Positions 1-64,000 of a stretch of DNA of 64,000 bases are shown piece by piece. Numbering within the stretch: position 1 is the stretch's first letter; each line of letters opens with the position of its first letter. Origin of the DNA: an uncultured Gemmatimonadota bacterium. Lineage in GTDB: Bacteria; Gemmatimonadota; Gemmatimonadetes; Gemmatimonadales; Gemmatimonadaceae. The notes beneath the pieces are model-generated. The model had not been told where the DNA came from and did no database searches. It worked only from the letters and a program-made list of their open reading frames with translations. The stretch covers positions 28,699 through 92,698 of the forward strand of contig CAIRYG010000004.1 of NCBI GenBank assembly GCA_903882745.1. Direction: 5' to 3'. A program made the position numbers and the translations under genes.

Positions 1-2259
1 TTCCACCACGTTGTGTCGGCGGGTGTCGTCGAGTGAGCCGAAGATCTCGTCGAGGACCAAGAGGGAGAACGACTGCCCCGCCCGCTCCGCAATCATCTGC
101 GAAATGGCGAGTCGCAACACGAGGTTCGCGAGATCTTCCTCACCACCAGAAATCACCGGCTTCGGCACACCGTCCTCGAGCACGACAATCCGGTACTTGT
201 CGTCGAGCTCCACCTCGGTGTAGCGCGCGTCCGTGAGCTCCGTCAAAAAGGCGCTCGCCAACTCCGACAGCTCAGGGCGCAACTGGAGATTGAGATCGTT
301 CCGAAGATCAGAATACGCGCGATGCAGCTCATCATGCAGGCGTTTTTCGTTCTCGCGCTCGGCGAGTTGGGCTTCGATCGCCTGCAACTCGGCTCGCGCT
401 TGGGTCGCCCGGGCGAGCGTGTCCGATGCTCCCTTTGCCTCGCCCTGCACGCTGACCGTACGGAGCGCCGACACGCGAAGCGCGGAATCGGCCGCTTGAA
501 AGGCGTCCCGAATTGCGACGAACTCCTCCTCCGTCCCCGGCACGTCCTGACGACGACGCACGATGTCCTCGCGACGCGTCACCAGCTCGGCAAGCTGACG
601 CGCCACCCCTGCTTCCTCGCGCGTGAAGGCCGCCTCTCGCTCGACCTGCCCCGCCAACCGATTCGCCTGCGCCGAGACCGCCGCGAGTTCCTCGAACTGT
701 TGTTCAAGCGACCGATGCTCCGCCGGGTCGTAGCCGCCAGGGATTTCCGCGAGCTGCAGCAGGAGTGCCTGATGGCGCTGCTCCTTGCTCGCGATATCGC
801 GTCCCATCCGCTCAAGATTCTGCACCGCTTGTTGTACACGCGCGAGTTTCTTTTCGAGCGCCGCATGCTCCAACTGGAGTGTCTTCCGGCGTTCATCGAG
901 CGCGGCGACATCCGCCGGCATCTCCTCGAGCTGATCGAGCCGGCTACGAAAATAATTCCCGTCGGTCTGTACTGTCTCGAGTTGCGTGTCGAGAAGGTCG
1001 AGCACCTGGCGGTAATGATCAAGCAGCGGGCGCTGGCAGGTCGGGCAGGTGCCCTGCTCGCCGAGGTTCACGAGGCGCTCGCGCTGATCTCGGAGGTCGG
1101 CATACTGCGCACGTAGCGCGTTGCGCTTGGTCTCTGCCTCCTGTCGATCACGCACCCATTCGGTGCGCCGGACCTCGAGCAAACCGTGCGCCGCTTCGAG
1201 CTCCTTGAACTTGGCCTCGATTAAGAGCGTGGTTTCCTCCTCGAGAATCGGGGCCGTGGAATAGCGATCGCGCTCCTGCCGAGCTGTTGCAAGATCCGCG
1301 CGCAGTTCCGATTCCTGTCCGCTCATCGTTTCGCGCTGCAGGTGCTTCGCCTGCAGCGCCTTCACCGCCCCAAGCTGCTGCTCGATTGCCGCAAACCCCT
1401 CGAGCTGCACCAGCATCGGCTCTAACGCGGCGCGCGCCTCGCGAATCTTTTGCAGTTCTGCCGCGACGCGCGCCGCATTCCGCCCTTGCTCGGCCAGCTG
1501 CGACTCGGTCACACGCAGGTCGGCGTCGAGCGTCTGCTGCAGATCGCGCAACTGCTGTGCTTCTGTCCACCGTGGGGCGATCGCGTCAAATGCACTCTGT
1601 GCCGTTGCGCGCTCCAACTCGGCCGAGGCGAGTCGGCCGTGCGCGTCCGCGAGCGCCGCCTGGGCGTCGAGTTCCTGTTTCGCGATTGTCGCCGCGTCCG
1701 GCATCCCAAGGCGCATCCCGGCGATGGTGCTGCGCAGATCTCGACGGCGCATCTCCACCAACTCTTGCGCGGCCCGAAGCTTCTCGTAGCCGAGCACGCG
1801 CGAGAGAAACTGCCCGCGCTCTGTTGCCGTGAGCGACGCCATCACCGTCAGCTCTTTTTGCCCGGTGAAGTACGTGTTGAAGAACTCACTCCGACTCATC
1901 CCGAGGCGACGCTGGAGCACGTCCCCAACCGCCGTGGCTGAGTTCGCGATGGCGTCCGCGCCGCCGTCGAGATACAGCTCCGCCATCGTGAGGCCGCGAA
2001 CGACGCGGTATTGGTGCCCGCCGAGCTCGAACTCGAGCTCTACCCGCACCTGAGCGCGCGCCGGTGCGCGCACAAAGCGAATGGTGTCCTTTCCGCCCCG
2101 CGCTGTGTCGCCGCCGTACAGCGCCCACGCCACGGCCTCGAGAATCGTCGACTTTCCGGCGCCGTTGGGGCCAATGATTCCCGTCAGGCCGCGCTCGAAC
2201 TCGATCGTGGTATCCGCGTGCTGACGGAAGTTCAGAAGCCGAATGCGTGTGAGTTTCAT
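1..2259 (-). CDS. sbcC: SbcC/Rad50-family DNA double-strand-break repair ATPase, partial (C-terminal end lies beyond base 1)
   Basis: Absent from the ORF track because no stop lies inside the window. My reverse-complement reading from ATG 2259-2257 gives MKLTRIRLLNFRQH. Motifs: Walker A GPNGAGKST (2146-2172), zinc hook CPTC (1036-1047), ABC signature SGGE (139-150), Walker B LVLDEIFGSLD (28-60). The frame stays open to base 1. Confidence 0.9.
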   Translation of the reverse strand, partial: MKLTRIRLLNFRQHADTTIEFERGLTGIIGPNGAGKSTILEAVAWALYGGDTARGGKDTIRFVRAPARAQVRVELEFELGGHQYRVVRGLTMAELYLDGGADAIANSATAVGDVLQRRLGMSRSEFFNTYFTGQKELTVMASLTATERGQFLSRVLGYEKLRAAQELVEMRRRDLRSTIAGMRLGMPDAATIAKQELDAQAALADAHGRLASAELERATAQSAFDAIAPRWTEAQQLRDLQQTLDADLRVTESQLAEQGRNAARVAAELQKIREARAALEPMLVQLEGFAAIEQQLGAVKALQAKHLQRETMSGQESELRADLATARQERDRYSTAPILEEETTLLIEAKFKELEAAHGLLEVRRTEWVRDRQEAETKRNALRAQYADLRDQRERLVNLGEQGTCPTCQRPLLDHYRQVLDLLDTQLETVQTDGNYFRSRLDQLEEMPADVAALDERRKTLQLEHAALEKKLARVQQAVQNLERMGRDIASKEQRHQALLLQLAEIPGGYDPAEHRSLEQQFEELAAVSAQANRLAGQVEREAAFTREEAGVARQLAELVTRREDIVRRRQDVPGTEEEFVAIRDAFQAADSALRVSALRTVSVQGEAKGASDTLARATQARAELQAIEAQLAERENEKRLHDELHRAYSDLRNDLNLQLRPELSELASAFLTELTDARYTEVELDDKYRIVVLEDGVPKPVISGGEEDLANLVLRLAISQMIAERAGQSFSLLVLDEIFGSLDDTRRHNVVE

Positions 2260-3482
2260 CCCTCCTCCACCGTGGAGGGGGCTTCGCGCACGACACCGGC
2301 CTGCTCCGCCTCGTGCAGATAATGCATCCCAAGCCGCACCATCTCTTCGCGGTCAATATCTGACGTCAGCTTGCGGGTGCGGAGATGATCGGCCAATAAC
2401 TCATCCAGCGACGGCCGGCGCCCTGGGGCGCCCGAGCCCGCCTCACGACGGAGGACCTCGGGACGTCGCATGTCGAGGTGAAACTGGAGCGCACTCCGCT
2501 GATACTCGCGCAGCTTTTTATGATCGAGTTCACGGGCGATGTGTCGCGGCACATCCCGCGCGACCAGTCGGATGACTTTCCCATCTATTCCGCCACTCAC
2601 CGCCGCGATCGCTGATTCGATCGCCGCATCGAGGTCGGCGGAGGACATCCCACGTCCTTCGATCGGCGACATATCGTGGAACTCGCGCACCAACTTGATC
2701 TTGTGCTGCTTCTGCTTGGCCGTCTCGAGGTCCCACTCGAGCATCCACTTTCCGGGCAGCTTCTGCGCGGTCTCCTCGGCGAGTTCACCCCACGGATTCG
2801 AGCTCGTATAGTCGATGGCGCCTGAGTAAAACGCCTTCGGCCCGACCTTCTTGTACACGTGGTAATCGCCGAGGGCGATATAGTCCCACCGCGGATCGTC
2901 GAGCACCGTGCGCGGAATGGTCAGGCCCACGCGCTCGGTGTGACGGGGAATCGAGTCTTCGACCTCGCCATGCACGAGCAACACGTTGAATCGCGCGTTT
3001 GGATCCTGATCGTAGTGAATCTCGTGCGGTGGGAGATCGGGAACGGCGAGAACCGAAATCGCACCGTCGCGCAGGGTGATGCGCTCCGGCTGGGTGTCGA
3101 CGATGTGAATCCCCAACGGGCGAAACAGCCGCAGGATGCAGGTCGTCTCGCTGGAGCGCGGCATGTCGTGGTTCCCCGCGACCATCACGACGTCGGTATC
3201 TGGCAGCGCCTGTGTCAGACGTTGCAGCTGCGTGAACGCGTGGATGATTGCCGGGTTCGTGGGGCGAACCGTGTGAAACACGTCGCCAGCAATCAGGATC
3301 AGCTCGGGCCGCACCGCGATCGCCATATCGATGGCTTGCCGGAACGACGCCGCGACATCCGCCTCGCGCTGGTTGATACCAGTCTGAGTCGTGCGCTGGA
3401 ACTGCCGGAAACCGAGATGCAGGTCGGAGAGATGCAGGAGCCGCACCCCTCTAATGTACGCGCGTTCAGCCTGCCGCGTCAC
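2256..3482 (-). CDS. sbcD: SbcD/Mre11-family nuclease (calcineurin-like phosphoesterase)
   Basis: 408-aa ORF with Mre11 phosphoesterase motifs LLHLSDLHLG, AGDVFH, VAGNHD, LLVHG. Its stop overlaps the sbcC start (ATGA, 2256-2259). GTG start at 3482. An alternative GTG at 3446 (VRLLHLSD) would give the usual short N-terminus. Confidence 0.9.
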   Translation of the reverse strand: MTRQAERAYIRGVRLLHLSDLHLGFRQFQRTTQTGINQREADVAASFRQAIDMAIAVRPELILIAGDVFHTVRPTNPAIIHAFTQLQRLTQALPDTDVVMVAGNHDMPRSSETTCILRLFRPLGIHIVDTQPERITLRDGAISVLAVPDLPPHEIHYDQDPNARFNVLLVHGEVEDSIPRHTERVGLTIPRTVLDDPRWDYIALGDYHVYKKVGPKAFYSGAIDYTSSNPWGELAEETAQKLPGKWMLEWDLETAKQKQHKIKLVREFHDMSPIEGRGMSSADLDAAIESAIAAVSGGIDGKVIRLVARDVPRHIARELDHKKLREYQRSALQFHLDMRRPEVLRREAGSGAPGRRPSLDELLADHLRTRKLTSDIDREEMVRLGMHYLHEAEQAGVVREAPSTVEEG

Positions 3483-3491
3483 CGCTAGCGC

Positions 3492-5444
3492 CTAGAAGCT
3501 ATACGGGTCGTCCGGGGGGCTGCTTTTCAGCGGGGCGACCCGCGCGCGCGACTCCGTGGACTTTGGCGCGACCCGACGCTTCAACTGCGAGCGGAAATAG
3601 CTCTTGACGTCCTCGGGTTTGGCCATCTGCGTCTTATTGCGGGCACGGATGACTTCGTCCTCCTCGGCCAGCGCGATGCTCTCCTTGACCCAATCGAGGG
3701 TCACCGAGGGATCCAGCACCCGAAGCGCGCGGGTCACCGCACTCTCCAGGGTCTGTTCCAGCGCCTGGGGAAACTTCTCAACCCCTTCGCGACCGGAGAG
3801 CACCGCCGGGCGCGGGAAGCGTACGAACACCGGCTGCGTGAAGTGCGGATGTCGCACCATCAGCTGCCCCTTCTCGAGCGTACTCAGCTTCGTACGGGTC
3901 GCCGGGGAGAGCGTGGCGTAGCCAGGGGTCGCCAGCTCGTCGGGGTCCATCCGCCCGAAGAGTGCCGTCCCGCAGTTCCCCACCACACGACGGTGCACCT
4001 GCGACCGAAACTGCTGCGCAGCGAACAGCACGAGCCCCAAATACCGGCCGCGCTCGGCGATATCGAGCAGCATGGCCCGCACGTAGGTGTCGGGGCCATC
4101 ACTCGGCGCGTACTTGTTGAGTTCGTCGACGAACACCACGACGTGATCGACCCCGAGGGTGCGCGACTCAAGACGCTCACGCAGCTGCGACACGATGCGC
4201 GCGAAAATCAAATCCTGCGCGTCTTCCTCAAGATTCGCGACGTCCACCACGTACACGGCGCGATCCTCAAACGCCCCAAACGGCAGATCGCTCACCGTCC
4301 CGTCGTCGGTCACCAGTCCACGGCAGCGCGTGGAAATATTCGTGAGACGATTCCGCACTTTGCGGATCGTGGCCACGTGGTGCGTCCGCCACGACTCCTG
4401 ATTCTTGGCCTCCATCCCATGCAGCAGATCGCGGAACCATCCCTCCAGCTCCCCAAATGACTGCACCGTGTGGTCGTGCTCAAGCACCGAATCGGAGAAG
4501 GGTTGATCGACCACCCGTTCCTTGATGAAGTCGATCAGCGCATCGGCCTTGGCGTCGATGTCGTCCTTGTTGAGCAACACCTCCGCAAACTGCAGCACCT
4601 CGCGCAGTCCCCAGGTGAGCGGATGCACATTGTGCGCCAGCGCTTCGTTCGAACGCAGCGTGTTGAGCGCATACCCACGCGCCGTGTACGGCGCGTAGTA
4701 GTGCACATTCTGGAACGGCTCGGCGGGAACCCCCAACGTCTCGTAGAGCGCGCGGTCCGAGTCGTCGAGTCGCGTAGCGGGTTGATCGAGGAAACAGAGA
4801 TCCGGACCCTTCACGTTGAAGCAGACCGCCGCGACGCGCCCCTTCTTTTCGGGGAAGTGGGCAAAGATCGAGGCGAGCAACCACTCCACGGCACTGGTCT
4901 TGGTCGCGAGCCCCGAGACGCCGCTGATGTTCAAGTGTGCCGCTTCGGGACCAAGCAGAAAATCGGCGTCGAGATGCACCGGCGACGAGGTCGCCCCGGC
5001 ACGGTACAAGCCCACGGGAATCGCCGTCTTGTTCTCACCAAAGGCGTAGCCGTCCATCCGGAGCGCAGCCGCCACATCCGCATCGTCGGCTAGATGCACC
5101 GTTCCCATGCCCACGGGCTGCAGCGGCTCCTCGGGGACATGACGCAACACCGCCGCCGTGTACAAGCGGATCTCGGTGCGGCGCGTTGGCGACTGATGCG
5201 CGCTCCCCGGCTGGCCGTCATGCCCCAGCACGTCGTGCAGCGGTGTATCCAGGTCCGTGTAGCCGAACCCTTCCGTCACCACGCCGAACGCCACGGGGAG
5301 CGCGCCGTTCACGGGGGTGGCACCTTCCACCCGCACAATCGTCCCGATCCCGACGGGCGAATCGAGCGCCGTCCAGAAATGGAATTCGTGTGGTGTGTTG
5401 GGACGTCGCTCCGTGGCGACAACGCGGCCGAGGACGGTGGTCAT
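3492..5444 (-). CDS. herA: HerA-like ATPase (FtsK/HerA superfamily, DUF87-type)
   Basis: ORF 3492..5648 trimmed to ATG 5444 because the upstream gene stops at 5458. The N-terminus MTTVLGRVVATERRPNTPHEFHFW looks like a HerA barrel domain. P-loop region GVSGLATKTS (4893-4922). Walker B HVVVFVDELNKYAP. Confidence 0.8.
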   Translation of the reverse strand: MTTVLGRVVATERRPNTPHEFHFWTALDSPVGIGTIVRVEGATPVNGALPVAFGVVTEGFGYTDLDTPLHDVLGHDGQPGSAHQSPTRRTEIRLYTAAVLRHVPEEPLQPVGMGTVHLADDADVAAALRMDGYAFGENKTAIPVGLYRAGATSSPVHLDADFLLGPEAAHLNISGVSGLATKTSAVEWLLASIFAHFPEKKGRVAAVCFNVKGPDLCFLDQPATRLDDSDRALYETLGVPAEPFQNVHYYAPYTARGYALNTLRSNEALAHNVHPLTWGLREVLQFAEVLLNKDDIDAKADALIDFIKERVVDQPFSDSVLEHDHTVQSFGELEGWFRDLLHGMEAKNQESWRTHHVATIRKVRNRLTNISTRCRGLVTDDGTVSDLPFGAFEDRAVYVVDVANLEEDAQDLIFARIVSQLRERLESRTLGVDHVVVFVDELNKYAPSDGPDTYVRAMLLDIAERGRYLGLVLFAAQQFRSQVHRRVVGNCGTALFGRMDPDELATPGYATLSPATRTKLSTLEKGQLMVRHPHFTQPVFVRFPRPAVLSGREGVEKFPQALEQTLESAVTRALRVLDPSVTLDWVKESIALAEEDEVIRARNKTQMAKPEDVKSYFRSQLKRRVAPKSTESRARVAPLKSSPPDDPYSF

Positions 5445-5457
5445 TTCTGAAAATACC

Positions 5458-6486
5458 CTAGGGCGCGATAGCGCGCAGATAGCGCTCGCAGTCCGCAATC
5501 CCGTACGCCATCGTGTGCCAGCGCTGATCGGGGAGCGCCAACGGGGTGCGCTCCGCAAGCACCCACCGCGAGACCTCGTCGGCGCGCTCGGCGGTAAACG
5601 TGTCCCGGGCGACCTCAATGCGCACCAGCGCGAACATCGGATCGCCACCGTCGCGGAGGCGGAGGTACCAGCTCGCGACCGCGGTGCGTCGCGCCGAGCG
5701 GATTTCGAAAGCAGTGGTTCGCTGCCCCGCGCGTAGGCGGGTGATCACCCCGACGCCGTCACCGGAGGCGTAGAGGGTCCGGTGAGACTTCACGACGCCC
5801 ACCGCGTGAGGGCTGCGCGCGGCAAGCCCGGCCCCGGAGATTCCGCCGTCTACATAGACCGACTGATCGCGCGTCGCACACCAGCGCTCCGCGAGCGAGG
5901 TCTCCAGCCGTTCGCGCTCGCGCTGGACCGCCGTCCGCGCGAGCGTGAGCAACAGCTGCGGATGCTGACCGTCGGAGGCGTCGGCCCCGTCGAGCGTGTC
6001 GTGCACGGGGATTCCAGCCGCGTCGAAGGTGCGGAGATGCTCCGCCGGCGTCAACGCGGTGGGTACGTAGACGCGCGTCGATAGGTCGGGCTCGCCGTTC
6101 CACGTGTGCAACTCCCGGTCGCGGCGTTCACGCACCACCGCCGCAACGGTCCCAAAAATCAGCGGCACGCCACCTGGGAGATACTGCAGCACGCGAGTGG
6201 ACTGAATGCCGTCGAGGAACGCATGAAAGCCGGCGAGCGGCTCGGCATCCAACACCCGATACGACAGCGCTTCCCCTTCTATGGGGAGTGCCGCCTCGAG
6301 GCGTGGCGGTTCCATCTCGAGCGCCATACGCTCAAGCGACGGGGCACCGGTGGTTTCGAGACGCCAGCCTCCCTCAGGCGCTCCGGGCGCCGCACGGAGC
6401 GCGCGCAGTACGTCGGCAACGCCCACGGCGGTCACGCCAACGGCCGTCACGCCAACGGCACCGGCGCCGTCAGCCGCGGGGGCCAT
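5458..6486 (-). CDS. NurA-like nuclease (putative); start uncertain
   Basis: ORF 5458..6654 trimmed to ATG 6486, which shares one base with the upstream stop (TGATG). The assignment rests on position directly upstream of herA, size (about 342 aa) and Asp-containing motifs FLDGIQS and YVDGGISG. There is no textbook signature, so product confidence is moderate. Confidence 0.55.
   Translation of the reverse strand: MAPAADGAGAVGVTAVGVTAVGVADVLRALRAAPGAPEGGWRLETTGAPSLERMALEMEPPRLEAALPIEGEALSYRVLDAEPLAGFHAFLDGIQSTRVLQYLPGGVPLIFGTVAAVVRERRDRELHTWNGEPDLSTRVYVPTALTPAEHLRTFDAAGIPVHDTLDGADASDGQHPQLLLTLARTAVQRERERLETSLAERWCATRDQSVYVDGGISGAGLAARSPHAVGVVKSHRTLYASGDGVGVITRLRAGQRTTAFEIRSARRTAVASWYLRLRDGGDPMFALVRIEVARDTFTAERADEVSRWVLAERTPLALPDQRWHTMAYGIADCERYLRAIAP
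6426..6455 (-). repeat. 15-nt in-frame tandem repeat x2 (plus a degenerate third copy to 6470) encoding GVTAVGVTAVGV
   Basis: cggcggtcacgccaa / cggccgtcacgccaa read directly. It lies in the N-terminal region of the NurA-like ORF. Confidence 0.8.
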
Positions 6487-6764
6487 CACTCGATCCCGAT
6501 ATCCCAGGCCTGCTCGAGGTCCGCCTTGGAATACGCGCGGAACGCTGTGAGCGTCGTGGTGCGCTGAATGCCGGGCACCTCCGGAAACTGCTCGGTGACA
6601 ATGCGCGCAATGTCCTCGTACTGCGGCACTTTCACCATCACCACAAGATCCCACTCACCAGACACCGAGTACACCTCGGCCACACCGTCAATGCCCGCGA
6701 GCGCGTGGGCGCACTTGGGAATCAGGCGCGGCTCGGCTTTTACCAGCACGATGGTCGTAATCAT
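6486..6764 (-). CDS. Stand-alone Lrp/AsnC ligand-binding (RAM) domain protein, no HTH domain
   Basis: 92-aa ORF MITTIVLVKAEPRLIPKCAHALAGIDGVAEVYSVSGEWDLVVMVKV..., the typical AsnC_trans_reg beta-alpha-beta-beta-alpha-beta pattern. It is too short to carry a DNA-binding domain. Confidence 0.8.
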   Translation of the reverse strand: MITTIVLVKAEPRLIPKCAHALAGIDGVAEVYSVSGEWDLVVMVKVPQYEDIARIVTEQFPEVPGIQRTTTLTAFRAYSKADLEQAWDIGIE

Positions 6765-6867
6765 GTCGCGTCAGGGAACGGAGAAAGCTGCAGGAACCGC
6801 GGAGGAGCAACCGACAGGGGACTGATGGAGCGATCGGATCACATCAGGAACGTGGCGGACGACAGGA

Positions 6868-8082
6868 TCAGCCCGTTCCTTCCAGCACCGCACGGTACGT
6901 CTTCACCAGCATGTGCATCGCGCGCTCTACGTCGGACTGATCGGCCGCATAGGAGACGCGCACCCACTCTGGTGTGCGAAACGCCGATCCCGGAACGATC
7001 GCCAAACCGGCTTCGTCGAGGAGTCGCGCGCAGAATGCGTCGCCGTCGCTGATTCCGCCCGGCGCCGCTGGCGCCCGCAGAAACAGGTAGAACGCGCCCT
7101 GCGGGTCGAGCACCTCAATACGAGGCTCTTGGCGCAGAATCGCCAACGCCGCGTCACGGCGGGCATGGAACGCCGCGACCATCGCATTCACCGCAAGGTC
7201 GGCTTCGTCCACGCGCGCGAGCGCAGCCAATGCCGCGTGCTGCGACACCGTAGCCGCGTTCGAGGTCGTGTGCGACTGAAACGCCGTCATCGCTTTTGCG
7301 ACAGCCGGCGACGACACCGTCCACCCAATCCGCCACCCGGTCATCGCGTATGCCTTCGCCACGCCGTTGATCACCACGAGCCGATCGCGAACGGTCGCCA
7401 CATCAAGGGCCGACACCGCCGGCCGATCGTAGGCGATGCGCTGGTAGATCTCGTCGCTCAGGACGTACCAGCCACGGCTGGTGGCCAGATCGAGAATGGC
7501 GCGAAGCTCTTCGGGGGCGTACACCGACCCGGTGGGGTTCGACGGAGAGTTCAGCATAATGCCCTTCGTGCGCGCGGTCGCACGCGCTTCGAGGAGCAGC
7601 GGCGTGACCTTGAACCCGTTGGACGGGTCGCCGAGCACTTCAACCGGTGTGGCGCGAGCCAACTCGACCATCTCGTAGTAGCTCGTCCACGCGGGCGTTG
7701 GGACGAGCACCTCGTCGCCGGGTCCAAAGAGGCAGACGCAGGCATTGTAGAGCGACTGTTTGGAACCGGTCGACACCACCACATCGGTCGCCAACACACG
7801 CCCAGCGCCGGTATACCGCGCATTGGCGTGATCAGCGATGACCTGACGCAGCGGGAGAATCCCGTCTACGGCGGTATAGCGGGTGGCCCCCGCCTCAAGC
7901 GCGTCGACCGCCGCCTGCCGAATAAACGCCGGCGTGTCGAAGTCCGGTTCGCCCGCCCCCAAGTCAATGATCGTGCGCCCAGCCGCCTTCAGCGCCTTGG
8001 CCTTTTGGGAGACGGCAATCGTTGCCGACTCACGAAGCTGAGCGATGTTCTGGGACGGCACGAACGGGGTGGCTGACGACAT
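6868..8082 (-). CDS. Class I PLP-dependent aminotransferase (aspartate aminotransferase family)
   Basis: ORF 6868..9321 trimmed to ATG 8082 (MSSATPFVPSQNIAQL). Motifs LNSPSNPTG and the PLP-lysine region NGVAKAYAMTGWRIGW. The part upstream of 8082 is antisense to the next gene and low-complexity. Confidence 0.9.
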   Translation of the reverse strand: MSSATPFVPSQNIAQLRESATIAVSQKAKALKAAGRTIIDLGAGEPDFDTPAFIRQAAVDALEAGATRYTAVDGILPLRQVIADHANARYTGAGRVLATDVVVSTGSKQSLYNACVCLFGPGDEVLVPTPAWTSYYEMVELARATPVEVLGDPSNGFKVTPLLLEARATARTKGIMLNSPSNPTGSVYAPEELRAILDLATSRGWYVLSDEIYQRIAYDRPAVSALDVATVRDRLVVINGVAKAYAMTGWRIGWTVSSPAVAKAMTAFQSHTTSNAATVSQHAALAALARVDEADLAVNAMVAAFHARRDAALAILRQEPRIEVLDPQGAFYLFLRAPAAPGGISDGDAFCARLLDEAGLAIVPGSAFRTPEWVRVSYAADQSDVERAMHMLVKTYRAVLEGTG

Positions 8083-8148
8083 TTTAAGACTCAGCTTTGG
8101 GGGCGGTAAGCAAGCGGCGGTGCCACTCGCTAGATTTACTGGCTGAAG

Positions 8149-9765
8149 GTGAAGGATATCCCTGCGGCGCACGCCGCGCCATTGACATCTGAGGTAGCAG
8201 TGACTGAGCAAGAACGCGAAACGGCCGGAGCCGTACGTAGCACAAATGTGGCCCATTTCCTCGCCCCCGACTGGACCCAGGTGGCCCAGCGCGCCGCGGG
8301 CGCCCTTGAACGCATCGACCGTGAGCGCGCTGTTGTGCAGCTGCTGGTCGTTGTCCCCGATGACGAAGCCGCCGACAGCGTCTCCCGCGAGCTTCGCCTC
8401 CTCACTGCCGCCCACGGCGTAGCCATTGTCCCGGTTACGAGCTCCGCACGCGCCGGCCGCATGCTCAAGGCTGGCCCCGCGCACCTGCTCGTCGGGCGCG
8501 CCCGCGCCTTGGCGGACCTCCTTCCCGACTCGACGCTGAAGCTGGCTGACGTCTCGGCGGTGATCCTGGTCGCCGCTGACGAGCTCGAGCCAGAGGCGGA
8601 CGCCCTGTCGACGCTCATGGCCGAAGTCCCCAAGAAGGGGGCCCGGATGCTGCTGGCGGCCGACGCCACGCCGTTCGTCGAAAGCCTGCTCGAGCGCTAT
8701 CTGCACCGCGCCCGTCGTATGGCCGATTCGACTCCCGAGCCGCTCCCCCTCCCCGAGGGCACGCCGCCGACGATCTCCGTGATCGCCACCCAGGCGGGCA
8801 AGCCGTTGGCTCCGCTCGCGGGGCTCTTGGACGACATCGACCCGCCCTCGATCGCCATCGTCGTTGGCGATGCCCGGGACGAAGGACGTGCCCGTGCCGC
8901 CCTCGAAGCGCTCGGCTATCCGACCGACTCGTCGCTCGTGGCCGTGACCCGCGGTGATGTGACGCTGCACACCGCGCTCGTGATCTTCGCCGGCCTTCCC
9001 GACGCCGCGCAGCTCCGCGCCGCCTTCGGGGCGCATCCGGCACGCATGGTGGCGCTTGTCACGACCCGCCAGCGCAAGACGCTCGCCGAGCGTGCGGTGG
9101 GCGCCAAGATCGTCCCATACGACCGCACGCGTTCCGCGCGCGCGGCCCGTGCTCGCGAGGACGCCACCCGAGCGGCCCTGCAGCAGGTGCTCGACCGCGG
9201 CCTGTCCGTGCGTGAAGTCTTGGCGCTGGAGCCGATGCTCACCGAGCACGACGGCCTGTCGATTGCCGCGGCCGCGCTGCGGCTCTACGAGGAGGCCCGT
9301 GAGGCCACCGCCGCCGCCCATGCGGCTGGCCGCGAGGAACTGCGCCTCGAGATCAAGGCTCGTGCCGATGCGGCAGCCGCCGCGGAGCGTGCCGAGCGTC
9401 CCAAGGACAATGGCCCGCCGCGGAAGTCGTTCGGCGACCGTGGTGGTCGTGGGGGCCCGCGTCCGAGCTTCGGTTCGGGCCGTCCGTCGCGCCCGAGTTT
9501 CAATGACGACCGTGGCGAGCGCGCCCCCCGTGGCGATCGTCCGGAACGGTCGGATCGTGGCGAGCGTCCGCCGCGCAGCGATGCGCGTCCGAGCTTTGGC
9601 GATCGCCCGAGTGCCCCGCGTGGCGATCGTCCGAGCGCGCCGCGCGGTGACCGTCCGAGCGCGCCGCGTGGCGACCGGCCCGGGAGTTCTGACCGTGGTC
9701 CGCGTAGCGACGATTCGCGAGGGCCCCGCAAGTTTAGCCCGCGCGGCCCGCGCAAGTCGCCGTGA
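8149..9765 (+). CDS. DEAD-box-helicase-like protein with degenerate ATPase motifs and an R/G/P/D-rich C-terminal tail
   Basis: 538-aa ORF. It is colinear with the DEAD-box layout: VVVPDDEAA at the motif Ia (PTRELA) position, VLVAADELE at the DEAD position, LLAADAT at the SAT position. No GSGKT P-loop, ARGxD or HRIGRTGR motif is present. GTG 8149 is the longest start. GTG 8200, preceded by GAGG, is a better-looking start. Confidence 0.7.
9598..9681 (+). repeat. 24-nt in-frame tandem repeat, about 3.5 copies, encoding GDRPSAPR
   Basis: ggcgatcgcccgagtgccccgcgt / ggcgatcgtccgagcgcgccgcgc / ggtgaccgtccgagcgcgccgcgt / ggcgaccggccc... read directly. Confidence 0.9.
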
Positions 9766-10376
9766 GCAATGCCCCTGGACAACCGAACGGCGGATGGGTT
9801 GAAGTCATCGCCGGGGTGATGTTCAGCGGCAAGAGTGAAGAGCTCATCCGTCGCGTTCGGCGTTCGCTCATCGCCCGCAAGCGGGTTCAGGTGTTCAAGT
9901 CGCACCTCGATGATCGGTACGCCGGCGTGTTCATGGTGGGTTCGCACGACGGCCGTACAATCGAAGCGGTCCCGGTCGATTCGTCGGCCCAGATTGCCCT
10001 GCGCCTGGATCCCCAGGCGCAGGTGATTGCGATCGATGAAGTCCAGTTCTTGGACGCGGGCGTGGTCGCGCTCGTGAACAGTCTCGCCGATCGCGGACGC
10101 CGTGTGATTCTCGCCGGCACCGATACGGATTTTCGCGGGGAGCCCTTCGGCCCAATGGCCCCGCTGATGTGCGTCGCCGAGTACGTCGACAAGCTGCACG
10201 CGATCTGCGTGTGCTGCGGCGCACCGGCCACGCGCAATCAACGCCTTATCGACGGCAAGCCCGCGCATTACGACTCGCCGCAGGTCATGGTGGGAGGCGC
10301 TGACAGCTACGAAGCGCGCTGCCGCTCGTGCCATGTGGTGGCGCGTGACGACGGCGCACAGGCGCGACTGTTCTAG
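9762..10376 (+). CDS. tdk: Thymidine kinase
   Basis: P-loop [14 protein letters not shown], zinc-ribbon cysteines CVCCG ... CRSCH. GTG start overlaps the upstream stop (GTGA 9762-9765). Confidence 0.9.
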
Positions 10377-10418
10377 CAGGATCTGACGCGTAGACCAACC
10401 AGCGGAGAACCGTCAGCC

Positions 10419-11018
10419 ATGCGAGTCATCGGCCTCACCGGAAACATTGCGAGCGGCAAGAGCACCGTGGCGCGCCTCCTCGCAGACCGTGGCGTGCCGA
10501 TTATCGATGCCGATGTCCTCGCCCGCGAGGCCGTCGCTCCGGCGACCCCTGGGCACGCAGCCATCACGGCGCGCTGGGGCGCCGCCGTTCTTGCTGCCGA
10601 CGGCACCATCGACCGAGCCGCACTCCGACACATCGTCTTTGCCAACCCGGACGAGCGCGCCGCCTTGAATGCCATCGTCCACCCCGAGGTCGCGCGGCGG
10701 CGGCACGATCTGGTCGAAGCGGCCCGCGCCCGCGGCGAGCGAATTGTGGTGTGCGACATCCCCCTCCTCTTCGAGACGGGACTCGAGCGTGAGTGTGACG
10801 CCGTGCTGCTGGTCGACGCGCCGGAGGAGCTCCGACGCGATCGCCTCGTGCGCGACCGCGCCCTCAGCGCCGAGGAGGCGACCGCCATGATTCGCGCGCA
10901 GCTGCCGGCCGAACAGCAGCGGGCTCGGGCCGACTGTGTGCTTCAGAATGCCGGCACCCTCGAGGAGCTACGTAACCAGCTCGACCGCGCTTGGGCACAG
11001 ATCGACCCAAAAACTTGA
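10419..11018 (+). CDS. coaE: Dephospho-CoA kinase
   Basis: MRVIGLTGNIASGKSTVARLL, IIDADVLAREAV, 199 aa. Confidence 0.9.
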   Translation: MRVIGLTGNIASGKSTVARLLADRGVPIIDADVLAREAVAPATPGHAAITARWGAAVLAADGTIDRAALRHIVFANPDERAALNAIVHPEVARRRHDLVEAARARGERIVVCDIPLLFETGLERECDAVLLVDAPEELRRDRLVRDRALSAEEATAMIRAQLPAEQQRARADCVLQNAGTLEELRNQLDRAWAQIDPKT

Positions 11019-11112
11019 ACATCTATGGGCCGGCCGGTATGCTTCCCCTCGTACCGACTACCACGGCGCCGCCCATCGCTGCACGGACGCGCCCCTGACA
11101 TCAAGGACTCCC

Positions 11113-11508
11113 GTGTCGAATATCCCAGCCGACCTCCGCTATACCGATGATCACGAGTACGTGAAGAGCACAGCTGACGCTGCGGTAGTCATCGTGGGCA
11201 TCACGCACTACGCACAGGACCAGCTCGGCGACATGGTGTTCGTCGATCTCCCGAAGGTTGGCCAGAAGTTCGGCGCGCACGAGTCGTTCGGCACCGTCGA
11301 GGCAGTGAAGGCGGTGAGCGACCTCTTCACCCCGCTCGCGGGCGAAGTGGTCGAGATCAACACCCGCCTCAACGACGAACCGGCGCTCGTGAACTCGGAC
11401 CCGTACGGCGACGGCTGGATGATCAAGATGAAGGTCGATGCCGCCGCGGTCGCCGGCCTGCTCGACGCCGCCGCCTACACGGCGCACCTGGCCAGCACGG
11501 GCCACTAA
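11113..11508 (+). CDS. gcvH: Glycine cleavage system H protein
   Basis: ORF 10936..11508 trimmed to in-frame GTG 11113 (VSNIPADLRYTDDHEYV). Lipoyl-lysine motif GTVEAVKAVSDL, DPYGDGWMIKM. Confidence 0.9.
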   Translation: MSNIPADLRYTDDHEYVKSTADAAVVIVGITHYAQDQLGDMVFVDLPKVGQKFGAHESFGTVEAVKAVSDLFTPLAGEVVEINTRLNDEPALVNSDPYGDGWMIKMKVDAAAVAGLLDAAAYTAHLASTGH

Positions 11509-11530
11509 GCCCGTCGGCACCGAATGTGAG

Positions 11531-11564
11531 AAGGGGCGGCCCCGCAACTGCGGGGCCGCCCCTT
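11531..11564. terminator. Bidirectional stem-loop between convergent gcvH and gcvP
   Basis: aaggggcggccccgc-aact-gcggggccgcccctt, a perfect 15-bp stem with a 4-nt loop. Confidence 0.75.
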
Positions 11565-11584
11565 CATCGTATCACGAACGCCGC

Positions 11585-14452
<2,868 letters not shown>

Positions 14453-14586
14453 GTTCGGACTCCTGTAGCGGAGCGCGCAGACGCTCCGGATGGACGCGGA
14501 ACAGGTGACAAATGACAACACCAAAAGATAATAGGTGGAGCGCAAAGAGGCGTTGGCTTGCCCCGGTTCCGTGGTAGATTCCGCGC

Positions 14587-15345
14587 ATGTGGCGTTTCCT
14601 TGTGACCGAACCGGCCTTCGCCGCGGCAAACATGGCGCTCGACGCGGGGCTTCTCGACCGTGCGGCCGCCACCGGCGAGTCGGTGCTACGCCTGTACAGC
14701 TGGGCGGTCCCGACGCTCTCCTTTGGCCGGCACGAATCGGTCGCGGGCCTGTTTCGCGCCGAGGATCTTGCGGCCGCGGGTATGGAGGCGGTGCGCCGAC
14801 CGACGGGCGGACGGGTGCTCCTGCACGATCACGAGGCCACGTACAGTGTGTCGGCCCCAGTTGTGGAGGGTGAGCCACTCAAGGCCAGCTATGCCCAGAT
14901 CAACGCGCTCTTAGTGGCAGCCCTCGGGCGACTGGGGGTCGACGCCGCAGAAGCGCCGGCGAGCCCCGTCCGGCGCCCTGGAGGGGCCGCCTGCTTCGCC
15001 GAGCCCAATGCTGGCGAGCTGGTGGTGCATGGCCGCAAGCTGGTTGGGAGTGCGCAGTTCCGAGAGCGCGGCGCCTTAGTGCAACACGGGTCGATTCTCT
15101 TTGCCGACGACCAGTCGCGGATCACGGCCCTCGCCCGGCGTCCGATGACTCCCAGCATTCCCGCGGCAGCGCTCGACGACCTGCTCGGTCGGTCCGCCAG
15201 CCGTGCCGACGTCGCGCAGGCACTCCGGTGGGCCCTGGAGCAGCAGGGTGAAACTGTCGAGGTCCTGGAGCCCGACGACGCCTGGCAGTGGGCCGCGCCA
15301 CATCGCGCGCGATACGAAAGCCCGGAGTGGACGTGGCGGCGGTAG
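14587..15345 (+). CDS. Lipoate-protein ligase / octanoyltransferase family protein (BPL_LplA_LipB catalytic domain only)
   Basis: [12 protein letters not shown] and GRKLVGSAQ (catalytic Lys) motifs. At 252 aa it lacks the LplA C-terminal accessory domain. Divergent from gcvP. Confidence 0.8.
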
Positions 15346-15384
15346 TAGTGTAAGATTTGCCGACACTGAATACTTTGGAGACTG

Positions 15385-17055
15385 ATGCGACGTCGATTGG
15401 TGCGGCTTATCGGAACGGGGAGCATGCTCGCGATCGCCGCGTGCAGCGGGCGCGAAGGTTCGGGCGGCGGCACAGTCATTGTCGCCCTCGGTGCGGACAC
15501 CAAGTCGCTCTTCCCCCCGGTCGCGGCGGGAACCGTCCAGGGGCGCGCAATGGTCGAACCAATGTTCGACCCCCTCGCCGAGTTGGGCGCATCACTCTCT
15601 ACGGTGGATGTTGCGAGTTTCGCCCCGCGACTCGCGCAATCGTGGACCTGGAGCGCCGACTCGCTCACCGTGACCTTCACACTCGACCCGCGCGCACGCT
15701 GGCACGACGGCGCACCGGTGCGAGCCGCCGACGTGCGACTCGGCTACGACATTGCGCGTGATCCCGCGAGCGGCTCGAGCACAGTGGCCGACCTGTCCGC
15801 GGCTGTGGATGCGGTCACGGTCGTCGACTCACTGCACGTCGCCGCGCACTTCTCGCACCGTTCGCCCGAGCAGTTCTATCAGTTCGTCGCGTCGTTCGTG
15901 CCGCTGCCCTCGCACCTGCTTGGCGCCATTCCGCACGACTCACTTGCGACCTCCGCATTCTCGCGCGCACCGGTCGGAAGTGGTCCCTTCCGGTTCGTGT
16001 CGTGGAAGCAGGGCGAGCGGTTCGAGATGGCCGCTGTCGACACATTCTATCGCGGACGCGCCAAGCTCGACCGCGTGATTTTCTCGGTGAACGGTGACCC
16101 GTCGACGCTCGCCAAACAGCTGTTCGCAGGCGAGGCAGACTTCTATGAACTGCTTCCCGCGTCGGAAGTGGCGACGGCCGCCACAAAAAAAACGGTGCAG
16201 CTCATTCGCACCCCGTCGATGAACTACGCGTTTCTGCAGTTCAACCTGCACGACGGCGCAAGCACCAAACCCCACCCCGTGCTCGGCGACGCAGGTGTGC
16301 GTCGTGCGCTCGCGATGGCAGTCGACCGTCGCGCGATGTTACAGAATGTGTTCGAGGGCGCAGGCCGCCTCGCGATGGGCCCCTTCTCGAGCATGCAGTG
16401 GAGCGCCGACAGCACCCTGCGCCAACCACGCTTTGATCGCACCGCCGCCGCCACCTTGCTCGACTCACTCGGCTGGAAAATCGGCGCCGATGGCACGCGC
16501 GCGAAAAACGGACATCCACTTGCATTCAGTATCATCGCCGCGAGTAGCAGCAAACCGCGCCAACAGTACGCGCAGTTGATTCAGGAACAACTCCGCCAGA
16601 TCGGCGTGAAGGTCGAGGTCGAGGTCATGGATCCGCCCGCGATTGGCGCAAAGGTGACGTCGCACACGTTCGACAGCTTCATTCAGAATCTGACGGCAGG
16701 GCGCAGTCCGGTGGGGGGCCTACATCAGACTTGGTATAAGGGCTCGACTGGCCCCGGCGGCTTGAACTTCGGCGGCTACGCGAGCGCCGCCGTCGACCTC
16801 CAGGCCGACAGTGCCTTCAGCGCCCTCACCACGACCGACGCACGCCGGCATTACCGTGCGGTGTATCAGCAGATCATCGATGATGCGCCGGCGATCTTCC
16901 TGTTCGAGCAGCCCACGATCTCCGGTGCACACACGCGCCTAGTGACCGGAGCACTGCGTCCGGGCGCCTGGTGGAAGTCGATTGAGCAGTGGGCCATTGC
17001 GCCCGGTGGGCACCTGCCGCGCGATATTCCGCGCGACGCGCCGCCCAAGAGCTGA
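15385..17055 (+). CDS. ABC transporter substrate-binding lipoprotein, family 5 (peptide/nickel type)
   Basis: Lipobox LAIAACSG, 556 aa, family-5 SBP-like sequence (FRFVSWKQGERFEMAAVDTFYRG), followed by two permease and two ATPase genes. Confidence 0.85.
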   Translation: MRRRLVRLIGTGSMLAIAACSGREGSGGGTVIVALGADTKSLFPPVAAGTVQGRAMVEPMFDPLAELGASLSTVDVASFAPRLAQSWTWSADSLTVTFTLDPRARWHDGAPVRAADVRLGYDIARDPASGSSTVADLSAAVDAVTVVDSLHVAAHFSHRSPEQFYQFVASFVPLPSHLLGAIPHDSLATSAFSRAPVGSGPFRFVSWKQGERFEMAAVDTFYRGRAKLDRVIFSVNGDPSTLAKQLFAGEADFYELLPASEVATAATKKTVQLIRTPSMNYAFLQFNLHDGASTKPHPVLGDAGVRRALAMAVDRRAMLQNVFEGAGRLAMGPFSSMQWSADSTLRQPRFDRTAAATLLDSLGWKIGADGTRAKNGHPLAFSIIAASSSKPRQQYAQLIQEQLRQIGVKVEVEVMDPPAIGAKVTSHTFDSFIQNLTAGRSPVGGLHQTWYKGSTGPGGLNFGGYASAAVDLQADSAFSALTTTDARRHYRAVYQQIIDDAPAIFLFEQPTISGAHTRLVTGALRPGAWWKSIEQWAIAPGGHLPRDIPRDAPPKS

Positions 17056-17057
17056 CG

Positions 17058-18053
17058 TTGTTCCGGTTCCTGCTCGGTCGCCTCGCGCAATCCGCGCTGG
17101 TGCTGGGCCTCGCGGTGTCCGTGGTGTTCGCGCTCTTGCGTGCGGCACCAGGAGATCCGTTGAGCGGGAGCACACTCGACGCAACCACCGCGCCGGCCAC
17201 GCGAGAGCTGCTGCGTCGCCAGTACGCCCTCGACCGGCCGCTCCTCGAGCAGTACGCGCACTTTGTCGGGAGCGCACTGCGCGGTGAACTCGGGATGTCG
17301 CTGTCGCGGGGCCGTCCCGTTGCCCAGGTGCTGCGCGATGTCGTGCCCAATACCGTGCTGTTGATGGGCACTGGACTCTTCCTTGGAATCCTCGGCGGCA
17401 TTGCACTGGGCGCCTGGCAGGGGAGTCGCGACACCCGCAGCTCCGCCACATCCGCGCGCGTCGCGCGCATGTCCGAGCGGATCGGTCTCGCGATCATCGC
17501 CACCCCCGAGTACATCGTCGCCACGGCGATGCTGACACTCTTTGCCGCCACCTGGCGACTCTTCCCGATTGGTGGAATGGTGAGTCTTGGCGTGCACGAC
17601 TCCCTGGGACCCGTCGCGCAGGCGGGCGACGTGCTCTGGCACCTCACACTCCCCGCGCTGACGCTCGCCCTGATCGTGGGCGCCGGCGTCGCGCGCTATC
17701 AGCGCACCGAGATGCGCCTCGTACTCGCGCGGCCGTTCATCCGCACCGCGCGCGCCAAGGGCGTACCCGAAGCGCGCGTGCTGGTGCATCACGCGCTACG
17801 CAACGCCCTCGGCCCCGTGATTACCCTGTGCGGACTCTTGCTGCCGTCGCTGGTCGGCGGCGCGGTGTTCATTGAGGCAATCTTTGCATGGCCTGGCATG
17901 GGGCGCACGATGGTCGAAGCCGTCACCGGTCGCGACTATCCGCTCGCGATTGGCGCGGTGATCGTGTCGAGTGTGTTGGTCGCGCTCGGGGGCCTGCTGG
18001 CCGATGTCGCCGCAGCGGTTGCCGACCCGCGACTCGTTCGAGGGCGTCGATGA
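17058..18053 (+). CDS. ABC peptide transporter permease (DppB/OppB-like)
   Basis: ORF 16989..18053. I favour the in-frame TTG at 17058, just after the SBP stop (17053-17055), giving M-FRFLLGRLAQS. Multi-pass membrane protein. The exact start is uncertain. Confidence 0.85.
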   Translation: MFRFLLGRLAQSALVLGLAVSVVFALLRAAPGDPLSGSTLDATTAPATRELLRRQYALDRPLLEQYAHFVGSALRGELGMSLSRGRPVAQVLRDVVPNTVLLMGTGLFLGILGGIALGAWQGSRDTRSSATSARVARMSERIGLAIIATPEYIVATAMLTLFAATWRLFPIGGMVSLGVHDSLGPVAQAGDVLWHLTLPALTLALIVGAGVARYQRTEMRLVLARPFIRTARAKGVPEARVLVHHALRNALGPVITLCGLLLPSLVGGAVFIEAIFAWPGMGRTMVEAVTGRDYPLAIGAVIVSSVLVALGGLLADVAAAVADPRLVRGRR

Positions 18054-18889
18054 TCGCCACCCCGGCCGCAACATTGCGTGGCACGGGAGTGCCGCGAGTC
18101 GCAACTGGCGTCCTCGCGGTCGCCCTGTTCGTGGCACTCGGCGGCGGCTTGCTCTCCCCGCACGACCCGAACGCCTTCAGCGGCATCGTCGGCATGCAAA
18201 ACATGCCCCCGTCGTGGGCCCATCCATTTGGCACCGACGGACTCTCGCGCGACGTGCTCAGCCGCGTGATCGCCGGCGCACGAATCTCGCTCGGCGTGGG
18301 CGCTCTCTCGGTATGCATTGCGGTACTGCTGGGCACCGCCTGGGGGGCTGTTGCGGGATCGACCGACTCATGGCTCGACGATCTGCTCATGCGCGTCGTC
18401 GATGCCATGCTGGTGATTCCACGCGTGCTGCTCCTGCTCGTGCTCGCGAGTGCTGGTCCGATGTCCCCCTGGAAACTCGCCGTTGCCCTCGGCCTCACGG
18501 CGTGGCCACCGATGAGCCGAGTGGTGCGCGCGCAGGTGCGCGCGATGCGGCAGCGTGACTGGGTGCTCGCCGCGCGGGCGCTCGGCGCCTCGCGGACACG
18601 ACTCCTCGTGCGGCACATACTCCCCGGCGTGATGCCCCACATTGCCGTTGCCGCAACGCTCTCGTTCGCGTCGGTGATTCCGCTCGAGGCGGGCCTCTCG
18701 TTCCTCGGGCTTGGGGTGCGCCCGCCTACGGCGAGCTGGGGCAACATCATGCGCGACGGCGCAGATCGCATGCTCGACACCTGGTGGATGCTCCTCTTCC
18801 CCGCACTCGCGATTATAGCGACGGTGGCAGCGTTCAATGCCGTTGGTGAACGGTGGCGTGCAGCGGTTGATCCGCAGCAGGTGGTGTGA
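18050..18889 (+). CDS. ABC peptide transporter permease (DppC/OppC-like)
   Basis: ORF 17888..18889 trimmed to ATG 18050 (ATGA overlap with the upstream stop). MIATPAATLRG..., PFGTDGLSRDVLSRVIAGARISL typical of OppC. Confidence 0.85.
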   Translation: MIATPAATLRGTGVPRVATGVLAVALFVALGGGLLSPHDPNAFSGIVGMQNMPPSWAHPFGTDGLSRDVLSRVIAGARISLGVGALSVCIAVLLGTAWGAVAGSTDSWLDDLLMRVVDAMLVIPRVLLLLVLASAGPMSPWKLAVALGLTAWPPMSRVVRAQVRAMRQRDWVLAARALGASRTRLLVRHILPGVMPHIAVAATLSFASVIPLEAGLSFLGLGVRPPTASWGNIMRDGADRMLDTWWMLLFPALAIIATVAAFNAVGERWRAAVDPQQVV

Positions 18890-19692
18890 TGAGCACGTCC
18901 CGGCCGCTCCTCGAGGTGCACAATCTGACCGTGCGATTTCCGCTGCACGAGGTGGTCGCCGTGGACCGCCTGTCCTTCCAGATCGCCCGCGGCGAGCGCG
19001 TCGCGCTCGTCGGCGGTTCGGGGAGCGGCAAGTCCGCCACGGCGCTCGCGCTGATTGGGCTCTCCGATGCCGCCGCGGTCGTCGAGGCATCGTCGCGGAT
19101 TGTGTTCGACGGCCACGAACTGCCCGCCCTCGACGCCGAATCACCTGACACGCTCCGCACGCTCCGCGGCAATCGGATCGCCATGATCTTTCAAGATCCG
19201 GCCGCGGCACTCAATCCGTCGATGTCCGTTCGTGATCAGATCGCCGAAACGGCGCTCGTGCACGGCGTATCACCGGCCGTCGCACTGCGCGACGCCGACG
19301 TGATGCTCGCACGCGTCGGACTGCACTCGGCGCTCGGTCACGCCTACCCGCACGAACTCTCCGGTGGACAGTGCCAGCGCGCGATGATCGCGATGGCGCT
19401 CCTGTTGCGACCCGCATTGATCATCGCGGACGAACCCACGTCGTCGCTCGACGTCATCGCGCAGGCACAGGTGCTCACTGTGCTACGCGACCTGCAACGC
19501 GAGACCGGAGCGGCGCTCCTGCTGATTACCCATGACCTCGGCGTGGTCGCCACAACCTGCACGCGCGTGCTCGTGATGCATGCTGGTCAGCTGGTCGAGG
19601 ACGCACCCGTCGAGCGCCTCTTCCGCGCGCCCGCACATCCCGTGTCCGCAGCGCTCCTTCGCGCCGTGCCGCGGCTGGCGGTGGGACGATGA
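18886..19692 (+). CDS. ABC transporter ATP-binding protein (DppD/OppD-like)
   Basis: Walker A GGSGSGKS, signature LSGGQCQR, Walker B LIIADEPTS. Start is GTG 18886 or ATG 18889, and either overlaps the upstream stop. Confidence 0.9.
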   Translation: MMSTSRPLLEVHNLTVRFPLHEVVAVDRLSFQIARGERVALVGGSGSGKSATALALIGLSDAAAVVEASSRIVFDGHELPALDAESPDTLRTLRGNRIAMIFQDPAAALNPSMSVRDQIAETALVHGVSPAVALRDADVMLARVGLHSALGHAYPHELSGGQCQRAMIAMALLLRPALIIADEPTSSLDVIAQAQVLTVLRDLQRETGAALLLITHDLGVVATTCTRVLVMHAGQLVEDAPVERLFRAPAHPVSAALLRAVPRLAVGR

Positions 19693-20480
19693 CCACCCCC
19701 CTCCTCGCCGTACGCGACCTCGCCGTGCGATATCCCGCCCGCGGCGCTCGACCGGCCACGCAGGCGATTGATGGCATCACATTCGAGATTGCCGCGGGCG
19801 AGACGCTCGCGCTGGTGGGCGGCTCCGGCTGCGGCAAGAGCACGGTGGCGCGCGCGGCGCTGCGACTCCTGGAGCCTGACGCCGGACGTATTGTCTTTGC
19901 CGGCATCGACATTGGGACGCTCGCCGCTGGGCCGCTTCGCGCGCTCCGACGGCGCATGCAACTCGTGATGCAAGATGCCTCCACGGCGCTCACGCCGTGG
20001 ATGACGGTCGGCGCCTTAGTGGCGGAACCCCTCGAGATTCACAACATCGCCGTTGGCGCTGCCGCGGACCACGCCGTCCGACTTCTGATCGACGACGTTG
20101 GACTCGGCGCAGAATTCTTGGAGCGGCTCCCGCATGAACTCTCCGGAGGACAACGGCAACGCGTCGCCATCGCGCGCGCCCTGGCCTCCGGTCCGGAGTT
20201 ACTCGTCCTCGACGAGGCCGTCTCGGCGCTCGACGTTGTGGTGCAGCATGAGATCCTCACGCTGCTGGAGCGCCTGCAGCGCGACCGCGGACTGGCCTGC
20301 CTGTTCATCACCCACAACCTCGCCCTCGTCCAGCGGATGGCCTCCCGCGTGGCCGTGATGCAGGGGGGGCGACTGGTGGAAACCGCGTCCACAGTGGAGT
20401 TTTTCTTGGGGCCCGCGCATCCGTATTCGCGCGAGTTACTCGACGCCGTTCCTTCGTACCCACAGCCCATCATCCCGTGA
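19689..20480 (+). CDS. ABC transporter ATP-binding protein (DppF/OppF-like)
   Basis: Walker A GGSGCGKS, signature LSGGQRQR, Walker B LLVLDEAVS. ATGA overlap at 19689-19692. Confidence 0.9.
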   Translation: MTTPLLAVRDLAVRYPARGARPATQAIDGITFEIAAGETLALVGGSGCGKSTVARAALRLLEPDAGRIVFAGIDIGTLAAGPLRALRRRMQLVMQDASTALTPWMTVGALVAEPLEIHNIAVGAAADHAVRLLIDDVGLGAEFLERLPHELSGGQRQRVAIARALASGPELLVLDEAVSALDVVVQHEILTLLERLQRDRGLACLFITHNLALVQRMASRVAVMQGGRLVETASTVEFFLGPAHPYSRELLDAVPSYPQPIIP

Positions 20481-22039
20481 CCGCTTCCGCCGCGCCCAAG
20501 CCACACGCCAGCGAGATGTCATCCGAAATGCGCGCCATGACCAGCGACACGAGTTTCTTCGGTCATCCGAAGGGACTCTCGACGCTCTTCTTCACCGAGC
20601 TGTGGGAACGCTTCTCGTTCTACGGCATCCGCCCGCTGCTCGTGCTGTTCATGACAGCCGCGCTCACCAGCGGCGGCTTCGGCTTTGATCGCCCCAAGGC
20701 CTCGGCCATTGTCGGCATCTACGCGGCGTCGGTTTATCTCGCGTCGCTGCCCGGCGGCTGGATTGCCGATCGCTGGCTCGGCCTGCAGCGCTCCGTCTGG
20801 TACGGCGGCCTCCTGATTGCGCTCGGCCATCTCTCGATTGCCCTGTCGGCCGTCTTCCTGCATTCCGCATTCTTCCTCGGCCTCGTGCTGATCGTGCTCG
20901 GGACCGGACTGCTCAAGCCGAACATCTCGGCGATGGTCGGATCGCTGTATCCTGATGGCGGATCACGACGTGACGCCGCCTTCTCGATTTTCTACATGGG
21001 GATCAACTTCGGCGCGCTCGTGTCGCCGCTGGTCACCGGCTATCTCGGCGAACGTGTGGGCTGGCACTGGGGCTTCGGCGCCGCTGGCGTTGGCATGCTC
21101 GTCGGCCTCGTCTGGCTCCGCGCACGCCGTCAGAACACGCTGGGCCCCATTGGTGGCGAACCGACAACCGGCCAGGCCGAACGCATCAAGGTCCGCAACT
21201 ACACGATCGTTGGCATGGCGGTTGTGGTCGTTGGCCTCGCGCTCGCGATGACGGGCACCGTGACCATTGATCCGATCGCCGTCGCCAACTCGATGAAGTA
21301 CATCATCAGCGGGATCGCGATTGCCTACTTCGCCTTCTTATTCCTCTTCGCGGGACTCACCGGCGACGAGAAAAAGCGGATGGCCGTGATCATGGCGCTG
21401 TTCATGGGTGCGGTGGTCTTCTGGGCCGCGTTCGAGCAGGCGCCAACCTCGCTCAATCTGTTCGCCAAGGACTTCACCGATCGCAACATCTTCGGCTGGG
21501 AAATGCCGACGCTCTGGCTGCAGTCCGTGAACTCGGTCTTCATCGTCACGCTCGCGCCCGTTATGGCATGGCTCTGGGTGACCCTCGGCAAACGCAAGCT
21601 CGATCCGTCGAGCCCGGCCAAGTTCGCGGCTGGCTTGCTGATGACCGGACTTGGGTTCTGGATCATGGTCGCCGCCGCCAAGCTCGTGATTTCCGGCGGC
21701 GTCACCACGCGCGTCTCCGCCTGGTGGCTCATTGGGAGCTACATGTTGCAGTCGGTGGGTGAGCTCATGATCTCCCCCGTGGGCCTCAGCTCCATGACCG
21801 CCCTCGCCCCCAAGAAGTACGTGGGCCAGATGATGGGCGTCTGGTTCATGGCGACCTCGCTTGGCAACCTGATCGCCGGACTCGTTGGCGGACAGGTCAA
21901 CCCCGAGAACCTCGCCGAGATGCCCGCGCTGTTCAACTGGACCTCGCTCTCCCTCTTCGCCGGCGCTGCCGTGTTGGCCGCGCTTGTGATCCCGATTCGT
22001 CGGATGATGGCGACCACCGCCGAAGGGCGCGCGTCGTAA
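20477..22039 (+). CDS. Proton-dependent oligopeptide transporter (POT/PTR2 family, DtpT-like)
   Basis: FFGHPKGLSTLFFTELWERFSFYGIRPLLVLFM PTR2 signature, many TM segments. GTG 20477 overlaps the upstream stop. ATG 20516, 20528 or 20537 are alternative starts. Confidence 0.9.
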   Translation: MTASAAPKPHASEMSSEMRAMTSDTSFFGHPKGLSTLFFTELWERFSFYGIRPLLVLFMTAALTSGGFGFDRPKASAIVGIYAASVYLASLPGGWIADRWLGLQRSVWYGGLLIALGHLSIALSAVFLHSAFFLGLVLIVLGTGLLKPNISAMVGSLYPDGGSRRDAAFSIFYMGINFGALVSPLVTGYLGERVGWHWGFGAAGVGMLVGLVWLRARRQNTLGPIGGEPTTGQAERIKVRNYTIVGMAVVVVGLALAMTGTVTIDPIAVANSMKYIISGIAIAYFAFLFLFAGLTGDEKKRMAVIMALFMGAVVFWAAFEQAPTSLNLFAKDFTDRNIFGWEMPTLWLQSVNSVFIVTLAPVMAWLWVTLGKRKLDPSSPAKFAAGLLMTGLGFWIMVAAAKLVISGGVTTRVSAWWLIGSYMLQSVGELMISPVGLSSMTALAPKKYVGQMMGVWFMATSLGNLIAGLVGGQVNPENLAEMPALFNWTSLSLFAGAAVLAALVIPIRRMMATTAEGRAS

Positions 22040-22062
22040 CTCGGCCTATAGATAGGGCGTTA

Positions 22063-22091
22063 CGGATGGGGTGTTACGACTGCCCCATCCG
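22063..22091. terminator. Stem-loop between convergent POT gene and the coiled-coil gene
   Basis: cggatgggg-N11-ccccatccg, 9-bp stem. The right arm lies in the last codons of the minus-strand gene. Confidence 0.4.
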
Positions 22092-22631
22092 CTTCTTGAG
22101 CTCCTCAAGCTTCGCATCAGCGATTGCGTCCTGCTCCGCCCGACTCCGCTGACGGGCGAGTGCATCCAGTTCGCTGCGGAGTGCGGCGTGGTCCGGAAGA
22201 CCAAGCGCCTCGTCCGTTGGGGCGGAGCGCGGCGTCCCCGTTCCGACCCCCGCATTCGCGGCCTTGAGCGCAGTCATCATCTCCGCCAGCTCACGCGCGG
22301 CGAGCTCCGCTTCGGCTTCCTGTGCACCGAGCTTTCGCTCGAGGACCGCAATACGCTCACTGTGCTGCGCCTCAAATTTTGCCGCGAGCGCCACCGTCTC
22401 GGCGTCGTGAATATCCTCCGCAAGTTTCTTCCGCCGCTGCACCGTGACGAGTTGCTCGAGCTCGGCCGCCAAACGCTGGTGGGTGATGGCGACGCCCTGC
22501 TGCAGATCCTCGACGCCCAGTTTGGCGTGCACCATTGCCTGCTTCATGTCGGCGATTGCGGCCCGACGTTCCGTGGGGGCAACGCGTCCGTTCAGCAGGT
22601 CTTGAATGGCGTCTTTGAGCGATTCGAACAT
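22074..22631 (-). CDS. Coiled-coil protein, possibly PspA/IM30 family
   Basis: ORF 22074..22709 trimmed to ATG 22631 (MFESLKDAIQDLL). Heptad-rich and helical throughout. The C-terminus AKLEELKKRMGQS resembles the PspA C-terminus. The family call is weak. Confidence 0.5.
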   Translation of the reverse strand: MFESLKDAIQDLLNGRVAPTERRAAIADMKQAMVHAKLGVEDLQQGVAITHQRLAAELEQLVTVQRRKKLAEDIHDAETVALAAKFEAQHSERIAVLERKLGAQEAEAELAARELAEMMTALKAANAGVGTGTPRSAPTDEALGLPDHAALRSELDALARQRSRAEQDAIADAKLEELKKRMGQS

Positions 22632-22759
22632 CGGATCCGGAGCTGAGAGGGGTGTCCTCACTACGCGAGGGAGGCGCCGCGCGTTTCGATGTTGTAGCAT
22701 AGAGAGCACACGCGCGTCCTGTCGAGTGCGCCCGGCCCATTCCTACCATCCGATCTTCG

Positions 22760-23506
22760 TTGCGCCCTCTCATTGCCATCAGTGCCACGTCCCTGCCCGA
22801 CGCCGAAGGGGTTCACGCGCGCCTCAATGTGAACTACACCCATTCGCTCGAGCGCGCAGGGCTACTGCCGGTCATTATTCCGCCGCTTGCGGATCTCAGT
22901 TGTGCGGCGGAGATGATCGCCGGAACCGCTGGCCTGCTGCTCACCGGAGGCGAGGATGTCGACCCCGCACGCTACGGCGCGGCGGCGCACCCGGCCACAC
23001 AGCCGCCGAACATCGCCCGCGATGCCACCGAACTCGCCCTGCTCGCCGCCGCCCGTCAGGCGGGACGCCCTGTGCTTGGCATCTGCCGCGGCATTCAGCT
23101 GATCAACGTCGCCTTTGGCGGTACGCTGCTGCAGGACCTCCCCACCGAGCGTCCTTCGGAGGTCAATCACGACCCCAACTCTCCTGCCGGGGAGCGCTGT
23201 CACGGGGTCGACATTACCCCCGGGACTCGGCTCGCAGGAGCCCTTGGAGCAACGTCGGACCTGCGGGTGAACTCATACCATCATCAGGCGGTCGATCAGC
23301 CGGCACCGGGCTTTGCGGTGAGTGCCCGCGCGTCGGATGGCGTGATCGAAGCGATGGAGTACACCGACCGCGACTGGTGGTGCCTCGCCGTGCAGTGGCA
23401 TCCCGAAGATCTCACCGCTGACCCCCGCAGCGCAGACCGCGGAATCTTTCGCGCCTTCGCCGAAGCCGTGCAGACGCATCCGGCTCAGCCTAGGGGAAGT
23501 CGCTAA
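22760..23506 (+). CDS. Class I glutamine amidotransferase-like hydrolase (gamma-glutamyl-GABA hydrolase / peptidase C26 family)
   Basis: GGEDVDP, nucleophile elbow LGICRGIQLINV, SYHHQAV, AVQWHPE. TTG start. Confidence 0.85.
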   Translation: MRPLIAISATSLPDAEGVHARLNVNYTHSLERAGLLPVIIPPLADLSCAAEMIAGTAGLLLTGGEDVDPARYGAAAHPATQPPNIARDATELALLAAARQAGRPVLGICRGIQLINVAFGGTLLQDLPTERPSEVNHDPNSPAGERCHGVDITPGTRLAGALGATSDLRVNSYHHQAVDQPAPGFAVSARASDGVIEAMEYTDRDWWCLAVQWHPEDLTADPRSADRGIFRAFAEAVQTHPAQPRGSR

Positions 23507-23507
23507 C

Positions 23508-23909
23508 ATGGCGAGTCTTCGGCGCCTGCAGGCCAGCGTCTTCCTGGGCGTCATCACGCTGACCGCCGCTTGTGGCTTTGCTGGACTTGGCGAGCCCGCA
23601 CCCAAGGTCACCACCAACACAGCCACCACTGGCATCGACACCCCCGCAAGTGTCGCGATGGTCCCGCAAACGTCGAGAATCTCCCTCCGCGACAGCGTCC
23701 AGCTCGTCGCAACACCGATTCGAAGTTCGAATACCTCCGTGGGGAGCTTTCCGCCGACCACCTGGGCCTATGGCCCAGACTCGGTGGGCACGATCAGCGC
23801 GAACGCCGGCGCCAGTGTCTGGTTTCGGTCGCGGAAGCTGGGCGTCGCCACCGTGTATGCGCTTGTCGGTGGCGTCACGGGCGCCAGCGTGGTGACCGTC
23901 GTTCCCTAG
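23508..23909 (+). CDS. Small lipoprotein with a probable Ig-like (Big_2-type) domain
   Basis: Signal and lipobox LTAACG. Beta-rich 133-aa ORF starting 1 nt after the upstream stop. The domain call is tentative. Confidence 0.55.
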   Translation: MASLRRLQASVFLGVITLTAACGFAGLGEPAPKVTTNTATTGIDTPASVAMVPQTSRISLRDSVQLVATPIRSSNTSVGSFPPTTWAYGPDSVGTISANAGASVWFRSRKLGVATVYALVGGVTGASVVTVVP

Positions 23910-24036
23910 GCAGCATCCGCGACGGACACGAGCGGCTCGCTCGACAAAGCCCCCGCTCGCCAAATGCCCACCCGTAGCGACAGACCGCTCGTAGTGCCTA
24001 GCTTTCCAGTTCACCCACCTCAGGTCCAATAGCCGC

Positions 24037-24798
24037 GTGCTGTATATCTGCATCCCGTCGTACAACGAAGCGCCGACCGTCGGCGTGTTGCTCTGGCGCA
24101 TCCGCAAGGTGTTCCAGGACTACTCGCGCGAATACGAGGTGCTGGTCTACGACGACGCGAGCACCGACGGCACCGTCGAAGCACTCGAGCCGTACAAGAA
24201 GGTGATGCCAGTCTCGGTGATCAGCGGCAAGGAACGGGTCGGGTACGCGAAAGCCACCGAGGCGCTACTGCGCGCGGCGAGTGATCGCACCCGCTATCCG
24301 CGCCGCGATGCGGTGATCATGATGCAGGCCGACTTCACCGACCAGCCCGAGCATCTCCCTGAACTCGTCAAGCGTTTTGAGGGGGGCGCCGACATCGTGG
24401 TGGGCGAGCGGGTCCCCTCCGAAAGCGCGCCGGAAGCGGTCAAGCAGCTCGGCAAGTATGTGCGCTGGGTCCCAATGTTCTGGCCGATTCGTCGCCTGGT
24501 GACAGTCCCGGGCGTCAAGGATCCGTTCGCGGGCTATCGCCTGTTCCGCATCAGCCTCGTTCGCGACCTACTCAAAGCAGGTGTCCTCCCTGCGGCCGAC
24601 GCCCCAGTGTGGACCGCCAACATGGAACTGCTACGCGAAGCCGCACCGATGGCGCGCCGGATTGAATCCGTTCCGCTTGAGTCGCGCTGGGACCTGCGAC
24701 CACGCGAGAGTCGCGTACAGGCATGGCCTGACGCCGTCGATCTCGTGAAGCGTAGCTGGGCCGCCCGCGGTCGCCGAACCCCAACGCCAGCCGCGTGA
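24037..24798 (+). CDS. Family 2 glycosyltransferase (dolichol/polyprenol-phosphate sugar synthase-like)
   Basis: N-terminus LYICIPSYNEAPTVG and YDDASTDGT (GT2 DxD region). GTG start. Confidence 0.8.
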   Translation: MLYICIPSYNEAPTVGVLLWRIRKVFQDYSREYEVLVYDDASTDGTVEALEPYKKVMPVSVISGKERVGYAKATEALLRAASDRTRYPRRDAVIMMQADFTDQPEHLPELVKRFEGGADIVVGERVPSESAPEAVKQLGKYVRWVPMFWPIRRLVTVPGVKDPFAGYRLFRISLVRDLLKAGVLPAADAPVWTANMELLREAAPMARRIESVPLESRWDLRPRESRVQAWPDAVDLVKRSWAARGRRTPTPAA

Positions 24799-25661
24799 GG
24801 GCTCGTCTCGCGGCGCGCCTTGCGACTCGGCTCGCGACGCGCGCTGTCGCGCTCGCGTCTGCACTGCAACTGGCGGTTGGGATAGCTGCCGCACCTGCAG
24901 CGCCTACCGCGCTCCTCGCGCAGGGCACGACGGCAGCGCGCCCCGTGGCCCCCATGGCTACCGTGCCGTGGAGCAAAGGGGAGTTCCTCGAGTACACCCT
25001 AAAGGTCGGGTTCCTCGAGGCCGGCTCCGGTCGCATGATGGTTCTCGGACTCGACACCCTGCGCGGCCGCACCGCCTGGCGACTCCGCTTCAACATCACC
25101 GGCGGCATTCCGGGTGTGCGGATCGACGATTCGTACGACAGCTTCCTCGACACGCAATCGCTCAACTCCCTGCGCTTCGTGCAGGACCTGAACGAGCTGG
25201 GGAATGCCAAGCTGCGAATTTACGACATCTTTCCTGATCGAAAGCTCTTTCTCGAGCACGGCAAGGGCGAGCGCCCATCGGTCGACGCGCCACTCGACGA
25301 TGCCTCGTTCTTCTTCTTCCTGCGTACCATTCCACTCGACGTAGGCAAACGGTACGAGTTCAACCGCTACTTCGATCCGAACGCCAATCCCGTCGTCATC
25401 CAGGTGCTCCGCAAGGAACGGGTCACCGTTCCCGCCGGCACCTTCGACGCCATTGTGATTCGCCCCATTATCAAGACCAGCGGGCTCTTTGCCGAAGGCG
25501 GTCGCGCCGAAATCTGGCTCTCCGACGACGAGCGCCACCTGCTGCTCCGCATGAATGTGAAGCTCGGCTCTATCGCCTCGCTGAGCCTGGCGCTGCGCAA
25601 GATGCAAAATGTTATGCCCCTGCGATCCACGAACCCGAACGACTCCACCAAGCGTCCCTGA
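24795..25661 (+). CDS. DUF3108-like secreted protein
   Basis: Signal-like N-terminus. KGEFLEYTLKVGFLEAGSGRMMV resembles the DUF3108 opening motif. GTGA overlap with the GT2 stop. Confidence 0.55.
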   Translation: MRARLAARLATRLATRAVALASALQLAVGIAAAPAAPTALLAQGTTAARPVAPMATVPWSKGEFLEYTLKVGFLEAGSGRMMVLGLDTLRGRTAWRLRFNITGGIPGVRIDDSYDSFLDTQSLNSLRFVQDLNELGNAKLRIYDIFPDRKLFLEHGKGERPSVDAPLDDASFFFFLRTIPLDVGKRYEFNRYFDPNANPVVIQVLRKERVTVPAGTFDAIVIRPIIKTSGLFAEGGRAEIWLSDDERHLLLRMNVKLGSIASLSLALRKMQNVMPLRSTNPNDSTKRP

Positions 25662-25668
25662 GGGCACC

Positions 25669-26631
25669 GTGAGCGATGCGCCGCGCGAAGCCGATCTGTC
25701 CAAGATCCGCACCATCCCCATCTCTGGCCGCGCCAACAAGGTGCGCGCCGAAGACTTCTCGCGCCCACCGGGTAAGGATCGCTCCTTCCACGCCTTCCTC
25801 GACGCGATGCCCGACGTGCTCGTCGCGCGCGATTTCCGCAACGTCGTTGCCGCCATTGCCTCGGCCGCTCGCGCTGAGCGCGGCGTGGTGCTCATGCTCG
25901 GCGGCCATATCGTCAAAACGGGGCTCGCCCCGGTGCTCATCGACCTGATGCGCCGCGGCGTGATCACCCACCTCGCCATGAATGGCTCCGCCGCCATTCA
26001 CGACTACGAGATGGCCCGATTCGGCGGCACCTCCGAGGACGTCGCCGCTGGCCTGCGTGACGGTTCTTTCGGCATGGCCGAAGAAACCGGGCGCGGCCTC
26101 AATGAGGCCTTCGTGAAGGGGATGGCCGAGGAGCGCGGAATGGGGGAATCGGTGGCGCGCGCGATCGCCGCCGATGGCACCGCGGCGCACCCCGAACTGA
26201 GCGTGATCCTGAACGCCTGGCGGATGGACATTCCGGTCACCGTCCACGCGGCGCTGGGGGCGGAGATCATTCATCAGCACCCGGCCGCCAACGGCGCTGC
26301 GATCGGCGACACCAGCCACCGCGACTTCCGCCGACTCGCCGCCAGCCTGGAGACGCTCGATCAGGGCGGCGTCGCCCTCAACTGCGGGAGCGCGGTGATC
26401 ATGCCCGAGGTCTTCCTCAAGGCGCTCACCATCGCCCGGAACCTGAACGAGGGAGCACCACGCAACTTCGTGACGGTCGACCTCGACATGCAGCGCCACT
26501 ACCGGCCGCGCGTGAGCGTCGTGCAGCGACCAACTATCGATTCAGGGAAGGGGTACGAGATCACGGGACACCATGAGATCATGGTGCCGATGCTCTGCTG
26601 GGCGGTGGCCGACGCACTCGACGTGGGCTAA
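25669..26631 (+). CDS. Deoxyhypusine-synthase-like (DHS-like NAD-binding fold) protein
   Basis: ORF 25609..26631 trimmed to GTG 25669, after the upstream stop. Segments VLMLGGHIVKTGLAPVLIDLMRRGVITHLAMNGSAAIHDYE, IPVTVHAALGAEIIHQH and GVALNCGSAVIMPE are colinear with my memory of DHS blocks (LGYTSNLISSG...VDVLVTTAGGVEED, IPVFSPALTDG, IILGGGVVKH). Confidence 0.5.
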   Translation: MSDAPREADLSKIRTIPISGRANKVRAEDFSRPPGKDRSFHAFLDAMPDVLVARDFRNVVAAIASAARAERGVVLMLGGHIVKTGLAPVLIDLMRRGVITHLAMNGSAAIHDYEMARFGGTSEDVAAGLRDGSFGMAEETGRGLNEAFVKGMAEERGMGESVARAIAADGTAAHPELSVILNAWRMDIPVTVHAALGAEIIHQHPAANGAAIGDTSHRDFRRLAASLETLDQGGVALNCGSAVIMPEVFLKALTIARNLNEGAPRNFVTVDLDMQRHYRPRVSVVQRPTIDSGKGYEITGHHEIMVPMLCWAVADALDVG

Positions 26632-26660
26632 CGGCCCGCCCGACAACACCCGGGCTCCAG

Positions 26661-26876
26661 CTACCGCCCGAACCGCTCCCGCAGCTCTCGCGCCGTGCTC
26701 GGACTCACGATCCGGATCACGAAGTACACGATTGCGCCCACGACCAGCAGACGTAGCGCGATCCCCACGATCGAGAAGAACAGCCCCAGCACCACGCCGA
26801 ACAGGCCGAAGGCAAGCTGCAGGACAAACAGGCCCACAACGGCCATAATGCCTACGGTAAACAGGGTGCGGAGCAT
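26661..26876 (-). CDS. Small two-TM membrane protein
   Basis: 71-aa ORF. Two hydrophobic helices (TVGIMAVVGLFVLQLAFGLFGVV, IVGIALRLLVVGAIVYFVI) and a basic C-terminal tail. Confidence 0.6.
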   Translation of the reverse strand: MLRTLFTVGIMAVVGLFVLQLAFGLFGVVLGLFFSIVGIALRLLVVGAIVYFVIRIVSPSTARELRERFGR

Positions 26877-27016
26877 GGTGGGGTCCTTGGTGGGGTCTGA
26901 TGCCCCTACGGCACAGGGCCTGCCACGGTTTCATCGTACGTGTATTCGACGAACTGGCCTCCCCGCTGCATCCCGCAGGATTCAGCGCCACCGTGGCGAT
27001 CAGGACCGGATAATTA

Positions 27017-27047
27017 GTAACCGTCTAACCATCAAAATACCGGTTAC
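27017..27047. promoter_or_regulatory. Inverted repeat GTAACCG-N17-CGGTTAC in an AT-rich island upstream of lipA
   Basis: Read directly. It lies in the 260-nt divergent intergenic region 26877-27137 and is the only AT-rich patch there. Confidence 0.25.
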
Positions 27048-27137
27048 ACCCTATTGGCGCGGACTGAACACACCTCGTAGATTCTTCTGCATCAGCGAGT
27101 TGCGAGCAGTGTCGTGCCCTGAACCACTGGAGCCCCG

Positions 27138-28046
27138 ATGGGCGAACACCTGTACCAGATCCTCGGACGCCATCGTGCACCGGCGCTCCCCGACCGCAAG
27201 CCGTCATGGCTCAAGGTCAAGGCGCCAGGTGGTAAGTCGTACCTACATCTCAAGAACATGATGAAGGAGCTGGACCTCCATACTGTATGCGAGGAGGCCC
27301 ACTGCCCCAACATTGGCGAGTGCTGGGACCACGGCACCGCCACCTTCATGATCCTCGGCGACGTCTGCACCCGAAACTGCGCCTACTGCGCCGTCGCACA
27401 CGGACGCCCGCCAAAGTTCGACCCCGCCGAGCCGAGCCGCGTGGCGGACGCCGCGGAAAAGATGAACCTCCGCCACCTGGTCATCACCTCGGTGGACCGC
27501 GACGATCTGCCCGACTTCGGCGCATGGGCCTTTGCCGAAGTCATCCGGCAGGTACACGAGCGCGTGCCGACCTGCTCCGTTGAAGTGCTCGTCCCGGACT
27601 TCCAGGGGAACGAGGACTCCATCCGCACCGTCCTCGAAGCGCGTCCGGAGATCTACAACCACAACACCGAAACCGTCCCGCGCCTCTACAAGAAGGCCCG
27701 CCCCGGCGGCCGCTACGAGCGCGTGAAGGAAATTTTCCGTTTCGCCAAGTCCGTGGCCCCTGACATCCCCACCAAAACAGGGATCATCCTCGGCATGGGC
27801 GAAACCAACGAGGAAGTCCTCGACACCATGCGCGACCTGCGCACGGTCGACGTCGACATCCTGACACTCGGCCAGTACCTCAAGCCGAGTAACGATCACA
27901 TCGCTCTCGACCGCTACGTGACCCCGGAAGAATTCCGGATGTTCTATGAAGCCGGCATGACGATGGGGTTCAAGCACGTCGAGAGCGCTCCCTTGGTGCG
28001 TTCGAGCTACCACGCTTGGGAGCAGGTGCAGGCGGCCGGGGTCTAA
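27138..28046 (+). CDS. lipA: Lipoyl synthase (radical SAM)
   Basis: CEEAHCPNIGECW auxiliary-cluster motif and CTRNCAYC radical-SAM CxxxCxxC motif. Confidence 0.95.
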   Translation: MGEHLYQILGRHRAPALPDRKPSWLKVKAPGGKSYLHLKNMMKELDLHTVCEEAHCPNIGECWDHGTATFMILGDVCTRNCAYCAVAHGRPPKFDPAEPSRVADAAEKMNLRHLVITSVDRDDLPDFGAWAFAEVIRQVHERVPTCSVEVLVPDFQGNEDSIRTVLEARPEIYNHNTETVPRLYKKARPGGRYERVKEIFRFAKSVAPDIPTKTGIILGMGETNEEVLDTMRDLRTVDVDILTLGQYLKPSNDHIALDRYVTPEEFRMFYEAGMTMGFKHVESAPLVRSSYHAWEQVQAAGV

Positions 28047-28064
28047 CCCGGCCGTTCTTTTATT
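28033..28064 (+). terminator. Rho-independent-type terminator overlapping the lipA stop
   Basis: cggccggg-gtctaa-cccggccg (8-bp stem) followed by ttcttttatt. Confidence 0.5.
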
Positions 28065-28111
28065 AACCGCACGCCCCTCGGCATTCGGCGCGCGCTCACC
28101 ACACGATCGCA

Positions 28112-29131
28112 ATGGCAAGCAAGAAAAAGTCGGACCCCTCAGGCGACGCGACGCTCCACCGCGAGTTGCTGCACTCCATGATTTTGCAGCGCCGCTTCGA
28201 GGAGAAAGTCGCCGAAGCCTACGCGCTCGGAAAGATTGGTGGCTTCTGCCACCTCTACATCGGGCAGGAAGCCGTCGGCACGGGCGTGATGTCCGAGCTG
28301 CGCCACGATGACTACGTCATTACCACCTATCGCGATCATGGCCAGGCGCTCGCGCGCGGCATGAGTGCGCGAAGCGTGATGGCTGAACTCTTCGGCCGTA
28401 TCGACGGCTGCTCGCGCGGCAAGGGTGGCTCTATGCACCTGTTCGACCGCAGCGTGGGGTTCCTCGGCGGTCACGGGATTGTGGGCGGCCATGTGCCGAT
28501 CGCCACCGGCGTCGCCTTCGCGATCAAGTATCGCGGCGGCGACCAGTGCATTGTCTGCTTTATGGGTGAGGCCGCCGTGAACAACGGCGCCTTCCACGAG
28601 TCGCTCAACATGGCGGGGCTGTGGAAGCTTCCCGTGGTGTACGTGATCGAGAACAACCGCTACGGAATGGGCACCGCCATGAACCGCGCGAGTTCTATCG
28701 CCGAGATGTACAAGCGCGGCGAGACCTACTCGATTCACAGCGAAGAGGTGGACGGCCAGGATGTGTTCGCCGTCCGCGAGGCAATGTCCGCTGCCGTGGC
28801 GCGTGCGCGCAAGAACTACGAGCCCACGCTGCTCGAGATTAAGACCTACCGCTTCATGGGACACTCCATGAGCGACGCGGTCTCCGGCACCTACCGCTCG
28901 AAGGCCGAGCTCGAAGAGTACATGAAGCGCGACCCGATCAATCTGCTCAAGGCCAAGATGACCGCCGATGGGACGATGCGCGAGAATCTCGTGGCCGAGA
29001 TTGAGCAGGAGATTGCGGCGACGGTGCAGGATTCGTGGGACTATGCGGATGCCAGCCCCGAACCGCCGATCGAGGCGCTCTACGAGGATGTGCTCGTAGA
29101 AACGACCTCCGACACCACGCAGGAGGGCTGA
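28112..29131 (+). CDS. pdhA: Pyruvate dehydrogenase E1 alpha subunit (TPP-dependent)
   Basis: YRDHGQALARG, GKGGSMHLF, TPP-binding GEAAVNNGAFHESLNMAGLWKLPVVYVIENNRYGMGT. Confidence 0.9.
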   Translation: MASKKKSDPSGDATLHRELLHSMILQRRFEEKVAEAYALGKIGGFCHLYIGQEAVGTGVMSELRHDDYVITTYRDHGQALARGMSARSVMAELFGRIDGCSRGKGGSMHLFDRSVGFLGGHGIVGGHVPIATGVAFAIKYRGGDQCIVCFMGEAAVNNGAFHESLNMAGLWKLPVVYVIENNRYGMGTAMNRASSIAEMYKRGETYSIHSEEVDGQDVFAVREAMSAAVARARKNYEPTLLEIKTYRFMGHSMSDAVSGTYRSKAELEEYMKRDPINLLKAKMTADGTMRENLVAEIEQEIAATVQDSWDYADASPEPPIEALYEDVLVETTSDTTQEG

Positions 29132-29134
29132 CCC

Positions 29135-30118
29135 ATGCCGATTATCACCTACCGTGACGCGCTCAACCAGGCGCTCCGCGAAGAGATGCACAAGGACGAC
29201 CGCGTCTTCCTGATGGGCGAGGAAGTCGGCGTCTACAATGGCGCGTATAAAGTGTCGAAGGGACTCCTCGAAGAATTCGGCGAGATGCGCGTGGTGGACA
29301 CCCCGATCACCGAACTCGGCTTCGCCGGCGTTGGTGTGGGCGCGGCGATGGTTGGGCTCCGCCCTGTGGTCGAGTTCATGACGTGGAACTTTGCGCTGCT
29401 CGCCATCGACCAGGTCGTGAATGCTGCCGCGAAGATGCTCTATATGAGCGGCGGTCAGTTCCCGATGCCGATGGTGTTCCGCGGTCCAAACGGCGCCGCG
29501 CTGCAGCTCTCAGCGCAGCATTCGCAGGCGTGGGAGTCGTGGCTCGCCCATATCCCGGGCCTCAAGGTCGTCACCCCCGGTACGCCGTACGACGCCAAGG
29601 GGCTCTTGAAGAGCGCGATCCGCGACGACAACCCAGTGATTGTCCTCGAAGGCGAGATGCTCTACAACACCAAGGGCGAAGTCCCCGAGGAGGAATACCT
29701 GATTCCGCTCGGGAAGGCGGAACTCAAGCGTGAGGGCAGCGACTGCTCGATCATCACGAGCGGCAAGATGGTGCTGGTGGCGATGCAGGCCGCCGACACC
29801 CTCGCCAAGGAAGGCATCAAAATCGACGTCGTTGACCTCCGCACGATTCGCCCCATGGACGTTGAGGCGATCACGACCAGCGTCAAGAAGACCAATCGCG
29901 CGGTCGTGCTGGAAGAAGGGTGGGAGATCTGCGGCATTGGTGCGCAGGTGGTGGACTACATTCAGCGTGACTGCTTCGACCATCTCGACGCCCCGGTCAT
30001 CCGCGTGCATCAGGCCGATGTGCCGATGCCCTACGCCAAGATGTTGGAGCGCGCGGCAAAGCCGGATCTCGCGAAGACGATCGCTGCAGTAAAGAAAGTC
30101 ATGTACCTCGAGGCCTGA
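29135..30118 (+). CDS. pdhB: Pyruvate dehydrogenase E1 beta subunit
   Basis: MGEEVGVYNGAYKVSKGLLEEFG, DTPITELGFAGVGVGAAM, transketolase-like C-terminal domain. Confidence 0.9.
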   Translation: MPIITYRDALNQALREEMHKDDRVFLMGEEVGVYNGAYKVSKGLLEEFGEMRVVDTPITELGFAGVGVGAAMVGLRPVVEFMTWNFALLAIDQVVNAAAKMLYMSGGQFPMPMVFRGPNGAALQLSAQHSQAWESWLAHIPGLKVVTPGTPYDAKGLLKSAIRDDNPVIVLEGEMLYNTKGEVPEEEYLIPLGKAELKREGSDCSIITSGKMVLVAMQAADTLAKEGIKIDVVDLRTIRPMDVEAITTSVKKTNRAVVLEEGWEICGIGAQVVDYIQRDCFDHLDAPVIRVHQADVPMPYAKMLERAAKPDLAKTIAAVKKVMYLEA

Positions 30119-30121
30119 TCA

Positions 30122-31384
30122 ATGGCGACCAAAGTATCCATGGAGGCGCTCTCTCCCACGATGGAAGAGGGGCGCTTGGTGAAGTGGCTCAAGAACGAGG
30201 GCGACGCCGTGAAGTCGGGCGACGTGCTCGCGGAAGTCGAGACGGACAAGGCGGTCATGGAACTCGTGGCGCGCGGCGAAGGCGTACTCCGCAAGCGTCT
30301 GGTGAACGAAGGCGACGCCGTGCCGGTTGGCACGCTCGTCGGCGTGATTGGAAGCGCAAGTGAAGACATCACCGCACTGCTCGGTGGCTCTGCGGCGTCG
30401 AGCGCTGCCGTAAGCGCTCCTTCGGTCGCTCCTGCGGTCGCCCCTGCGGCCGGTACTGCTGCCGCTGCGAAGACTGCAGCTGCCCCAGCAGCTGCACCAG
30501 CAGCTGCCCCAGCCACGACGGGGGGTCGTACCGTGGCGAGCCCGCTTGCCCGTCGACTGGCGAGCGACGCTGGGGTCGATCTGCAGCGTATTGCCGGCTC
30601 TGGCCCGGGTGGCCGGGTCGTGAAGCGCGACATCGAAGCAGCAATGACGTCGCAGCCCACGCAGTCCTCGGCCAACAGCACGCCGGCCCGCACGGGCTCC
30701 GACTTCACCGACATTCCGCTCACCCAGATCCGCAAGACGATCGCGCGCCGACTCGCTGAGTCGATTGGGCCGATCCCGACGTTTTATCTCACGGTCGAGA
30801 TCGACCTCTCGCGTGCCGCCGAGATGCGCGCCGCGGTGGCTGAGCTCGGCGACGAGTTCAAGGTGTCGTTCAACGACATCATCCTGAAGGCGACCGCGAC
30901 GGCGCTGTCGCAGCACCCCGAAGTGAATGCGCACTGGCTCGGCGATTCCATCCGTCAGTTCAACCGCGTGCACCTCGGCATGGCCGTGGCCACCGATGAC
31001 GGACTGATCGTTCCCGTGATCTTTGACGCCGACCAGAAGCGCCTGAGCGAGATTTCTGCGGAGAGCCGCAGCTTGGCAAAGCGCGCCCGCGAGCGGAAGC
31101 TCACGCCGGCGGAGTACACGGGGAGCACCTGCTCTGTGTCGAACCTTGGCATGATGCAGATCGACCAGTTCACGGCGATCATCAATCCCCCCGAGTGCGG
31201 CATCCTCGCGATCGGCGCGATTGAGGACAAGGTTGTGGCCGAGGCCGACGGTGGCTTTACCGTCCGCAAGAAGGTCAAAATCACGATGAGCTGTGATCAT
31301 CGTGCGATCGACGGCGCCGTGGGCGCCCGTTTCCTGCAGACTCTGCGGCGGATGATTGAGAATCCGCTCATGCTCGTTTACTGA
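30122..31384 (+). CDS. pdhC: Dihydrolipoamide acetyltransferase (E2), single lipoyl domain
   Basis: ALSPTMEEG, lipoyl-lysine VETDKAVMEL, Ala/Pro-rich linker, E3-binding SPLARRLA, catalytic DHRAIDG. Confidence 0.9.
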   Translation: MATKVSMEALSPTMEEGRLVKWLKNEGDAVKSGDVLAEVETDKAVMELVARGEGVLRKRLVNEGDAVPVGTLVGVIGSASEDITALLGGSAASSAAVSAPSVAPAVAPAAGTAAAAKTAAAPAAAPAAAPATTGGRTVASPLARRLASDAGVDLQRIAGSGPGGRVVKRDIEAAMTSQPTQSSANSTPARTGSDFTDIPLTQIRKTIARRLAESIGPIPTFYLTVEIDLSRAAEMRAAVAELGDEFKVSFNDIILKATATALSQHPEVNAHWLGDSIRQFNRVHLGMAVATDDGLIVPVIFDADQKRLSEISAESRSLAKRARERKLTPAEYTGSTCSVSNLGMMQIDQFTAIINPPECGILAIGAIEDKVVAEADGGFTVRKKVKITMSCDHRAIDGAVGARFLQTLRRMIENPLMLVY

Positions 31385-31400
31385 CACCGGACCAACGACC

Positions 31401-32804
31401 ATGGCTTCGTTTGACGTAATCTTCCTCGGCGGTGGCCCCGCCGGCTATGTGGGTGCGATTCGCTCCGCCCAGCTCGGCCTCAACACTGCCGTCATCGAGC
31501 GTGAAGGGCTCGGCGGCACCTGCGTGCTCTGGGGCTGCATCCCGGCCAAGGCACTTCTCGAGGCGGCGAGCATCGCCACCAAGGTTAAGAAGGCCGCCGA
31601 GTTCGGCGTGAATGTCGGCGAGGTCTCGCTCGATTTCGGTGTGGCCATGAAGCGCTCGCGTGACGTGAGCACCAAGAACTCCAAGGGGGTCGAGTTCCTC
31701 TTCAAGAAGAACAAGATCACCTGGATCAAAGGCACCGGCACCATTGGCGCTGGCAAGTCGGTGAAGGTCACGACGGCCGAGGGCAAGACCGAGACGCACA
31801 CCGCCACCAAGGCGCTGGTCGTCTGCACCGGGTCGCGTGTGAAGGGGCTCCCGCAGGCGGGGCTCGAACTCAACAAGACGACGATCATCTCGTCTGACGA
31901 AGGGCTCCTGCTCGAGAAGGCCCCGAAGTCCGTCGCCATCGTCGGCGCTGGCGCTGTGGGCTGCGAGTTTGCGGATGTCTTCAACGCGTTTGGCAGCAAG
32001 GTCACGATCATCGAAGTCGCGCCGCGCATCCTCCCCCTCGAGGACGAGGATTCGAGCACGGAAGTCCAGCGCAGCTTCAAGAAGCGCGGCATGGACATCT
32101 TTGTCGGCGCCAAGCTCTCGGGCGCGAAGGCCGGCAAGGATTCCGTGACGTTGACCGTCGAGGAAAAGGGTGCCAAACAGGAGATCGTTGTCGACAAGGT
32201 GCTCGTCGCCGCTGGTCGCGCGCCGAACGTCGAGAACATCGGCCTCAAGGAAGCCGGCATCGCAATGACCGAACGCGGCTTCATCAAGATCAATGAGCGG
32301 ATGGAGACCTCCGTGAAGGGGATCTACGCCATTGGCGACGTGGCTGGCCCGCCAATGCTGGCCCACAAGGGGGAGCGTGAAGGGATGATCGTGGCCGAAG
32401 TGATCGCCGGGAAGCACTTCCATGCGCTCAACTACGGCAACATCCCCAATGCGACGTATTGCCACCCCGAAGTCGCGTCCATCGGCATCACCGAGGCGCA
32501 GGCCAAGGAAAAGAAGCTCGACGTGAAGATCGGCAAGTTCCCCTTCAGCGCCAACGGCCGCGCCCGTACGTCGGGGGAGACCGAAGGCTTCGTGAAGCTG
32601 ATTGTCGATGCCAAGTACGGGGAAATCCTCGGCGCGCACATCGTCGGCGCTCACGCGACGGAGATGATCCACGAGCTCGTGGTGGCGCGTGAAAACGAGT
32701 TCACGATTGAGGAGATCGACCTCGCCGTGCATGCGCACCCGACGCTCAGCGAAGCGATCGCCGAAGCCACGCTCGACGCCATGGGGCGGATGATTCACGC
32801 CTAA
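31401..32804 (+). CDS. lpdA: Dihydrolipoyl dehydrogenase (E3)
   Basis: ORF 31356..32804 trimmed to ATG 31401 (MASFDVIFLGGGPAGY). Redox disulfide GGTCVLWGCIPAK. HAHPTLSE. Confidence 0.9.
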   Translation: MASFDVIFLGGGPAGYVGAIRSAQLGLNTAVIEREGLGGTCVLWGCIPAKALLEAASIATKVKKAAEFGVNVGEVSLDFGVAMKRSRDVSTKNSKGVEFLFKKNKITWIKGTGTIGAGKSVKVTTAEGKTETHTATKALVVCTGSRVKGLPQAGLELNKTTIISSDEGLLLEKAPKSVAIVGAGAVGCEFADVFNAFGSKVTIIEVAPRILPLEDEDSSTEVQRSFKKRGMDIFVGAKLSGAKAGKDSVTLTVEEKGAKQEIVVDKVLVAAGRAPNVENIGLKEAGIAMTERGFIKINERMETSVKGIYAIGDVAGPPMLAHKGEREGMIVAEVIAGKHFHALNYGNIPNATYCHPEVASIGITEAQAKEKKLDVKIGKFPFSANGRARTSGETEGFVKLIVDAKYGEILGAHIVGAHATEMIHELVVARENEFTIEEIDLAVHAHPTLSEAIAEATLDAMGRMIHA

Positions 32805-32825
32805 GGATGAGCGTGTCTGTTGGTC

Positions 32826-32866
32826 AGCGGGTCCGGAGTGCGCGTAGTTCGCGCTCCGGACCCGCT
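32826..32866 (+). terminator. Long GC-rich stem-loop between lpd and lipB
   Basis: agcgggtccggag(t)gcgcg-tagtt-cgcgctccggacccgct, about 18 bp with one bulge, followed by agatttc. The T-tract is weak. Confidence 0.45.
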
Positions 32867-32877
32867 AGATTTCAGGG

Positions 32878-33600
32878 ATGCATCCGCCGCGCGAACTCTG
32901 GGTCGTCTCGCTGGGTACCCGCCCCTACACTGAGGTGTGGGAGTTGCAGCGCGCACTCGCGCATCGGCGCATCTCCGGCGATATCCCACAGGACCTGCTC
33001 TTGCTGGTCGAGCACCCACCGGTGGTCACCCTCGGCCGCTCCGCGCGCGACCCCGCCACGCTGATCGCCACGCCGGAGCTGCTCGCCGCGCGAGGCGTCG
33101 AATTGTTTGAGGTGGAACGCGGCGGCGACGTGACCTTCCACGGTCCCGGACAGCTCGTTGGCTATCCCATTGTCGACCTCAATCGCCACACGCTCGACCT
33201 GCACTGGTACCTGCGGCAGCTCGAGGGGGCGCTCATGAGCGCGCTTGCCCCCTTCGGCATCACCGGAGCGCGGAGCACGGGGCAGACCGGCGTCTGGACC
33301 GATGGGCGCAAGATTGCCTCGATTGGCGTCCACGCGCGGCAGTGGGTGACCTGGCACGGCTTCGCACTGAATGTCACCACCGACCTGTCGTATTTTGACC
33401 TCATGGTCCCGTGCGGCATCGCCGGGGTACAAATGACCACGGTGGAGGCAGAGCGAGTTCGGCACGACGCACCACCATCGACCACGCTCATGGGAGATGT
33501 CATGGCGCAGGTTGTGCACAGTATGGCGCAGCAGTTCACACTGACGCCGCGCGACGTCGATCTTGCATCGCTCACCGTCTCTGAAGGGGTTCCGCAATGA
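32878..33600 (+). CDS. lipB: Octanoyltransferase (lipoyl(octanoyl) transferase)
   Basis: LLLVEHPPVVTLGR, RGGDVTFHGPGQLVGYPI, KIASIGV, PCGI. Confidence 0.9.
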   Translation: MHPPRELWVVSLGTRPYTEVWELQRALAHRRISGDIPQDLLLLVEHPPVVTLGRSARDPATLIATPELLAARGVELFEVERGGDVTFHGPGQLVGYPIVDLNRHTLDLHWYLRQLEGALMSALAPFGITGARSTGQTGVWTDGRKIASIGVHARQWVTWHGFALNVTTDLSYFDLMVPCGIAGVQMTTVEAERVRHDAPPSTTLMGDVMAQVVHSMAQQFTLTPRDVDLASLTVSEGVPQ

Positions 33601-34799
33601 CGCAGTCCCAACTTCGACTCGCCGCGCGCCTCGCGCCCGCATTCCTGCTCGCGGGCTGCGCGAGTGCCGCGTCTGCACCGGCCACCGCAGCAGCTGGCGC
33701 GTCTGCCCCGTCTGCAGCGCCGGCCGTGATTGCCGCGCCGCCAGCGCCCGTCGCCCCGCCGCACGCCGCTGTCCCGCGCTCCTACTCGGGACTCGACAGC
33801 GGCGCGGCCCGCATCACGATTTTCGTCGCCACCACCCGTCGCGCGGTGCAGAGCGAACGTCCGGGCGATCGCTTTGGCCCCGAGGACGCGGACTCGCTGC
33901 AGTTCGCAGCCGTTGGTGTGAATGTGCCCCCGTACACGGCACGCGGCACCGGAGAACTTCCTCGTCCCAGCTCGCTACGGGTCAATGCCTTGAGCTATCG
34001 TCCGGATCCCGCCAAGGATTTCTTCATCTCCTCGGTGATTCCTGTTGACAGCGCGCGATTCGTCTCGCGCCTCGCCACCGACCTGGCCGCCACGAAATCG
34101 CGCGACGTGCTCGTGTTCGTGCACGGCTTCAACACCTCCTTCGAAGACGCCTCGCTCCGCGCCGCGCAAATCGCCGCCGACATCGGCTTTGATGGCAGTG
34201 TGGTGCTCTTCACCTGGCCGTCCGCTGGGTCGGTGTCGTCCTACGTGCGCGATCAACAGGCCGCACGCAACGCGGGCTTCCACCTGCTGCGCGTCCTTCG
34301 TGGCCACGCGGTTGCAGCGCTCCCAGGACGCCTCAATCTGCTGGGACACTCGATGGGCTCCGAAGTGATCAGCAAGGCGCTGAGTCTCGTTGCGCAGAGC
34401 GACACGATCCCAAAATTCACGCAGGTCGTGTTCGCCGCGCCCGACGTCGATGCCCGCATCTTCCGACGCGAGATTTTCCCCAAGCTCGAGTCACGCGCCG
34501 CGCGGATCTCACTCTATGCGAGCGATGACGACGAAGCGCTCCGCGCCTCGCGAAGCCTGAACGGTGTCTGGCGCCTCGGACTCGGCGGCGACTCGATCAC
34601 GGTGATCAAGGGTATGGACACCATCGATGCCTCGCGCGTGAAAGCCGATGTCCTCGGTCACACGCTCTTTGGCAATCAAACCTTTTTGGCTGATCTTGCT
34701 GCGCTGCTCGGCGATGGCCGAGCGCCCGCTGAACGCCGCTTGCTCGCGGTGCGCCGCGGCGACCTGCAGTTCTGGCGCTTCCGGGGCGACGCGCGCTAA
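33597..34799 (+). CDS. Alpha/beta hydrolase lipoprotein (DUF900-type esterase family)
   Basis: Lipobox LLAGCAS. VFVHGFNTSFEDA, FTWPSAGS, nucleophile elbow LLGHSMGSEV. ATGA overlap with the lipB stop (33597-33600). Confidence 0.7.
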   Translation: MTQSQLRLAARLAPAFLLAGCASAASAPATAAAGASAPSAAPAVIAAPPAPVAPPHAAVPRSYSGLDSGAARITIFVATTRRAVQSERPGDRFGPEDADSLQFAAVGVNVPPYTARGTGELPRPSSLRVNALSYRPDPAKDFFISSVIPVDSARFVSRLATDLAATKSRDVLVFVHGFNTSFEDASLRAAQIAADIGFDGSVVLFTWPSAGSVSSYVRDQQAARNAGFHLLRVLRGHAVAALPGRLNLLGHSMGSEVISKALSLVAQSDTIPKFTQVVFAAPDVDARIFRREIFPKLESRAARISLYASDDDEALRASRSLNGVWRLGLGGDSITVIKGMDTIDASRVKADVLGHTLFGNQTFLADLAALLGDGRAPAERRLLAVRRGDLQFWRFRGDAR

Positions 34800-34827
34800 G
34801 TGCTCGCGACCAGCCACGGACCCACAG

Positions 34828-34857
34828 CGGACCAGCGGCTCTAACGCGGCTGGTCCG
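34828..34857. terminator. Stem-loop between convergent hydrolase and GT39 genes
   Basis: cggaccagc-N12-gctggtccg, 9-bp stem. The right arm is inside the last codons of the minus-strand gene. Confidence 0.35.
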
Positions 34858-36382
34858 TGGGGTAGGATTTTAGAAAATGCGTTGCACGGTACACACCAAT
34901 CTCCATCGCGACGCGCCCCTGGCGATAAATCGGGACGACCGCCTCCAGCGTGACTGACTCGAAGTAGGGCGAGAACTTGGTGATGACATCCTCACCCTGC
35001 TTCACCTTGTTCAGAATCACCGCGTTCGCGCCAAAATACTGCGTGTCAATAACCGCATAACGAAAATGGTGCGGGTCGGCACACAGGCAGATGACCGGCA
35101 CATGCGGTCCGAGCGCAACCGCCGCCTTCCCTGCCTGAATCCAACTGGGCGCCGCCACAAAACTTCCCACCGGCAACAGACGGCGCACGCGCAGTTCCTT
35201 CACCACCGGATACCAGTCAATCAGGTCGGCGGTCTGCGAGTCGGCGGCCTTCGCGAGCTTGCTCCCGAACACGCTCCCGACCCACCCCGTGGCAACGGCA
35301 CTCCAGAGCACGACAATCAGCGCCAAGTAGCCATAGACCGACGACACAATCCACGGACGTGCATACGGCGCACCGCGTTCGAGTCGCCCAGCCACCGCGG
35401 CACCCAGCAGCGGAAAGGCAAACAGATAGCCCGGGGCGGTCCAGTGCGGGAGCCCGACATCACCACGCAACGCGATCAAGGTGAAGACCGCCACAATCGG
35501 AACACTCAAGCACAGCAGAAACCACTGCTCGGCACGTGCGCGCCCGACACGCAGGGCTCCCCACATCGAGCCCACGAGCGGGATCCAGACCCATGGCAGC
35601 GCCCACACTACTTGCCCCGCGATATTCGTGAGCATCGTGTCGGGGTGCAATCCACCGCGCCCACCAGCTCGTCCGCCCTGAAACAGGAACGAGACCCAAT
35701 GGTGCTGTGAGTTCCAGTACAGCACCGGTGAGAAAATCAGGAGCGCAACAATCGCCCCGAGATACGGCCCTGGATGCGCGAGCCATCGCCGGTGCCGCAC
35801 ACTCGTGAGTAGAAAGAGAAAGGTGCCGCCCAGCACGAAGACGCCATGATACTTGGACAGCATCGCTGCGCCCGCGGCGGCGCCTGCGAGCATCCACCGG
35901 AACGTGACCGCGCGCGGAGCATCGTCAAACACAATGCCCGCAATCAGGGTGACCGATACGAGCATCATCAGAAAGAGCGGCGCGTCTGGCAACAACCAGC
36001 CACCGGCGCTCAGGCTGAACTCCGCAGAGACATTCAGCAACAGCGCGGCAATCGCGCCGGCGTTCTCGCCAAAGAATCGCGCTGCGAGCCGATAGGTCAG
36101 CCAGGTGGTCCCCGCAAAGCAGAGCGCAATCGGCAACCGCAGCACCACCTCGCGCTCGCTCCCCACCAACTTGGCCCAGCCGCCAATCATCCAGAACAGC
36201 AGTGGTGGATGGTCGAAGTAGGACCAGGAAAACTGCCGAGCGATCGCGACAGCGTACGATTCATCGACGCCGTAGCCCACGGTCGCTGCAATGATGTACC
36301 GCAGCATCGCCCCGACCGCGAGCACCGCGAGGACAATGGTACCGGGATCCCGACCGAACGGGGGGCGCGTCTGAGTAGTCAC
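34841..36382 (-). CDS. Family 39 glycosyltransferase (ArnT/PMT-like, polyprenol-phosphate-sugar dependent)
   Basis: 513 aa, many TM helices. N-terminal loop motif YGVDESYAVAIARQFSWSYFDHPPL typical of PMT_2/ArnT. GTG start. Confidence 0.8.
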   Translation of the reverse strand: MTTQTRPPFGRDPGTIVLAVLAVGAMLRYIIAATVGYGVDESYAVAIARQFSWSYFDHPPLLFWMIGGWAKLVGSEREVVLRLPIALCFAGTTWLTYRLAARFFGENAGAIAALLLNVSAEFSLSAGGWLLPDAPLFLMMLVSVTLIAGIVFDDAPRAVTFRWMLAGAAAGAAMLSKYHGVFVLGGTFLFLLTSVRHRRWLAHPGPYLGAIVALLIFSPVLYWNSQHHWVSFLFQGGRAGGRGGLHPDTMLTNIAGQVVWALPWVWIPLVGSMWGALRVGRARAEQWFLLCLSVPIVAVFTLIALRGDVGLPHWTAPGYLFAFPLLGAAVAGRLERGAPYARPWIVSSVYGYLALIVVLWSAVATGWVGSVFGSKLAKAADSQTADLIDWYPVVKELRVRRLLPVGSFVAAPSWIQAGKAAVALGPHVPVICLCADPHHFRYAVIDTQYFGANAVILNKVKQGEDVITKFSPYFESVTLEAVVPIYRQGRVAMEIGVYRATHFLKSYPTDQPR

Positions 36383-36482
36383 ACCCTAATTATCGCTACG
36401 CGATCACGTCCGAGGGGAGGGCTGAGCACCGACCAACCCAGTCCGCCGTCCGCGCTGGCTCTCGCCCCGATATATTGGAGGC

Positions 36483-38570
36483 ATGACCGGTGACGCCAAG
36501 GTGTATCCGCAGCGTACGCGCGAGGTCGCGGCAGCCCCCACCGGCCCGCTCGCGGACGGCCTGAATGAGGCGCAGCTACGCGCCGTCCTGCATGGCGACG
36601 GCCCGCTCCTGATCGTCGCCGGAGCGGGCACCGGCAAGACGCGCACCCTCGTGCACCGTGTCGCACATCTGCTGGAACGCGGCGTGCGCCCCGAGCGCAT
36701 TCTGCTGCTCACCTTTACCCGACGCGCCGCGCAGGAAATGCTGGCGCGGGCTGAACGGCTGGTTGGGAGCGCCTCGCGCGGCGTGCATGGCGGCACCTTC
36801 CACGCCACGGCGCACCGCCTGCTCCGCCGCTTTGGCACCTCCGCGGGGCTCGCCGCCGACTTCAGCATCATGGACCAAGGCGACGCGGTCGATCTGATGC
36901 AGCTGGCGCGCAGCGCCGCAGGCATCGCTGAGGCGAAGGGAGAAAAGAAGCGGTTCCCAAAAAAGGAAACGCTGCACTACATCTACTCGCGGCACATCAA
37001 CACCGAGCGCCCGGTGCCGCAGATCTTGTCCGAGGAATATCCGCAGTTCGTCGAGTACGAAGCGCAGATCATGCGCGTCTTCGCCGACTACACGGTGCGC
37101 AAAGCGCAGCGCAATCTGGTGGACTACGACGACCTGCTGCTGTTCTGGGCACTCATGGCCGAGTCGGAAGGCCCGCTCGCGGAACGCTTAGCGGCGATGT
37201 ACGACCATGTCCTCGTGGATGAGTACCAGGACACCAACCACCTACAGTCGCGCATCCTCCGCGCGATGTGTCGCACCACCGCGAATCTCACGGTGGTCGG
37301 CGACGATGCGCAAAGCATCTACGCCTTCCGCGGCGCCACAATCCGCAACATCCTCGACTTCCCGCACCATTTTCCAGGGACCACAGTCGTAACCCTCGAG
37401 GAGAACTACCGCTCGGTGCAGCCGATCCTCGACGTGACCAATCGTCTGATTTCTCGGTCCGAAGAGCGCTACACCAAAGACCTCTTCACCAAACGCGAAG
37501 GCGGCGATCGCCCCTGGCTCGTCACGGCGCACGACGAACAGGCGCAAACGCGTTTCGTGGTGGATCGCATTCTGGACCTGCATGAAGAAGGGATGCCGCT
37601 CAGCGAGATGGCGGTCCTCTTCCGTGCCGGCTACATGAGTGCCGATCTCGAGATCGAACTGACCGCGCGCAAAATCCCCTTCGAGAAATGGGGCGGCCTC
37701 AAGTTCCTCGAAGCGGCGCACGTAAAAGACGTGCTCGCCTTCCTGCGCATCCTCGAGAACCCGCGCGACGAAGTGAGCTGGTATCGCCTCCTGCTCCTCC
37801 TCCCAGGCATTGGCGAAGCCACGGCCCGCGGCGCCATCACCAAGATGGCCGAACTCGCCTGGACCTCGGACGCCTTCGGCCGCTACCTACCGCCGCCGCG
37901 CGCCCGCGCAGCGCACGAGTCACTGGTACAGCTACTCGATCAACTCCGCGCCGCCCCGAGCGATCGCAAGGACGCCGTCAGCGCCGACATCGCACGCGTG
38001 CGGCGCCTGTACGACGACATTCTCCGCGAACGCTACGATCGCGTGGAGCCGCGGCTCGCGGATTTGGACCAGCTGCAAAACATCGCCGCCGGCTATCCGG
38101 ATCGCGGGAGCTTCCTCTCCGCCCTGGCCCTTGAGCCGCCCTCCGCCACACAAGACATTGGCTTTGGCTCCGACAGCGAAGACGACGTCCTTGTGCTCAG
38201 CACCGCCCACAGCGCCAAGGGCCGCGAGTGGGACGCAGTGTTCGTGATCTGGGCCGCCGATGGGTGGTTCCCCATGGCGCGCGCGCTCGGGAGCGACGAA
38301 GAGATCGACGAAGAACGCCGCCTGATGTACGTTGCCATGACCCGCGCACGCGATTATCTCGCAGTCACCTATCCCTTCAACGTGTACGACTCACGACGCA
38401 GCGCCGATTACACGATCGATCAAGTCTCACGATTCCTCGACCGCGGCGTCCGCGACTTGATGCAAAAAGTCGTCGTCGATCAACCGCAGGCACCGGTCGA
38501 CCCCGCACCGCATGTCGCTTCGACGCTCGACCTCCGCGCCATCCTCAATCAACGGTTTGGCGGTCTCTGA
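36483..38570 (+). CDS. UvrD/PcrA/Rep-family ATP-dependent DNA helicase
   Basis: LNEAQLRAV, Walker A AGAGTGKT, VDEYQDTN, VGDDAQSIYAFRGA, LEENYRS, YVAMTRARD. Confidence 0.9.
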   Translation: MTGDAKVYPQRTREVAAAPTGPLADGLNEAQLRAVLHGDGPLLIVAGAGTGKTRTLVHRVAHLLERGVRPERILLLTFTRRAAQEMLARAERLVGSASRGVHGGTFHATAHRLLRRFGTSAGLAADFSIMDQGDAVDLMQLARSAAGIAEAKGEKKRFPKKETLHYIYSRHINTERPVPQILSEEYPQFVEYEAQIMRVFADYTVRKAQRNLVDYDDLLLFWALMAESEGPLAERLAAMYDHVLVDEYQDTNHLQSRILRAMCRTTANLTVVGDDAQSIYAFRGATIRNILDFPHHFPGTTVVTLEENYRSVQPILDVTNRLISRSEERYTKDLFTKREGGDRPWLVTAHDEQAQTRFVVDRILDLHEEGMPLSEMAVLFRAGYMSADLEIELTARKIPFEKWGGLKFLEAAHVKDVLAFLRILENPRDEVSWYRLLLLLPGIGEATARGAITKMAELAWTSDAFGRYLPPPRARAAHESLVQLLDQLRAAPSDRKDAVSADIARVRRLYDDILRERYDRVEPRLADLDQLQNIAAGYPDRGSFLSALALEPPSATQDIGFGSDSEDDVLVLSTAHSAKGREWDAVFVIWAADGWFPMARALGSDEEIDEERRLMYVAMTRARDYLAVTYPFNVYDSRRSADYTIDQVSRFLDRGVRDLMQKVVVDQPQAPVDPAPHVASTLDLRAILNQRFGGL

Positions 38571-38589
38571 CCTCCAGCAGGAGTATCCC

Positions 38590-39474
38590 ATGATTGCTCG
38601 TCGCCGTGCACCCCGCCTCACGAACGTCGCCGTCATCGTACTCCTCGCCACGTCCCCCCTCGCGGCGCAGCAGCGCACCCTGCGCGTCATCACTCCCGAC
38701 AGCGTTCCCGTGTCCTACGCCTGGGTCGCCATCCAGGGACAGACGCCGCGGATCGCCGACGAGAAGGGCGTCGTGAACCTCGGGACGCTATCACCCAAGA
38801 ACTACACGGCCGATGTGCGCCGACTGGGGTACGCTCCCTTCTCCGGCCCGCTCGCGGTCGGCGACGGACAAACGCTCCTGAGTCTCACCCCACTCGCCAC
38901 GCAGATCGGAAAGGTGGCCGTAATCGGCAGCGGCCCGATGAGCATGGAAGGCTTCTATCGCCGGTGGCTCGCGCGACAGAACGGCGGTGGCTCCGGAGTG
39001 TTCATCGGGCCCGAGGAGATCGACAAAAGGAACGTCACCGACATCGCCGGGCTCCTGCGCGACCAGAACGGACTGAAGATCGAACACGCCCGCGATGGCG
39101 GCTACGTCGTGGCCGGAACGGGGAGTAACGGGTGCCAGATGGCGGTCATGCTCGACGGCCAGGTAATCAAGTCACGTGTCGAGGCGACCAGCGGGCAGTC
39201 GTCCCGCACGAGCATCGGATCGCCGCTCAACGACAAGACAACCTACATGACCCCCGGAGAGAAGGCGGCGATGCTGGGCACAAACAAGTCGGGTGTGGAA
39301 CGGAAGTTCGGGGACTATGCCGACTCCAACTCCGTCAAGATCGACCAAGTGGCATCGATCGGTTCGGTGAGTGGCATCGAGGTGTACGCGCGCACAGGCG
39401 CGCTGCCGGCCGAGCTCAACCTCACGGACAATCCGTGCGGCCTGGTCGTGATCTGGACCGGCTCGCGGAAGTAG
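38590..39474 (+). CDS. Secreted carboxypeptidase-regulatory-like plus plug-like protein without a beta-barrel
   Basis: ORF 38512..39474 trimmed to ATG 38590 (MIARRRAPRLTNVAVIVLLATSPLAAQQ signal). The layout resembles the N-terminal third of a SusC-type receptor. Paralogous in layout to 51485..52273. Confidence 0.55.
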   Translation: MIARRRAPRLTNVAVIVLLATSPLAAQQRTLRVITPDSVPVSYAWVAIQGQTPRIADEKGVVNLGTLSPKNYTADVRRLGYAPFSGPLAVGDGQTLLSLTPLATQIGKVAVIGSGPMSMEGFYRRWLARQNGGGSGVFIGPEEIDKRNVTDIAGLLRDQNGLKIEHARDGGYVVAGTGSNGCQMAVMLDGQVIKSRVEATSGQSSRTSIGSPLNDKTTYMTPGEKAAMLGTNKSGVERKFGDYADSNSVKIDQVASIGSVSGIEVYARTGALPAELNLTDNPCGLVVIWTGSRK

Positions 39475-39486
39475 GCGCTACTTCCG
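39466..39486. terminator. Palindrome cggaagtag-gcg-ctacttccg containing both convergent stop codons
   Basis: 9-bp arms with a 3-nt loop. TAG 39472-39474 (+) and TAG 39480-39478 (-). Confidence 0.35.
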
Positions 39487-40623
39487 AATCGCATGACGCA
39501 CCGCGGCGCCGGGATCCTCCGGCGCCGCGTCTGCTATGGCGATCACCCGCGCCACGGCACGGCGCACCTCCTGCCCCTCGGCGCGATACACGCCCTCAAA
39601 GTCATCCAGCCCCGTGGCATAAATCCGCCGCGCCAAGAGCGCCGAGTTGTCGAGGCGCACACGCGTCGCCACCCGCCGATCAATCGACCGCCACTGCGGA
39701 GCAATCGAGTCCACCAACAGCCTCCGCGCCTGCGCGTACACGGAGTCACGCACCGCGAGTCGTACCGCCCGCGCACTGTCGCCCGGATGCGCCGTGAACG
39801 CGGAGTCGAGTGTTCGGTACGTGCGCTCCCACACGGCGCCCAACAGCACGTCGTCCGCCCACCGGTCGGCCGACCGCCGCGCCCGAGCCGTGTCCCCGCG
39901 CGAGCGCCAGAACCGCTCCGCCCCGCGCGCCCCTACAAAACTCGCGAAGCTCTCGTTGAAGACCGCCTGCCCCTTGGCATAGAACCGGTTGTGCGTCAAC
40001 TCGTGCACCACCGTGTTCACAATGTCCAACGAGTCCTCGCCAAGTGTGGTCGAGAGCAGCGGATCGTTGAAGAACCCCAGCGTGCTGAACGCCGGCGATG
40101 GCCGCAGGTACGTATCGTAGCCCTCAGCCGCCAACGCCTGCTCCGCCTGCTTGGCCTCTGCGAAATCGAAGTAGCCGCGATACGGCACCCGCCCCACAAT
40201 CGGAAACCACCAGGTCACCGGCCGAAGCTGGTCGCGGTAGGCCCCCGACAGCACCAACACCAGCGTGTCATGCTCGAGCCGCGTGAACTGGGTGAACGCA
40301 TCCTTGGCCGGCAACCCGAGCGAGTCTTCGGCGAATCGGCGCGCCTCAAGCACCAGCCGCAACTTGGCCCGTGTCGGTGCGTCGGTCGCAGGATCAGCAA
40401 CCATCCGCTCAATCGACTGGCGACGCCACAAAATCTGGCCCTCAGCAATCGCACCACGCGCGAGATACCGCCCCATCGGCGTGACCGCCGCAAGGAGTGC
40501 GACACCGCCAAGGAGCACCACCAACAGCCGACCAATCATCCCGGCGCGAACCCTCACAAGCCTCCTCCGTGCCTCCGAGAGCCCGTTCTCAGGCGCTCCC
40601 CGTGTCCCGAATCCCCGTCTCAT
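39478..40623 (-). CDS. Putative zinc aminopeptidase (DUF2265-type, HExxH)
   Basis: VVHELTHNRFYAKG zinc motif and an N-terminal TM/signal segment. The ORF extends to TTG 40641, but ATG 40623 (MRRGFG) is preferred. The start is uncertain. Confidence 0.65.
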   Translation of the reverse strand: MRRGFGTRGAPENGLSEARRRLVRVRAGMIGRLLVVLLGGVALLAAVTPMGRYLARGAIAEGQILWRRQSIERMVADPATDAPTRAKLRLVLEARRFAEDSLGLPAKDAFTQFTRLEHDTLVLVLSGAYRDQLRPVTWWFPIVGRVPYRGYFDFAEAKQAEQALAAEGYDTYLRPSPAFSTLGFFNDPLLSTTLGEDSLDIVNTVVHELTHNRFYAKGQAVFNESFASFVGARGAERFWRSRGDTARARRSADRWADDVLLGAVWERTYRTLDSAFTAHPGDSARAVRLAVRDSVYAQARRLLVDSIAPQWRSIDRRVATRVRLDNSALLARRIYATGLDDFEGVYRAEGQEVRRAVARVIAIADAAPEDPGAAVRHAIRK

Positions 40624-40721
40624 AGAGCTAAGATATTGCAAGACAATAAGTTACGCCAATAGGCCTGAGCGCCAATTCGCTTTGACAGACCCCCCGCCTC
40701 AGCGATAACTTCTAAGGTTCA

Positions 40722-43700
40722 ATGTCATTCGTCCACCTGCACTGCCACTCCGAGTACTCGCTCCTCGACGGCGCTAACCGCATCGATGATCTCATCGCGC
40801 GCGCCATCGAGTTCGAGCAACCGGCGCTGGCCATCACCGATCACGGCAATCTGCACGCGGCCTGGGAGTTTCAGGAGAAGGCCCGCAAGCAGAAGATCAA
40901 GCCGATCATCGGGATGGAAGCATACGTCGCCCCAGGCGACCGCAGGCAGCGCGGCAAGCTTCAGGCAACGGACCGTAATTACTACCACTTGGTCCTCCTC
41001 GCCCGTGACATGCAGGGCTACAAGAACCTGATCAAGCTCTCGTCGCTGGGCTACACCGAAGGGTTCTACGGCAAGCCGCGTGTCGACCGCGAACTCCTGG
41101 CCAAGTACAGCGAGGGGATCATCGTCTCCTCGGCGTGCATGGCTGGCGAGGTGGCGCAGCACCTGCTGGCCGATCGCGCCGACGAGGCCCGCAAGGCCGC
41201 CGAGTGGTACGCCGACGTCTTCAAGGACCGCTATTACCTCGAAGTCCAAGCGCACGATGCCGGCGACCAGAAGCTGCTGAACACCAAGGTGTTCGATCTG
41301 GCCGCACGCATGAACCTCCCGGTGATCGCCACCAACGACGCGCACTTTCTCAAGGCCGACGACCACGACGCGCACGACGTGCTCCTGTGTATCGGCCTCA
41401 AGAAGGACCGGCTCGACGAAAACCGCATGCACTACGACCGGGGGCTCTACTTCAAGAGCGCGCCCGAGATTCGTGAGTACTTCGGCACGCGGCCGGACGT
41501 CCTGGAAAACACCCTGAAGATCGCCGACGAGGCGGGCTTCACCTTCGACAAGAAGTACTACGTCCCATCCTTCCCCCTCCCCGAGGGCGTGAAGACGGAA
41601 AACGATCTCCTCGTCGACCTCTCCACCAAGGGCGCGGTCGAGCGCTACGGCACACCGCTCCCGACCGAGGTGCAGGAACGGCTCGACTACGAGCTGGCCG
41701 TCATCACCAAAACCGGATACGCGGGCTACTTCCTGATCGTGGCGGACTTCATCGCCGCCGCGCGCGCTAAGGGAATCCCCGTTGGACCGGGACGTGGCTC
41801 CGCCGCCGGCTCCATCGTCGCGTACGCCACGCGCATCACCGACGTCTGTCCGCTCAAGTTCGACCTGCTGTTCGAGCGCTTCCTGAATCCCGAGCGCGTC
41901 TCGATGCCTGACATCGACGTGGACTTCTGCGAAGAGCGCCGCGGCGAGGTCATCGAGTACGTCCGCGACAAGTATGGTCGCGACTGCGTCGGCCAGATCA
42001 TCACCTTCGGAACGCTCAAGTCGCGCGCCGCCATCAAGGACGTCGGGCGCGTCCTCGGCTTCACTCCAGCCGAAACCGACACGATTGCCAAGCTGATCCC
42101 GAATCAGCCGAACTTCTCGCTGACGGTCAAAGAAGCGATCGCGCAGATTCCTGACGTCGGCAAGCTCTACGAAAACGATGAGCGCACGGCGCAGTTGCTC
42201 GACTTCGCGATCGCACTCGAAGGACTCTCGCGCCACGCCGGCGTGCACGCGGCGGGTGTGGTGATCGCCCCAGGCCCTATCGACGACTACGTGCCCGTCT
42301 GCACGCAGGACTCCAAGGGCAGCGGGAGCGACGGCGACGCCCGCGTCGTAGTCACGCAGTACGACATGAATGCGCTCGAGAAGGCCGGGATGCTCAAGAT
42401 GGACTTCCTCGGCCTCACGACGCTCACGATCATTCACGACACGCTGGAAGCGATCAAGGCCCGCGGCCGCGAGGTCCCGAACCTCGACACCCTCCCGCTC
42501 GATGACGAGGCGACGTACCGCACCCTTCGTGCAGGACGCACCGCCGGCGTCTTCCAGTTTGAGTCGCCGCTTGCCACCGACATGGTGCGCTCCATGCGCG
42601 CCGACAGCTTCGACGACCTGGTCGCCTCCAACGCCCTCATGCGCCCCGGCCCGCTCGACGCCGGGATGCACAAGACCTACTGCCGGCGCAAAAAAGGCGA
42701 GGAGCCGGTTTCGTACCAGCTCCCCGAGCTCGAAGAAATCCTCAAGCCGACCTACGGCGTCATCACCTACCAAGAACAGGTGATGCGTATCGCGCAGCGC
42801 TTGGCGGGCATCTCGCTCGCCGAAGCAGACGTGCTGCGAAAAGCGGTCGGCAAGAAAGACGCCGAGCTCATCAAGAAGGAACTCGACAAGTTCGTCACCA
42901 AGTCTGTCGAGCGCGGCTTCGATCGCAAGATCATCAACGACATCTCGGGACAGATCGAAACGTTCGGCCGCTACGGCTTCAACAAGTCGCACTCGGTCGC
43001 CTACTCGGTGTTGTCGTACCACACCGCATATCTCAAGGTCCACTTCCCCGCCGAGTTCATGGCTGCGCTGCTGTCAGCGTGCATCGGCGATACCGACTCG
43101 GTGGTCAAGTACATCAACGAAGCCCGCGACCTCGGCCTCGAGATCCTCCCGCCCGATGTCAATGAGTCGGGCTACAAGTTCACCGTTATCAGCGACACCC
43201 GTATCCGATTCGGATTGGGGGCGGTACGCAATGTCGGACGCGGTGCCATCGACTCGATTATCGCCGGCCGCGTTGTCGACACCGCAAAAAAGCCATACGA
43301 CACGCTCTATGATTTCGCGGAGCGCGTCGACCTCCGCGTGTGCAACAAGCGTGTCTTCGAAGCGCTCATTTACTCGGGCGCTGTCGACGGCCTGAACGGA
43401 CATCGCGCACAGTTCGCCGCTGCCACCGACGGCGCCATGCAAGCCGCGTCGCTCGCCCAAGTGGAACTCGCCACCGGCCAAGGCTCGCTCTTCGGTGACG
43501 CCAGCCCCTCGGCGGCGACCCCGAATGCGCAACTCCGCCCCACCCTCCCGAATCTCCAACCCCTGAGCGAGCACGAACGGCTCACCAAGGAAAAAGAGAT
43601 TCTCGGCTTCTACATCTCGGGACACCCGCTCGAACCCTTCCGCGCCGAGTGCGAACTGCTCGCGTCGCACTCGGTCTCGCAGCTCGGGCCGTGGACCGAA

Positions 43701-44219
43701 CAGCAAATGCAGCTCACGGTCGTGGTCACCACGATTCGGAAGCAAATCAGCAAGAAGTCCGGCAATGAATTTGCCCGACTGACCATCGAAGATTTCTCGG
43801 GGTCCGCCGAAGTGTTGGTGTTCCCCGAAGCATGGGCCGCCATCGGCGACCGTGTGCACGCAGACGTTCCGGTCATGCTCAAGGGTGGGTACTCCAAGCG
43901 TGACCAGACCGCGGACACGCCGACATTCATCGTGGAGTCCATCACGCGTCTCGCCGAACTGCGCACAACTGGGCAGATTTCGGTGGCGCTCGAACTCTCG
44001 CAAGCCGAACCCGTCGATACGGCGGTCATGAACGACATTCGCGCGGTGGTCGACGCCCATCCTGGCGCCGCCCCGCTTGAAGTCTGCTGGAATGGCACTG
44101 ACGGCACGCGCGCCACCTGGCGCTCGGCCTCACTCACGCTGTCCCCTGCGTCTGCCGCCCTCTTGGAGCTGCGCGCGCTCCTCGGGACGGAGCGCGTGCG
44201 CCTCGTGCGCGGGAGCTGA
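40722..44219 (+). CDS. dnaE: DNA polymerase III alpha subunit
   Basis: PHP domain MSFVHLHCHSEYSLLDGA, ITDHGNL, 1165 aa with the polymerase core and an OB-fold C-terminal region. Confidence 0.97.
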   Translation: MSFVHLHCHSEYSLLDGANRIDDLIARAIEFEQPALAITDHGNLHAAWEFQEKARKQKIKPIIGMEAYVAPGDRRQRGKLQATDRNYYHLVLLARDMQGYKNLIKLSSLGYTEGFYGKPRVDRELLAKYSEGIIVSSACMAGEVAQHLLADRADEARKAAEWYADVFKDRYYLEVQAHDAGDQKLLNTKVFDLAARMNLPVIATNDAHFLKADDHDAHDVLLCIGLKKDRLDENRMHYDRGLYFKSAPEIREYFGTRPDVLENTLKIADEAGFTFDKKYYVPSFPLPEGVKTENDLLVDLSTKGAVERYGTPLPTEVQERLDYELAVITKTGYAGYFLIVADFIAAARAKGIPVGPGRGSAAGSIVAYATRITDVCPLKFDLLFERFLNPERVSMPDIDVDFCEERRGEVIEYVRDKYGRDCVGQIITFGTLKSRAAIKDVGRVLGFTPAETDTIAKLIPNQPNFSLTVKEAIAQIPDVGKLYENDERTAQLLDFAIALEGLSRHAGVHAAGVVIAPGPIDDYVPVCTQDSKGSGSDGDARVVVTQYDMNALEKAGMLKMDFLGLTTLTIIHDTLEAIKARGREVPNLDTLPLDDEATYRTLRAGRTAGVFQFESPLATDMVRSMRADSFDDLVASNALMRPGPLDAGMHKTYCRRKKGEEPVSYQLPELEEILKPTYGVITYQEQVMRIAQRLAGISLAEADVLRKAVGKKDAELIKKELDKFVTKSVERGFDRKIINDISGQIETFGRYGFNKSHSVAYSVLSYHTAYLKVHFPAEFMAALLSACIGDTDSVVKYINEARDLGLEILPPDVNESGYKFTVISDTRIRFGLGAVRNVGRGAIDSIIAGRVVDTAKKPYDTLYDFAERVDLRVCNKRVFEALIYSGAVDGLNGHRAQFAAATDGAMQAASLAQVELATGQGSLFGDASPSAATPNAQLRPTLPNLQPLSEHERLTKEKEILGFYISGHPLEPFRAECELLASHSVSQLGPWTEQQMQLTVVVTTIRKQISKKSGNEFARLTIEDFSGSAEVLVFPEAWAAIGDRVHADVPVMLKGGYSKRDQTADTPTFIVESITRLAELRTTGQISVALELSQAEPVDTAVMNDIRAVVDAHPGAAPLEVCWNGTDGTRATWRSASLTLSPASAALLELRALLGTERVRLVRGS

Positions 44220-44220
44220 C

Positions 44221-45186
44221 ATGGGTACCTCTGCATTGGAATTCGAGAAGCCGCTCGCCGAGATCGAGAAACAGATCGAGGAACTCCGTCGCATGGCGGA
44301 AGAGCGCGAGATCAGCGTCGATCGCGAGATCGAACCGCTGCAGGCGAAACTCGGCACGCTCCGCAAGGAGATTTACGAGAACCTCACCCCCGTGCAGCGG
44401 GTGCAGGTCGCGCGCAGTCCGCGTCGCCCCTTCACGCTCGACTATCTGCGCCTCGCCTTCACGGACTGGATCGAGGTCCACGGCGATCGCGCGTTCCGTG
44501 ACGATCCCGCGATTGTCGGTGGCTGGGCGCGCCTCGATGGCGAGACTGTCATGGTCATCGGCCAGCAACGCGGGCGTGACACAAAAGAGAACTTGCACCG
44601 CAACTTCGGGATGCCACACCCCGAGGGCTATCGCAAGGCGCTGCGTCTTATGAAGCTCGCGGAGAAATTTCACGTCCCGATTGTGACCTTCATCGACACC
44701 CCGGGCGCGTGGGCCGGACTGGGCGCCGAGGAACGCGGTCAGAGCGAAGCGATCGCGCGCAACCTCCTTGAGATGAGCCAACTCAAGGTGCCCATCATCG
44801 CGACCGTGATTGGCGAAGGGGGATCCGGTGGCGCGCTCGCGCTCTCCGTGGCCGATCGCATTCTGATGCTGCAGAACTCCGTCTGCTCGGTGATCACGGT
44901 GGAAGGGTGCGCCGCGATTCTCTGGAAGGACGGGAAGAGCCAAGAGATGCGCGAGAAAGCCGCGACCGCACTCAAGATTACCGCCACCGATTTGCTTGAG
45001 CTCCGGGTGATCGATGAGATTATTCCTGAGCCCGAGGGCGGCGCGCACACCAATCACGAGGTCACGGCGGCCGCACTCCGCGAAGTGTTGATCCGCAATC
45101 TCGACGAGTTGCGCCGCCTCAAGCCCGACAAGCTCGTCCGACGCCGCCGCGAGAAGTTCCTGCGCATGGGGCAGTTCGAGGAATGA
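44221..45186 (+). CDS. accA: Acetyl-CoA carboxylase carboxyltransferase alpha subunit
   Basis: ORF 44077..45186 trimmed to ATG 44221 (MGTSALEFEKPLAEIEKQIEELR). FIDTPGAWAGLGAEERGQSEAIARNL, GEGGSGGALAL. Confidence 0.95.
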   Translation: MGTSALEFEKPLAEIEKQIEELRRMAEEREISVDREIEPLQAKLGTLRKEIYENLTPVQRVQVARSPRRPFTLDYLRLAFTDWIEVHGDRAFRDDPAIVGGWARLDGETVMVIGQQRGRDTKENLHRNFGMPHPEGYRKALRLMKLAEKFHVPIVTFIDTPGAWAGLGAEERGQSEAIARNLLEMSQLKVPIIATVIGEGGSGGALALSVADRILMLQNSVCSVITVEGCAAILWKDGKSQEMREKAATALKITATDLLELRVIDEIIPEPEGGAHTNHEVTAAALREVLIRNLDELRRLKPDKLVRRRREKFLRMGQFEE

Positions 45187-45205
45187 CCACGCCCGCCATG
45201 AGCGT

Positions 45206-46582
45206 ATGCCGCAACTGATCGAAGTCGAGTTTAAAGGCAACCGCCGCGATTTCTTCCTCTGGCCATTCGACGAAGCCCCGACGCTCAAAACGCCGGTCAT
45301 CGTCGACGTGGAGCGGGGCGAAGACCTCGGTCGCGTCTGTGCCACGGGCGACACGGCCAAGGTGCGCAAGAGCGGCACCACCCACGGCAAAGCCGCGCCG
45401 AGCAAGTCGCCGGCCGCGCTTCGTGCAGCGAACGCGGTTGAAATCACGCGCGCCGCTGAGCTGCGGACGGATGAAGAATCCGTGCGTCGACAGTCGATTG
45501 ATATGGTGCGTGCGCTTCACCTCGACATGAAAATCTCGGACGTCGAGTGGCAGTTCGATCGCAAGCAACTCACGGTGTATTTCACCGCCGAGAAGCGCGT
45601 CGATTTCCGGACGCTCGTGCGCCAAATCGAAACGACATTCTCGACGCGCGTGCACATGTGGCATATCGGGGTGCGTGACGAAGCCCGTCGCTTGGACGGC
45701 ATCGGTCGCTGCGGCCGCCAGTTCTGCAGCGCGAGCTGGCTCCCCGATTTGCGTCCCGTGAAGTCGAGCGTGGCCAAAGATCAGCGCCTCTCGACGCTCA
45801 ACCCCGCACAAATCTCCGGCACCTGCGGCCGTCTCATGTGCTGCCTGCGCTACGAGCATGAGTTTTACGTGCAGCAGCGCAAGAAATTCCCGAAGGAAGG
45901 GAAGATCGTGACCACAGTTGCTGGCGAAGAAAAGATCGTCTCCAACGATATTTTCCGCGAAACCGTCACTTTGCGAAATCCCGCCGGGGATTTCCGCGTC
46001 GTGCCGCTCGCGCAGTTCCGGCAGGAGCTCGCCGACGCCGCCGCCGGGCCGATCGAATCCGACCTCGAGACGAGTGCCACCGACGATGACGACGAGGAGG
46101 AGGGCGGGTCGCCCTCGCGTCGCCAACAGCCAGACCGTGGCGAGCGCACACCAAGTGCCCCGCGAAACGCAGGACAGCAGAAGCAACGCCCACCGCGCGC
46201 CGAAAAAGCGCCGCGTGCGGAACGGCCGGAACGTGCGGAACGGCCGGAACGTCCAGAGCGCCCCGCACGCCCGCCGCGCGGGGAGCGGCCCGTACGTGAC
46301 GCTGCGCCGCCGCGCCGTGAACCGCTTCCCATGGCTCCGACCGTCGTTCCACCGGTCGACAACACCGACGACGACGCAGCAGACGAGCTGACCCTAGAGT
46401 CCAACACCGAGAACCCGGGCGGCACCGCAGAAACCGGCGACGCCGCAGAGCAACAGCGCCGCCGCCGGCGACGCCGCGGGCGCCGTGGTGGGCGCCGCGG
46501 TGGTCAGGGTGGCCCCAACGGATCGTCCACCGACGGACCGGGCGGTGCCCCAGATGCCCCTCCTTCCCCAAGCGCAGGCTGA
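45206..46582 (+). CDS. PSP1 domain protein (RicT/YaaT-like) with a long low-complexity C-terminal extension
   Basis: N-terminal two-thirds is PSP1-like (KQLTVYFTAEKRVDFRTLVRQIETTFSTRVHMWHIGVRDEAR, cysteine cluster GRCGRQFCSASWL ... CGRLMCCLRYE). The last 170 aa or so are E/R/P/G-rich. Confidence 0.8.
   Translation: MPQLIEVEFKGNRRDFFLWPFDEAPTLKTPVIVDVERGEDLGRVCATGDTAKVRKSGTTHGKAAPSKSPAALRAANAVEITRAAELRTDEESVRRQSIDMVRALHLDMKISDVEWQFDRKQLTVYFTAEKRVDFRTLVRQIETTFSTRVHMWHIGVRDEARRLDGIGRCGRQFCSASWLPDLRPVKSSVAKDQRLSTLNPAQISGTCGRLMCCLRYEHEFYVQQRKKFPKEGKIVTTVAGEEKIVSNDIFRETVTLRNPAGDFRVVPLAQFRQELADAAAGPIESDLETSATDDDDEEEGGSPSRRQQPDRGERTPSAPRNAGQQKQRPPRAEKAPRAERPERAERPERPERPARPPRGERPVRDAAPPRREPLPMAPTVVPPVDNTDDDAADELTLESNTENPGGTAETGDAAEQQRRRRRRRGRRGGRRGGQGGPNGSSTDGPGGAPDAPPSPSAG
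46214..46249 (+). repeat. 18-nt perfect tandem repeat x2 (degenerate continuation to about 46262) encoding RAERPE/RAERPE
   Basis: cgtgcggaacggccggaa repeated exactly, in frame within the PSP1-protein tail. Confidence 0.9.
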
Positions 46583-46583
46583 C

Positions 46584-48143
46584 GTGAGCACCGATCGGTT
46601 CTTCATCACCACCGCCATCGATTACGCCAACGGCGACCCGCATTTCGGCCACGCGCTCGAAAAAGTCGGAGCCGACGCCATCGCGCGCGCCCATCGCCAG
46701 ATGGGACGTGACGTGCACTTTCTGATCGGGATGGACGAACACGGCCAGAAAGTCGCGCAATCCGCCACGGCGCGCGGTATCGCCCCGCAAGCCTACGTCG
46801 ACGAAGTCGCCGCCACCTTCCACGCTATGTGGGACCTGCTCGGCGTGTCGTACGATCAGTTCATTCGCACCACCGACGCACCCCACAAGTCTGGCGTGCG
46901 GGCGCTGATCAAGCGCATTCACGAGTCCGCCCCCGATTCGTTCTACCAGAAAGCCTACGAAGGGTGGTACTGCGTCGGCTGTGAACTCTTCAAGCGCGAC
47001 GACGAAGTCGCCGATGGCAAGTGCGTGCTCCATCCGACCCGCGAGCTCCAGTGGACGAAGGAGCGGAACTGGTTCTTCCGCCTCTCCAAGTACCAGAAGT
47101 TCATCGAGAATTTGCTCGCGACCAAACCGCACTTTATCCAACCCGAGTCGCGGCGCAATGAGATCCTCGCGCTGCTCGCGCAGGGACTCGAGGATATCTC
47201 CATCACGCGCTCGCGTCTCGACTGGGCGATTCCCTTCCCCCTGCCGACCGACGACGATCAGCCGCAGGGGACCTGGGTCTGGTTCGACGCCCTCCCGAAC
47301 TACCTGACGGCCACCGGATATCCCAACGCGGGATGGAAGTCCAAGTGGCCCGCGCAGCTCCACGTGGTGGGCAAAGACATCACCCGCCTCCACGTGGTTG
47401 TGTGGCCGGCAATGCTGCAGGCCGCGGAGCTGCCGCTCCCCGAGCGGGTGTGGGCGCACGGCTTTCTGTCCTTCGGCGGCGAGCGCTTCTCCAAGTCCGC
47501 CGGCGTCAAAGCCGACCTGCACGAAGCGATCGCCCGCTACGGCGCCGACGCCTTCCGCTATTTCCTCCTCCGCGAAATTCCGTTCGACGGCGACGGCTCC
47601 TTCTCGTGGGAACGCTTCGACGCGGTCTACACCTCGGAACTCGCCAACGGACTCGGCAACCTCGCGAGCCGCACCATCGCGATGGTTGAGAAGTACTGCG
47701 AGGGTGTGGTGCCCAGCGTCGACCCGACGGACACATGCCTGGCGCTCGATGCGGCGGAGTGCGCCGACCTCGCCGCCGCCATCACGACCATTGATGGCTC
47801 GCGTGGCTACCTCTGCCACGAGTCACTCGACACGGTGGCCCGCCTCACCGTGCGCGCAAATGGCTTTATCCAGCAAACCCAGCCGTGGGTGATCGCCAAG
47901 GACCCGGCCCGCAAGGCGGAGCTCGACGCGGTTCTCGCCGCACTCATTCGTTCCCTCGCCCGTCAAGCGAGCTGGCTCGCCCCGTTCATGCCCACCAAGG
48001 CCCAAGAACTCTGGACCCAGATCGGTGGCGCCGGATCAGTACACGACACCCGCTTCGCCGACCTGGAGCAGCTGTCGGTCGCGGGCTGGACGGTCACCAA
48101 GGGGACCGGCATGTTCCCCCGCCCCGAGCCGCCCAAGGCATAA
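46584..48143 (+). CDS. metG: Methionine-tRNA ligase (short form)
   Basis: ORF 46485..48143 trimmed to GTG 46584, right after the upstream stop. HIGH-type motif DPHFGHAL and KMSKS-type motif RFSKSAG. Confidence 0.95.
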   Translation: MSTDRFFITTAIDYANGDPHFGHALEKVGADAIARAHRQMGRDVHFLIGMDEHGQKVAQSATARGIAPQAYVDEVAATFHAMWDLLGVSYDQFIRTTDAPHKSGVRALIKRIHESAPDSFYQKAYEGWYCVGCELFKRDDEVADGKCVLHPTRELQWTKERNWFFRLSKYQKFIENLLATKPHFIQPESRRNEILALLAQGLEDISITRSRLDWAIPFPLPTDDDQPQGTWVWFDALPNYLTATGYPNAGWKSKWPAQLHVVGKDITRLHVVVWPAMLQAAELPLPERVWAHGFLSFGGERFSKSAGVKADLHEAIARYGADAFRYFLLREIPFDGDGSFSWERFDAVYTSELANGLGNLASRTIAMVEKYCEGVVPSVDPTDTCLALDAAECADLAAAITTIDGSRGYLCHESLDTVARLTVRANGFIQQTQPWVIAKDPARKAELDAVLAALIRSLARQASWLAPFMPTKAQELWTQIGGAGSVHDTRFADLEQLSVAGWTVTKGTGMFPRPEPPKA

Positions 48144-48220
48144 TCGCGCGGCGGGGAGGCTCGGCCCCGAGCGCCACGCCGCTTGCCGGGCCGAATCAGC
48201 CCCCGTAGTGTTACAAGGAC

Positions 48221-49198
48221 ATGGACGAAAAGCGCTGGACTATCCTGATCATCCCGCCCGGAACCGGCGGAACCCGCACCCTGCACATCGGGCAGCGTAC
48301 CCGCCGGCTACTCGTCGGTGGGCTGATCACGGGTGCGCTGCTCCTCGTCGGGGCCGTCGGGGTCCTCTTCACCCCCTACGCCACCCCCAGCGCCCGCCTC
48401 CTCGCCGCCGAGAACGTACGCCTCCGCGCCGAGCTGCAGGGCATCGACACCCGCATCGCCGCGCTCTCAGACACCCTGGCCACACTCGGCGTCCGTGACC
48501 AGCAAATCCGCCTGCTCGCCGGCTTTCCGGCCGATTCGACCGCCGATTCATCCGTGGCCGGCGCAGTGGCGGCCATGGGCGGCTCGGGAAGGGCCCTCGC
48601 AAGCCTCAACGCCCCTGTCCCCTCCTCCGGTGCCCCAAGCTCTCCAAACGGGCTCCCAAAGCCATTTCTGGGCCGCCTCGGGTTCGGCAGCCGCGCCGAC
48701 ATCGAAGGGCTGATCAAGCGCGCCACCGCGCTCTCCGCCAACTTCCGCGCCGTCAACGACACCCTCACGGTGAACTTTGAACGGCTCGCCAACACGCCCA
48801 GCATCATGCCCACCACCGGCTGGCTCTCGAGCCATTTCTCCCAGAGCCGGTTCCACCCAATCCTGCACGCCTCGCGCGCGCACGAAGGTATCGACCTCTC
48901 GGCGCCGATGGGCGCACCGATCATTGCACCGGCCGCCGGTCGCGTTATTTCGGTGGCCAACGAGCCGGGCTACGGACGCACCTTCCAGATCGACCACGGC
49001 AGCGGCATCATCACCCGCTTCGCGCACTGCTCCCGCATTCTCGTGCACGTCGGACAAGCCGTGACCCGCGGCCAGCCGATCGCGACCATTGGCAACTCGG
49101 GGCTCTCCACCGGCCCACACCTGCACTACGAGGTGCATGTCAACGGAAAGCCGGTCGACCCGCTCCGCTTCGTCCTGCCGGACAAAGTCACCGACTAA
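48221..49198 (+). CDS. M23 family metallopeptidase
   Basis: N-terminal TM segment. HEGIDLSAPMGAPIIAPAAGRV (HxxxD) and GPHLHYEVHVNGKPVDP (HxH). Confidence 0.9.
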   Translation: MDEKRWTILIIPPGTGGTRTLHIGQRTRRLLVGGLITGALLLVGAVGVLFTPYATPSARLLAAENVRLRAELQGIDTRIAALSDTLATLGVRDQQIRLLAGFPADSTADSSVAGAVAAMGGSGRALASLNAPVPSSGAPSSPNGLPKPFLGRLGFGSRADIEGLIKRATALSANFRAVNDTLTVNFERLANTPSIMPTTGWLSSHFSQSRFHPILHASRAHEGIDLSAPMGAPIIAPAAGRVISVANEPGYGRTFQIDHGSGIITRFAHCSRILVHVGQAVTRGQPIATIGNSGLSTGPHLHYEVHVNGKPVDPLRFVLPDKVTD

Positions 49199-49220
49199 CC
49201 AGCTGATGCACCGATACACA

Positions 49221-49254
49221 CGAAGGGCCGCGCGATGTCTCGCGCGGCCCTTCG
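49221..49254. terminator. Bidirectional stem-loop between convergent M23 peptidase and lemA
   Basis: cgaagggccgcgcga-tgtc-tcgcgcggcccttcg, a perfect 15-bp stem. Confidence 0.7.
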
Positions 49255-49276
49255 TCCATCCCAACGAACCCCGGAG

Positions 49277-49852
49277 TTACGGCTTCGAGGGCGTCTTACC
49301 AAAGTCCACCGTCGGCGCTTCACGAGCACCGGGGCTCGTCACGTCGAAGTACTCGCGTGCTCTCGCCCCCACCACCTTGGCCGTCATCACCTGCGGGAAC
49401 TTCCGGATATAGGCGTTATACAACTCCACGGCGAGGTTGTAGTCCGTCCGCGCCTGTGCAATCCGGTTCTCCGTCCCCACCAGTTCGTCCTGAAGTCGCA
49501 AGAAGTTCTGGTCGCTCTTGAGCGTCGGATAGTTCTCCGAGATCGCCAGCAAGCGGCCCAACGCCCCAGTCATCGCCTGGTTCGCATTGGCCATCTCGCC
49601 CACATTCCCGCCACTCACCGCGCCGGCAAGCCCGGCACGGGCCTGCGCCACCTTCTCAAACACCTCGGCCTCCTGCGCGGCGTATCCCTTGACCGTGTTC
49701 ACGAGATTCGGCACCAGATCCGCCCGCCGCTGCAACATCACGGCGATCTGCTGCTTGGCGGCACCGGCCGACTCGTCCATCTGCTGGATGGAGTTGTAGC
49801 CGCACGCGCCCAACAGCAGCGCCAGTACGGGGATCAGCTTGCGAACGCGCAT
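49277..49852 (-). CDS. lemA: LemA family protein
   Basis: ORF 49277..50017 trimmed to ATG 49852 (MRVRKLIPVLALLLGACGYN). QLQDELVGTENRIAQARTDYN, NAYIRKFPQ typical LemA blocks. AGGAG lies 9 nt upstream. Confidence 0.9.
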   Translation of the reverse strand: MRVRKLIPVLALLLGACGYNSIQQMDESAGAAKQQIAVMLQRRADLVPNLVNTVKGYAAQEAEVFEKVAQARAGLAGAVSGGNVGEMANANQAMTGALGRLLAISENYPTLKSDQNFLRLQDELVGTENRIAQARTDYNLAVELYNAYIRKFPQVMTAKVVGARAREYFDVTSPGAREAPTVDFGKTPSKP

Positions 49853-49913
49853 CAGTTCAACTCCTGCGAAAGGAAAAGTTCGTCCAAAGAACACGTACCA
49901 ACCCGCTCGTTCA

Positions 49914-50639
49914 TCACACCGACGTCGGCAAGGCATCCACCCAGGCCACAAACTGCTGCACCCCGCGATGATACTGCTCCAACACACCAGGTGCCGACTT
50001 CGCGGTGAGTCCCACACCGGTGCGGCGATGCGCCACCACTAACAGGAAGGGCGTCACATCCACCCCGCTCGCTGCCGCCACCTGTTTACATAACGCGTCG
50101 GAGTCGCCGAAGGGTTCAGCACCCCCCAGTCGGACCGCCGCGCGAAACAACGCCAGCACACTCCCCACGCTCCCGGTCAACACCGCGGTCGCCTGTTTCC
50201 CGTCGCGCCCGCTGCCCAGCAGCGCCGCACGGAGCCGGAGCAACAAGGCCATCGCCTCGTACTCCAACTGCCGACGCATATCGCCGCCAGCCGGAACACC
50301 CGCGAACAGCGCAAACCCTGCCGCCGAGTACAACAGCCGATGGTGCTGCTGCACGTCCGCGTGCTCAATCGCAAAGACATCCACGCTCGACATCCACTCG
50401 GCCACCGTGAGCGTCAGCAGCGCGGGATCACCCCCCTCGCTCCAGCTGCGCGTCACGGCGGCCACCGGGCCGAGCCGCTCCGACACAAACTCCCGTACCA
50501 CCACCAGCACGTTACGGTCGGAGTGCGTGCCGTGCGTATCGCCGCGAGCCGCCGAGCCATAGAGCACCACCGCAGCGAGCGCGTCCCCGTGGGCCGCGCG
50601 GAGCTGTGCCACCAGCTGTTCGAGCGTCATCGTCGCCAT
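49914..50639 (-). CDS. Nucleotidyltransferase-domain protein with a helical C-terminal half
   Basis: ORF 49914..50750 trimmed to ATG 50639, 1 nt after the upstream stop. NTase motif VVLYGSAARGDTHGTHSDRNVLVVV (50511-50558), where the usual DxD reads DRN. Confidence 0.6.
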   Translation of the reverse strand: MATMTLEQLVAQLRAAHGDALAAVVLYGSAARGDTHGTHSDRNVLVVVREFVSERLGPVAAVTRSWSEGGDPALLTLTVAEWMSSVDVFAIEHADVQQHHRLLYSAAGFALFAGVPAGGDMRRQLEYEAMALLLRLRAALLGSGRDGKQATAVLTGSVGSVLALFRAAVRLGGAEPFGDSDALCKQVAAASGVDVTPFLLVVAHRRTGVGLTAKSAPGVLEQYHRGVQQFVAWVDALPTSV

Positions 50640-50640
50640 A

Positions 50641-51480
50641 TCAGAAATCCCCCCCGGAGCCACCCCCGGAGAATCCTCCGCCCCCGCCAAATCCCCCGAA
50701 CCCACCACCGCCCCCACCACCGCTGCCGAATCCTCCGAACCCACCGCCACCCGAGTTCAAGGTCGATCCCACCAGGAACCAGAGGCAGCCGCCACGTCTC
50801 CCGCGCGACGCCAACAGCAGAATCACCACAAATAGGATCAGCACGAGGACCGGCGGAACCCGGCCGCTGGACTCCTGCTCCAGATCCATCGGCCGCGCGC
50901 CGGGAATCCGTGACAGCGAGTCCACCGCGAACCCGAACTCGGCGCCATACCGCTCGGCGATCCGCTGCGTCATCAGCTCCAGAGCCGTGCCATAGTCCGA
51001 CTTCTGCAACAGCGGCAACGCCTCTCGACGAATATCCCCGGTCTGCGCATCCGTCAAAAAGCCCTCGGCGCCCTGCCCGGTGGAGATAAAGACATGCCCC
51101 TTGCCGTCGCTGCTTTTTTCCTTGGGCACCACGAGCACCACGACGCCGGTATTCCGCGCCTTGTCCCCCACCGCGGCCTCTGCCCCCACCTTCCACGCAC
51201 GCCCGATCTGCAGCGCTACGTCGCCGGGCGCGCGCGTCCCGATGTCCGCGAGCGTCACCACCGCGATCTCGCCGCGGCTCGCCTCGCGCACCGCGCGGAC
51301 GAGCGCTTCAATGCGCGCCACCTGCTCCGGAGGGATCACGCGAGCAAAGTCATTGACCATGCCCTGGGGCGCCGGTATCGCCAGCGGCCCGTTTGCCGGC
51401 GTCTGCTGCGCCCACAAGGCCGTCGCCCCTGCGCTGAGGAGCGCGAGTGCGGCGAACGCGCGTCGGAGTCGCCGACTCAT
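50641..51480 (-). CDS. TPM-domain (YgcG-like) protein with TM segment and Gly-rich C-terminal tail
   Basis: Signal peptide. GMVNDFARVIPPEQVARIEALV ... GEIAVVTLADIG TPM motifs. TM LVLILFVVILLLA. Tail GGGGFGGFGSGGGGGGGFGGFGGGGGFSGGGSGGDF. Confidence 0.8.
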   Translation of the reverse strand: MSRRLRRAFAALALLSAGATALWAQQTPANGPLAIPAPQGMVNDFARVIPPEQVARIEALVRAVREASRGEIAVVTLADIGTRAPGDVALQIGRAWKVGAEAAVGDKARNTGVVVLVVPKEKSSDGKGHVFISTGQGAEGFLTDAQTGDIRREALPLLQKSDYGTALELMTQRIAERYGAEFGFAVDSLSRIPGARPMDLEQESSGRVPPVLVLILFVVILLLASRGRRGGCLWFLVGSTLNSGGGGFGGFGSGGGGGGGFGGFGGGGGFSGGGSGGDF

Positions 51481-51484
51481 GCGC

Positions 51485-52273
51485 TCAGGGATTCTTTTTG
51501 TCCCCGTACTGGCGTGTCACCACCACGATCGCTCCCCATGGTGCTCTGTCTCCCCAGATCACCGCCGATTCTGTCGCGGCGAGTATTGAGTAGAAATAGA
51601 CATCGCGGGGATTCAAGTAGATACTGTTTCCCGCCGGAACGCCGTCGACAATAAAGGTCATGCAGCGCCGCGTGCGGTTGGACTTCACGCAGTCGTTGGG
51701 CTGCGCGGGCAGGAGCACCCCCTGCGCACCTGTCGACCGCATCAGATCGAGAAAGTTGGTCGCCTGCTCCCGATTCGCTTCAACTTCCTGGGGCATGACA
51801 GTTTTCCAGCCGCGGCGTCTGGCTTCGTCGAGCGACTTCGCGTTGGCGTTCGCCTCGCCTTTCGCGGTCACATTCACCGCATCCACGTCCGTGGGCTCGG
51901 CGGGCACCAATAAGTCCAGCTCCATCGTGTCCGCCGGCGCGCCGCGAATCAGCTCCGTGGAGGATGGCCGCCACCCAACCTTTTTCACCACCACCTGAAA
52001 GGGCGTATTGCCCGGGAGCCGCATCCGGAAACGCCCCGCCTGATCCGTCGTGACCTCTGACAACAGCTTCCCAAGCGAATCGGTGGCCGTCACTTTTGCG
52101 CCCGGTACGGACCGCTCGGTGTCCTGCGACCGGATGGTGCCAATAATCACCTGCGCGTCGGCCACACTGGCCCAGCCGCACACCAGCAATAGCCGGAGTG
52201 CTGCGCGAGCATGGCGGCGAAGGTGCCAGAAACGGGCAAGGCCGCCGGGCGAACACGTCGCCGGCGGCCCCAC
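51485..52273 (-). CDS. Secreted carboxypeptidase-regulatory-like plus plug-like protein without a beta-barrel (second copy of this architecture)
   Basis: ORF 51485..52387. I favour in-frame GTG 52273, which avoids overlap with the upstream gene and gives a basic-then-hydrophobic signal (RFWHLRRHARAALRLLLVCGWASVADA). VIIGTIRSQD...GAKVTATDSLGK...TDQAGRF is a CarbPepReg-type pattern. The start is uncertain. Confidence 0.55.
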   Translation of the reverse strand: MGPPATCSPGGLARFWHLRRHARAALRLLLVCGWASVADAQVIIGTIRSQDTERSVPGAKVTATDSLGKLLSEVTTDQAGRFRMRLPGNTPFQVVVKKVGWRPSSTELIRGAPADTMELDLLVPAEPTDVDAVNVTAKGEANANAKSLDEARRRGWKTVMPQEVEANREQATNFLDLMRSTGAQGVLLPAQPNDCVKSNRTRRCMTFIVDGVPAGNSIYLNPRDVYFYSILAATESAVIWGDRAPWGAIVVVTRQYGDKKNP

Positions 52274-52310
52274 CAGTCCTTCGAACAGCTTCAGCAAACG
52301 CCTTGCCTGA

Positions 52311-53168
52311 TTACGGCGAGGTCGTGCGCGGCGGCTGCATGTCGTTCCACCACACGATGCTCGGTGCGGCAACCAACGTGATGCCACGAGCGGTGCAATC
52401 GGCCGCCGTGGTGCAGGTGGTCTTGGAGTAGATCATCGCCGTGGCGATGGTGCCGGCCACAGCCGAGCCACCGATCGGATCAACCGACGTCGTACCGGCA
52501 GTACCCGGCGTCATCGTGGCGGTGATCAGCGCCGGCGTCGTGGTGCCCGTCGCGAAGACGCGCAACGCGAGCGTTCCAGCAGCACGCGACACGTAGGCCG
52601 AACGCGCGTTGTAGGCGACGTTCGAGAAGGTGGCAGACGCTGGCAGCGCATCCGTCGAGAGGGCCGTCGCATAGACGTCCACCGCGCCGAGGTCGTTGCC
52701 CACGTTCCACACACGATAGCTCACGTTCGTCGTCGACTGGGCCGGGAACGTGTCCGCAAAGACCTTGAGGCCCTGCTTCGCCGTGCCCGTGCCGCGGCCG
52801 AGGCCGACATGCACGATCGTGTAGTACGTGTTCGCAGTGAACGTCAGGGTCGTGTCAACAAACCACGACGACGTCACGGCGATGTTGGTCGAGTTCGGGA
52901 ACACGCGGATGTTGTGCGAACCGGCCGCGTAGCCCTGGTACCCACCGTAGCCCATCGCGCGATACGGCGTCGCGAGGAACGGGGTGGCGTAGGTGAGATG
53001 GTCGATCGAACGGAAGTCCGTTGCGAGCGTGTCACTCACCGCATTGAGGTAACGAACGTACGCGAGCGGCGGGATTTCGCCGACGTTGCTAACGCCCTTC
53101 ACGTCCTTCGCGCAGGCGGCGACGACGGTGGTGGCGAGAGCAATAAGAAGTTGACGCTGAAATCGCAT
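52311..53168 (-). CDS. Lipoprotein, possibly DUF4397-like
   Basis: Lipobox TVVAAC. Beta-rich 285-aa ORF with GGAG 8 nt upstream of the ATG. The domain guess is weak, but the coding call is good (codon bias, operon position). Confidence 0.55.
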   Translation of the reverse strand: MRFQRQLLIALATTVVAACAKDVKGVSNVGEIPPLAYVRYLNAVSDTLATDFRSIDHLTYATPFLATPYRAMGYGGYQGYAAGSHNIRVFPNSTNIAVTSSWFVDTTLTFTANTYYTIVHVGLGRGTGTAKQGLKVFADTFPAQSTTNVSYRVWNVGNDLGAVDVYATALSTDALPASATFSNVAYNARSAYVSRAAGTLALRVFATGTTTPALITATMTPGTAGTTSVDPIGGSAVAGTIATAMIYSKTTCTTAADCTARGITLVAAPSIVWWNDMQPPRTTSP

Positions 53169-53221
53169 CTGGCTGGCTCCAGACTGGTGAGAAAAAGAAG
53201 GAGGCGGTGTTCTGCCGCTAG

Positions 53222-53698
53222 TTAGTGCAAGCTTCCGGTCAAGCTCTGGCCGCCGGTGCCACTCGCGGTGACGGGATCAGATCCCGCCCCGAGCAGCGAC
53301 TTCCCGAAAAACAGAGCCACGATTCCAACGATCACCACACCAGCAAGCAGCGTGGATCTCGTCTTATCCAACTGGCGGACCTGGAAGCCCACCGTGTGTC
53401 CTTTTAGTACAACGACCTTCTCGCCATTCCACGTGGCCGAGGCGCCGCCATACTGCAGAACCTGTGTGACCGTCATCGTGTACGACTCTCCATCCACTGC
53501 GGTGATATTCCCGCGGACCTTCTCAACCGCTGCTCCAAGCTTCGGAGCCAACGCCACGCGCCCTGCATCGCTCAGCACGAACTCAACCTGCTGGTCCATC
53601 GGAGCGACGCCCTGCTGCAGAGGTAACGACTCATAACACCCCTGCAGCAGCAACGCGAATGTCGCTAGGAACCCACCGAGCTTCCGGAAACGAAGCAC
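53222..53698 (-). CDS. Small lipoprotein with a C-terminal hydrophobic helix
   Basis: Lipobox LLLQGC at the N-terminus and LLAGVVIVGIVALFF near the C-terminus. The GTG start shares one base with the SusD-like stop (TAGTG). Confidence 0.55.
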   Translation of the reverse strand: MLRFRKLGGFLATFALLLQGCYESLPLQQGVAPMDQQVEFVLSDAGRVALAPKLGAAVEKVRGNITAVDGESYTMTVTQVLQYGGASATWNGEKVVVLKGHTVGFQVRQLDKTRSTLLAGVVIVGIVALFFGKSLLGAGSDPVTASGTGGQSLTGSLH

Positions 53699-55395
53699 TA
53701 GAAGCCGTACGTACCCTTGGTAGCGATGGCGAACCCGCCACCGACAACCTTGGACTTGTCGCTGTTATAGAACGGATGCACACGGGCGTCCATCTCACCG
53801 TTCGGAACCGGCCACTGCAACGGCGAGTTCTCCACGAGGTCGCCCCAACCGCGGCTGTCCACAAACCACTGCATGTAGCCAGTGTGCTGTGTTTCCATGC
53901 GCTTCTCGTACTTCATCGCCTCGAGAATATTACCGCACGCGGCGGTGGTTCCCGCGGCGTTCGGAACCTGCGGCACGCAACCCGTGGCACTGAAGGAACC
54001 AGTGATCGTGGCCGTCGCACTCGCCGGGGTCGTGATGGCCGGGAGTCCAGCGGTCGCACGCGACGCATTGATCAGCGTCGTCGCCGAGGCCAGGTTGCCC
54101 GTGCGGATATAGCCTTCCGCCGCCAACATCGTCATTTCCTGCGCATCGATGTACGTGTAGGGACCCTGGCCGATCGGTGCAATCTTGGCCAGCGCGTACC
54201 AACGCGTGTGATCGTAGAACGAAGTGCCCCACACGTCGCCGCTCACGTCGCCGCCGGCCGCACGGTTGGTCAAGAAACGGGTCGTGCTCGGCAGGGTGCT
54301 CGCCGTCTGCTGCGCAAGGCGCGTCGCGCCCGCGGGCCAACGGGTATCCGGAGTCACCACGAGAATCGCCGAGTTACGGCTCATGATCGCAGTTGAGAGC
54401 CACGTTTTGTAGGCGCCAGACGTGTCGGCCATGAACGAGTACATCGGGCTGATTTCGCCCCACCCAGCCGAGACCTCCATCTGCGAGCAATCATAGGTGC
54501 AGGGCCAGCCGGTGCCGATCGTCACCACGAAGTCGCCATAGGCGGCCGCGGCAGTGGCGTCTGAAATCACCTGGGTCCAGCTCACCGCAGCGCGCTCGGC
54601 CGGCGTACGCGCAACACCTGCGCGGATACGAGCCTGGTGCGCCTTGATGAACTGCACGAACTGCGCCTGTGTCAGCGCCAGTCCGTTGAACCAAGTGCTC
54701 GGCAGCGGGAACCCGTTGGTTCCAACCGTCGCGTTCGCACTGGTTGCAATGGCAATCGCCGAATCCATCAGTGCCAAACCAGCAACGGCCACATCAGGAT
54801 AGAACGAGAGCACCGGCACAACGTCCGACGGAACCGACGGCGTTACAATAGCCGCGGAGTCGTACGCCATAGCGAGATAACCAAGCGATGCGCCATTGAT
54901 GAAGAACGCAAATGCGCGGTCGCGGGCATCCTGCGCCGGCGAACCGAAGGCATTCGTGGAGCCTTGTGCCTTCGCGGTGGCAATCAAGCGATCAATCGCC
55001 TGAATGGCCGTGGTGGCATTGCGAGAGACCTTGGAGAAGGTCGAGAAGTCGCGAATGTTGCCCGTCTGCACCGAGTTGCCGCGATCGTTGTTGATCGCAG
55101 AGCGCGGAATGGCGTTACGGGTGTTCATGCCGAAGTTCGCCACAGACCCATAGGTCTCGAGGGCGATGTTCTTCGACTGCGTCTGCATGCCTTCAGAGCT
55201 GCCCTGGAAGCCGCTCCAGAACTGGCTGCCGAGACCCAGCACAACACCTTCCACCGACGCCGCCGTTGCATAAACGCGGACCACGTCAGGGCTGTTCGTG
55301 TTGAGTACGGCCAATACTTCTTTCTTGCACCCAGCTGCAAGCAGCAGGGTCAGCGGTGCGATCGCGACCGCCCGGATAAGACTCTTTCGCATCAT
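53698..55395 (-). CDS. SusD/RagB-family outer-membrane lipoprotein
   Basis: ORF 53698..55437 trimmed to ATG 55395/55392 (MMRKSLIRAVAIAPLTLLLAAGC lipobox). About 565 aa and directly downstream of a SusC-type receptor. The call rests mainly on synteny and size. Confidence 0.7.
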   Translation of the reverse strand: MMRKSLIRAVAIAPLTLLLAAGCKKEVLAVLNTNSPDVVRVYATAASVEGVVLGLGSQFWSGFQGSSEGMQTQSKNIALETYGSVANFGMNTRNAIPRSAINNDRGNSVQTGNIRDFSTFSKVSRNATTAIQAIDRLIATAKAQGSTNAFGSPAQDARDRAFAFFINGASLGYLAMAYDSAAIVTPSVPSDVVPVLSFYPDVAVAGLALMDSAIAIATSANATVGTNGFPLPSTWFNGLALTQAQFVQFIKAHQARIRAGVARTPAERAAVSWTQVISDATAAAAYGDFVVTIGTGWPCTYDCSQMEVSAGWGEISPMYSFMADTSGAYKTWLSTAIMSRNSAILVVTPDTRWPAGATRLAQQTASTLPSTTRFLTNRAAGGDVSGDVWGTSFYDHTRWYALAKIAPIGQGPYTYIDAQEMTMLAAEGYIRTGNLASATTLINASRATAGLPAITTPASATATITGSFSATGCVPQVPNAAGTTAACGNILEAMKYEKRMETQHTGYMQWFVDSRGWGDLVENSPLQWPVPNGEMDARVHPFYNSDKSKVVGGGFAIATKGTYGF

Positions 55396-55415
55396 TAGTC
55401 CTCGTGGGGGATGCA

Positions 55416-55447
55416 GGGTGACCCGTTGGAATCCCAACGGGTTACCC
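55416..55447 (-). other. 14-bp stem-loop in the susC-susD intergenic spacer
   Basis: gggtgacccgttgg-aatc-ccaacgggttaccc (one G-T wobble). No T-tract follows on the transcribed strand. Confidence 0.5.
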
Positions 55448-55456
55448 CGCGAGCGA

Positions 55457-58400
55457 TCAGAAGCTCGTGGTGAGCGTCAGGGTGAACGTACGGAGATTCG
55501 GGAAGGTGTAGGCGTCGATCGCATTGAGCGCGCCCGAGCCATTGGTGCCACCCGACAGACCGACTTCTGGATCGAAGCCGTTGTAGTTAGTCCAGGTCTT
55601 CAGGTTGCGGCCGACGAGCGACAACGTCCAGTCACCCTTGCCCGCAATCTTGCCGAAACGGTAGCCCACGCTGATTTCGCGGAGCTTGATGTACGAAGCG
55701 TCTTCCACCGTGCGGCTCGACGGTCCGAGAATGTCGTACAGGCCACCGACGCCTGCCGTGTTCTCGGTGTTGTTCCGCCAGTAGTAGCCGATCGGCTTCG
55801 CCGTCGCAACCGTCTTGTCCAGCTGGTCCACGTCGGCGTGCATCAGGTCGCCATACGACCACTGACGCTCTTCGTTCCAGATGTTGTTGCCCTTGACCGC
55901 GTCGAACAGCGCGTACACGGAGAGCTTCTTGTACTGGAAGTTCTGGCCAAGCGACCAGCGGTAATCCGGCAGCGCCGAACCGTTCTTGGTGAGCGTCGCC
56001 GTGCCGAACGAGGCCGCAGCGGTGTCACGAAGGATGATCGGCATGCCCCAGCTGCTGTACACGTTCGTCGCGCAACCCCACGGCGAATCATTGCAGGTTC
56101 CGACGTTCTGGGTCTGCGACATCCAGAGGTTACGCGTGATGCCTTCGCTCTGCTTGTTGCCAGCGCCAACCCACACGATGTAGCCCTCGTTGTTCTTCTG
56201 CCATTCCTTGTCCGTTCCGCAACGGCTCTGGTACGCGGTCGGGAACTGGGCGCATTCGGTGATGAAGCGACGGCCGTAAATCGTGCCGAACACCTCACCC
56301 TGCTTGACCTGGAACATCGACTCCGAACCCTGCTGGCCAGCGGCCGTCACAAAGTACGGGTTCACGTCCAAGCGCGTGATGACCGACGTGGTGTGATCGT
56401 AGTTGATACGCGCCGACCAGGTGAAGTCACGCTTCTCCACGAGCGGAATGTTCAACGACATTTCCCACGTGTTGTTCGTGAGCTGACCGGCGTTGGTCCA
56501 CACGCTATTGAAACCAGCGGCGGCCGGCACCGGCACGTTCAGGATCTGGTCGTCCACGACCGACTTGGCCTTGGTGACCGTCAGGCCGAAGCGGCTCATG
56601 ATCTCGGCGTCGAATCCGATTTCGGTCTCGGTGGAGACCTCAGGACGGAGGTTACGATTGCCGAGCACGTTTGGCGACAGCGTGCCGCCCGAACCGATGC
56701 TGTAGGTCTCGTACTGCGCGGTCTGGCTCGGACGGTTGCCGGCCTGGCCGATGGAAGCGCGCATCTTGAAGTCGTTGATCAACTTCTTGGCGGGCCACCA
56801 CTTTTCTTCCGACACGCGATACGCGAACGAACCGCGGCCGTAGCTCTTCCAGCGGCTCGACGCACCGAACAGCGACGAACCGTCGCGACGGAACAGACCG
56901 CCGAGGATGTAGCGCTCCTTCCACTCGAGGTCGAGGCCGGCGAAGAGGCCGATCTGACGCGTCGAGTAGTCGCTCGAGCCAATGCTCGGCACGTTCGTCG
57001 CGCCGATGACGCAGGCGTTGGTTGTGTGAAGGTTCGCCACGACGAGAATCGAGCAGCTGTGCGAATCGCTCGTGCCGTCCTGCTGCTCATAGAGCGCGCG
57101 GGCGGTGAGGCGGGCGGTCAGGTCGCTCAGCAGGTCCTTGCGGGCCGTGAGGTTGAACGCCGTGTTGTACGACTGGGCCAAGGAGTCCGAGCGGCTCGCG
57201 CTACCAACCGACGTATACGTCGTGGCGGAGCGGGCGTTGCCCTTGTCGCTGTAACCCATGCCCTCGTAGTTGCTGCGATCGTAGCCGAAGTTCCACTCGC
57301 CGTCGAGCCACGTGAACGGCTGCCACCGCACCGCCATCTGGCCGGTGAAGCGATCCGAGTTGTTGTCGGCGAGGTAGTACGACGCCGTGTACAGCGGATT
57401 CGTGTTCTGGCTGCCCTGCGCCGTGACCGTGGAGCGGATGAAGAGGCGGCCGAGCTTGTCCTTGCGGAGCAAGTCAACGAACGCCGGCTGACGGGTCAGG
57501 CCCAAGCTGGCCGGCGATGCATTGCCGTCCGACCACACGTTCGCGTAGTAGGCACGCGACGAGAAGGTCCAGTTGCCACCGAGCGTGTTGTCGATGTTCA
57601 GGCGGAGCGACTTACGACGGAAGCCGTCGAGATAACGCATCGACCCTTCCTGATAGAAGTTGCCCACCGACGCGAAGAAGTTCGAGCGATTGAACTTGCC
57701 CGTCATGTCCACGCTGGCGTTCAGGAACGGCCCGTTCGTGATGATCTGCGCAACGGGATCATAGGTCGTCGGGAACTTGTTGACCTGGAAGTACCCGCGC
57801 AGGCCTGCCTTGCTCGGTGCCGACGACACGCCGTAGTCGCCCATGAACAGGACGGGGTTCAGCGCGAAATCGACGCCCTGCTCGTTCACGCGGAGCGCTT
57901 CGTCGTACAGGTTGACGGTCGCCTGGCAGTTCTGAAGCCCCGCCACCGGCAACGTCGAACCCTGCGTGTTCTGGCAGACGCGCTGATGGTCCGGCCCATA
58001 GATCAGGGAGCTCGCCTGCGCCGCCTTGTACTTGCCTTCGATGTCGCTGGCGCCGCCTTCAGCGCGCGTCGTGAAACGCACGCCTTCGCCAGTGCTCTTG
58101 CCCGACTTGGTCGTGATGTTGATGACGCCGTAGCCGGCGCGCGATCCGTACAGCGAGGCCGCCGCAGCGCCCTTCACAACTTCGATGTTCTCGATGTCGT
58201 TCGGGTTGATGTCCGGCAGCGAGCCGATGACGATGACGCCGTCAATGATGAACAGCGGGTCCTGACCACGGCCCGACGCGTTGATCGACTGCGGTCCACG
58301 CAGAATGATCGACGGGGTCGAACCCGGGCGGCCCGACTGCGACACGATGTTCGCGCCCGGGACCTTGCCCTGAAGCTGCGTGATCGCGTTGCCGCCCGGG

Positions 58401-58840
58401 ACGGGCATGTCCTTGTCACTGACCTGCGCCACGGTGAACGGAAGCTTCTTCTGCTCCGTACCCGCGGTCACACCGGTCACGACAACCTGGCTCAGCTTGT
58501 TGACATCTTCCTTCAGCTGAAAGTCCTGCGTCTGCGATCCGGCAGACAGCGTGATTGTCTTGGCAATCGGCGCAAAGCCGATCGCGCGAACCCGCAACAT
58601 TACCTGCTGACCCGTGACACGGGCACCAGGAATGACAATCGTGTACTGGCCCTGGGCATTTGTGCCCTGCGACACCGTCAAGGCGTCGATCGTCACATTG
58701 GCGGCCATGAGCGGTTCACCATTCGCATTCGTCACCTTACCGGTGATCGTTGCGCTCTGGGCGAACAGCTTCGCCGGCACCATTACGACGAGTGCCAGTA
58801 CCGCGGTCAACCACCACCGCAACCGAGTACTCTTTTGCAT
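55457..58840 (-). CDS. SusC/RagA-type TonB-dependent outer-membrane receptor
   Basis: ORF 55457..58882 trimmed to ATG 58840 (MQKSTRLRWWLTAVLALVVMVPAKLFAQ). CarbPepReg domain ATITGKVTNANGEPLMAANVTI. Plug LQGKVPGANIVSQSG, IILRGPQSI, DPLFIIDGVIV. C-terminal F. Confidence 0.9.
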   Translation of the reverse strand: MQKSTRLRWWLTAVLALVVMVPAKLFAQSATITGKVTNANGEPLMAANVTIDALTVSQGTNAQGQYTIVIPGARVTGQQVMLRVRAIGFAPIAKTITLSAGSQTQDFQLKEDVNKLSQVVVTGVTAGTEQKKLPFTVAQVSDKDMPVPGGNAITQLQGKVPGANIVSQSGRPGSTPSIILRGPQSINASGRGQDPLFIIDGVIVIGSLPDINPNDIENIEVVKGAAAASLYGSRAGYGVINITTKSGKSTGEGVRFTTRAEGGASDIEGKYKAAQASSLIYGPDHQRVCQNTQGSTLPVAGLQNCQATVNLYDEALRVNEQGVDFALNPVLFMGDYGVSSAPSKAGLRGYFQVNKFPTTYDPVAQIITNGPFLNASVDMTGKFNRSNFFASVGNFYQEGSMRYLDGFRRKSLRLNIDNTLGGNWTFSSRAYYANVWSDGNASPASLGLTRQPAFVDLLRKDKLGRLFIRSTVTAQGSQNTNPLYTASYYLADNNSDRFTGQMAVRWQPFTWLDGEWNFGYDRSNYEGMGYSDKGNARSATTYTSVGSASRSDSLAQSYNTAFNLTARKDLLSDLTARLTARALYEQQDGTSDSHSCSILVVANLHTTNACVIGATNVPSIGSSDYSTRQIGLFAGLDLEWKERYILGGLFRRDGSSLFGASSRWKSYGRGSFAYRVSEEKWWPAKKLINDFKMRASIGQAGNRPSQTAQYETYSIGSGGTLSPNVLGNRNLRPEVSTETEIGFDAEIMSRFGLTVTKAKSVVDDQILNVPVPAAAGFNSVWTNAGQLTNNTWEMSLNIPLVEKRDFTWSARINYDHTTSVITRLDVNPYFVTAAGQQGSESMFQVKQGEVFGTIYGRRFITECAQFPTAYQSRCGTDKEWQKNNEGYIVWVGAGNKQSEGITRNLWMSQTQNVGTCNDSPWGCATNVYSSWGMPIILRDTAAASFGTATLTKNGSALPDYRWSLGQNFQYKKLSVYALFDAVKGNNIWNEERQWSYGDLMHADVDQLDKTVATAKPIGYYWRNNTENTAGVGGLYDILGPSSRTVEDASYIKLREISVGYRFGKIAGKGDWTLSLVGRNLKTWTNYNGFDPEVGLSGGTNGSGALNAIDAYTFPNLRTFTLTLTTSF

Positions 58841-58870
58841 CGCGTTCCCTCTTACTGAAGGTGGAAAAGT

Positions 58871-58942
58871 GGGGACTCTCACTACCGAACTACCGGATAC
58901 TGCGTTGTACTCGTACTAAGGGGACTGCTGGACTACCTGACT
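58871..58942. promoter_or_regulatory. Repeated motifs GGGGACT (x2) and ACTACC (x3) in the susC leader region
   Basis: GGGGACT at 58871 and 58920. ACTACCG at 58881 and 58889, ACTACCT at 58932. The repeats lie 31-102 nt upstream of the susC ATG. Function unknown. Confidence 0.2.
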
Positions 58943-59072
58943 CAATGCGCAATACCCGGGATGTTCCCCCGGCGTCACATTCGTGTAGCAACTCGTAGTT
59001 TCGCTACCGGACAGCAATCCGCGCAACCCCCAGACACTTTTAAATCTCAGGTAGCTTGGCACTGAGATATCT

Positions 59073-59093
59073 CCCTTCCCCCCTCCCCCTCCC
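59073..59093. other. C-run tract CCCTTCCCCCCTCCCCCTCCC (G-quadruplex motif on the minus strand, i-motif on the plus strand)
   Basis: Four C-runs of 3, 6, 5 and 3 separated by 1-2 nt, read directly. Further C-runs at 59101-59104, 59130-59132 and 59134-59139. Confidence 0.6.
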
Positions 59094-59151
59094 TCTCGCG
59101 CCCCACGTACCTTACAGCAGCAAAAACCGCCCTCCCCCCATACGTCCGAAC

Positions 59152-59826
59152 ATGATCCCGACCCGCCGCCCCCTGCTCCTCGCTGCCTTCCTCACGGCTT
59201 TCCTCACTTCTTTCCTCGTCAGCGCTCCCCTCAGCGCGCAGGACTCGGCAATCGTCAAAGCCGCCGACAAAGGACGGGTCGCAGGGAACGCCGCGGCCAC
59301 CGTCTGGCTCGTCGAGGTCTCGGACTTCCAGTGCCCCTGGTGCAAGAAGTTCCACGACGAAACCTTCGGCGCTCTCAAAAAAGAGTACGTCGACTCGGGC
59401 AAAATCCGGCTCGCCTACCTGAACTTCCCCCTCGGCATGCACCCCAACGCCATGCCGGCTGCCCTCAGCGCCATGTGCGCCTCGGCACAAGGCAAGTTCT
59501 GGGAGATGCACGACAAACTGTTCGACACCCAGGGGAACTGGGAAAAGCTCGCCAACCCGCGCGCCTTCTTTGACTCGCTGGCGCTCGCCCTTGGCCTGAA
59601 AGCCGCATCATATAAGAGCTGCTTCGACTCCCCGTCGAGCAAACTGCTGGTCGAAACCGATCGCGACAACGCGCGCACCGCCGGGGTGCAATCGACCCCA
59701 ACCTTCTTCGTGCAGATTCAGGCACCAGGCAAGCCCGTCACCACCTTCAAGAAACTCGAAGGGGCCTACCCGGTCGCGGACTTCCGCAAAGTGCTCGACG
59801 CCGCCCTCGCCGCCGCCAAGAAGTAA
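59152..59826 (+). CDS. DsbA-family thiol:disulfide oxidoreductase
   Basis: ORF 59056..59826 trimmed to ATG 59152 (MIPTRRPLLLAAFLTAFL signal). Active site FQCPWCKKF. Confidence 0.85.
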   Translation: MIPTRRPLLLAAFLTAFLTSFLVSAPLSAQDSAIVKAADKGRVAGNAAATVWLVEVSDFQCPWCKKFHDETFGALKKEYVDSGKIRLAYLNFPLGMHPNAMPAALSAMCASAQGKFWEMHDKLFDTQGNWEKLANPRAFFDSLALALGLKAASYKSCFDSPSSKLLVETDRDNARTAGVQSTPTFFVQIQAPGKPVTTFKKLEGAYPVADFRKVLDAALAAAKK

Positions 59827-59871
59827 CCCTACGTCGACGCTCTTCACCCCCCTCGGCCGGCGACAGTCGCC

Positions 59872-61209
59872 ATGAAGCTGCTTGCGCGCGCGCCATACGC
59901 TCTCGCCGCCCGACTGGCGCGCGCCGCGGCGGAACTCACGCCGGCCGGGGATGGTAAACTTCGCGCGTCACTGCACGCCCGCCGCGGGGTCGTGAATCGC
60001 TTCACCCGCTGGTCCGCCGCCCACCGCGACCTCGCGCGCCCCCTCCTCTGGATGCACGCCCCATCGGTCGGCGAGGGACTGCAGGCTCGACCAGTGCTCG
60101 ACCTGCTGCGCGCCCGACACCCCGAGTGGCAGATCGTCTACACCTTCTTCTCGCCCAGCGCCGAAAAATTCGCACGTGCGCTGGCCGTGGACTACACCGA
60201 CTACCTCCCCTTCGACAGCGCGCCCGACATGGCCGCGCTCTGCGACGCGCTTCGCCCTTCAGCGCTGATTTTTAGCAAGCTCGATGTCTGGCCGGTCCTC
60301 GCCGAGTCAGCTGCGGCACGCGGCATTCCGCTGGGGATGATCTCGGCGACGGTCAGCGGCATCTCCTCACGAAATGGTCGCATTGCCGACTGGGTGCTGC
60401 GCGACGCGTACGCCGCGCTCGACGCGATTGGCGCGGTAGATGGCGACGACGCGCAACGCCTGATCGCCATGGGGGCACGCACGTCCGCCCTGCACGTCAC
60501 CGGCGACACCCGCTACGACCAAGTCGCCCTGCGCGCGCAGCACGTGGACAGGGCCAGCGCATTGCTCGCCCCGCTCGCGAGTGCGCGCCCCACGCTCGTC
60601 GCTGGCAGCACCTGGCCCTCCGACGAAGCGCCGCTGCTCACCGCCTGGCGCGCCCTCCGCACACGGGTCCCCGACGCACGACTGATTATCGCGCCGCACG
60701 AGCCCACCCCTGACCATCTCGAACCCGTCGAGCGAGCCGCCCAACAACTCGGGCTTGTGGTCGCACGACTCGGCACCGAGGCACAACGCACGGCCGATGT
60801 GATCGTCGTCGATCGGGTTGGCGTGCTCGGCGACCTCTACGCGCTTGCCGATGTGGCCTTTGTTGGCGGTGGATTTCACAGCGCAGGACTGCACTCGGTG
60901 GTCGAGCCCGCCGCCTTTGGCGCCCCGGTGCTCTTCGGCACACAGCATCGCAACGCGCGCGACGCTGAGTTATTAGTACGCGCGGGCGGCGGGTTCTCGG
61001 TCGGTTCGAGCGATGCGGTGGAGACCGCGTTGGTGCGATTGTTCAGCGACGAGTCCGTGCGTGTTGACGCGGGTGCGCGTGCGCTGGCCCTCGTGTCGTC
61101 GGGGCTTGGCGCTGCTGAGCGGTCAGGGTTGCTGGTCGAAGGGTTGGTTGCGCGCGGGTCGGCGGCGTCTGGCGGTCGCGGGTCGTCAGCTTCTGGCGGT
61201 CGCGGGTAG
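59872..61209 (+). CDS. waaA: 3-deoxy-D-manno-octulosonic acid (Kdo) transferase
   Basis: LWMHAPSVGEGLQARPVL, FSPSAEKFA, GGGFHSAGLHSVVEPAAFGAPVLFG. Confidence 0.9.
   Translation: MKLLARAPYALAARLARAAAELTPAGDGKLRASLHARRGVVNRFTRWSAAHRDLARPLLWMHAPSVGEGLQARPVLDLLRARHPEWQIVYTFFSPSAEKFARALAVDYTDYLPFDSAPDMAALCDALRPSALIFSKLDVWPVLAESAAARGIPLGMISATVSGISSRNGRIADWVLRDAYAALDAIGAVDGDDAQRLIAMGARTSALHVTGDTRYDQVALRAQHVDRASALLAPLASARPTLVAGSTWPSDEAPLLTAWRALRTRVPDARLIIAPHEPTPDHLEPVERAAQQLGLVVARLGTEAQRTADVIVVDRVGVLGDLYALADVAFVGGGFHSAGLHSVVEPAAFGAPVLFGTQHRNARDAELLVRAGGGFSVGSSDAVETALVRLFSDESVRVDAGARALALVSSGLGAAERSGLLVEGLVARGSAASGGRGSSASGGRG
61156..61203 (+). repeat. 24-nt in-frame tandem repeat x2 encoding GSAASGGR/GSSASGGR at the WaaA C-terminus
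   Basis: gggtcggcggcgtctggcggtcgc / gggtcgtcagcttctggcggtcgc read directly. Confidence 0.85.
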
Positions 61210-61281
61210 CCCTCCCCTTCGACAGCTCAACGCTGTCTGCGGGAAGGTTGAGAGCCGTGCCCGCCATTCCCGCGCGGGAGT

Positions 61282-61332
61282 GGGTGAGGGCTCCCATAGC
61301 GAGCGTTGAGCTCGCGGAGGGAGCCCTCACCC
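61282..61332. repeat. Extended composite hairpin (14-bp perfect outer stem plus 6-bp inner stem), REP-like or terminator
   Basis: gggtgagggctccc-ata-gcgagc-gttga-gctcgc-gga-gggagccctcaccc. No T-tract on either side. Confidence 0.5.
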
Positions 61333-61352
61333 GCGACCAAGCGGCATCGGCG

Positions 61353-61399
61353 CATAAAAGCAAACGGTCCGCTCAGCGAGAACAACGCCGAGCGGACCG
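61353..61399 (-). terminator. Rho-independent terminator of atpC
   Basis: On the minus strand: cggtccgctc-N15-gagcggaccg (10-bp stem) followed by tttgcttttat. Confidence 0.65.
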
Positions 61400-61423
61400 C
61401 ACAGCAGAAACGAAGGACCGAGC

Positions 61424-61666
61424 CTATGCCTTCGACGCAGACTCCGTCACGACACGCACCTGATTGTCGACGACCTGCAGAAAGCCGCCAGACACCGTAA
61501 ACGAGGGACCGTTCCCAACCTTCAGCGTGCCGGTGCCAAGCACCGTCACCATTGGCGCGTGACCCGCGAGAATCCCAACCTCACCGTCGAACGCGGGCGC
61601 CGTGATGGACGGCGCCTCGCCTTCAAACAGCGTCGCTTCCGGCGAGATGACCGAGACGTTCAGCAC
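61424..61666 (-). CDS. atpC: F1 ATP synthase epsilon subunit, short form (beta-sandwich domain only)
   Basis: ORF 61424..61753 trimmed to GTG 61666, just after the atpD stop (61669-61671). VLNVSVISPEATLFEGEAPSITAPAFDGEVGILAGHAPMV is the canonical epsilon N-terminal domain. 80 aa. Confidence 0.8.
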   Translation of the reverse strand: MLNVSVISPEATLFEGEAPSITAPAFDGEVGILAGHAPMVTVLGTGTLKVGNGPSFTVSGGFLQVVDNQVRVVTESASKA

Positions 61667-61668
61667 AA

Positions 61669-63099
<1,431 letters not shown>

Positions 63100-63963
63100 T
63101 TAGCCTTGGAGCGCAGAGGCACCGCCGACGATCTCGGCGATTTCCTGGGTGATGTTGGCCTGACGCGCGCGGTTGTAGTCGCGGCGGTAGAGCGTGAGCA
63201 TGTCGGTGGCGTTGTCGGTCGCGTTCTTCATCGCCGTGCGGCGCGCCGAATGTTCGGCGGCCACCGTCTCCACCAGCGCGCGATACACGGCGTTGCGCAC
63301 ATAGGCGGGGAGCAGCTCCGTGAGGATTGCTGCCGCCGACGGGTAGAGCAGGTAGTCCTTCTGCGCGCGCTTCTGCTCCGGACGCGCAACCGGCAGCACT
63401 CGCGTGCTGTGAGGCGGCGCCGAAAGCGCCGACTTGTACACGGACTGCACGACATAGACCGCGTCGAGCGAGCCGTCGATAAACTGGTGCATCAGCGCAT
63501 CCACCAGCGACGCCGCATCGGCTGCCGTGGGACGATCGCTGATGTCGTTGCGCTGCGTGGCGAGCGGACGACCGACGTACTTGAAGTAGCCGATCCCCTT
63601 CTTGCCGACCGCGTGCAACTCCACTTCGGTGCCTTCGCTCTCAAGGCGCGTGATCAGCGCTCGCGCTTCCTTGATCAAGTTGGCGCTAAATGCACCGGCC
63701 AGACCGCGATTGCTCGTGATCAGAATGATGGCGGCGCGCTTTGTCGTTTGCGGCTGACGCAGGAGCGGGAAGCTCTCCGCGAGTTCCGGATTGTAGAGAC
63801 TCGAAATGACGTCACCGAGCGCCGTCGCGTACGGACGCGCGGCGATCACTCGGTCCATCGCCCGCTTCATCTTCGAAGCGGAGACCATTTCCATCGTGCG
63901 CGTGATCTTCCGAGTGTTCTCGGTGGATTTAATACGCCCGACGAGCTCGCGACCCTTGGCCAT
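63100..63963 (-). CDS. atpG: F1 ATP synthase gamma subunit
   Basis: MAKGRELVGRIKSTENTRKITRTMEMVSASKMKRA and C-terminal ITQEIAEIVGGASAL. Confidence 0.95.
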   Translation of the reverse strand: MAKGRELVGRIKSTENTRKITRTMEMVSASKMKRAMDRVIAARPYATALGDVISSLYNPELAESFPLLRQPQTTKRAAIILITSNRGLAGAFSANLIKEARALITRLESEGTEVELHAVGKKGIGYFKYVGRPLATQRNDISDRPTAADAASLVDALMHQFIDGSLDAVYVVQSVYKSALSAPPHSTRVLPVARPEQKRAQKDYLLYPSAAAILTELLPAYVRNAVYRALVETVAAEHSARRTAMKNATDNATDMLTLYRRDYNRARQANITQEIAEIVGGASALQG

Positions 63964-64000
63964 TACGCGATGCTCTTCTTGTACTGGTCGAGGCAGCGCT
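63963..64000 (-). CDS. atpA: F1 ATP synthase alpha subunit, C-terminal 12 codons only (partial at window end)
   Basis: Open frame ending ...LDQYKKSIA-TAA, whose stop shares one base with the atpG ATG (TAATG). Called from the atpA-G-D-C synteny only. Confidence 0.5.
   Translation of the reverse strand, partial: RCLDQYKKSIA

Follow-up and report, generated by a model that had tools for sequence, protein, structure and literature searches.

A phylum-wide nurA-herA-sbcD-sbcC cluster in Gemmatimonadota as a probable chromosomal module for DNA end processing

In the archaea Sulfolobus, Pyrococcus and Thermococcus, the activities of HerA, Mre11, Rad50 and NurA are encoded together in an operon with the order herA-mre11-rad50-nurA. 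Archaeal HerA has been shown to bind Mre11 (PMC2288612). In Deinococcus radiodurans, where nurA precedes herA (DR_0836/DR_0837; PDB 7F6D, 7WRW and 7WRX), the NurA-HerA pair (DrNurA, DrHerA), with which NurA-HepA of Thermus thermophilus is grouped, resects DNA ends in vitro, and the nuclease activity of NurA requires D53, K201 and R309 (PMC9960219). In Deinococcus and Thermus, this pair is not located next to sbcDC. In D. radiodurans, the resistance of knock-outs to UV and MMC was raised approximately 10-fold (PMC9960219), and "repair" may therefore be too simple a description of what bacterial NurA-HerA does in vivo. The order nurA-hepA-sbcD-sbcC was noted earlier in Oceanithermus profundus, and was read by its authors as an archaeal-like double-strand break (DSB) repair architecture (Blesa et al. 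2017, PMC5448004). A HerA-family hexameric ATPase with an adjoining nuclease or effector gene is likewise part of the defence-type pairs TdpAB, SIR2-HerA/Nezha, DUF4297-HerA and PADLOC mad8.

The locus described here is part of a window of 64,000 nucleotides, the whole stretch of DNA that was analysed. This window belongs to the core chromosome of an uncultured Gemmatimonadota bacterium, and genes for DnaE, a UvrD-like helicase, MetRS, ATP synthase, GcvP/H, TK and CoaE are present in it. The host is a mesophilic soil or water bacterium. Five tightly packed open reading frames (ORFs) are found on the minus strand in the order RAM-nurA-herA-sbcD-sbcC (Table 1), and a check of ORFs and junctions agreed with the initial annotation in all coordinates, overlaps and gaps. 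The TGA stop of the RAM gene and the ATG start of nurA share base 6486 (...GAG TGATG GCC..., a 1-nt overlap), nurA and herA are 13 nt apart (ggtattttcagaa), herA and sbcD are 9 nt apart, and sbcD and sbcC overlap by the 4-nt ATGA at 2256-2259. The longest possible ORFs of nurA (398 aa) and herA (718 aa) reach upstream into the preceding genes, and the shorter starts are preferred because the lengths of the homologues agree with them. Homologues of each of the five products number in the thousands and the gene order is kept in 80 other genomes, which places the cluster far beyond chance.

Table 1. Positions of the cluster genes and adjoining features in the window
Feature	Coordinates	Strand	Evidence
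sbcC/rad50 (5' 753 codons; runs past window start)	1..2259	-	Pfam, NCBIfam, PDB, motifs
sbcD/mre11 nuclease gene, 408 aa, GTG start	2256..3482	-	Pfam, NCBIfam, PDB, motifs
herA, bacterial-type HerA hexameric dsDNA translocase/ATPase (predicted), 650 aa, TAG stop	3492..5444	-	phmmer, AlphaFold and Foldseek
Part of HerA C-terminal extension, residues ~586-650	3495..3689	-	AlphaFold model, C-terminal tip conservation
nurA, bacterial-type NurA nuclease (predicted), RNase H-like fold, 342 aa, TAG stop	5458..6486	-	Profile and fold match
15-nt tandem repeat x2.7 in nurA N-terminus	6419..6459	-	TRF
Stand-alone RAM (Lrp/AsnC ligand-binding) domain gene, 92 aa	6486..6764	-	Pfam AsnC_trans_reg, 2djw match
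103-nt spacer, aminotransferase gene to RAM gene	6765..6867	-	Non-coding gap
Class I/II aminotransferase gene	6868..8085	-	Pfam Aminotran_1_2 1.2e-74

The NurA-like product has no match in Pfam, NCBIfam or PADLOC, and the HerA product has none in Pfam; the NurA and HerA/DUF87 models of Pfam, by which the initial annotation had proposed to check its calls, thus match neither. The assignment to NurA, regarded there as the weakest one, is supported by profile and predicted fold. A profile of 80 NurA-like homologues had D. radiodurans NurA as its top PDB match (7f6d_H, E=2e-4), and all five Foldseek matches of the AlphaFold model (pLDDT 87.7, pTM 0.87) with E<=1e-3 are NurA-type chains: 7f6d_G (6e-12), 1zup_A/B (5e-11 and 1e-10), 2ygk (3.6e-7) and 8wfd_G (1e-5), the last being TdpB, a NurA-fold protein. 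The motifs FLDGIQS and YVDGGISG are present, and D92, D213, K233, D320 and R322 are invariant among the 80 homologues. Both D213 and K233 align with DrNurA, in which, with an inferred 20-residue tag offset, the aligned counterpart of K233 would be K201. The N-terminus is poorly conserved and modelled with low confidence (pLDDT<50 for residues 1-17), and contains GVTAV repeats.

The identification of the next product as HerA is clear from sequence and model. Its match to D. radiodurans HerA reaches E=3.5e-44 in a phmmer search of PDB (7f6d_B) and 8e-41 by fold (7wrw_A, TM 0.69/0.77; model pLDDT 85.2), followed in Foldseek by archaeal HerAs (~1e-24 to 1e-21) and defence HerAs (~1e-18). The motifs quoted for HerA are all present in the translation, namely the N-terminal GRVVATE..FHFW, Walker A GVSGLATKTS and Walker B VVVFVDELNKY, with K182/T183 and D440/E441 invariant.

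The motifs of the remaining two products were also recovered, and their assignment is borne out by family and PDB matches. SbcD contains the phosphoesterase motifs DLHLG, GDVFH and GNHD, plus GDYH, and matches Pfam Metallophos (9.6e-10), NCBIfam Mre11_Sulfo (1.9e-19) and TIGR00619 sbcd (1.1e-18; 68 bits, slightly below the cut-off of 77.65). SbcC contains GPNGAGKST (Walker A), a CPTC hook, SGGE and LLVLDE (Walker B), and matches Pfam AAA_23 (4.8e-22), SMC_N and SbcC_Walker_B; as its relatives have 806-842 aa (median 818), about 65 C-terminal residues are estimated to be missing from the window. By sequence comparison, the nearer relatives of both proteins are archaeal Mre11/Rad50 and not E. 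coli SbcCD: the best PDB match of SbcD is archaeal Mre11 (3auz, 4.2e-12) versus 1.7e-5 to 5.5e-5 for E. coli SbcD (4lty, 6s6v), and SbcC matches archaeal Rad50 PRK03918 at 1.6e-43 versus 1e-21 for TIGR00618 sbcc, with Methanocaldococcus jannaschii Rad50 (5f3w, 8.7e-26) as its best PDB match.

Compared with the archaeal operon, nurA stands first and beside herA, so that the order differs, as had been pointed out, and follows the bacterial nurA-herA order. The structures of archaeal NurA and HerA are significant fold matches, whereas the two Gemmatimonadota proteins are of the bacterial type, with 10-16% identity to the archaeal proteins. HerA is 28-29% identical to that of D. radiodurans, and NurA has the same RNase H-like fold with only ~16% identity; the Walker A/B motifs and the NurA Asp/Lys residues are conserved. 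Relative to DrHerA, the protein is extended by a C-terminal helical module of ~90 aa, which leads through a disordered linker to a conserved DDPY[GA]F tip. In the model, this extension (~560-650) is a small helical bundle (helices at 566-619) with a linker at 625-643 (pLDDT<50) and the acidic-aromatic tip DDPYSF. Almost all of the 78 Gemmatimonadota HerAs carry the form D-[DE]-P-Y-[GA]-F at their very C-terminal end, and it was not found in the short defence-island HerA relatives.

Conservation of the cluster was surveyed in 80 GTDB species representatives, the best-matching Gemmatimonadota species, and in all of them it occupies the same chromosomal position between the same housekeeping neighbours. 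In all informative loci (67/67), herA is followed by a co-directional sbcD, with sbcC coming after it in 54/54, and nurA directly precedes herA in 68 of the 72 loci. By these comparisons, the four-gene cluster is conserved throughout the phylum and vertically inherited. The cluster is less novel than the initial annotation implied, because it is common within Gemmatimonadota and sbcD-sbcC after nurA-herA is known from O. profundus (PMC5448004), a bacterium of a different phylum, Deinococcota, with the identical four genes in identical order. The sbcDC linkage in O. profundus probably arose independently, since its HepA, 66% identical to Thermus HepA, falls in the DrHerA-like branch. Elsewhere, the P0241 locus has consecutive genes for a 342-aa NurA-like protein, HerA, Metallophos and SMC_N, and P0265 and P0287 represent a separate clade that also has the nurA-herA/Mre11-Rad50 linkage. 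The cluster is thus a solid, unsurprising extension of a known system, and the literature searched contains no experimental characterisation of a Gemmatimonadota member.

With an order conserved across the whole phylum, co-expression and a functional link of the four genes are almost certain. The spacing of -4 to +13 nt between them, together with the co-directional sbcD-sbcC after herA in all informative relatives, implies co-transcription in the host genome and makes translational coupling probable. Long-range synteny is general in the phylum, with the aminotransferase gene upstream and a GNAT acetyltransferase gene downstream, and therefore adjacency within the phylum alone overstates functional coupling. 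Of the single co-translated machine proposed earlier, the linkage of the four genes stands; strict stoichiometric co-translation is not a conserved requirement, as an unrelated signal-peptide gene separates herA and sbcD in 45/74 relatives. Promoter- or terminator-like sites show no excess inside the cluster: there are eight, where 5.2 +/- 2.2 would be expected, and each of them is weak and lies within a gene. The one candidate promoter location is the 103-nt spacer, the sole non-coding gap >13 nt in this string of genes. A search of it for sigma-70-like and terminator-like sites found none, and an alignment with 11 relatives showed no conserved block.

The cluster is probably a vertically inherited chromosomal module for DSB end processing. 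By analogy with the homologues studied in D. radiodurans and archaea, SbcDC of the Mre11/Rad50 type would recognise a DNA end or hairpin, tether it via the zinc hook and trim it. A HerA hexamer would then, with ATP, thread the duplex through its central pore into a NurA dimer, and NurA would separate the strands and degrade the 5' strand, leaving a 3' tail for RecA.

Repair and defence had both been suggested for this cluster, and the evidence favours the former. A role against phages or plasmids, with HerA/NurA-like proteins, an SMC-like ATPase and a phosphoesterase as in TdpAB, SIR2-HerA, DUF4297-HerA, Lamassu and MADS, could explain the partial PADLOC matches of HerA (mad8, 1.3e-9; defence "HerA" models, 4.6e-5) and SbcC (LmuB, 1.5e-24; mad3, 2.7e-22), and the match of the NurA model (E=1e-5) to TdpB, a component of the TdpAB defence complex. 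Distant NurA-like/HerA relatives (30-38% identity) do occur in defence-island or mobile contexts, next to restriction enzymes, HATPase_c_3, Schlafen, PLD-helicase, an N6_Mtase/Eco57I enzyme or an integrase. However, the SbcC matches are due to the shared ABC/SMC head, and the HerA fold is far closer to DrHerA and archaeal HerA than to the defence HerAs. A neighbour-joining tree places Gemmatimonadota HerA with long (643-685 aa) chromosomal HerAs and the short defence-island forms elsewhere. The cluster lies in the core chromosome without a methyltransferase or other modification gene, SIR2, DUF4297 or another effector, and among plasmids it has just six distant matches (25-33% identity) and none that is close. 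Its constant place in all 80 species also contrasts with the patchy spread of defence islands, and a defence role is very unlikely. It is also unlikely that the module serves mainly another DNA transaction, such as the clearing of hairpins or protein-blocked ends from replication forks, chromosome segregation or DNA pumping, or DNA uptake and transfer. Such roles have been suggested for members of the FtsK-HerA family and for Thermus HepA and TdtA. In favour of this reading, the expected repair defect was not seen in bacterial nurA/herA knock-outs (PMC9960219; PMC5448004), in one relative ssb comes after herA and nurA is missing, and another is in a mobile-element context. Yet the cluster is devoid of membrane, conjugation or division genes, and the Mre11/Rad50 linkage, which is found independently in archaea and in no fewer than three bacterial lineages, points to DNA-end chemistry.

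The RAM gene (AsnC_trans_reg, 4.8e-15, 55.7 bits versus a cut-off of 25; no HTH) had been placed at the head of the operon, and this part of the proposal is not upheld. As a genuine regulatory subunit of the machine, or as its ligand sensor, co-translated with NurA, it would couple resection to an amino-acid or metabolite signal, and the stop/start overlap in the window would fit this, as would the direct contact with nurA in 21/51 loci, eight of them with a 4-nt overlap. In the other 30, genes intervene, such as small-molecule methyltransferases (L019) or, in a close relative, an opposite-strand lipoprotein-like gene (L002). The deeper Gemmatimonadales and Longimicrobiales loci retain nurA-herA-sbcDC, but no RAM gene was found close to it there, nor in the P0241 or P0265 loci. 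The RAM gene instead tracks the co-directional aminotransferase gene immediately upstream, which it always follows, at <1 kb in 28/28 loci with both. This fits the usual role of Lrp/AsnC-type RAM domains in amino-acid metabolism, and a subunit role is improbable. On this comparative evidence, RAM is a variable neighbour inherited with the aminotransferase gene, its conserved partner outside the repair module, and not a constant component of the end-processing module; in the host lineage it came to adjoin nurA and is probably co-transcribed with it. Stand-alone RAM-domain proteins are also known from Thermus thermophilus (2DJW, 92 aa, Lrp/AsnC fold without a DNA-binding HTH), which matches over the full length with E=1.3e-15, and from Pyrococcus (2CVI and 2E1A, 75 aa). 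What sets a subset of Gemmatimonadaceae apart is the place of the gene directly before nurA, with overlapping stop and start codons.

The four genes nurA, herA, sbcD (mre11) and sbcC (rad50) form a phylum-wide, vertically inherited, though not rigid, arrangement in Gemmatimonadota. This was observed in a survey with one genome per GTDB species, in which at least 596 relatives of HerA were recovered; the 80 best matches are all from Gemmatimonadota, with HerA identities of 62-83%. The proteins of the window were placed in these best 80 loci by tblastn, and the fractions given here are loci with the feature among informative loci. sbcD lies downstream of herA in the same direction in 67/67 loci, sbcC is downstream of herA in all 54, the spacing between sbcD and sbcC is below 200 nt in 68 of 68, and nurA is located directly upstream of herA in 68/72. 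A gene of ~270 aa is found between herA and sbcD in 45 of the 74 loci (46 by tblastn), including most Gemmatimonadaceae; its product carries a signal peptide, matches DUF6263 only weakly and below threshold, and is unrelated to the cluster. The window and its nearest relatives do not carry this gene, hence the 9-nt herA-sbcD junction. In addition, 56 relatives have a GNAT acetyltransferase gene directly 3' of sbcC and in the same orientation; in the source genome, this gene would lie just past the window start. As the aminotransferase gene upstream and the GNAT gene downstream are also conserved, adjacency within the phylum alone is no proof of function. The initial annotation had proposed such a neighbourhood survey and allowed that the cluster might turn out to be common and already characterised. 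It is indeed common within Gemmatimonadota, and a bacterial precedent has been published, but the cluster of this phylum is uncharacterised.

In the window, five tightly spaced minus-strand reading frames are read within 1-6764, with junction spacings of -1, 13, 9 and -4 nt from RAM through nurA, herA and sbcD to sbcC. This reading reproduces exactly the layout and junctions of the initial annotation, and all the motifs listed there are found in the translations. The full-length sbcC relatives encode 806-842 aa, so ~65 codons are missing from the sbcC of the window. A promoter and terminator consensus scan across the cluster gave nothing above background, such scans being weak evidence for this phylum, and an alignment of 12 loci contained no conserved regulatory motif in the spacer between the aminotransferase gene and RAM.

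Coordinates of features in the window and in loci from the survey, each in its own sequence
Sequence	Feature	Coordinates	Strand	Remarks
Window	sbcC	1-2259	-	753 codons visible; leaves the window start just beyond the Walker B motif
Window	sbcD	2256-3482	-	GTG start; ATGA overlap with sbcC at 2256-2259
Window	herA-like	3492-5444	-	650 aa; then 9-nt gap to sbcD
Window	HerA C-terminal extension	3495-3689	-	residues ~586-650, within an extra module of ~90 aa
Window	nurA-like	5458-6486	-	342 aa; then 13-nt gap to herA
Window	15-nt tandem repeat x2.7	6419-6459	-	GVTAV repeats
Window	RAM	6486-6764	-	92 aa; TGA stop and nurA ATG have base 6486 in common
Window	aminotransferase gene	6868-8085	-	immediately upstream of RAM
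Window	ORF	8149-9765	+	538 aa; divergent from the aminotransferase gene
Window	24-nt repeat x3.5	9597-9682		GDRPSAPR repeats
Window	gcvH and gcvP, adjacent	10936-14878	gcvH +, gcvP -
Window	ARAGORN tRNA-like call	16746-16838	-	two-base anticodon 'gg'
L019	~270-aa gene between herA and sbcD	~11990-12792	+
L019	GNAT acetyltransferase gene	16470-17441	+
L081	NurA-like/HerA pair	7001-9746
L082	NurA-like/HerA pair	6838-9662
L083	NurA-like/HerA pair	6856-9659
L085	HerA homologue with ssb gene next	5821-8471

The stand-alone RAM gene was first read as the head of the operon, a role that the survey does not bear out, as only the other four genes are kept together. Its product matches the Pfam family AsnC_trans_reg (PF01037; 55.7 bits, cut-off 25) over residues 6-76 of 92, the HTH is absent, and the protein aligns over its full length with the 92-aa stand-alone Thermus RAM protein 2DJW (E=1.3e-15). 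RAM precedes the cluster in 39/55 informative loci and abuts nurA in only 21 of 51, eight of which have a 4-nt overlap. In L002, a close relative with a HerA identity of 78%, RAM and nurA are separated by a lipoprotein-like gene on the opposite strand, and in the Gemmatimonadota locus L019 this position is taken by two small-molecule methyltransferase genes. By tblastn, no RAM was detected near the cluster in the Gemmatimonadales and Longimicrobiales loci of 62-65% identity. In 28/28 loci, RAM follows the aminotransferase gene downstream at a distance of less than 1 kb. This constancy, next to the variable position relative to nurA, identifies RAM as a companion of the aminotransferase gene and not as a conserved part of the end-processing machine. 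In this genome, it has become fused to the front of nurA and is probably co-transcribed with it.

The NurA assignment was considered the weakest link of the initial annotation and is now accepted on profile and predicted-fold matches, although the Pfam NurA model gave no match. At E<=0.1, no family was found for this protein in Pfam, NCBIfam or PADLOC. A phmmer search of the PDB with the single sequence ranked the NurA of Deinococcus radiodurans (DrNurA) first at a non-significant E=0.12, and a profile of 80 homologues again gave DrNurA as the top match (E=2e-4, ~70 residues), which is weak but specific. The AlphaFold model (pLDDT 87.7, pTM 0.87) has five Foldseek matches at E<=1e-3, all of them NurA-type chains: DrNurA 7f6d_G (6e-12), chains A and B of Thermotoga TM1739 1ZUP (5e-11 and 1e-10), Sulfolobus NurA 2YGK (3.6e-7) and the NurA-like TdpB subunit 8wfd_G (1e-5). 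The TM-scores of only ~0.5 in these fold matches point to a divergent member. Residues D92 (FLDGIQS), D213 (YVDGGISG), K233, D320 and R322 are invariant across the 80 homologues; D92 is placed on strand 89-103 of the predicted structure, and D213 and K233 align with DrNurA in the single-sequence alignment. Cleavage by DrNurA requires D53, K201 and R309 (PMC9960219). K233 would correspond to K201, provided that the deposited chain has a 20-residue tag, and D92 and R322 would be the counterparts of D53 and R309. The gene adjoins herA in the window and is also adjacent to it in more distant lineages. In the N-terminus of the protein, which is poorly conserved and predicted with low confidence, a short tandem repeat gives rise to repeats of GVTAV.

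For HerA, the assignment is confirmed by sequence and fold matches to Deinococcus radiodurans HerA (DrHerA), though the Pfam models, including HerA/DUF87, gave no family at E<=0.1. The NCBIfam model HerA_Thermprot scored 18.2 bits, far below its cut-off of 800. The match to DrHerA (7f6d_B, E=3.5e-44) consists of two stretches spanning residues 97-556, and similarity at this level is judged to outweigh the absent model match. The curated HerA models do not extend to this bacterial branch. In the AlphaFold model (pLDDT 85.2), a HAS-barrel, a RecA-like ATPase and an inserted helix bundle are predicted, and the best Foldseek match is DrHerA 7wrw_A (E=8e-41, TM 0.69/0.77 over 614 columns). This is followed by archaeal HerAs at ~1e-24 to 1e-21, and the SIR2-HerA and DUF4297-HerA defence forms reach only ~1e-18. 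The Walker A motif GVSGLATKTS (K182, T183) and the Walker B motif VVVFVDE (D440, E441) are invariant among 37-50 diverse relatives.

Unlike DrHerA and the defence-type relatives, the HerA of Gemmatimonadota carries a C-terminal extension. It belongs to an extra module for which the AlphaFold model predicts four helices (566-619), a disordered linker (625-643) and an acidic-aromatic tip at the extreme C-terminus. The tip D-[DE]-P-Y-[GA]-F is conserved in the phylum; the window has DDPYSF, and DDPYGF is present in 27 relatives. The C-terminal tail of SSB ends in DDDIPF, and the tail architecture and tip of HerA look similar. By this analogy, the tip could be a docking peptide for a partner, and it is a concrete handle for interaction work. 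The locus L085 encodes a HerA of 44% identity without nurA upstream and with an ssb gene after it.

The SbcD and SbcC (Mre11/Rad50) assignments also hold up in motifs, Pfam and PDB matches. SbcD contains the phosphoesterase motifs I-V (DLHLG, GDVFH, GNHD, the H in LLVHGE, and GDYH) and matches Pfam Metallophos with 39.6 bits (cut-off 21.5). It scores below the curated cut-offs of TIGR00619 sbcd (68.0 vs 77.65) and Mre11_Sulfo (70.2 vs 500), and by its PDB Mre11 matches at 4e-12, it is best described as a divergent Mre11/SbcD. SbcC has the Walker A motif GPNGAGKST, a coiled coil with a CPTC zinc hook at ~residue 404, the SGGE signature and the Walker B motif LLVLDE, and it exceeds the cut-offs of Pfam AAA_23, SMC_N and SbcC_Walker_B. 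Its C-terminal head with the D-loop and H-loop would lie outside the window, as the gene is cut after Walker B. Both proteins are more similar to archaeal Mre11/Rad50 than to the SbcCD of E. coli: the Methanocaldococcus jannaschii structures of Mre11 (3AUZ) and Rad50 (5F3W) match SbcD at 4e-12 and SbcC at 9e-26, respectively, E. coli SbcD matches only at 1.7e-5 to 5.5e-5, and E. coli SbcC is not among the PDB matches of SbcC at E<=1e-5. Also, in NCBIfam, SbcC matches archaeal-type Rad50 PRK03918 at 1.6e-43 and TIGR00618 sbcc at 1e-21. The occurrence of archaeal-like SbcD/SbcC beside a bacterial, Deinococcus-like NurA/HerA hints at a mosaic origin of the cluster.

A functional argument for the linkage comes from its recurrence in other lineages. 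In a small sample of contigs from other phyla, inspected one by one and without taxonomy, the lineage of P0241 (56% identity) has the identical set of four genes, and in the separate clade of P0265 and P0287, herA is followed by sbcD. In P0248 and P0252, which represent the nearest sister lineages, only the nurA-herA pair is found. In archaea, herA, nurA, mre11 and rad50 form a classic operon. For Oceanithermus profundus, sbcD-sbcC downstream of nurA-hepA was published in 2017 (PMC5448004), hepA being the name of herA there. The components, the mechanism and the gene order in a bacterium are already known, and the finding is incremental; the Gemmatimonadota cluster is an uncharacterised, phylum-wide case of a known type of system.

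By homology, the Mre11/Rad50-type complex would bind, tether and trim DNA ends, after which a HerA hexamer would drive the duplex into a dimer of NurA that would part the strands and degrade the 5' strand (PMC9960219). A physical hand-over is plausible, given that archaeal HerA binds Mre11 (PMC2288612). In D. radiodurans, knock-outs of nurA or herA show more, not less, resistance to UV and MMC (PMC9960219), and this is a caveat on the assumed physiological role of bacterial NurA-HerA. The Deinococcus authors expressly left the connection of SbcCD to HerA-NurA open (PMC4663267), and with regard to the in vivo role of bacterial NurA-HerA, the phenotypes of the Deinococcus and Thermus knock-outs are paradoxical. 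A whole bacterial phylum that keeps the four genes together, with reading frames that overlap or almost abut in the window and in the relatives nearest to it, is strong comparative evidence for the connection. A more far-reaching reading, which we offer tentatively and consider rather unlikely, is that Gemmatimonadota run an archaeal-style resection, in which bacterial-type NurA-HerA is tied to archaeal-like Mre11-Rad50 as the main route for double-strand breaks, possibly replacing RecBCD/AddAB, with the SSB-like tip DDPY[GA]F of the phylum-specific HerA extension recruiting a partner, which could be Mre11/SbcD, NurA or a protein that interacts with SSB. If true, this reading would supply the genetic connection of bacterial NurA-HerA to SbcCD that is listed as a question in the Deinococcus literature. 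With cultured mesophilic Gemmatimonas, such as G. phototrophica (L061 in the survey), the link is testable genetically outside extremophiles.

The initial annotation had also allowed for a role against foreign DNA. Distant NurA-like/HerA pairs with 30-38% HerA identity do occur in the setting of defence islands or mobile elements, the upstream gene of these pairs encodes a homologue of the NurA of the window (E 1e-44 to 4e-13), and partial PADLOC matches to mad8, mad3 and LmuB were obtained for the cluster. However, the cluster is kept across the phylum at one chromosomal site, it is surrounded by housekeeping genes, and effector or modification genes are not present. In a rough NJ tree, its HerA joins the long chromosomal HerAs, away from the short defence-type forms, and its predicted fold is much nearer to DrHerA and archaeal HerA than to defence HerAs. 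MADS, Lamassu, SIR2-HerA, DUF4297-HerA and TdpAB gave only partial single-protein matches in the cluster, and none of their signature partners (the methyltransferase/kinase set, LmuA, SIR2, DUF4297 or the phosphorothioate-sensing TdpAB pair) was found in or next to it. A plasmid search with HerA returned six distant matches and no close relative, with no sign of mobility for this type. A defence system is thus very improbable, and the processing of DNA ends in repair is the preferred reading. The distant pairs at L081 (near REase-ARP, an SMC-like ATPase and an integrase), L082 (near a HATPase_c_3 protein, Schlafen and a PLD-helicase) and L083 (near a 1074-aa N6_Mtase/Eco57I enzyme), with HerAs of 552-581 aa, may themselves be uncharacterised NurA/HerA-based defence systems.

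Homologues with named sources assign the window to uncultured Gemmatimonadota/Gemmatimonadaceae. The remaining window is core chromosome and encodes Pol III alpha, a UvrD-like helicase, MetRS, ATP synthase beta, a 2-oxoacid dehydrogenase, GcvP/GcvH, thymidine kinase, CoaE and the aminotransferase. Nothing relevant emerged from scanning the window for Rfam families and tRNAs: no glycine riboswitch or other Rfam family was found at threshold anywhere in the 64 kb, despite the adjacent gcvH and gcvP, and an odd ARAGORN tRNA-like call is, with no Rfam match in the window, probably a false positive. For the 538-aa ORF that diverges from the aminotransferase gene, Pfam gave no match at 1e-5, and a reading as a DEAD-box helicase was dropped for this reason. 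The C-terminus of the ORF product is rich in Arg, Gly, Asp and Pro, and includes the GDRPSAPR repeats encoded by the 24-nt repeat.
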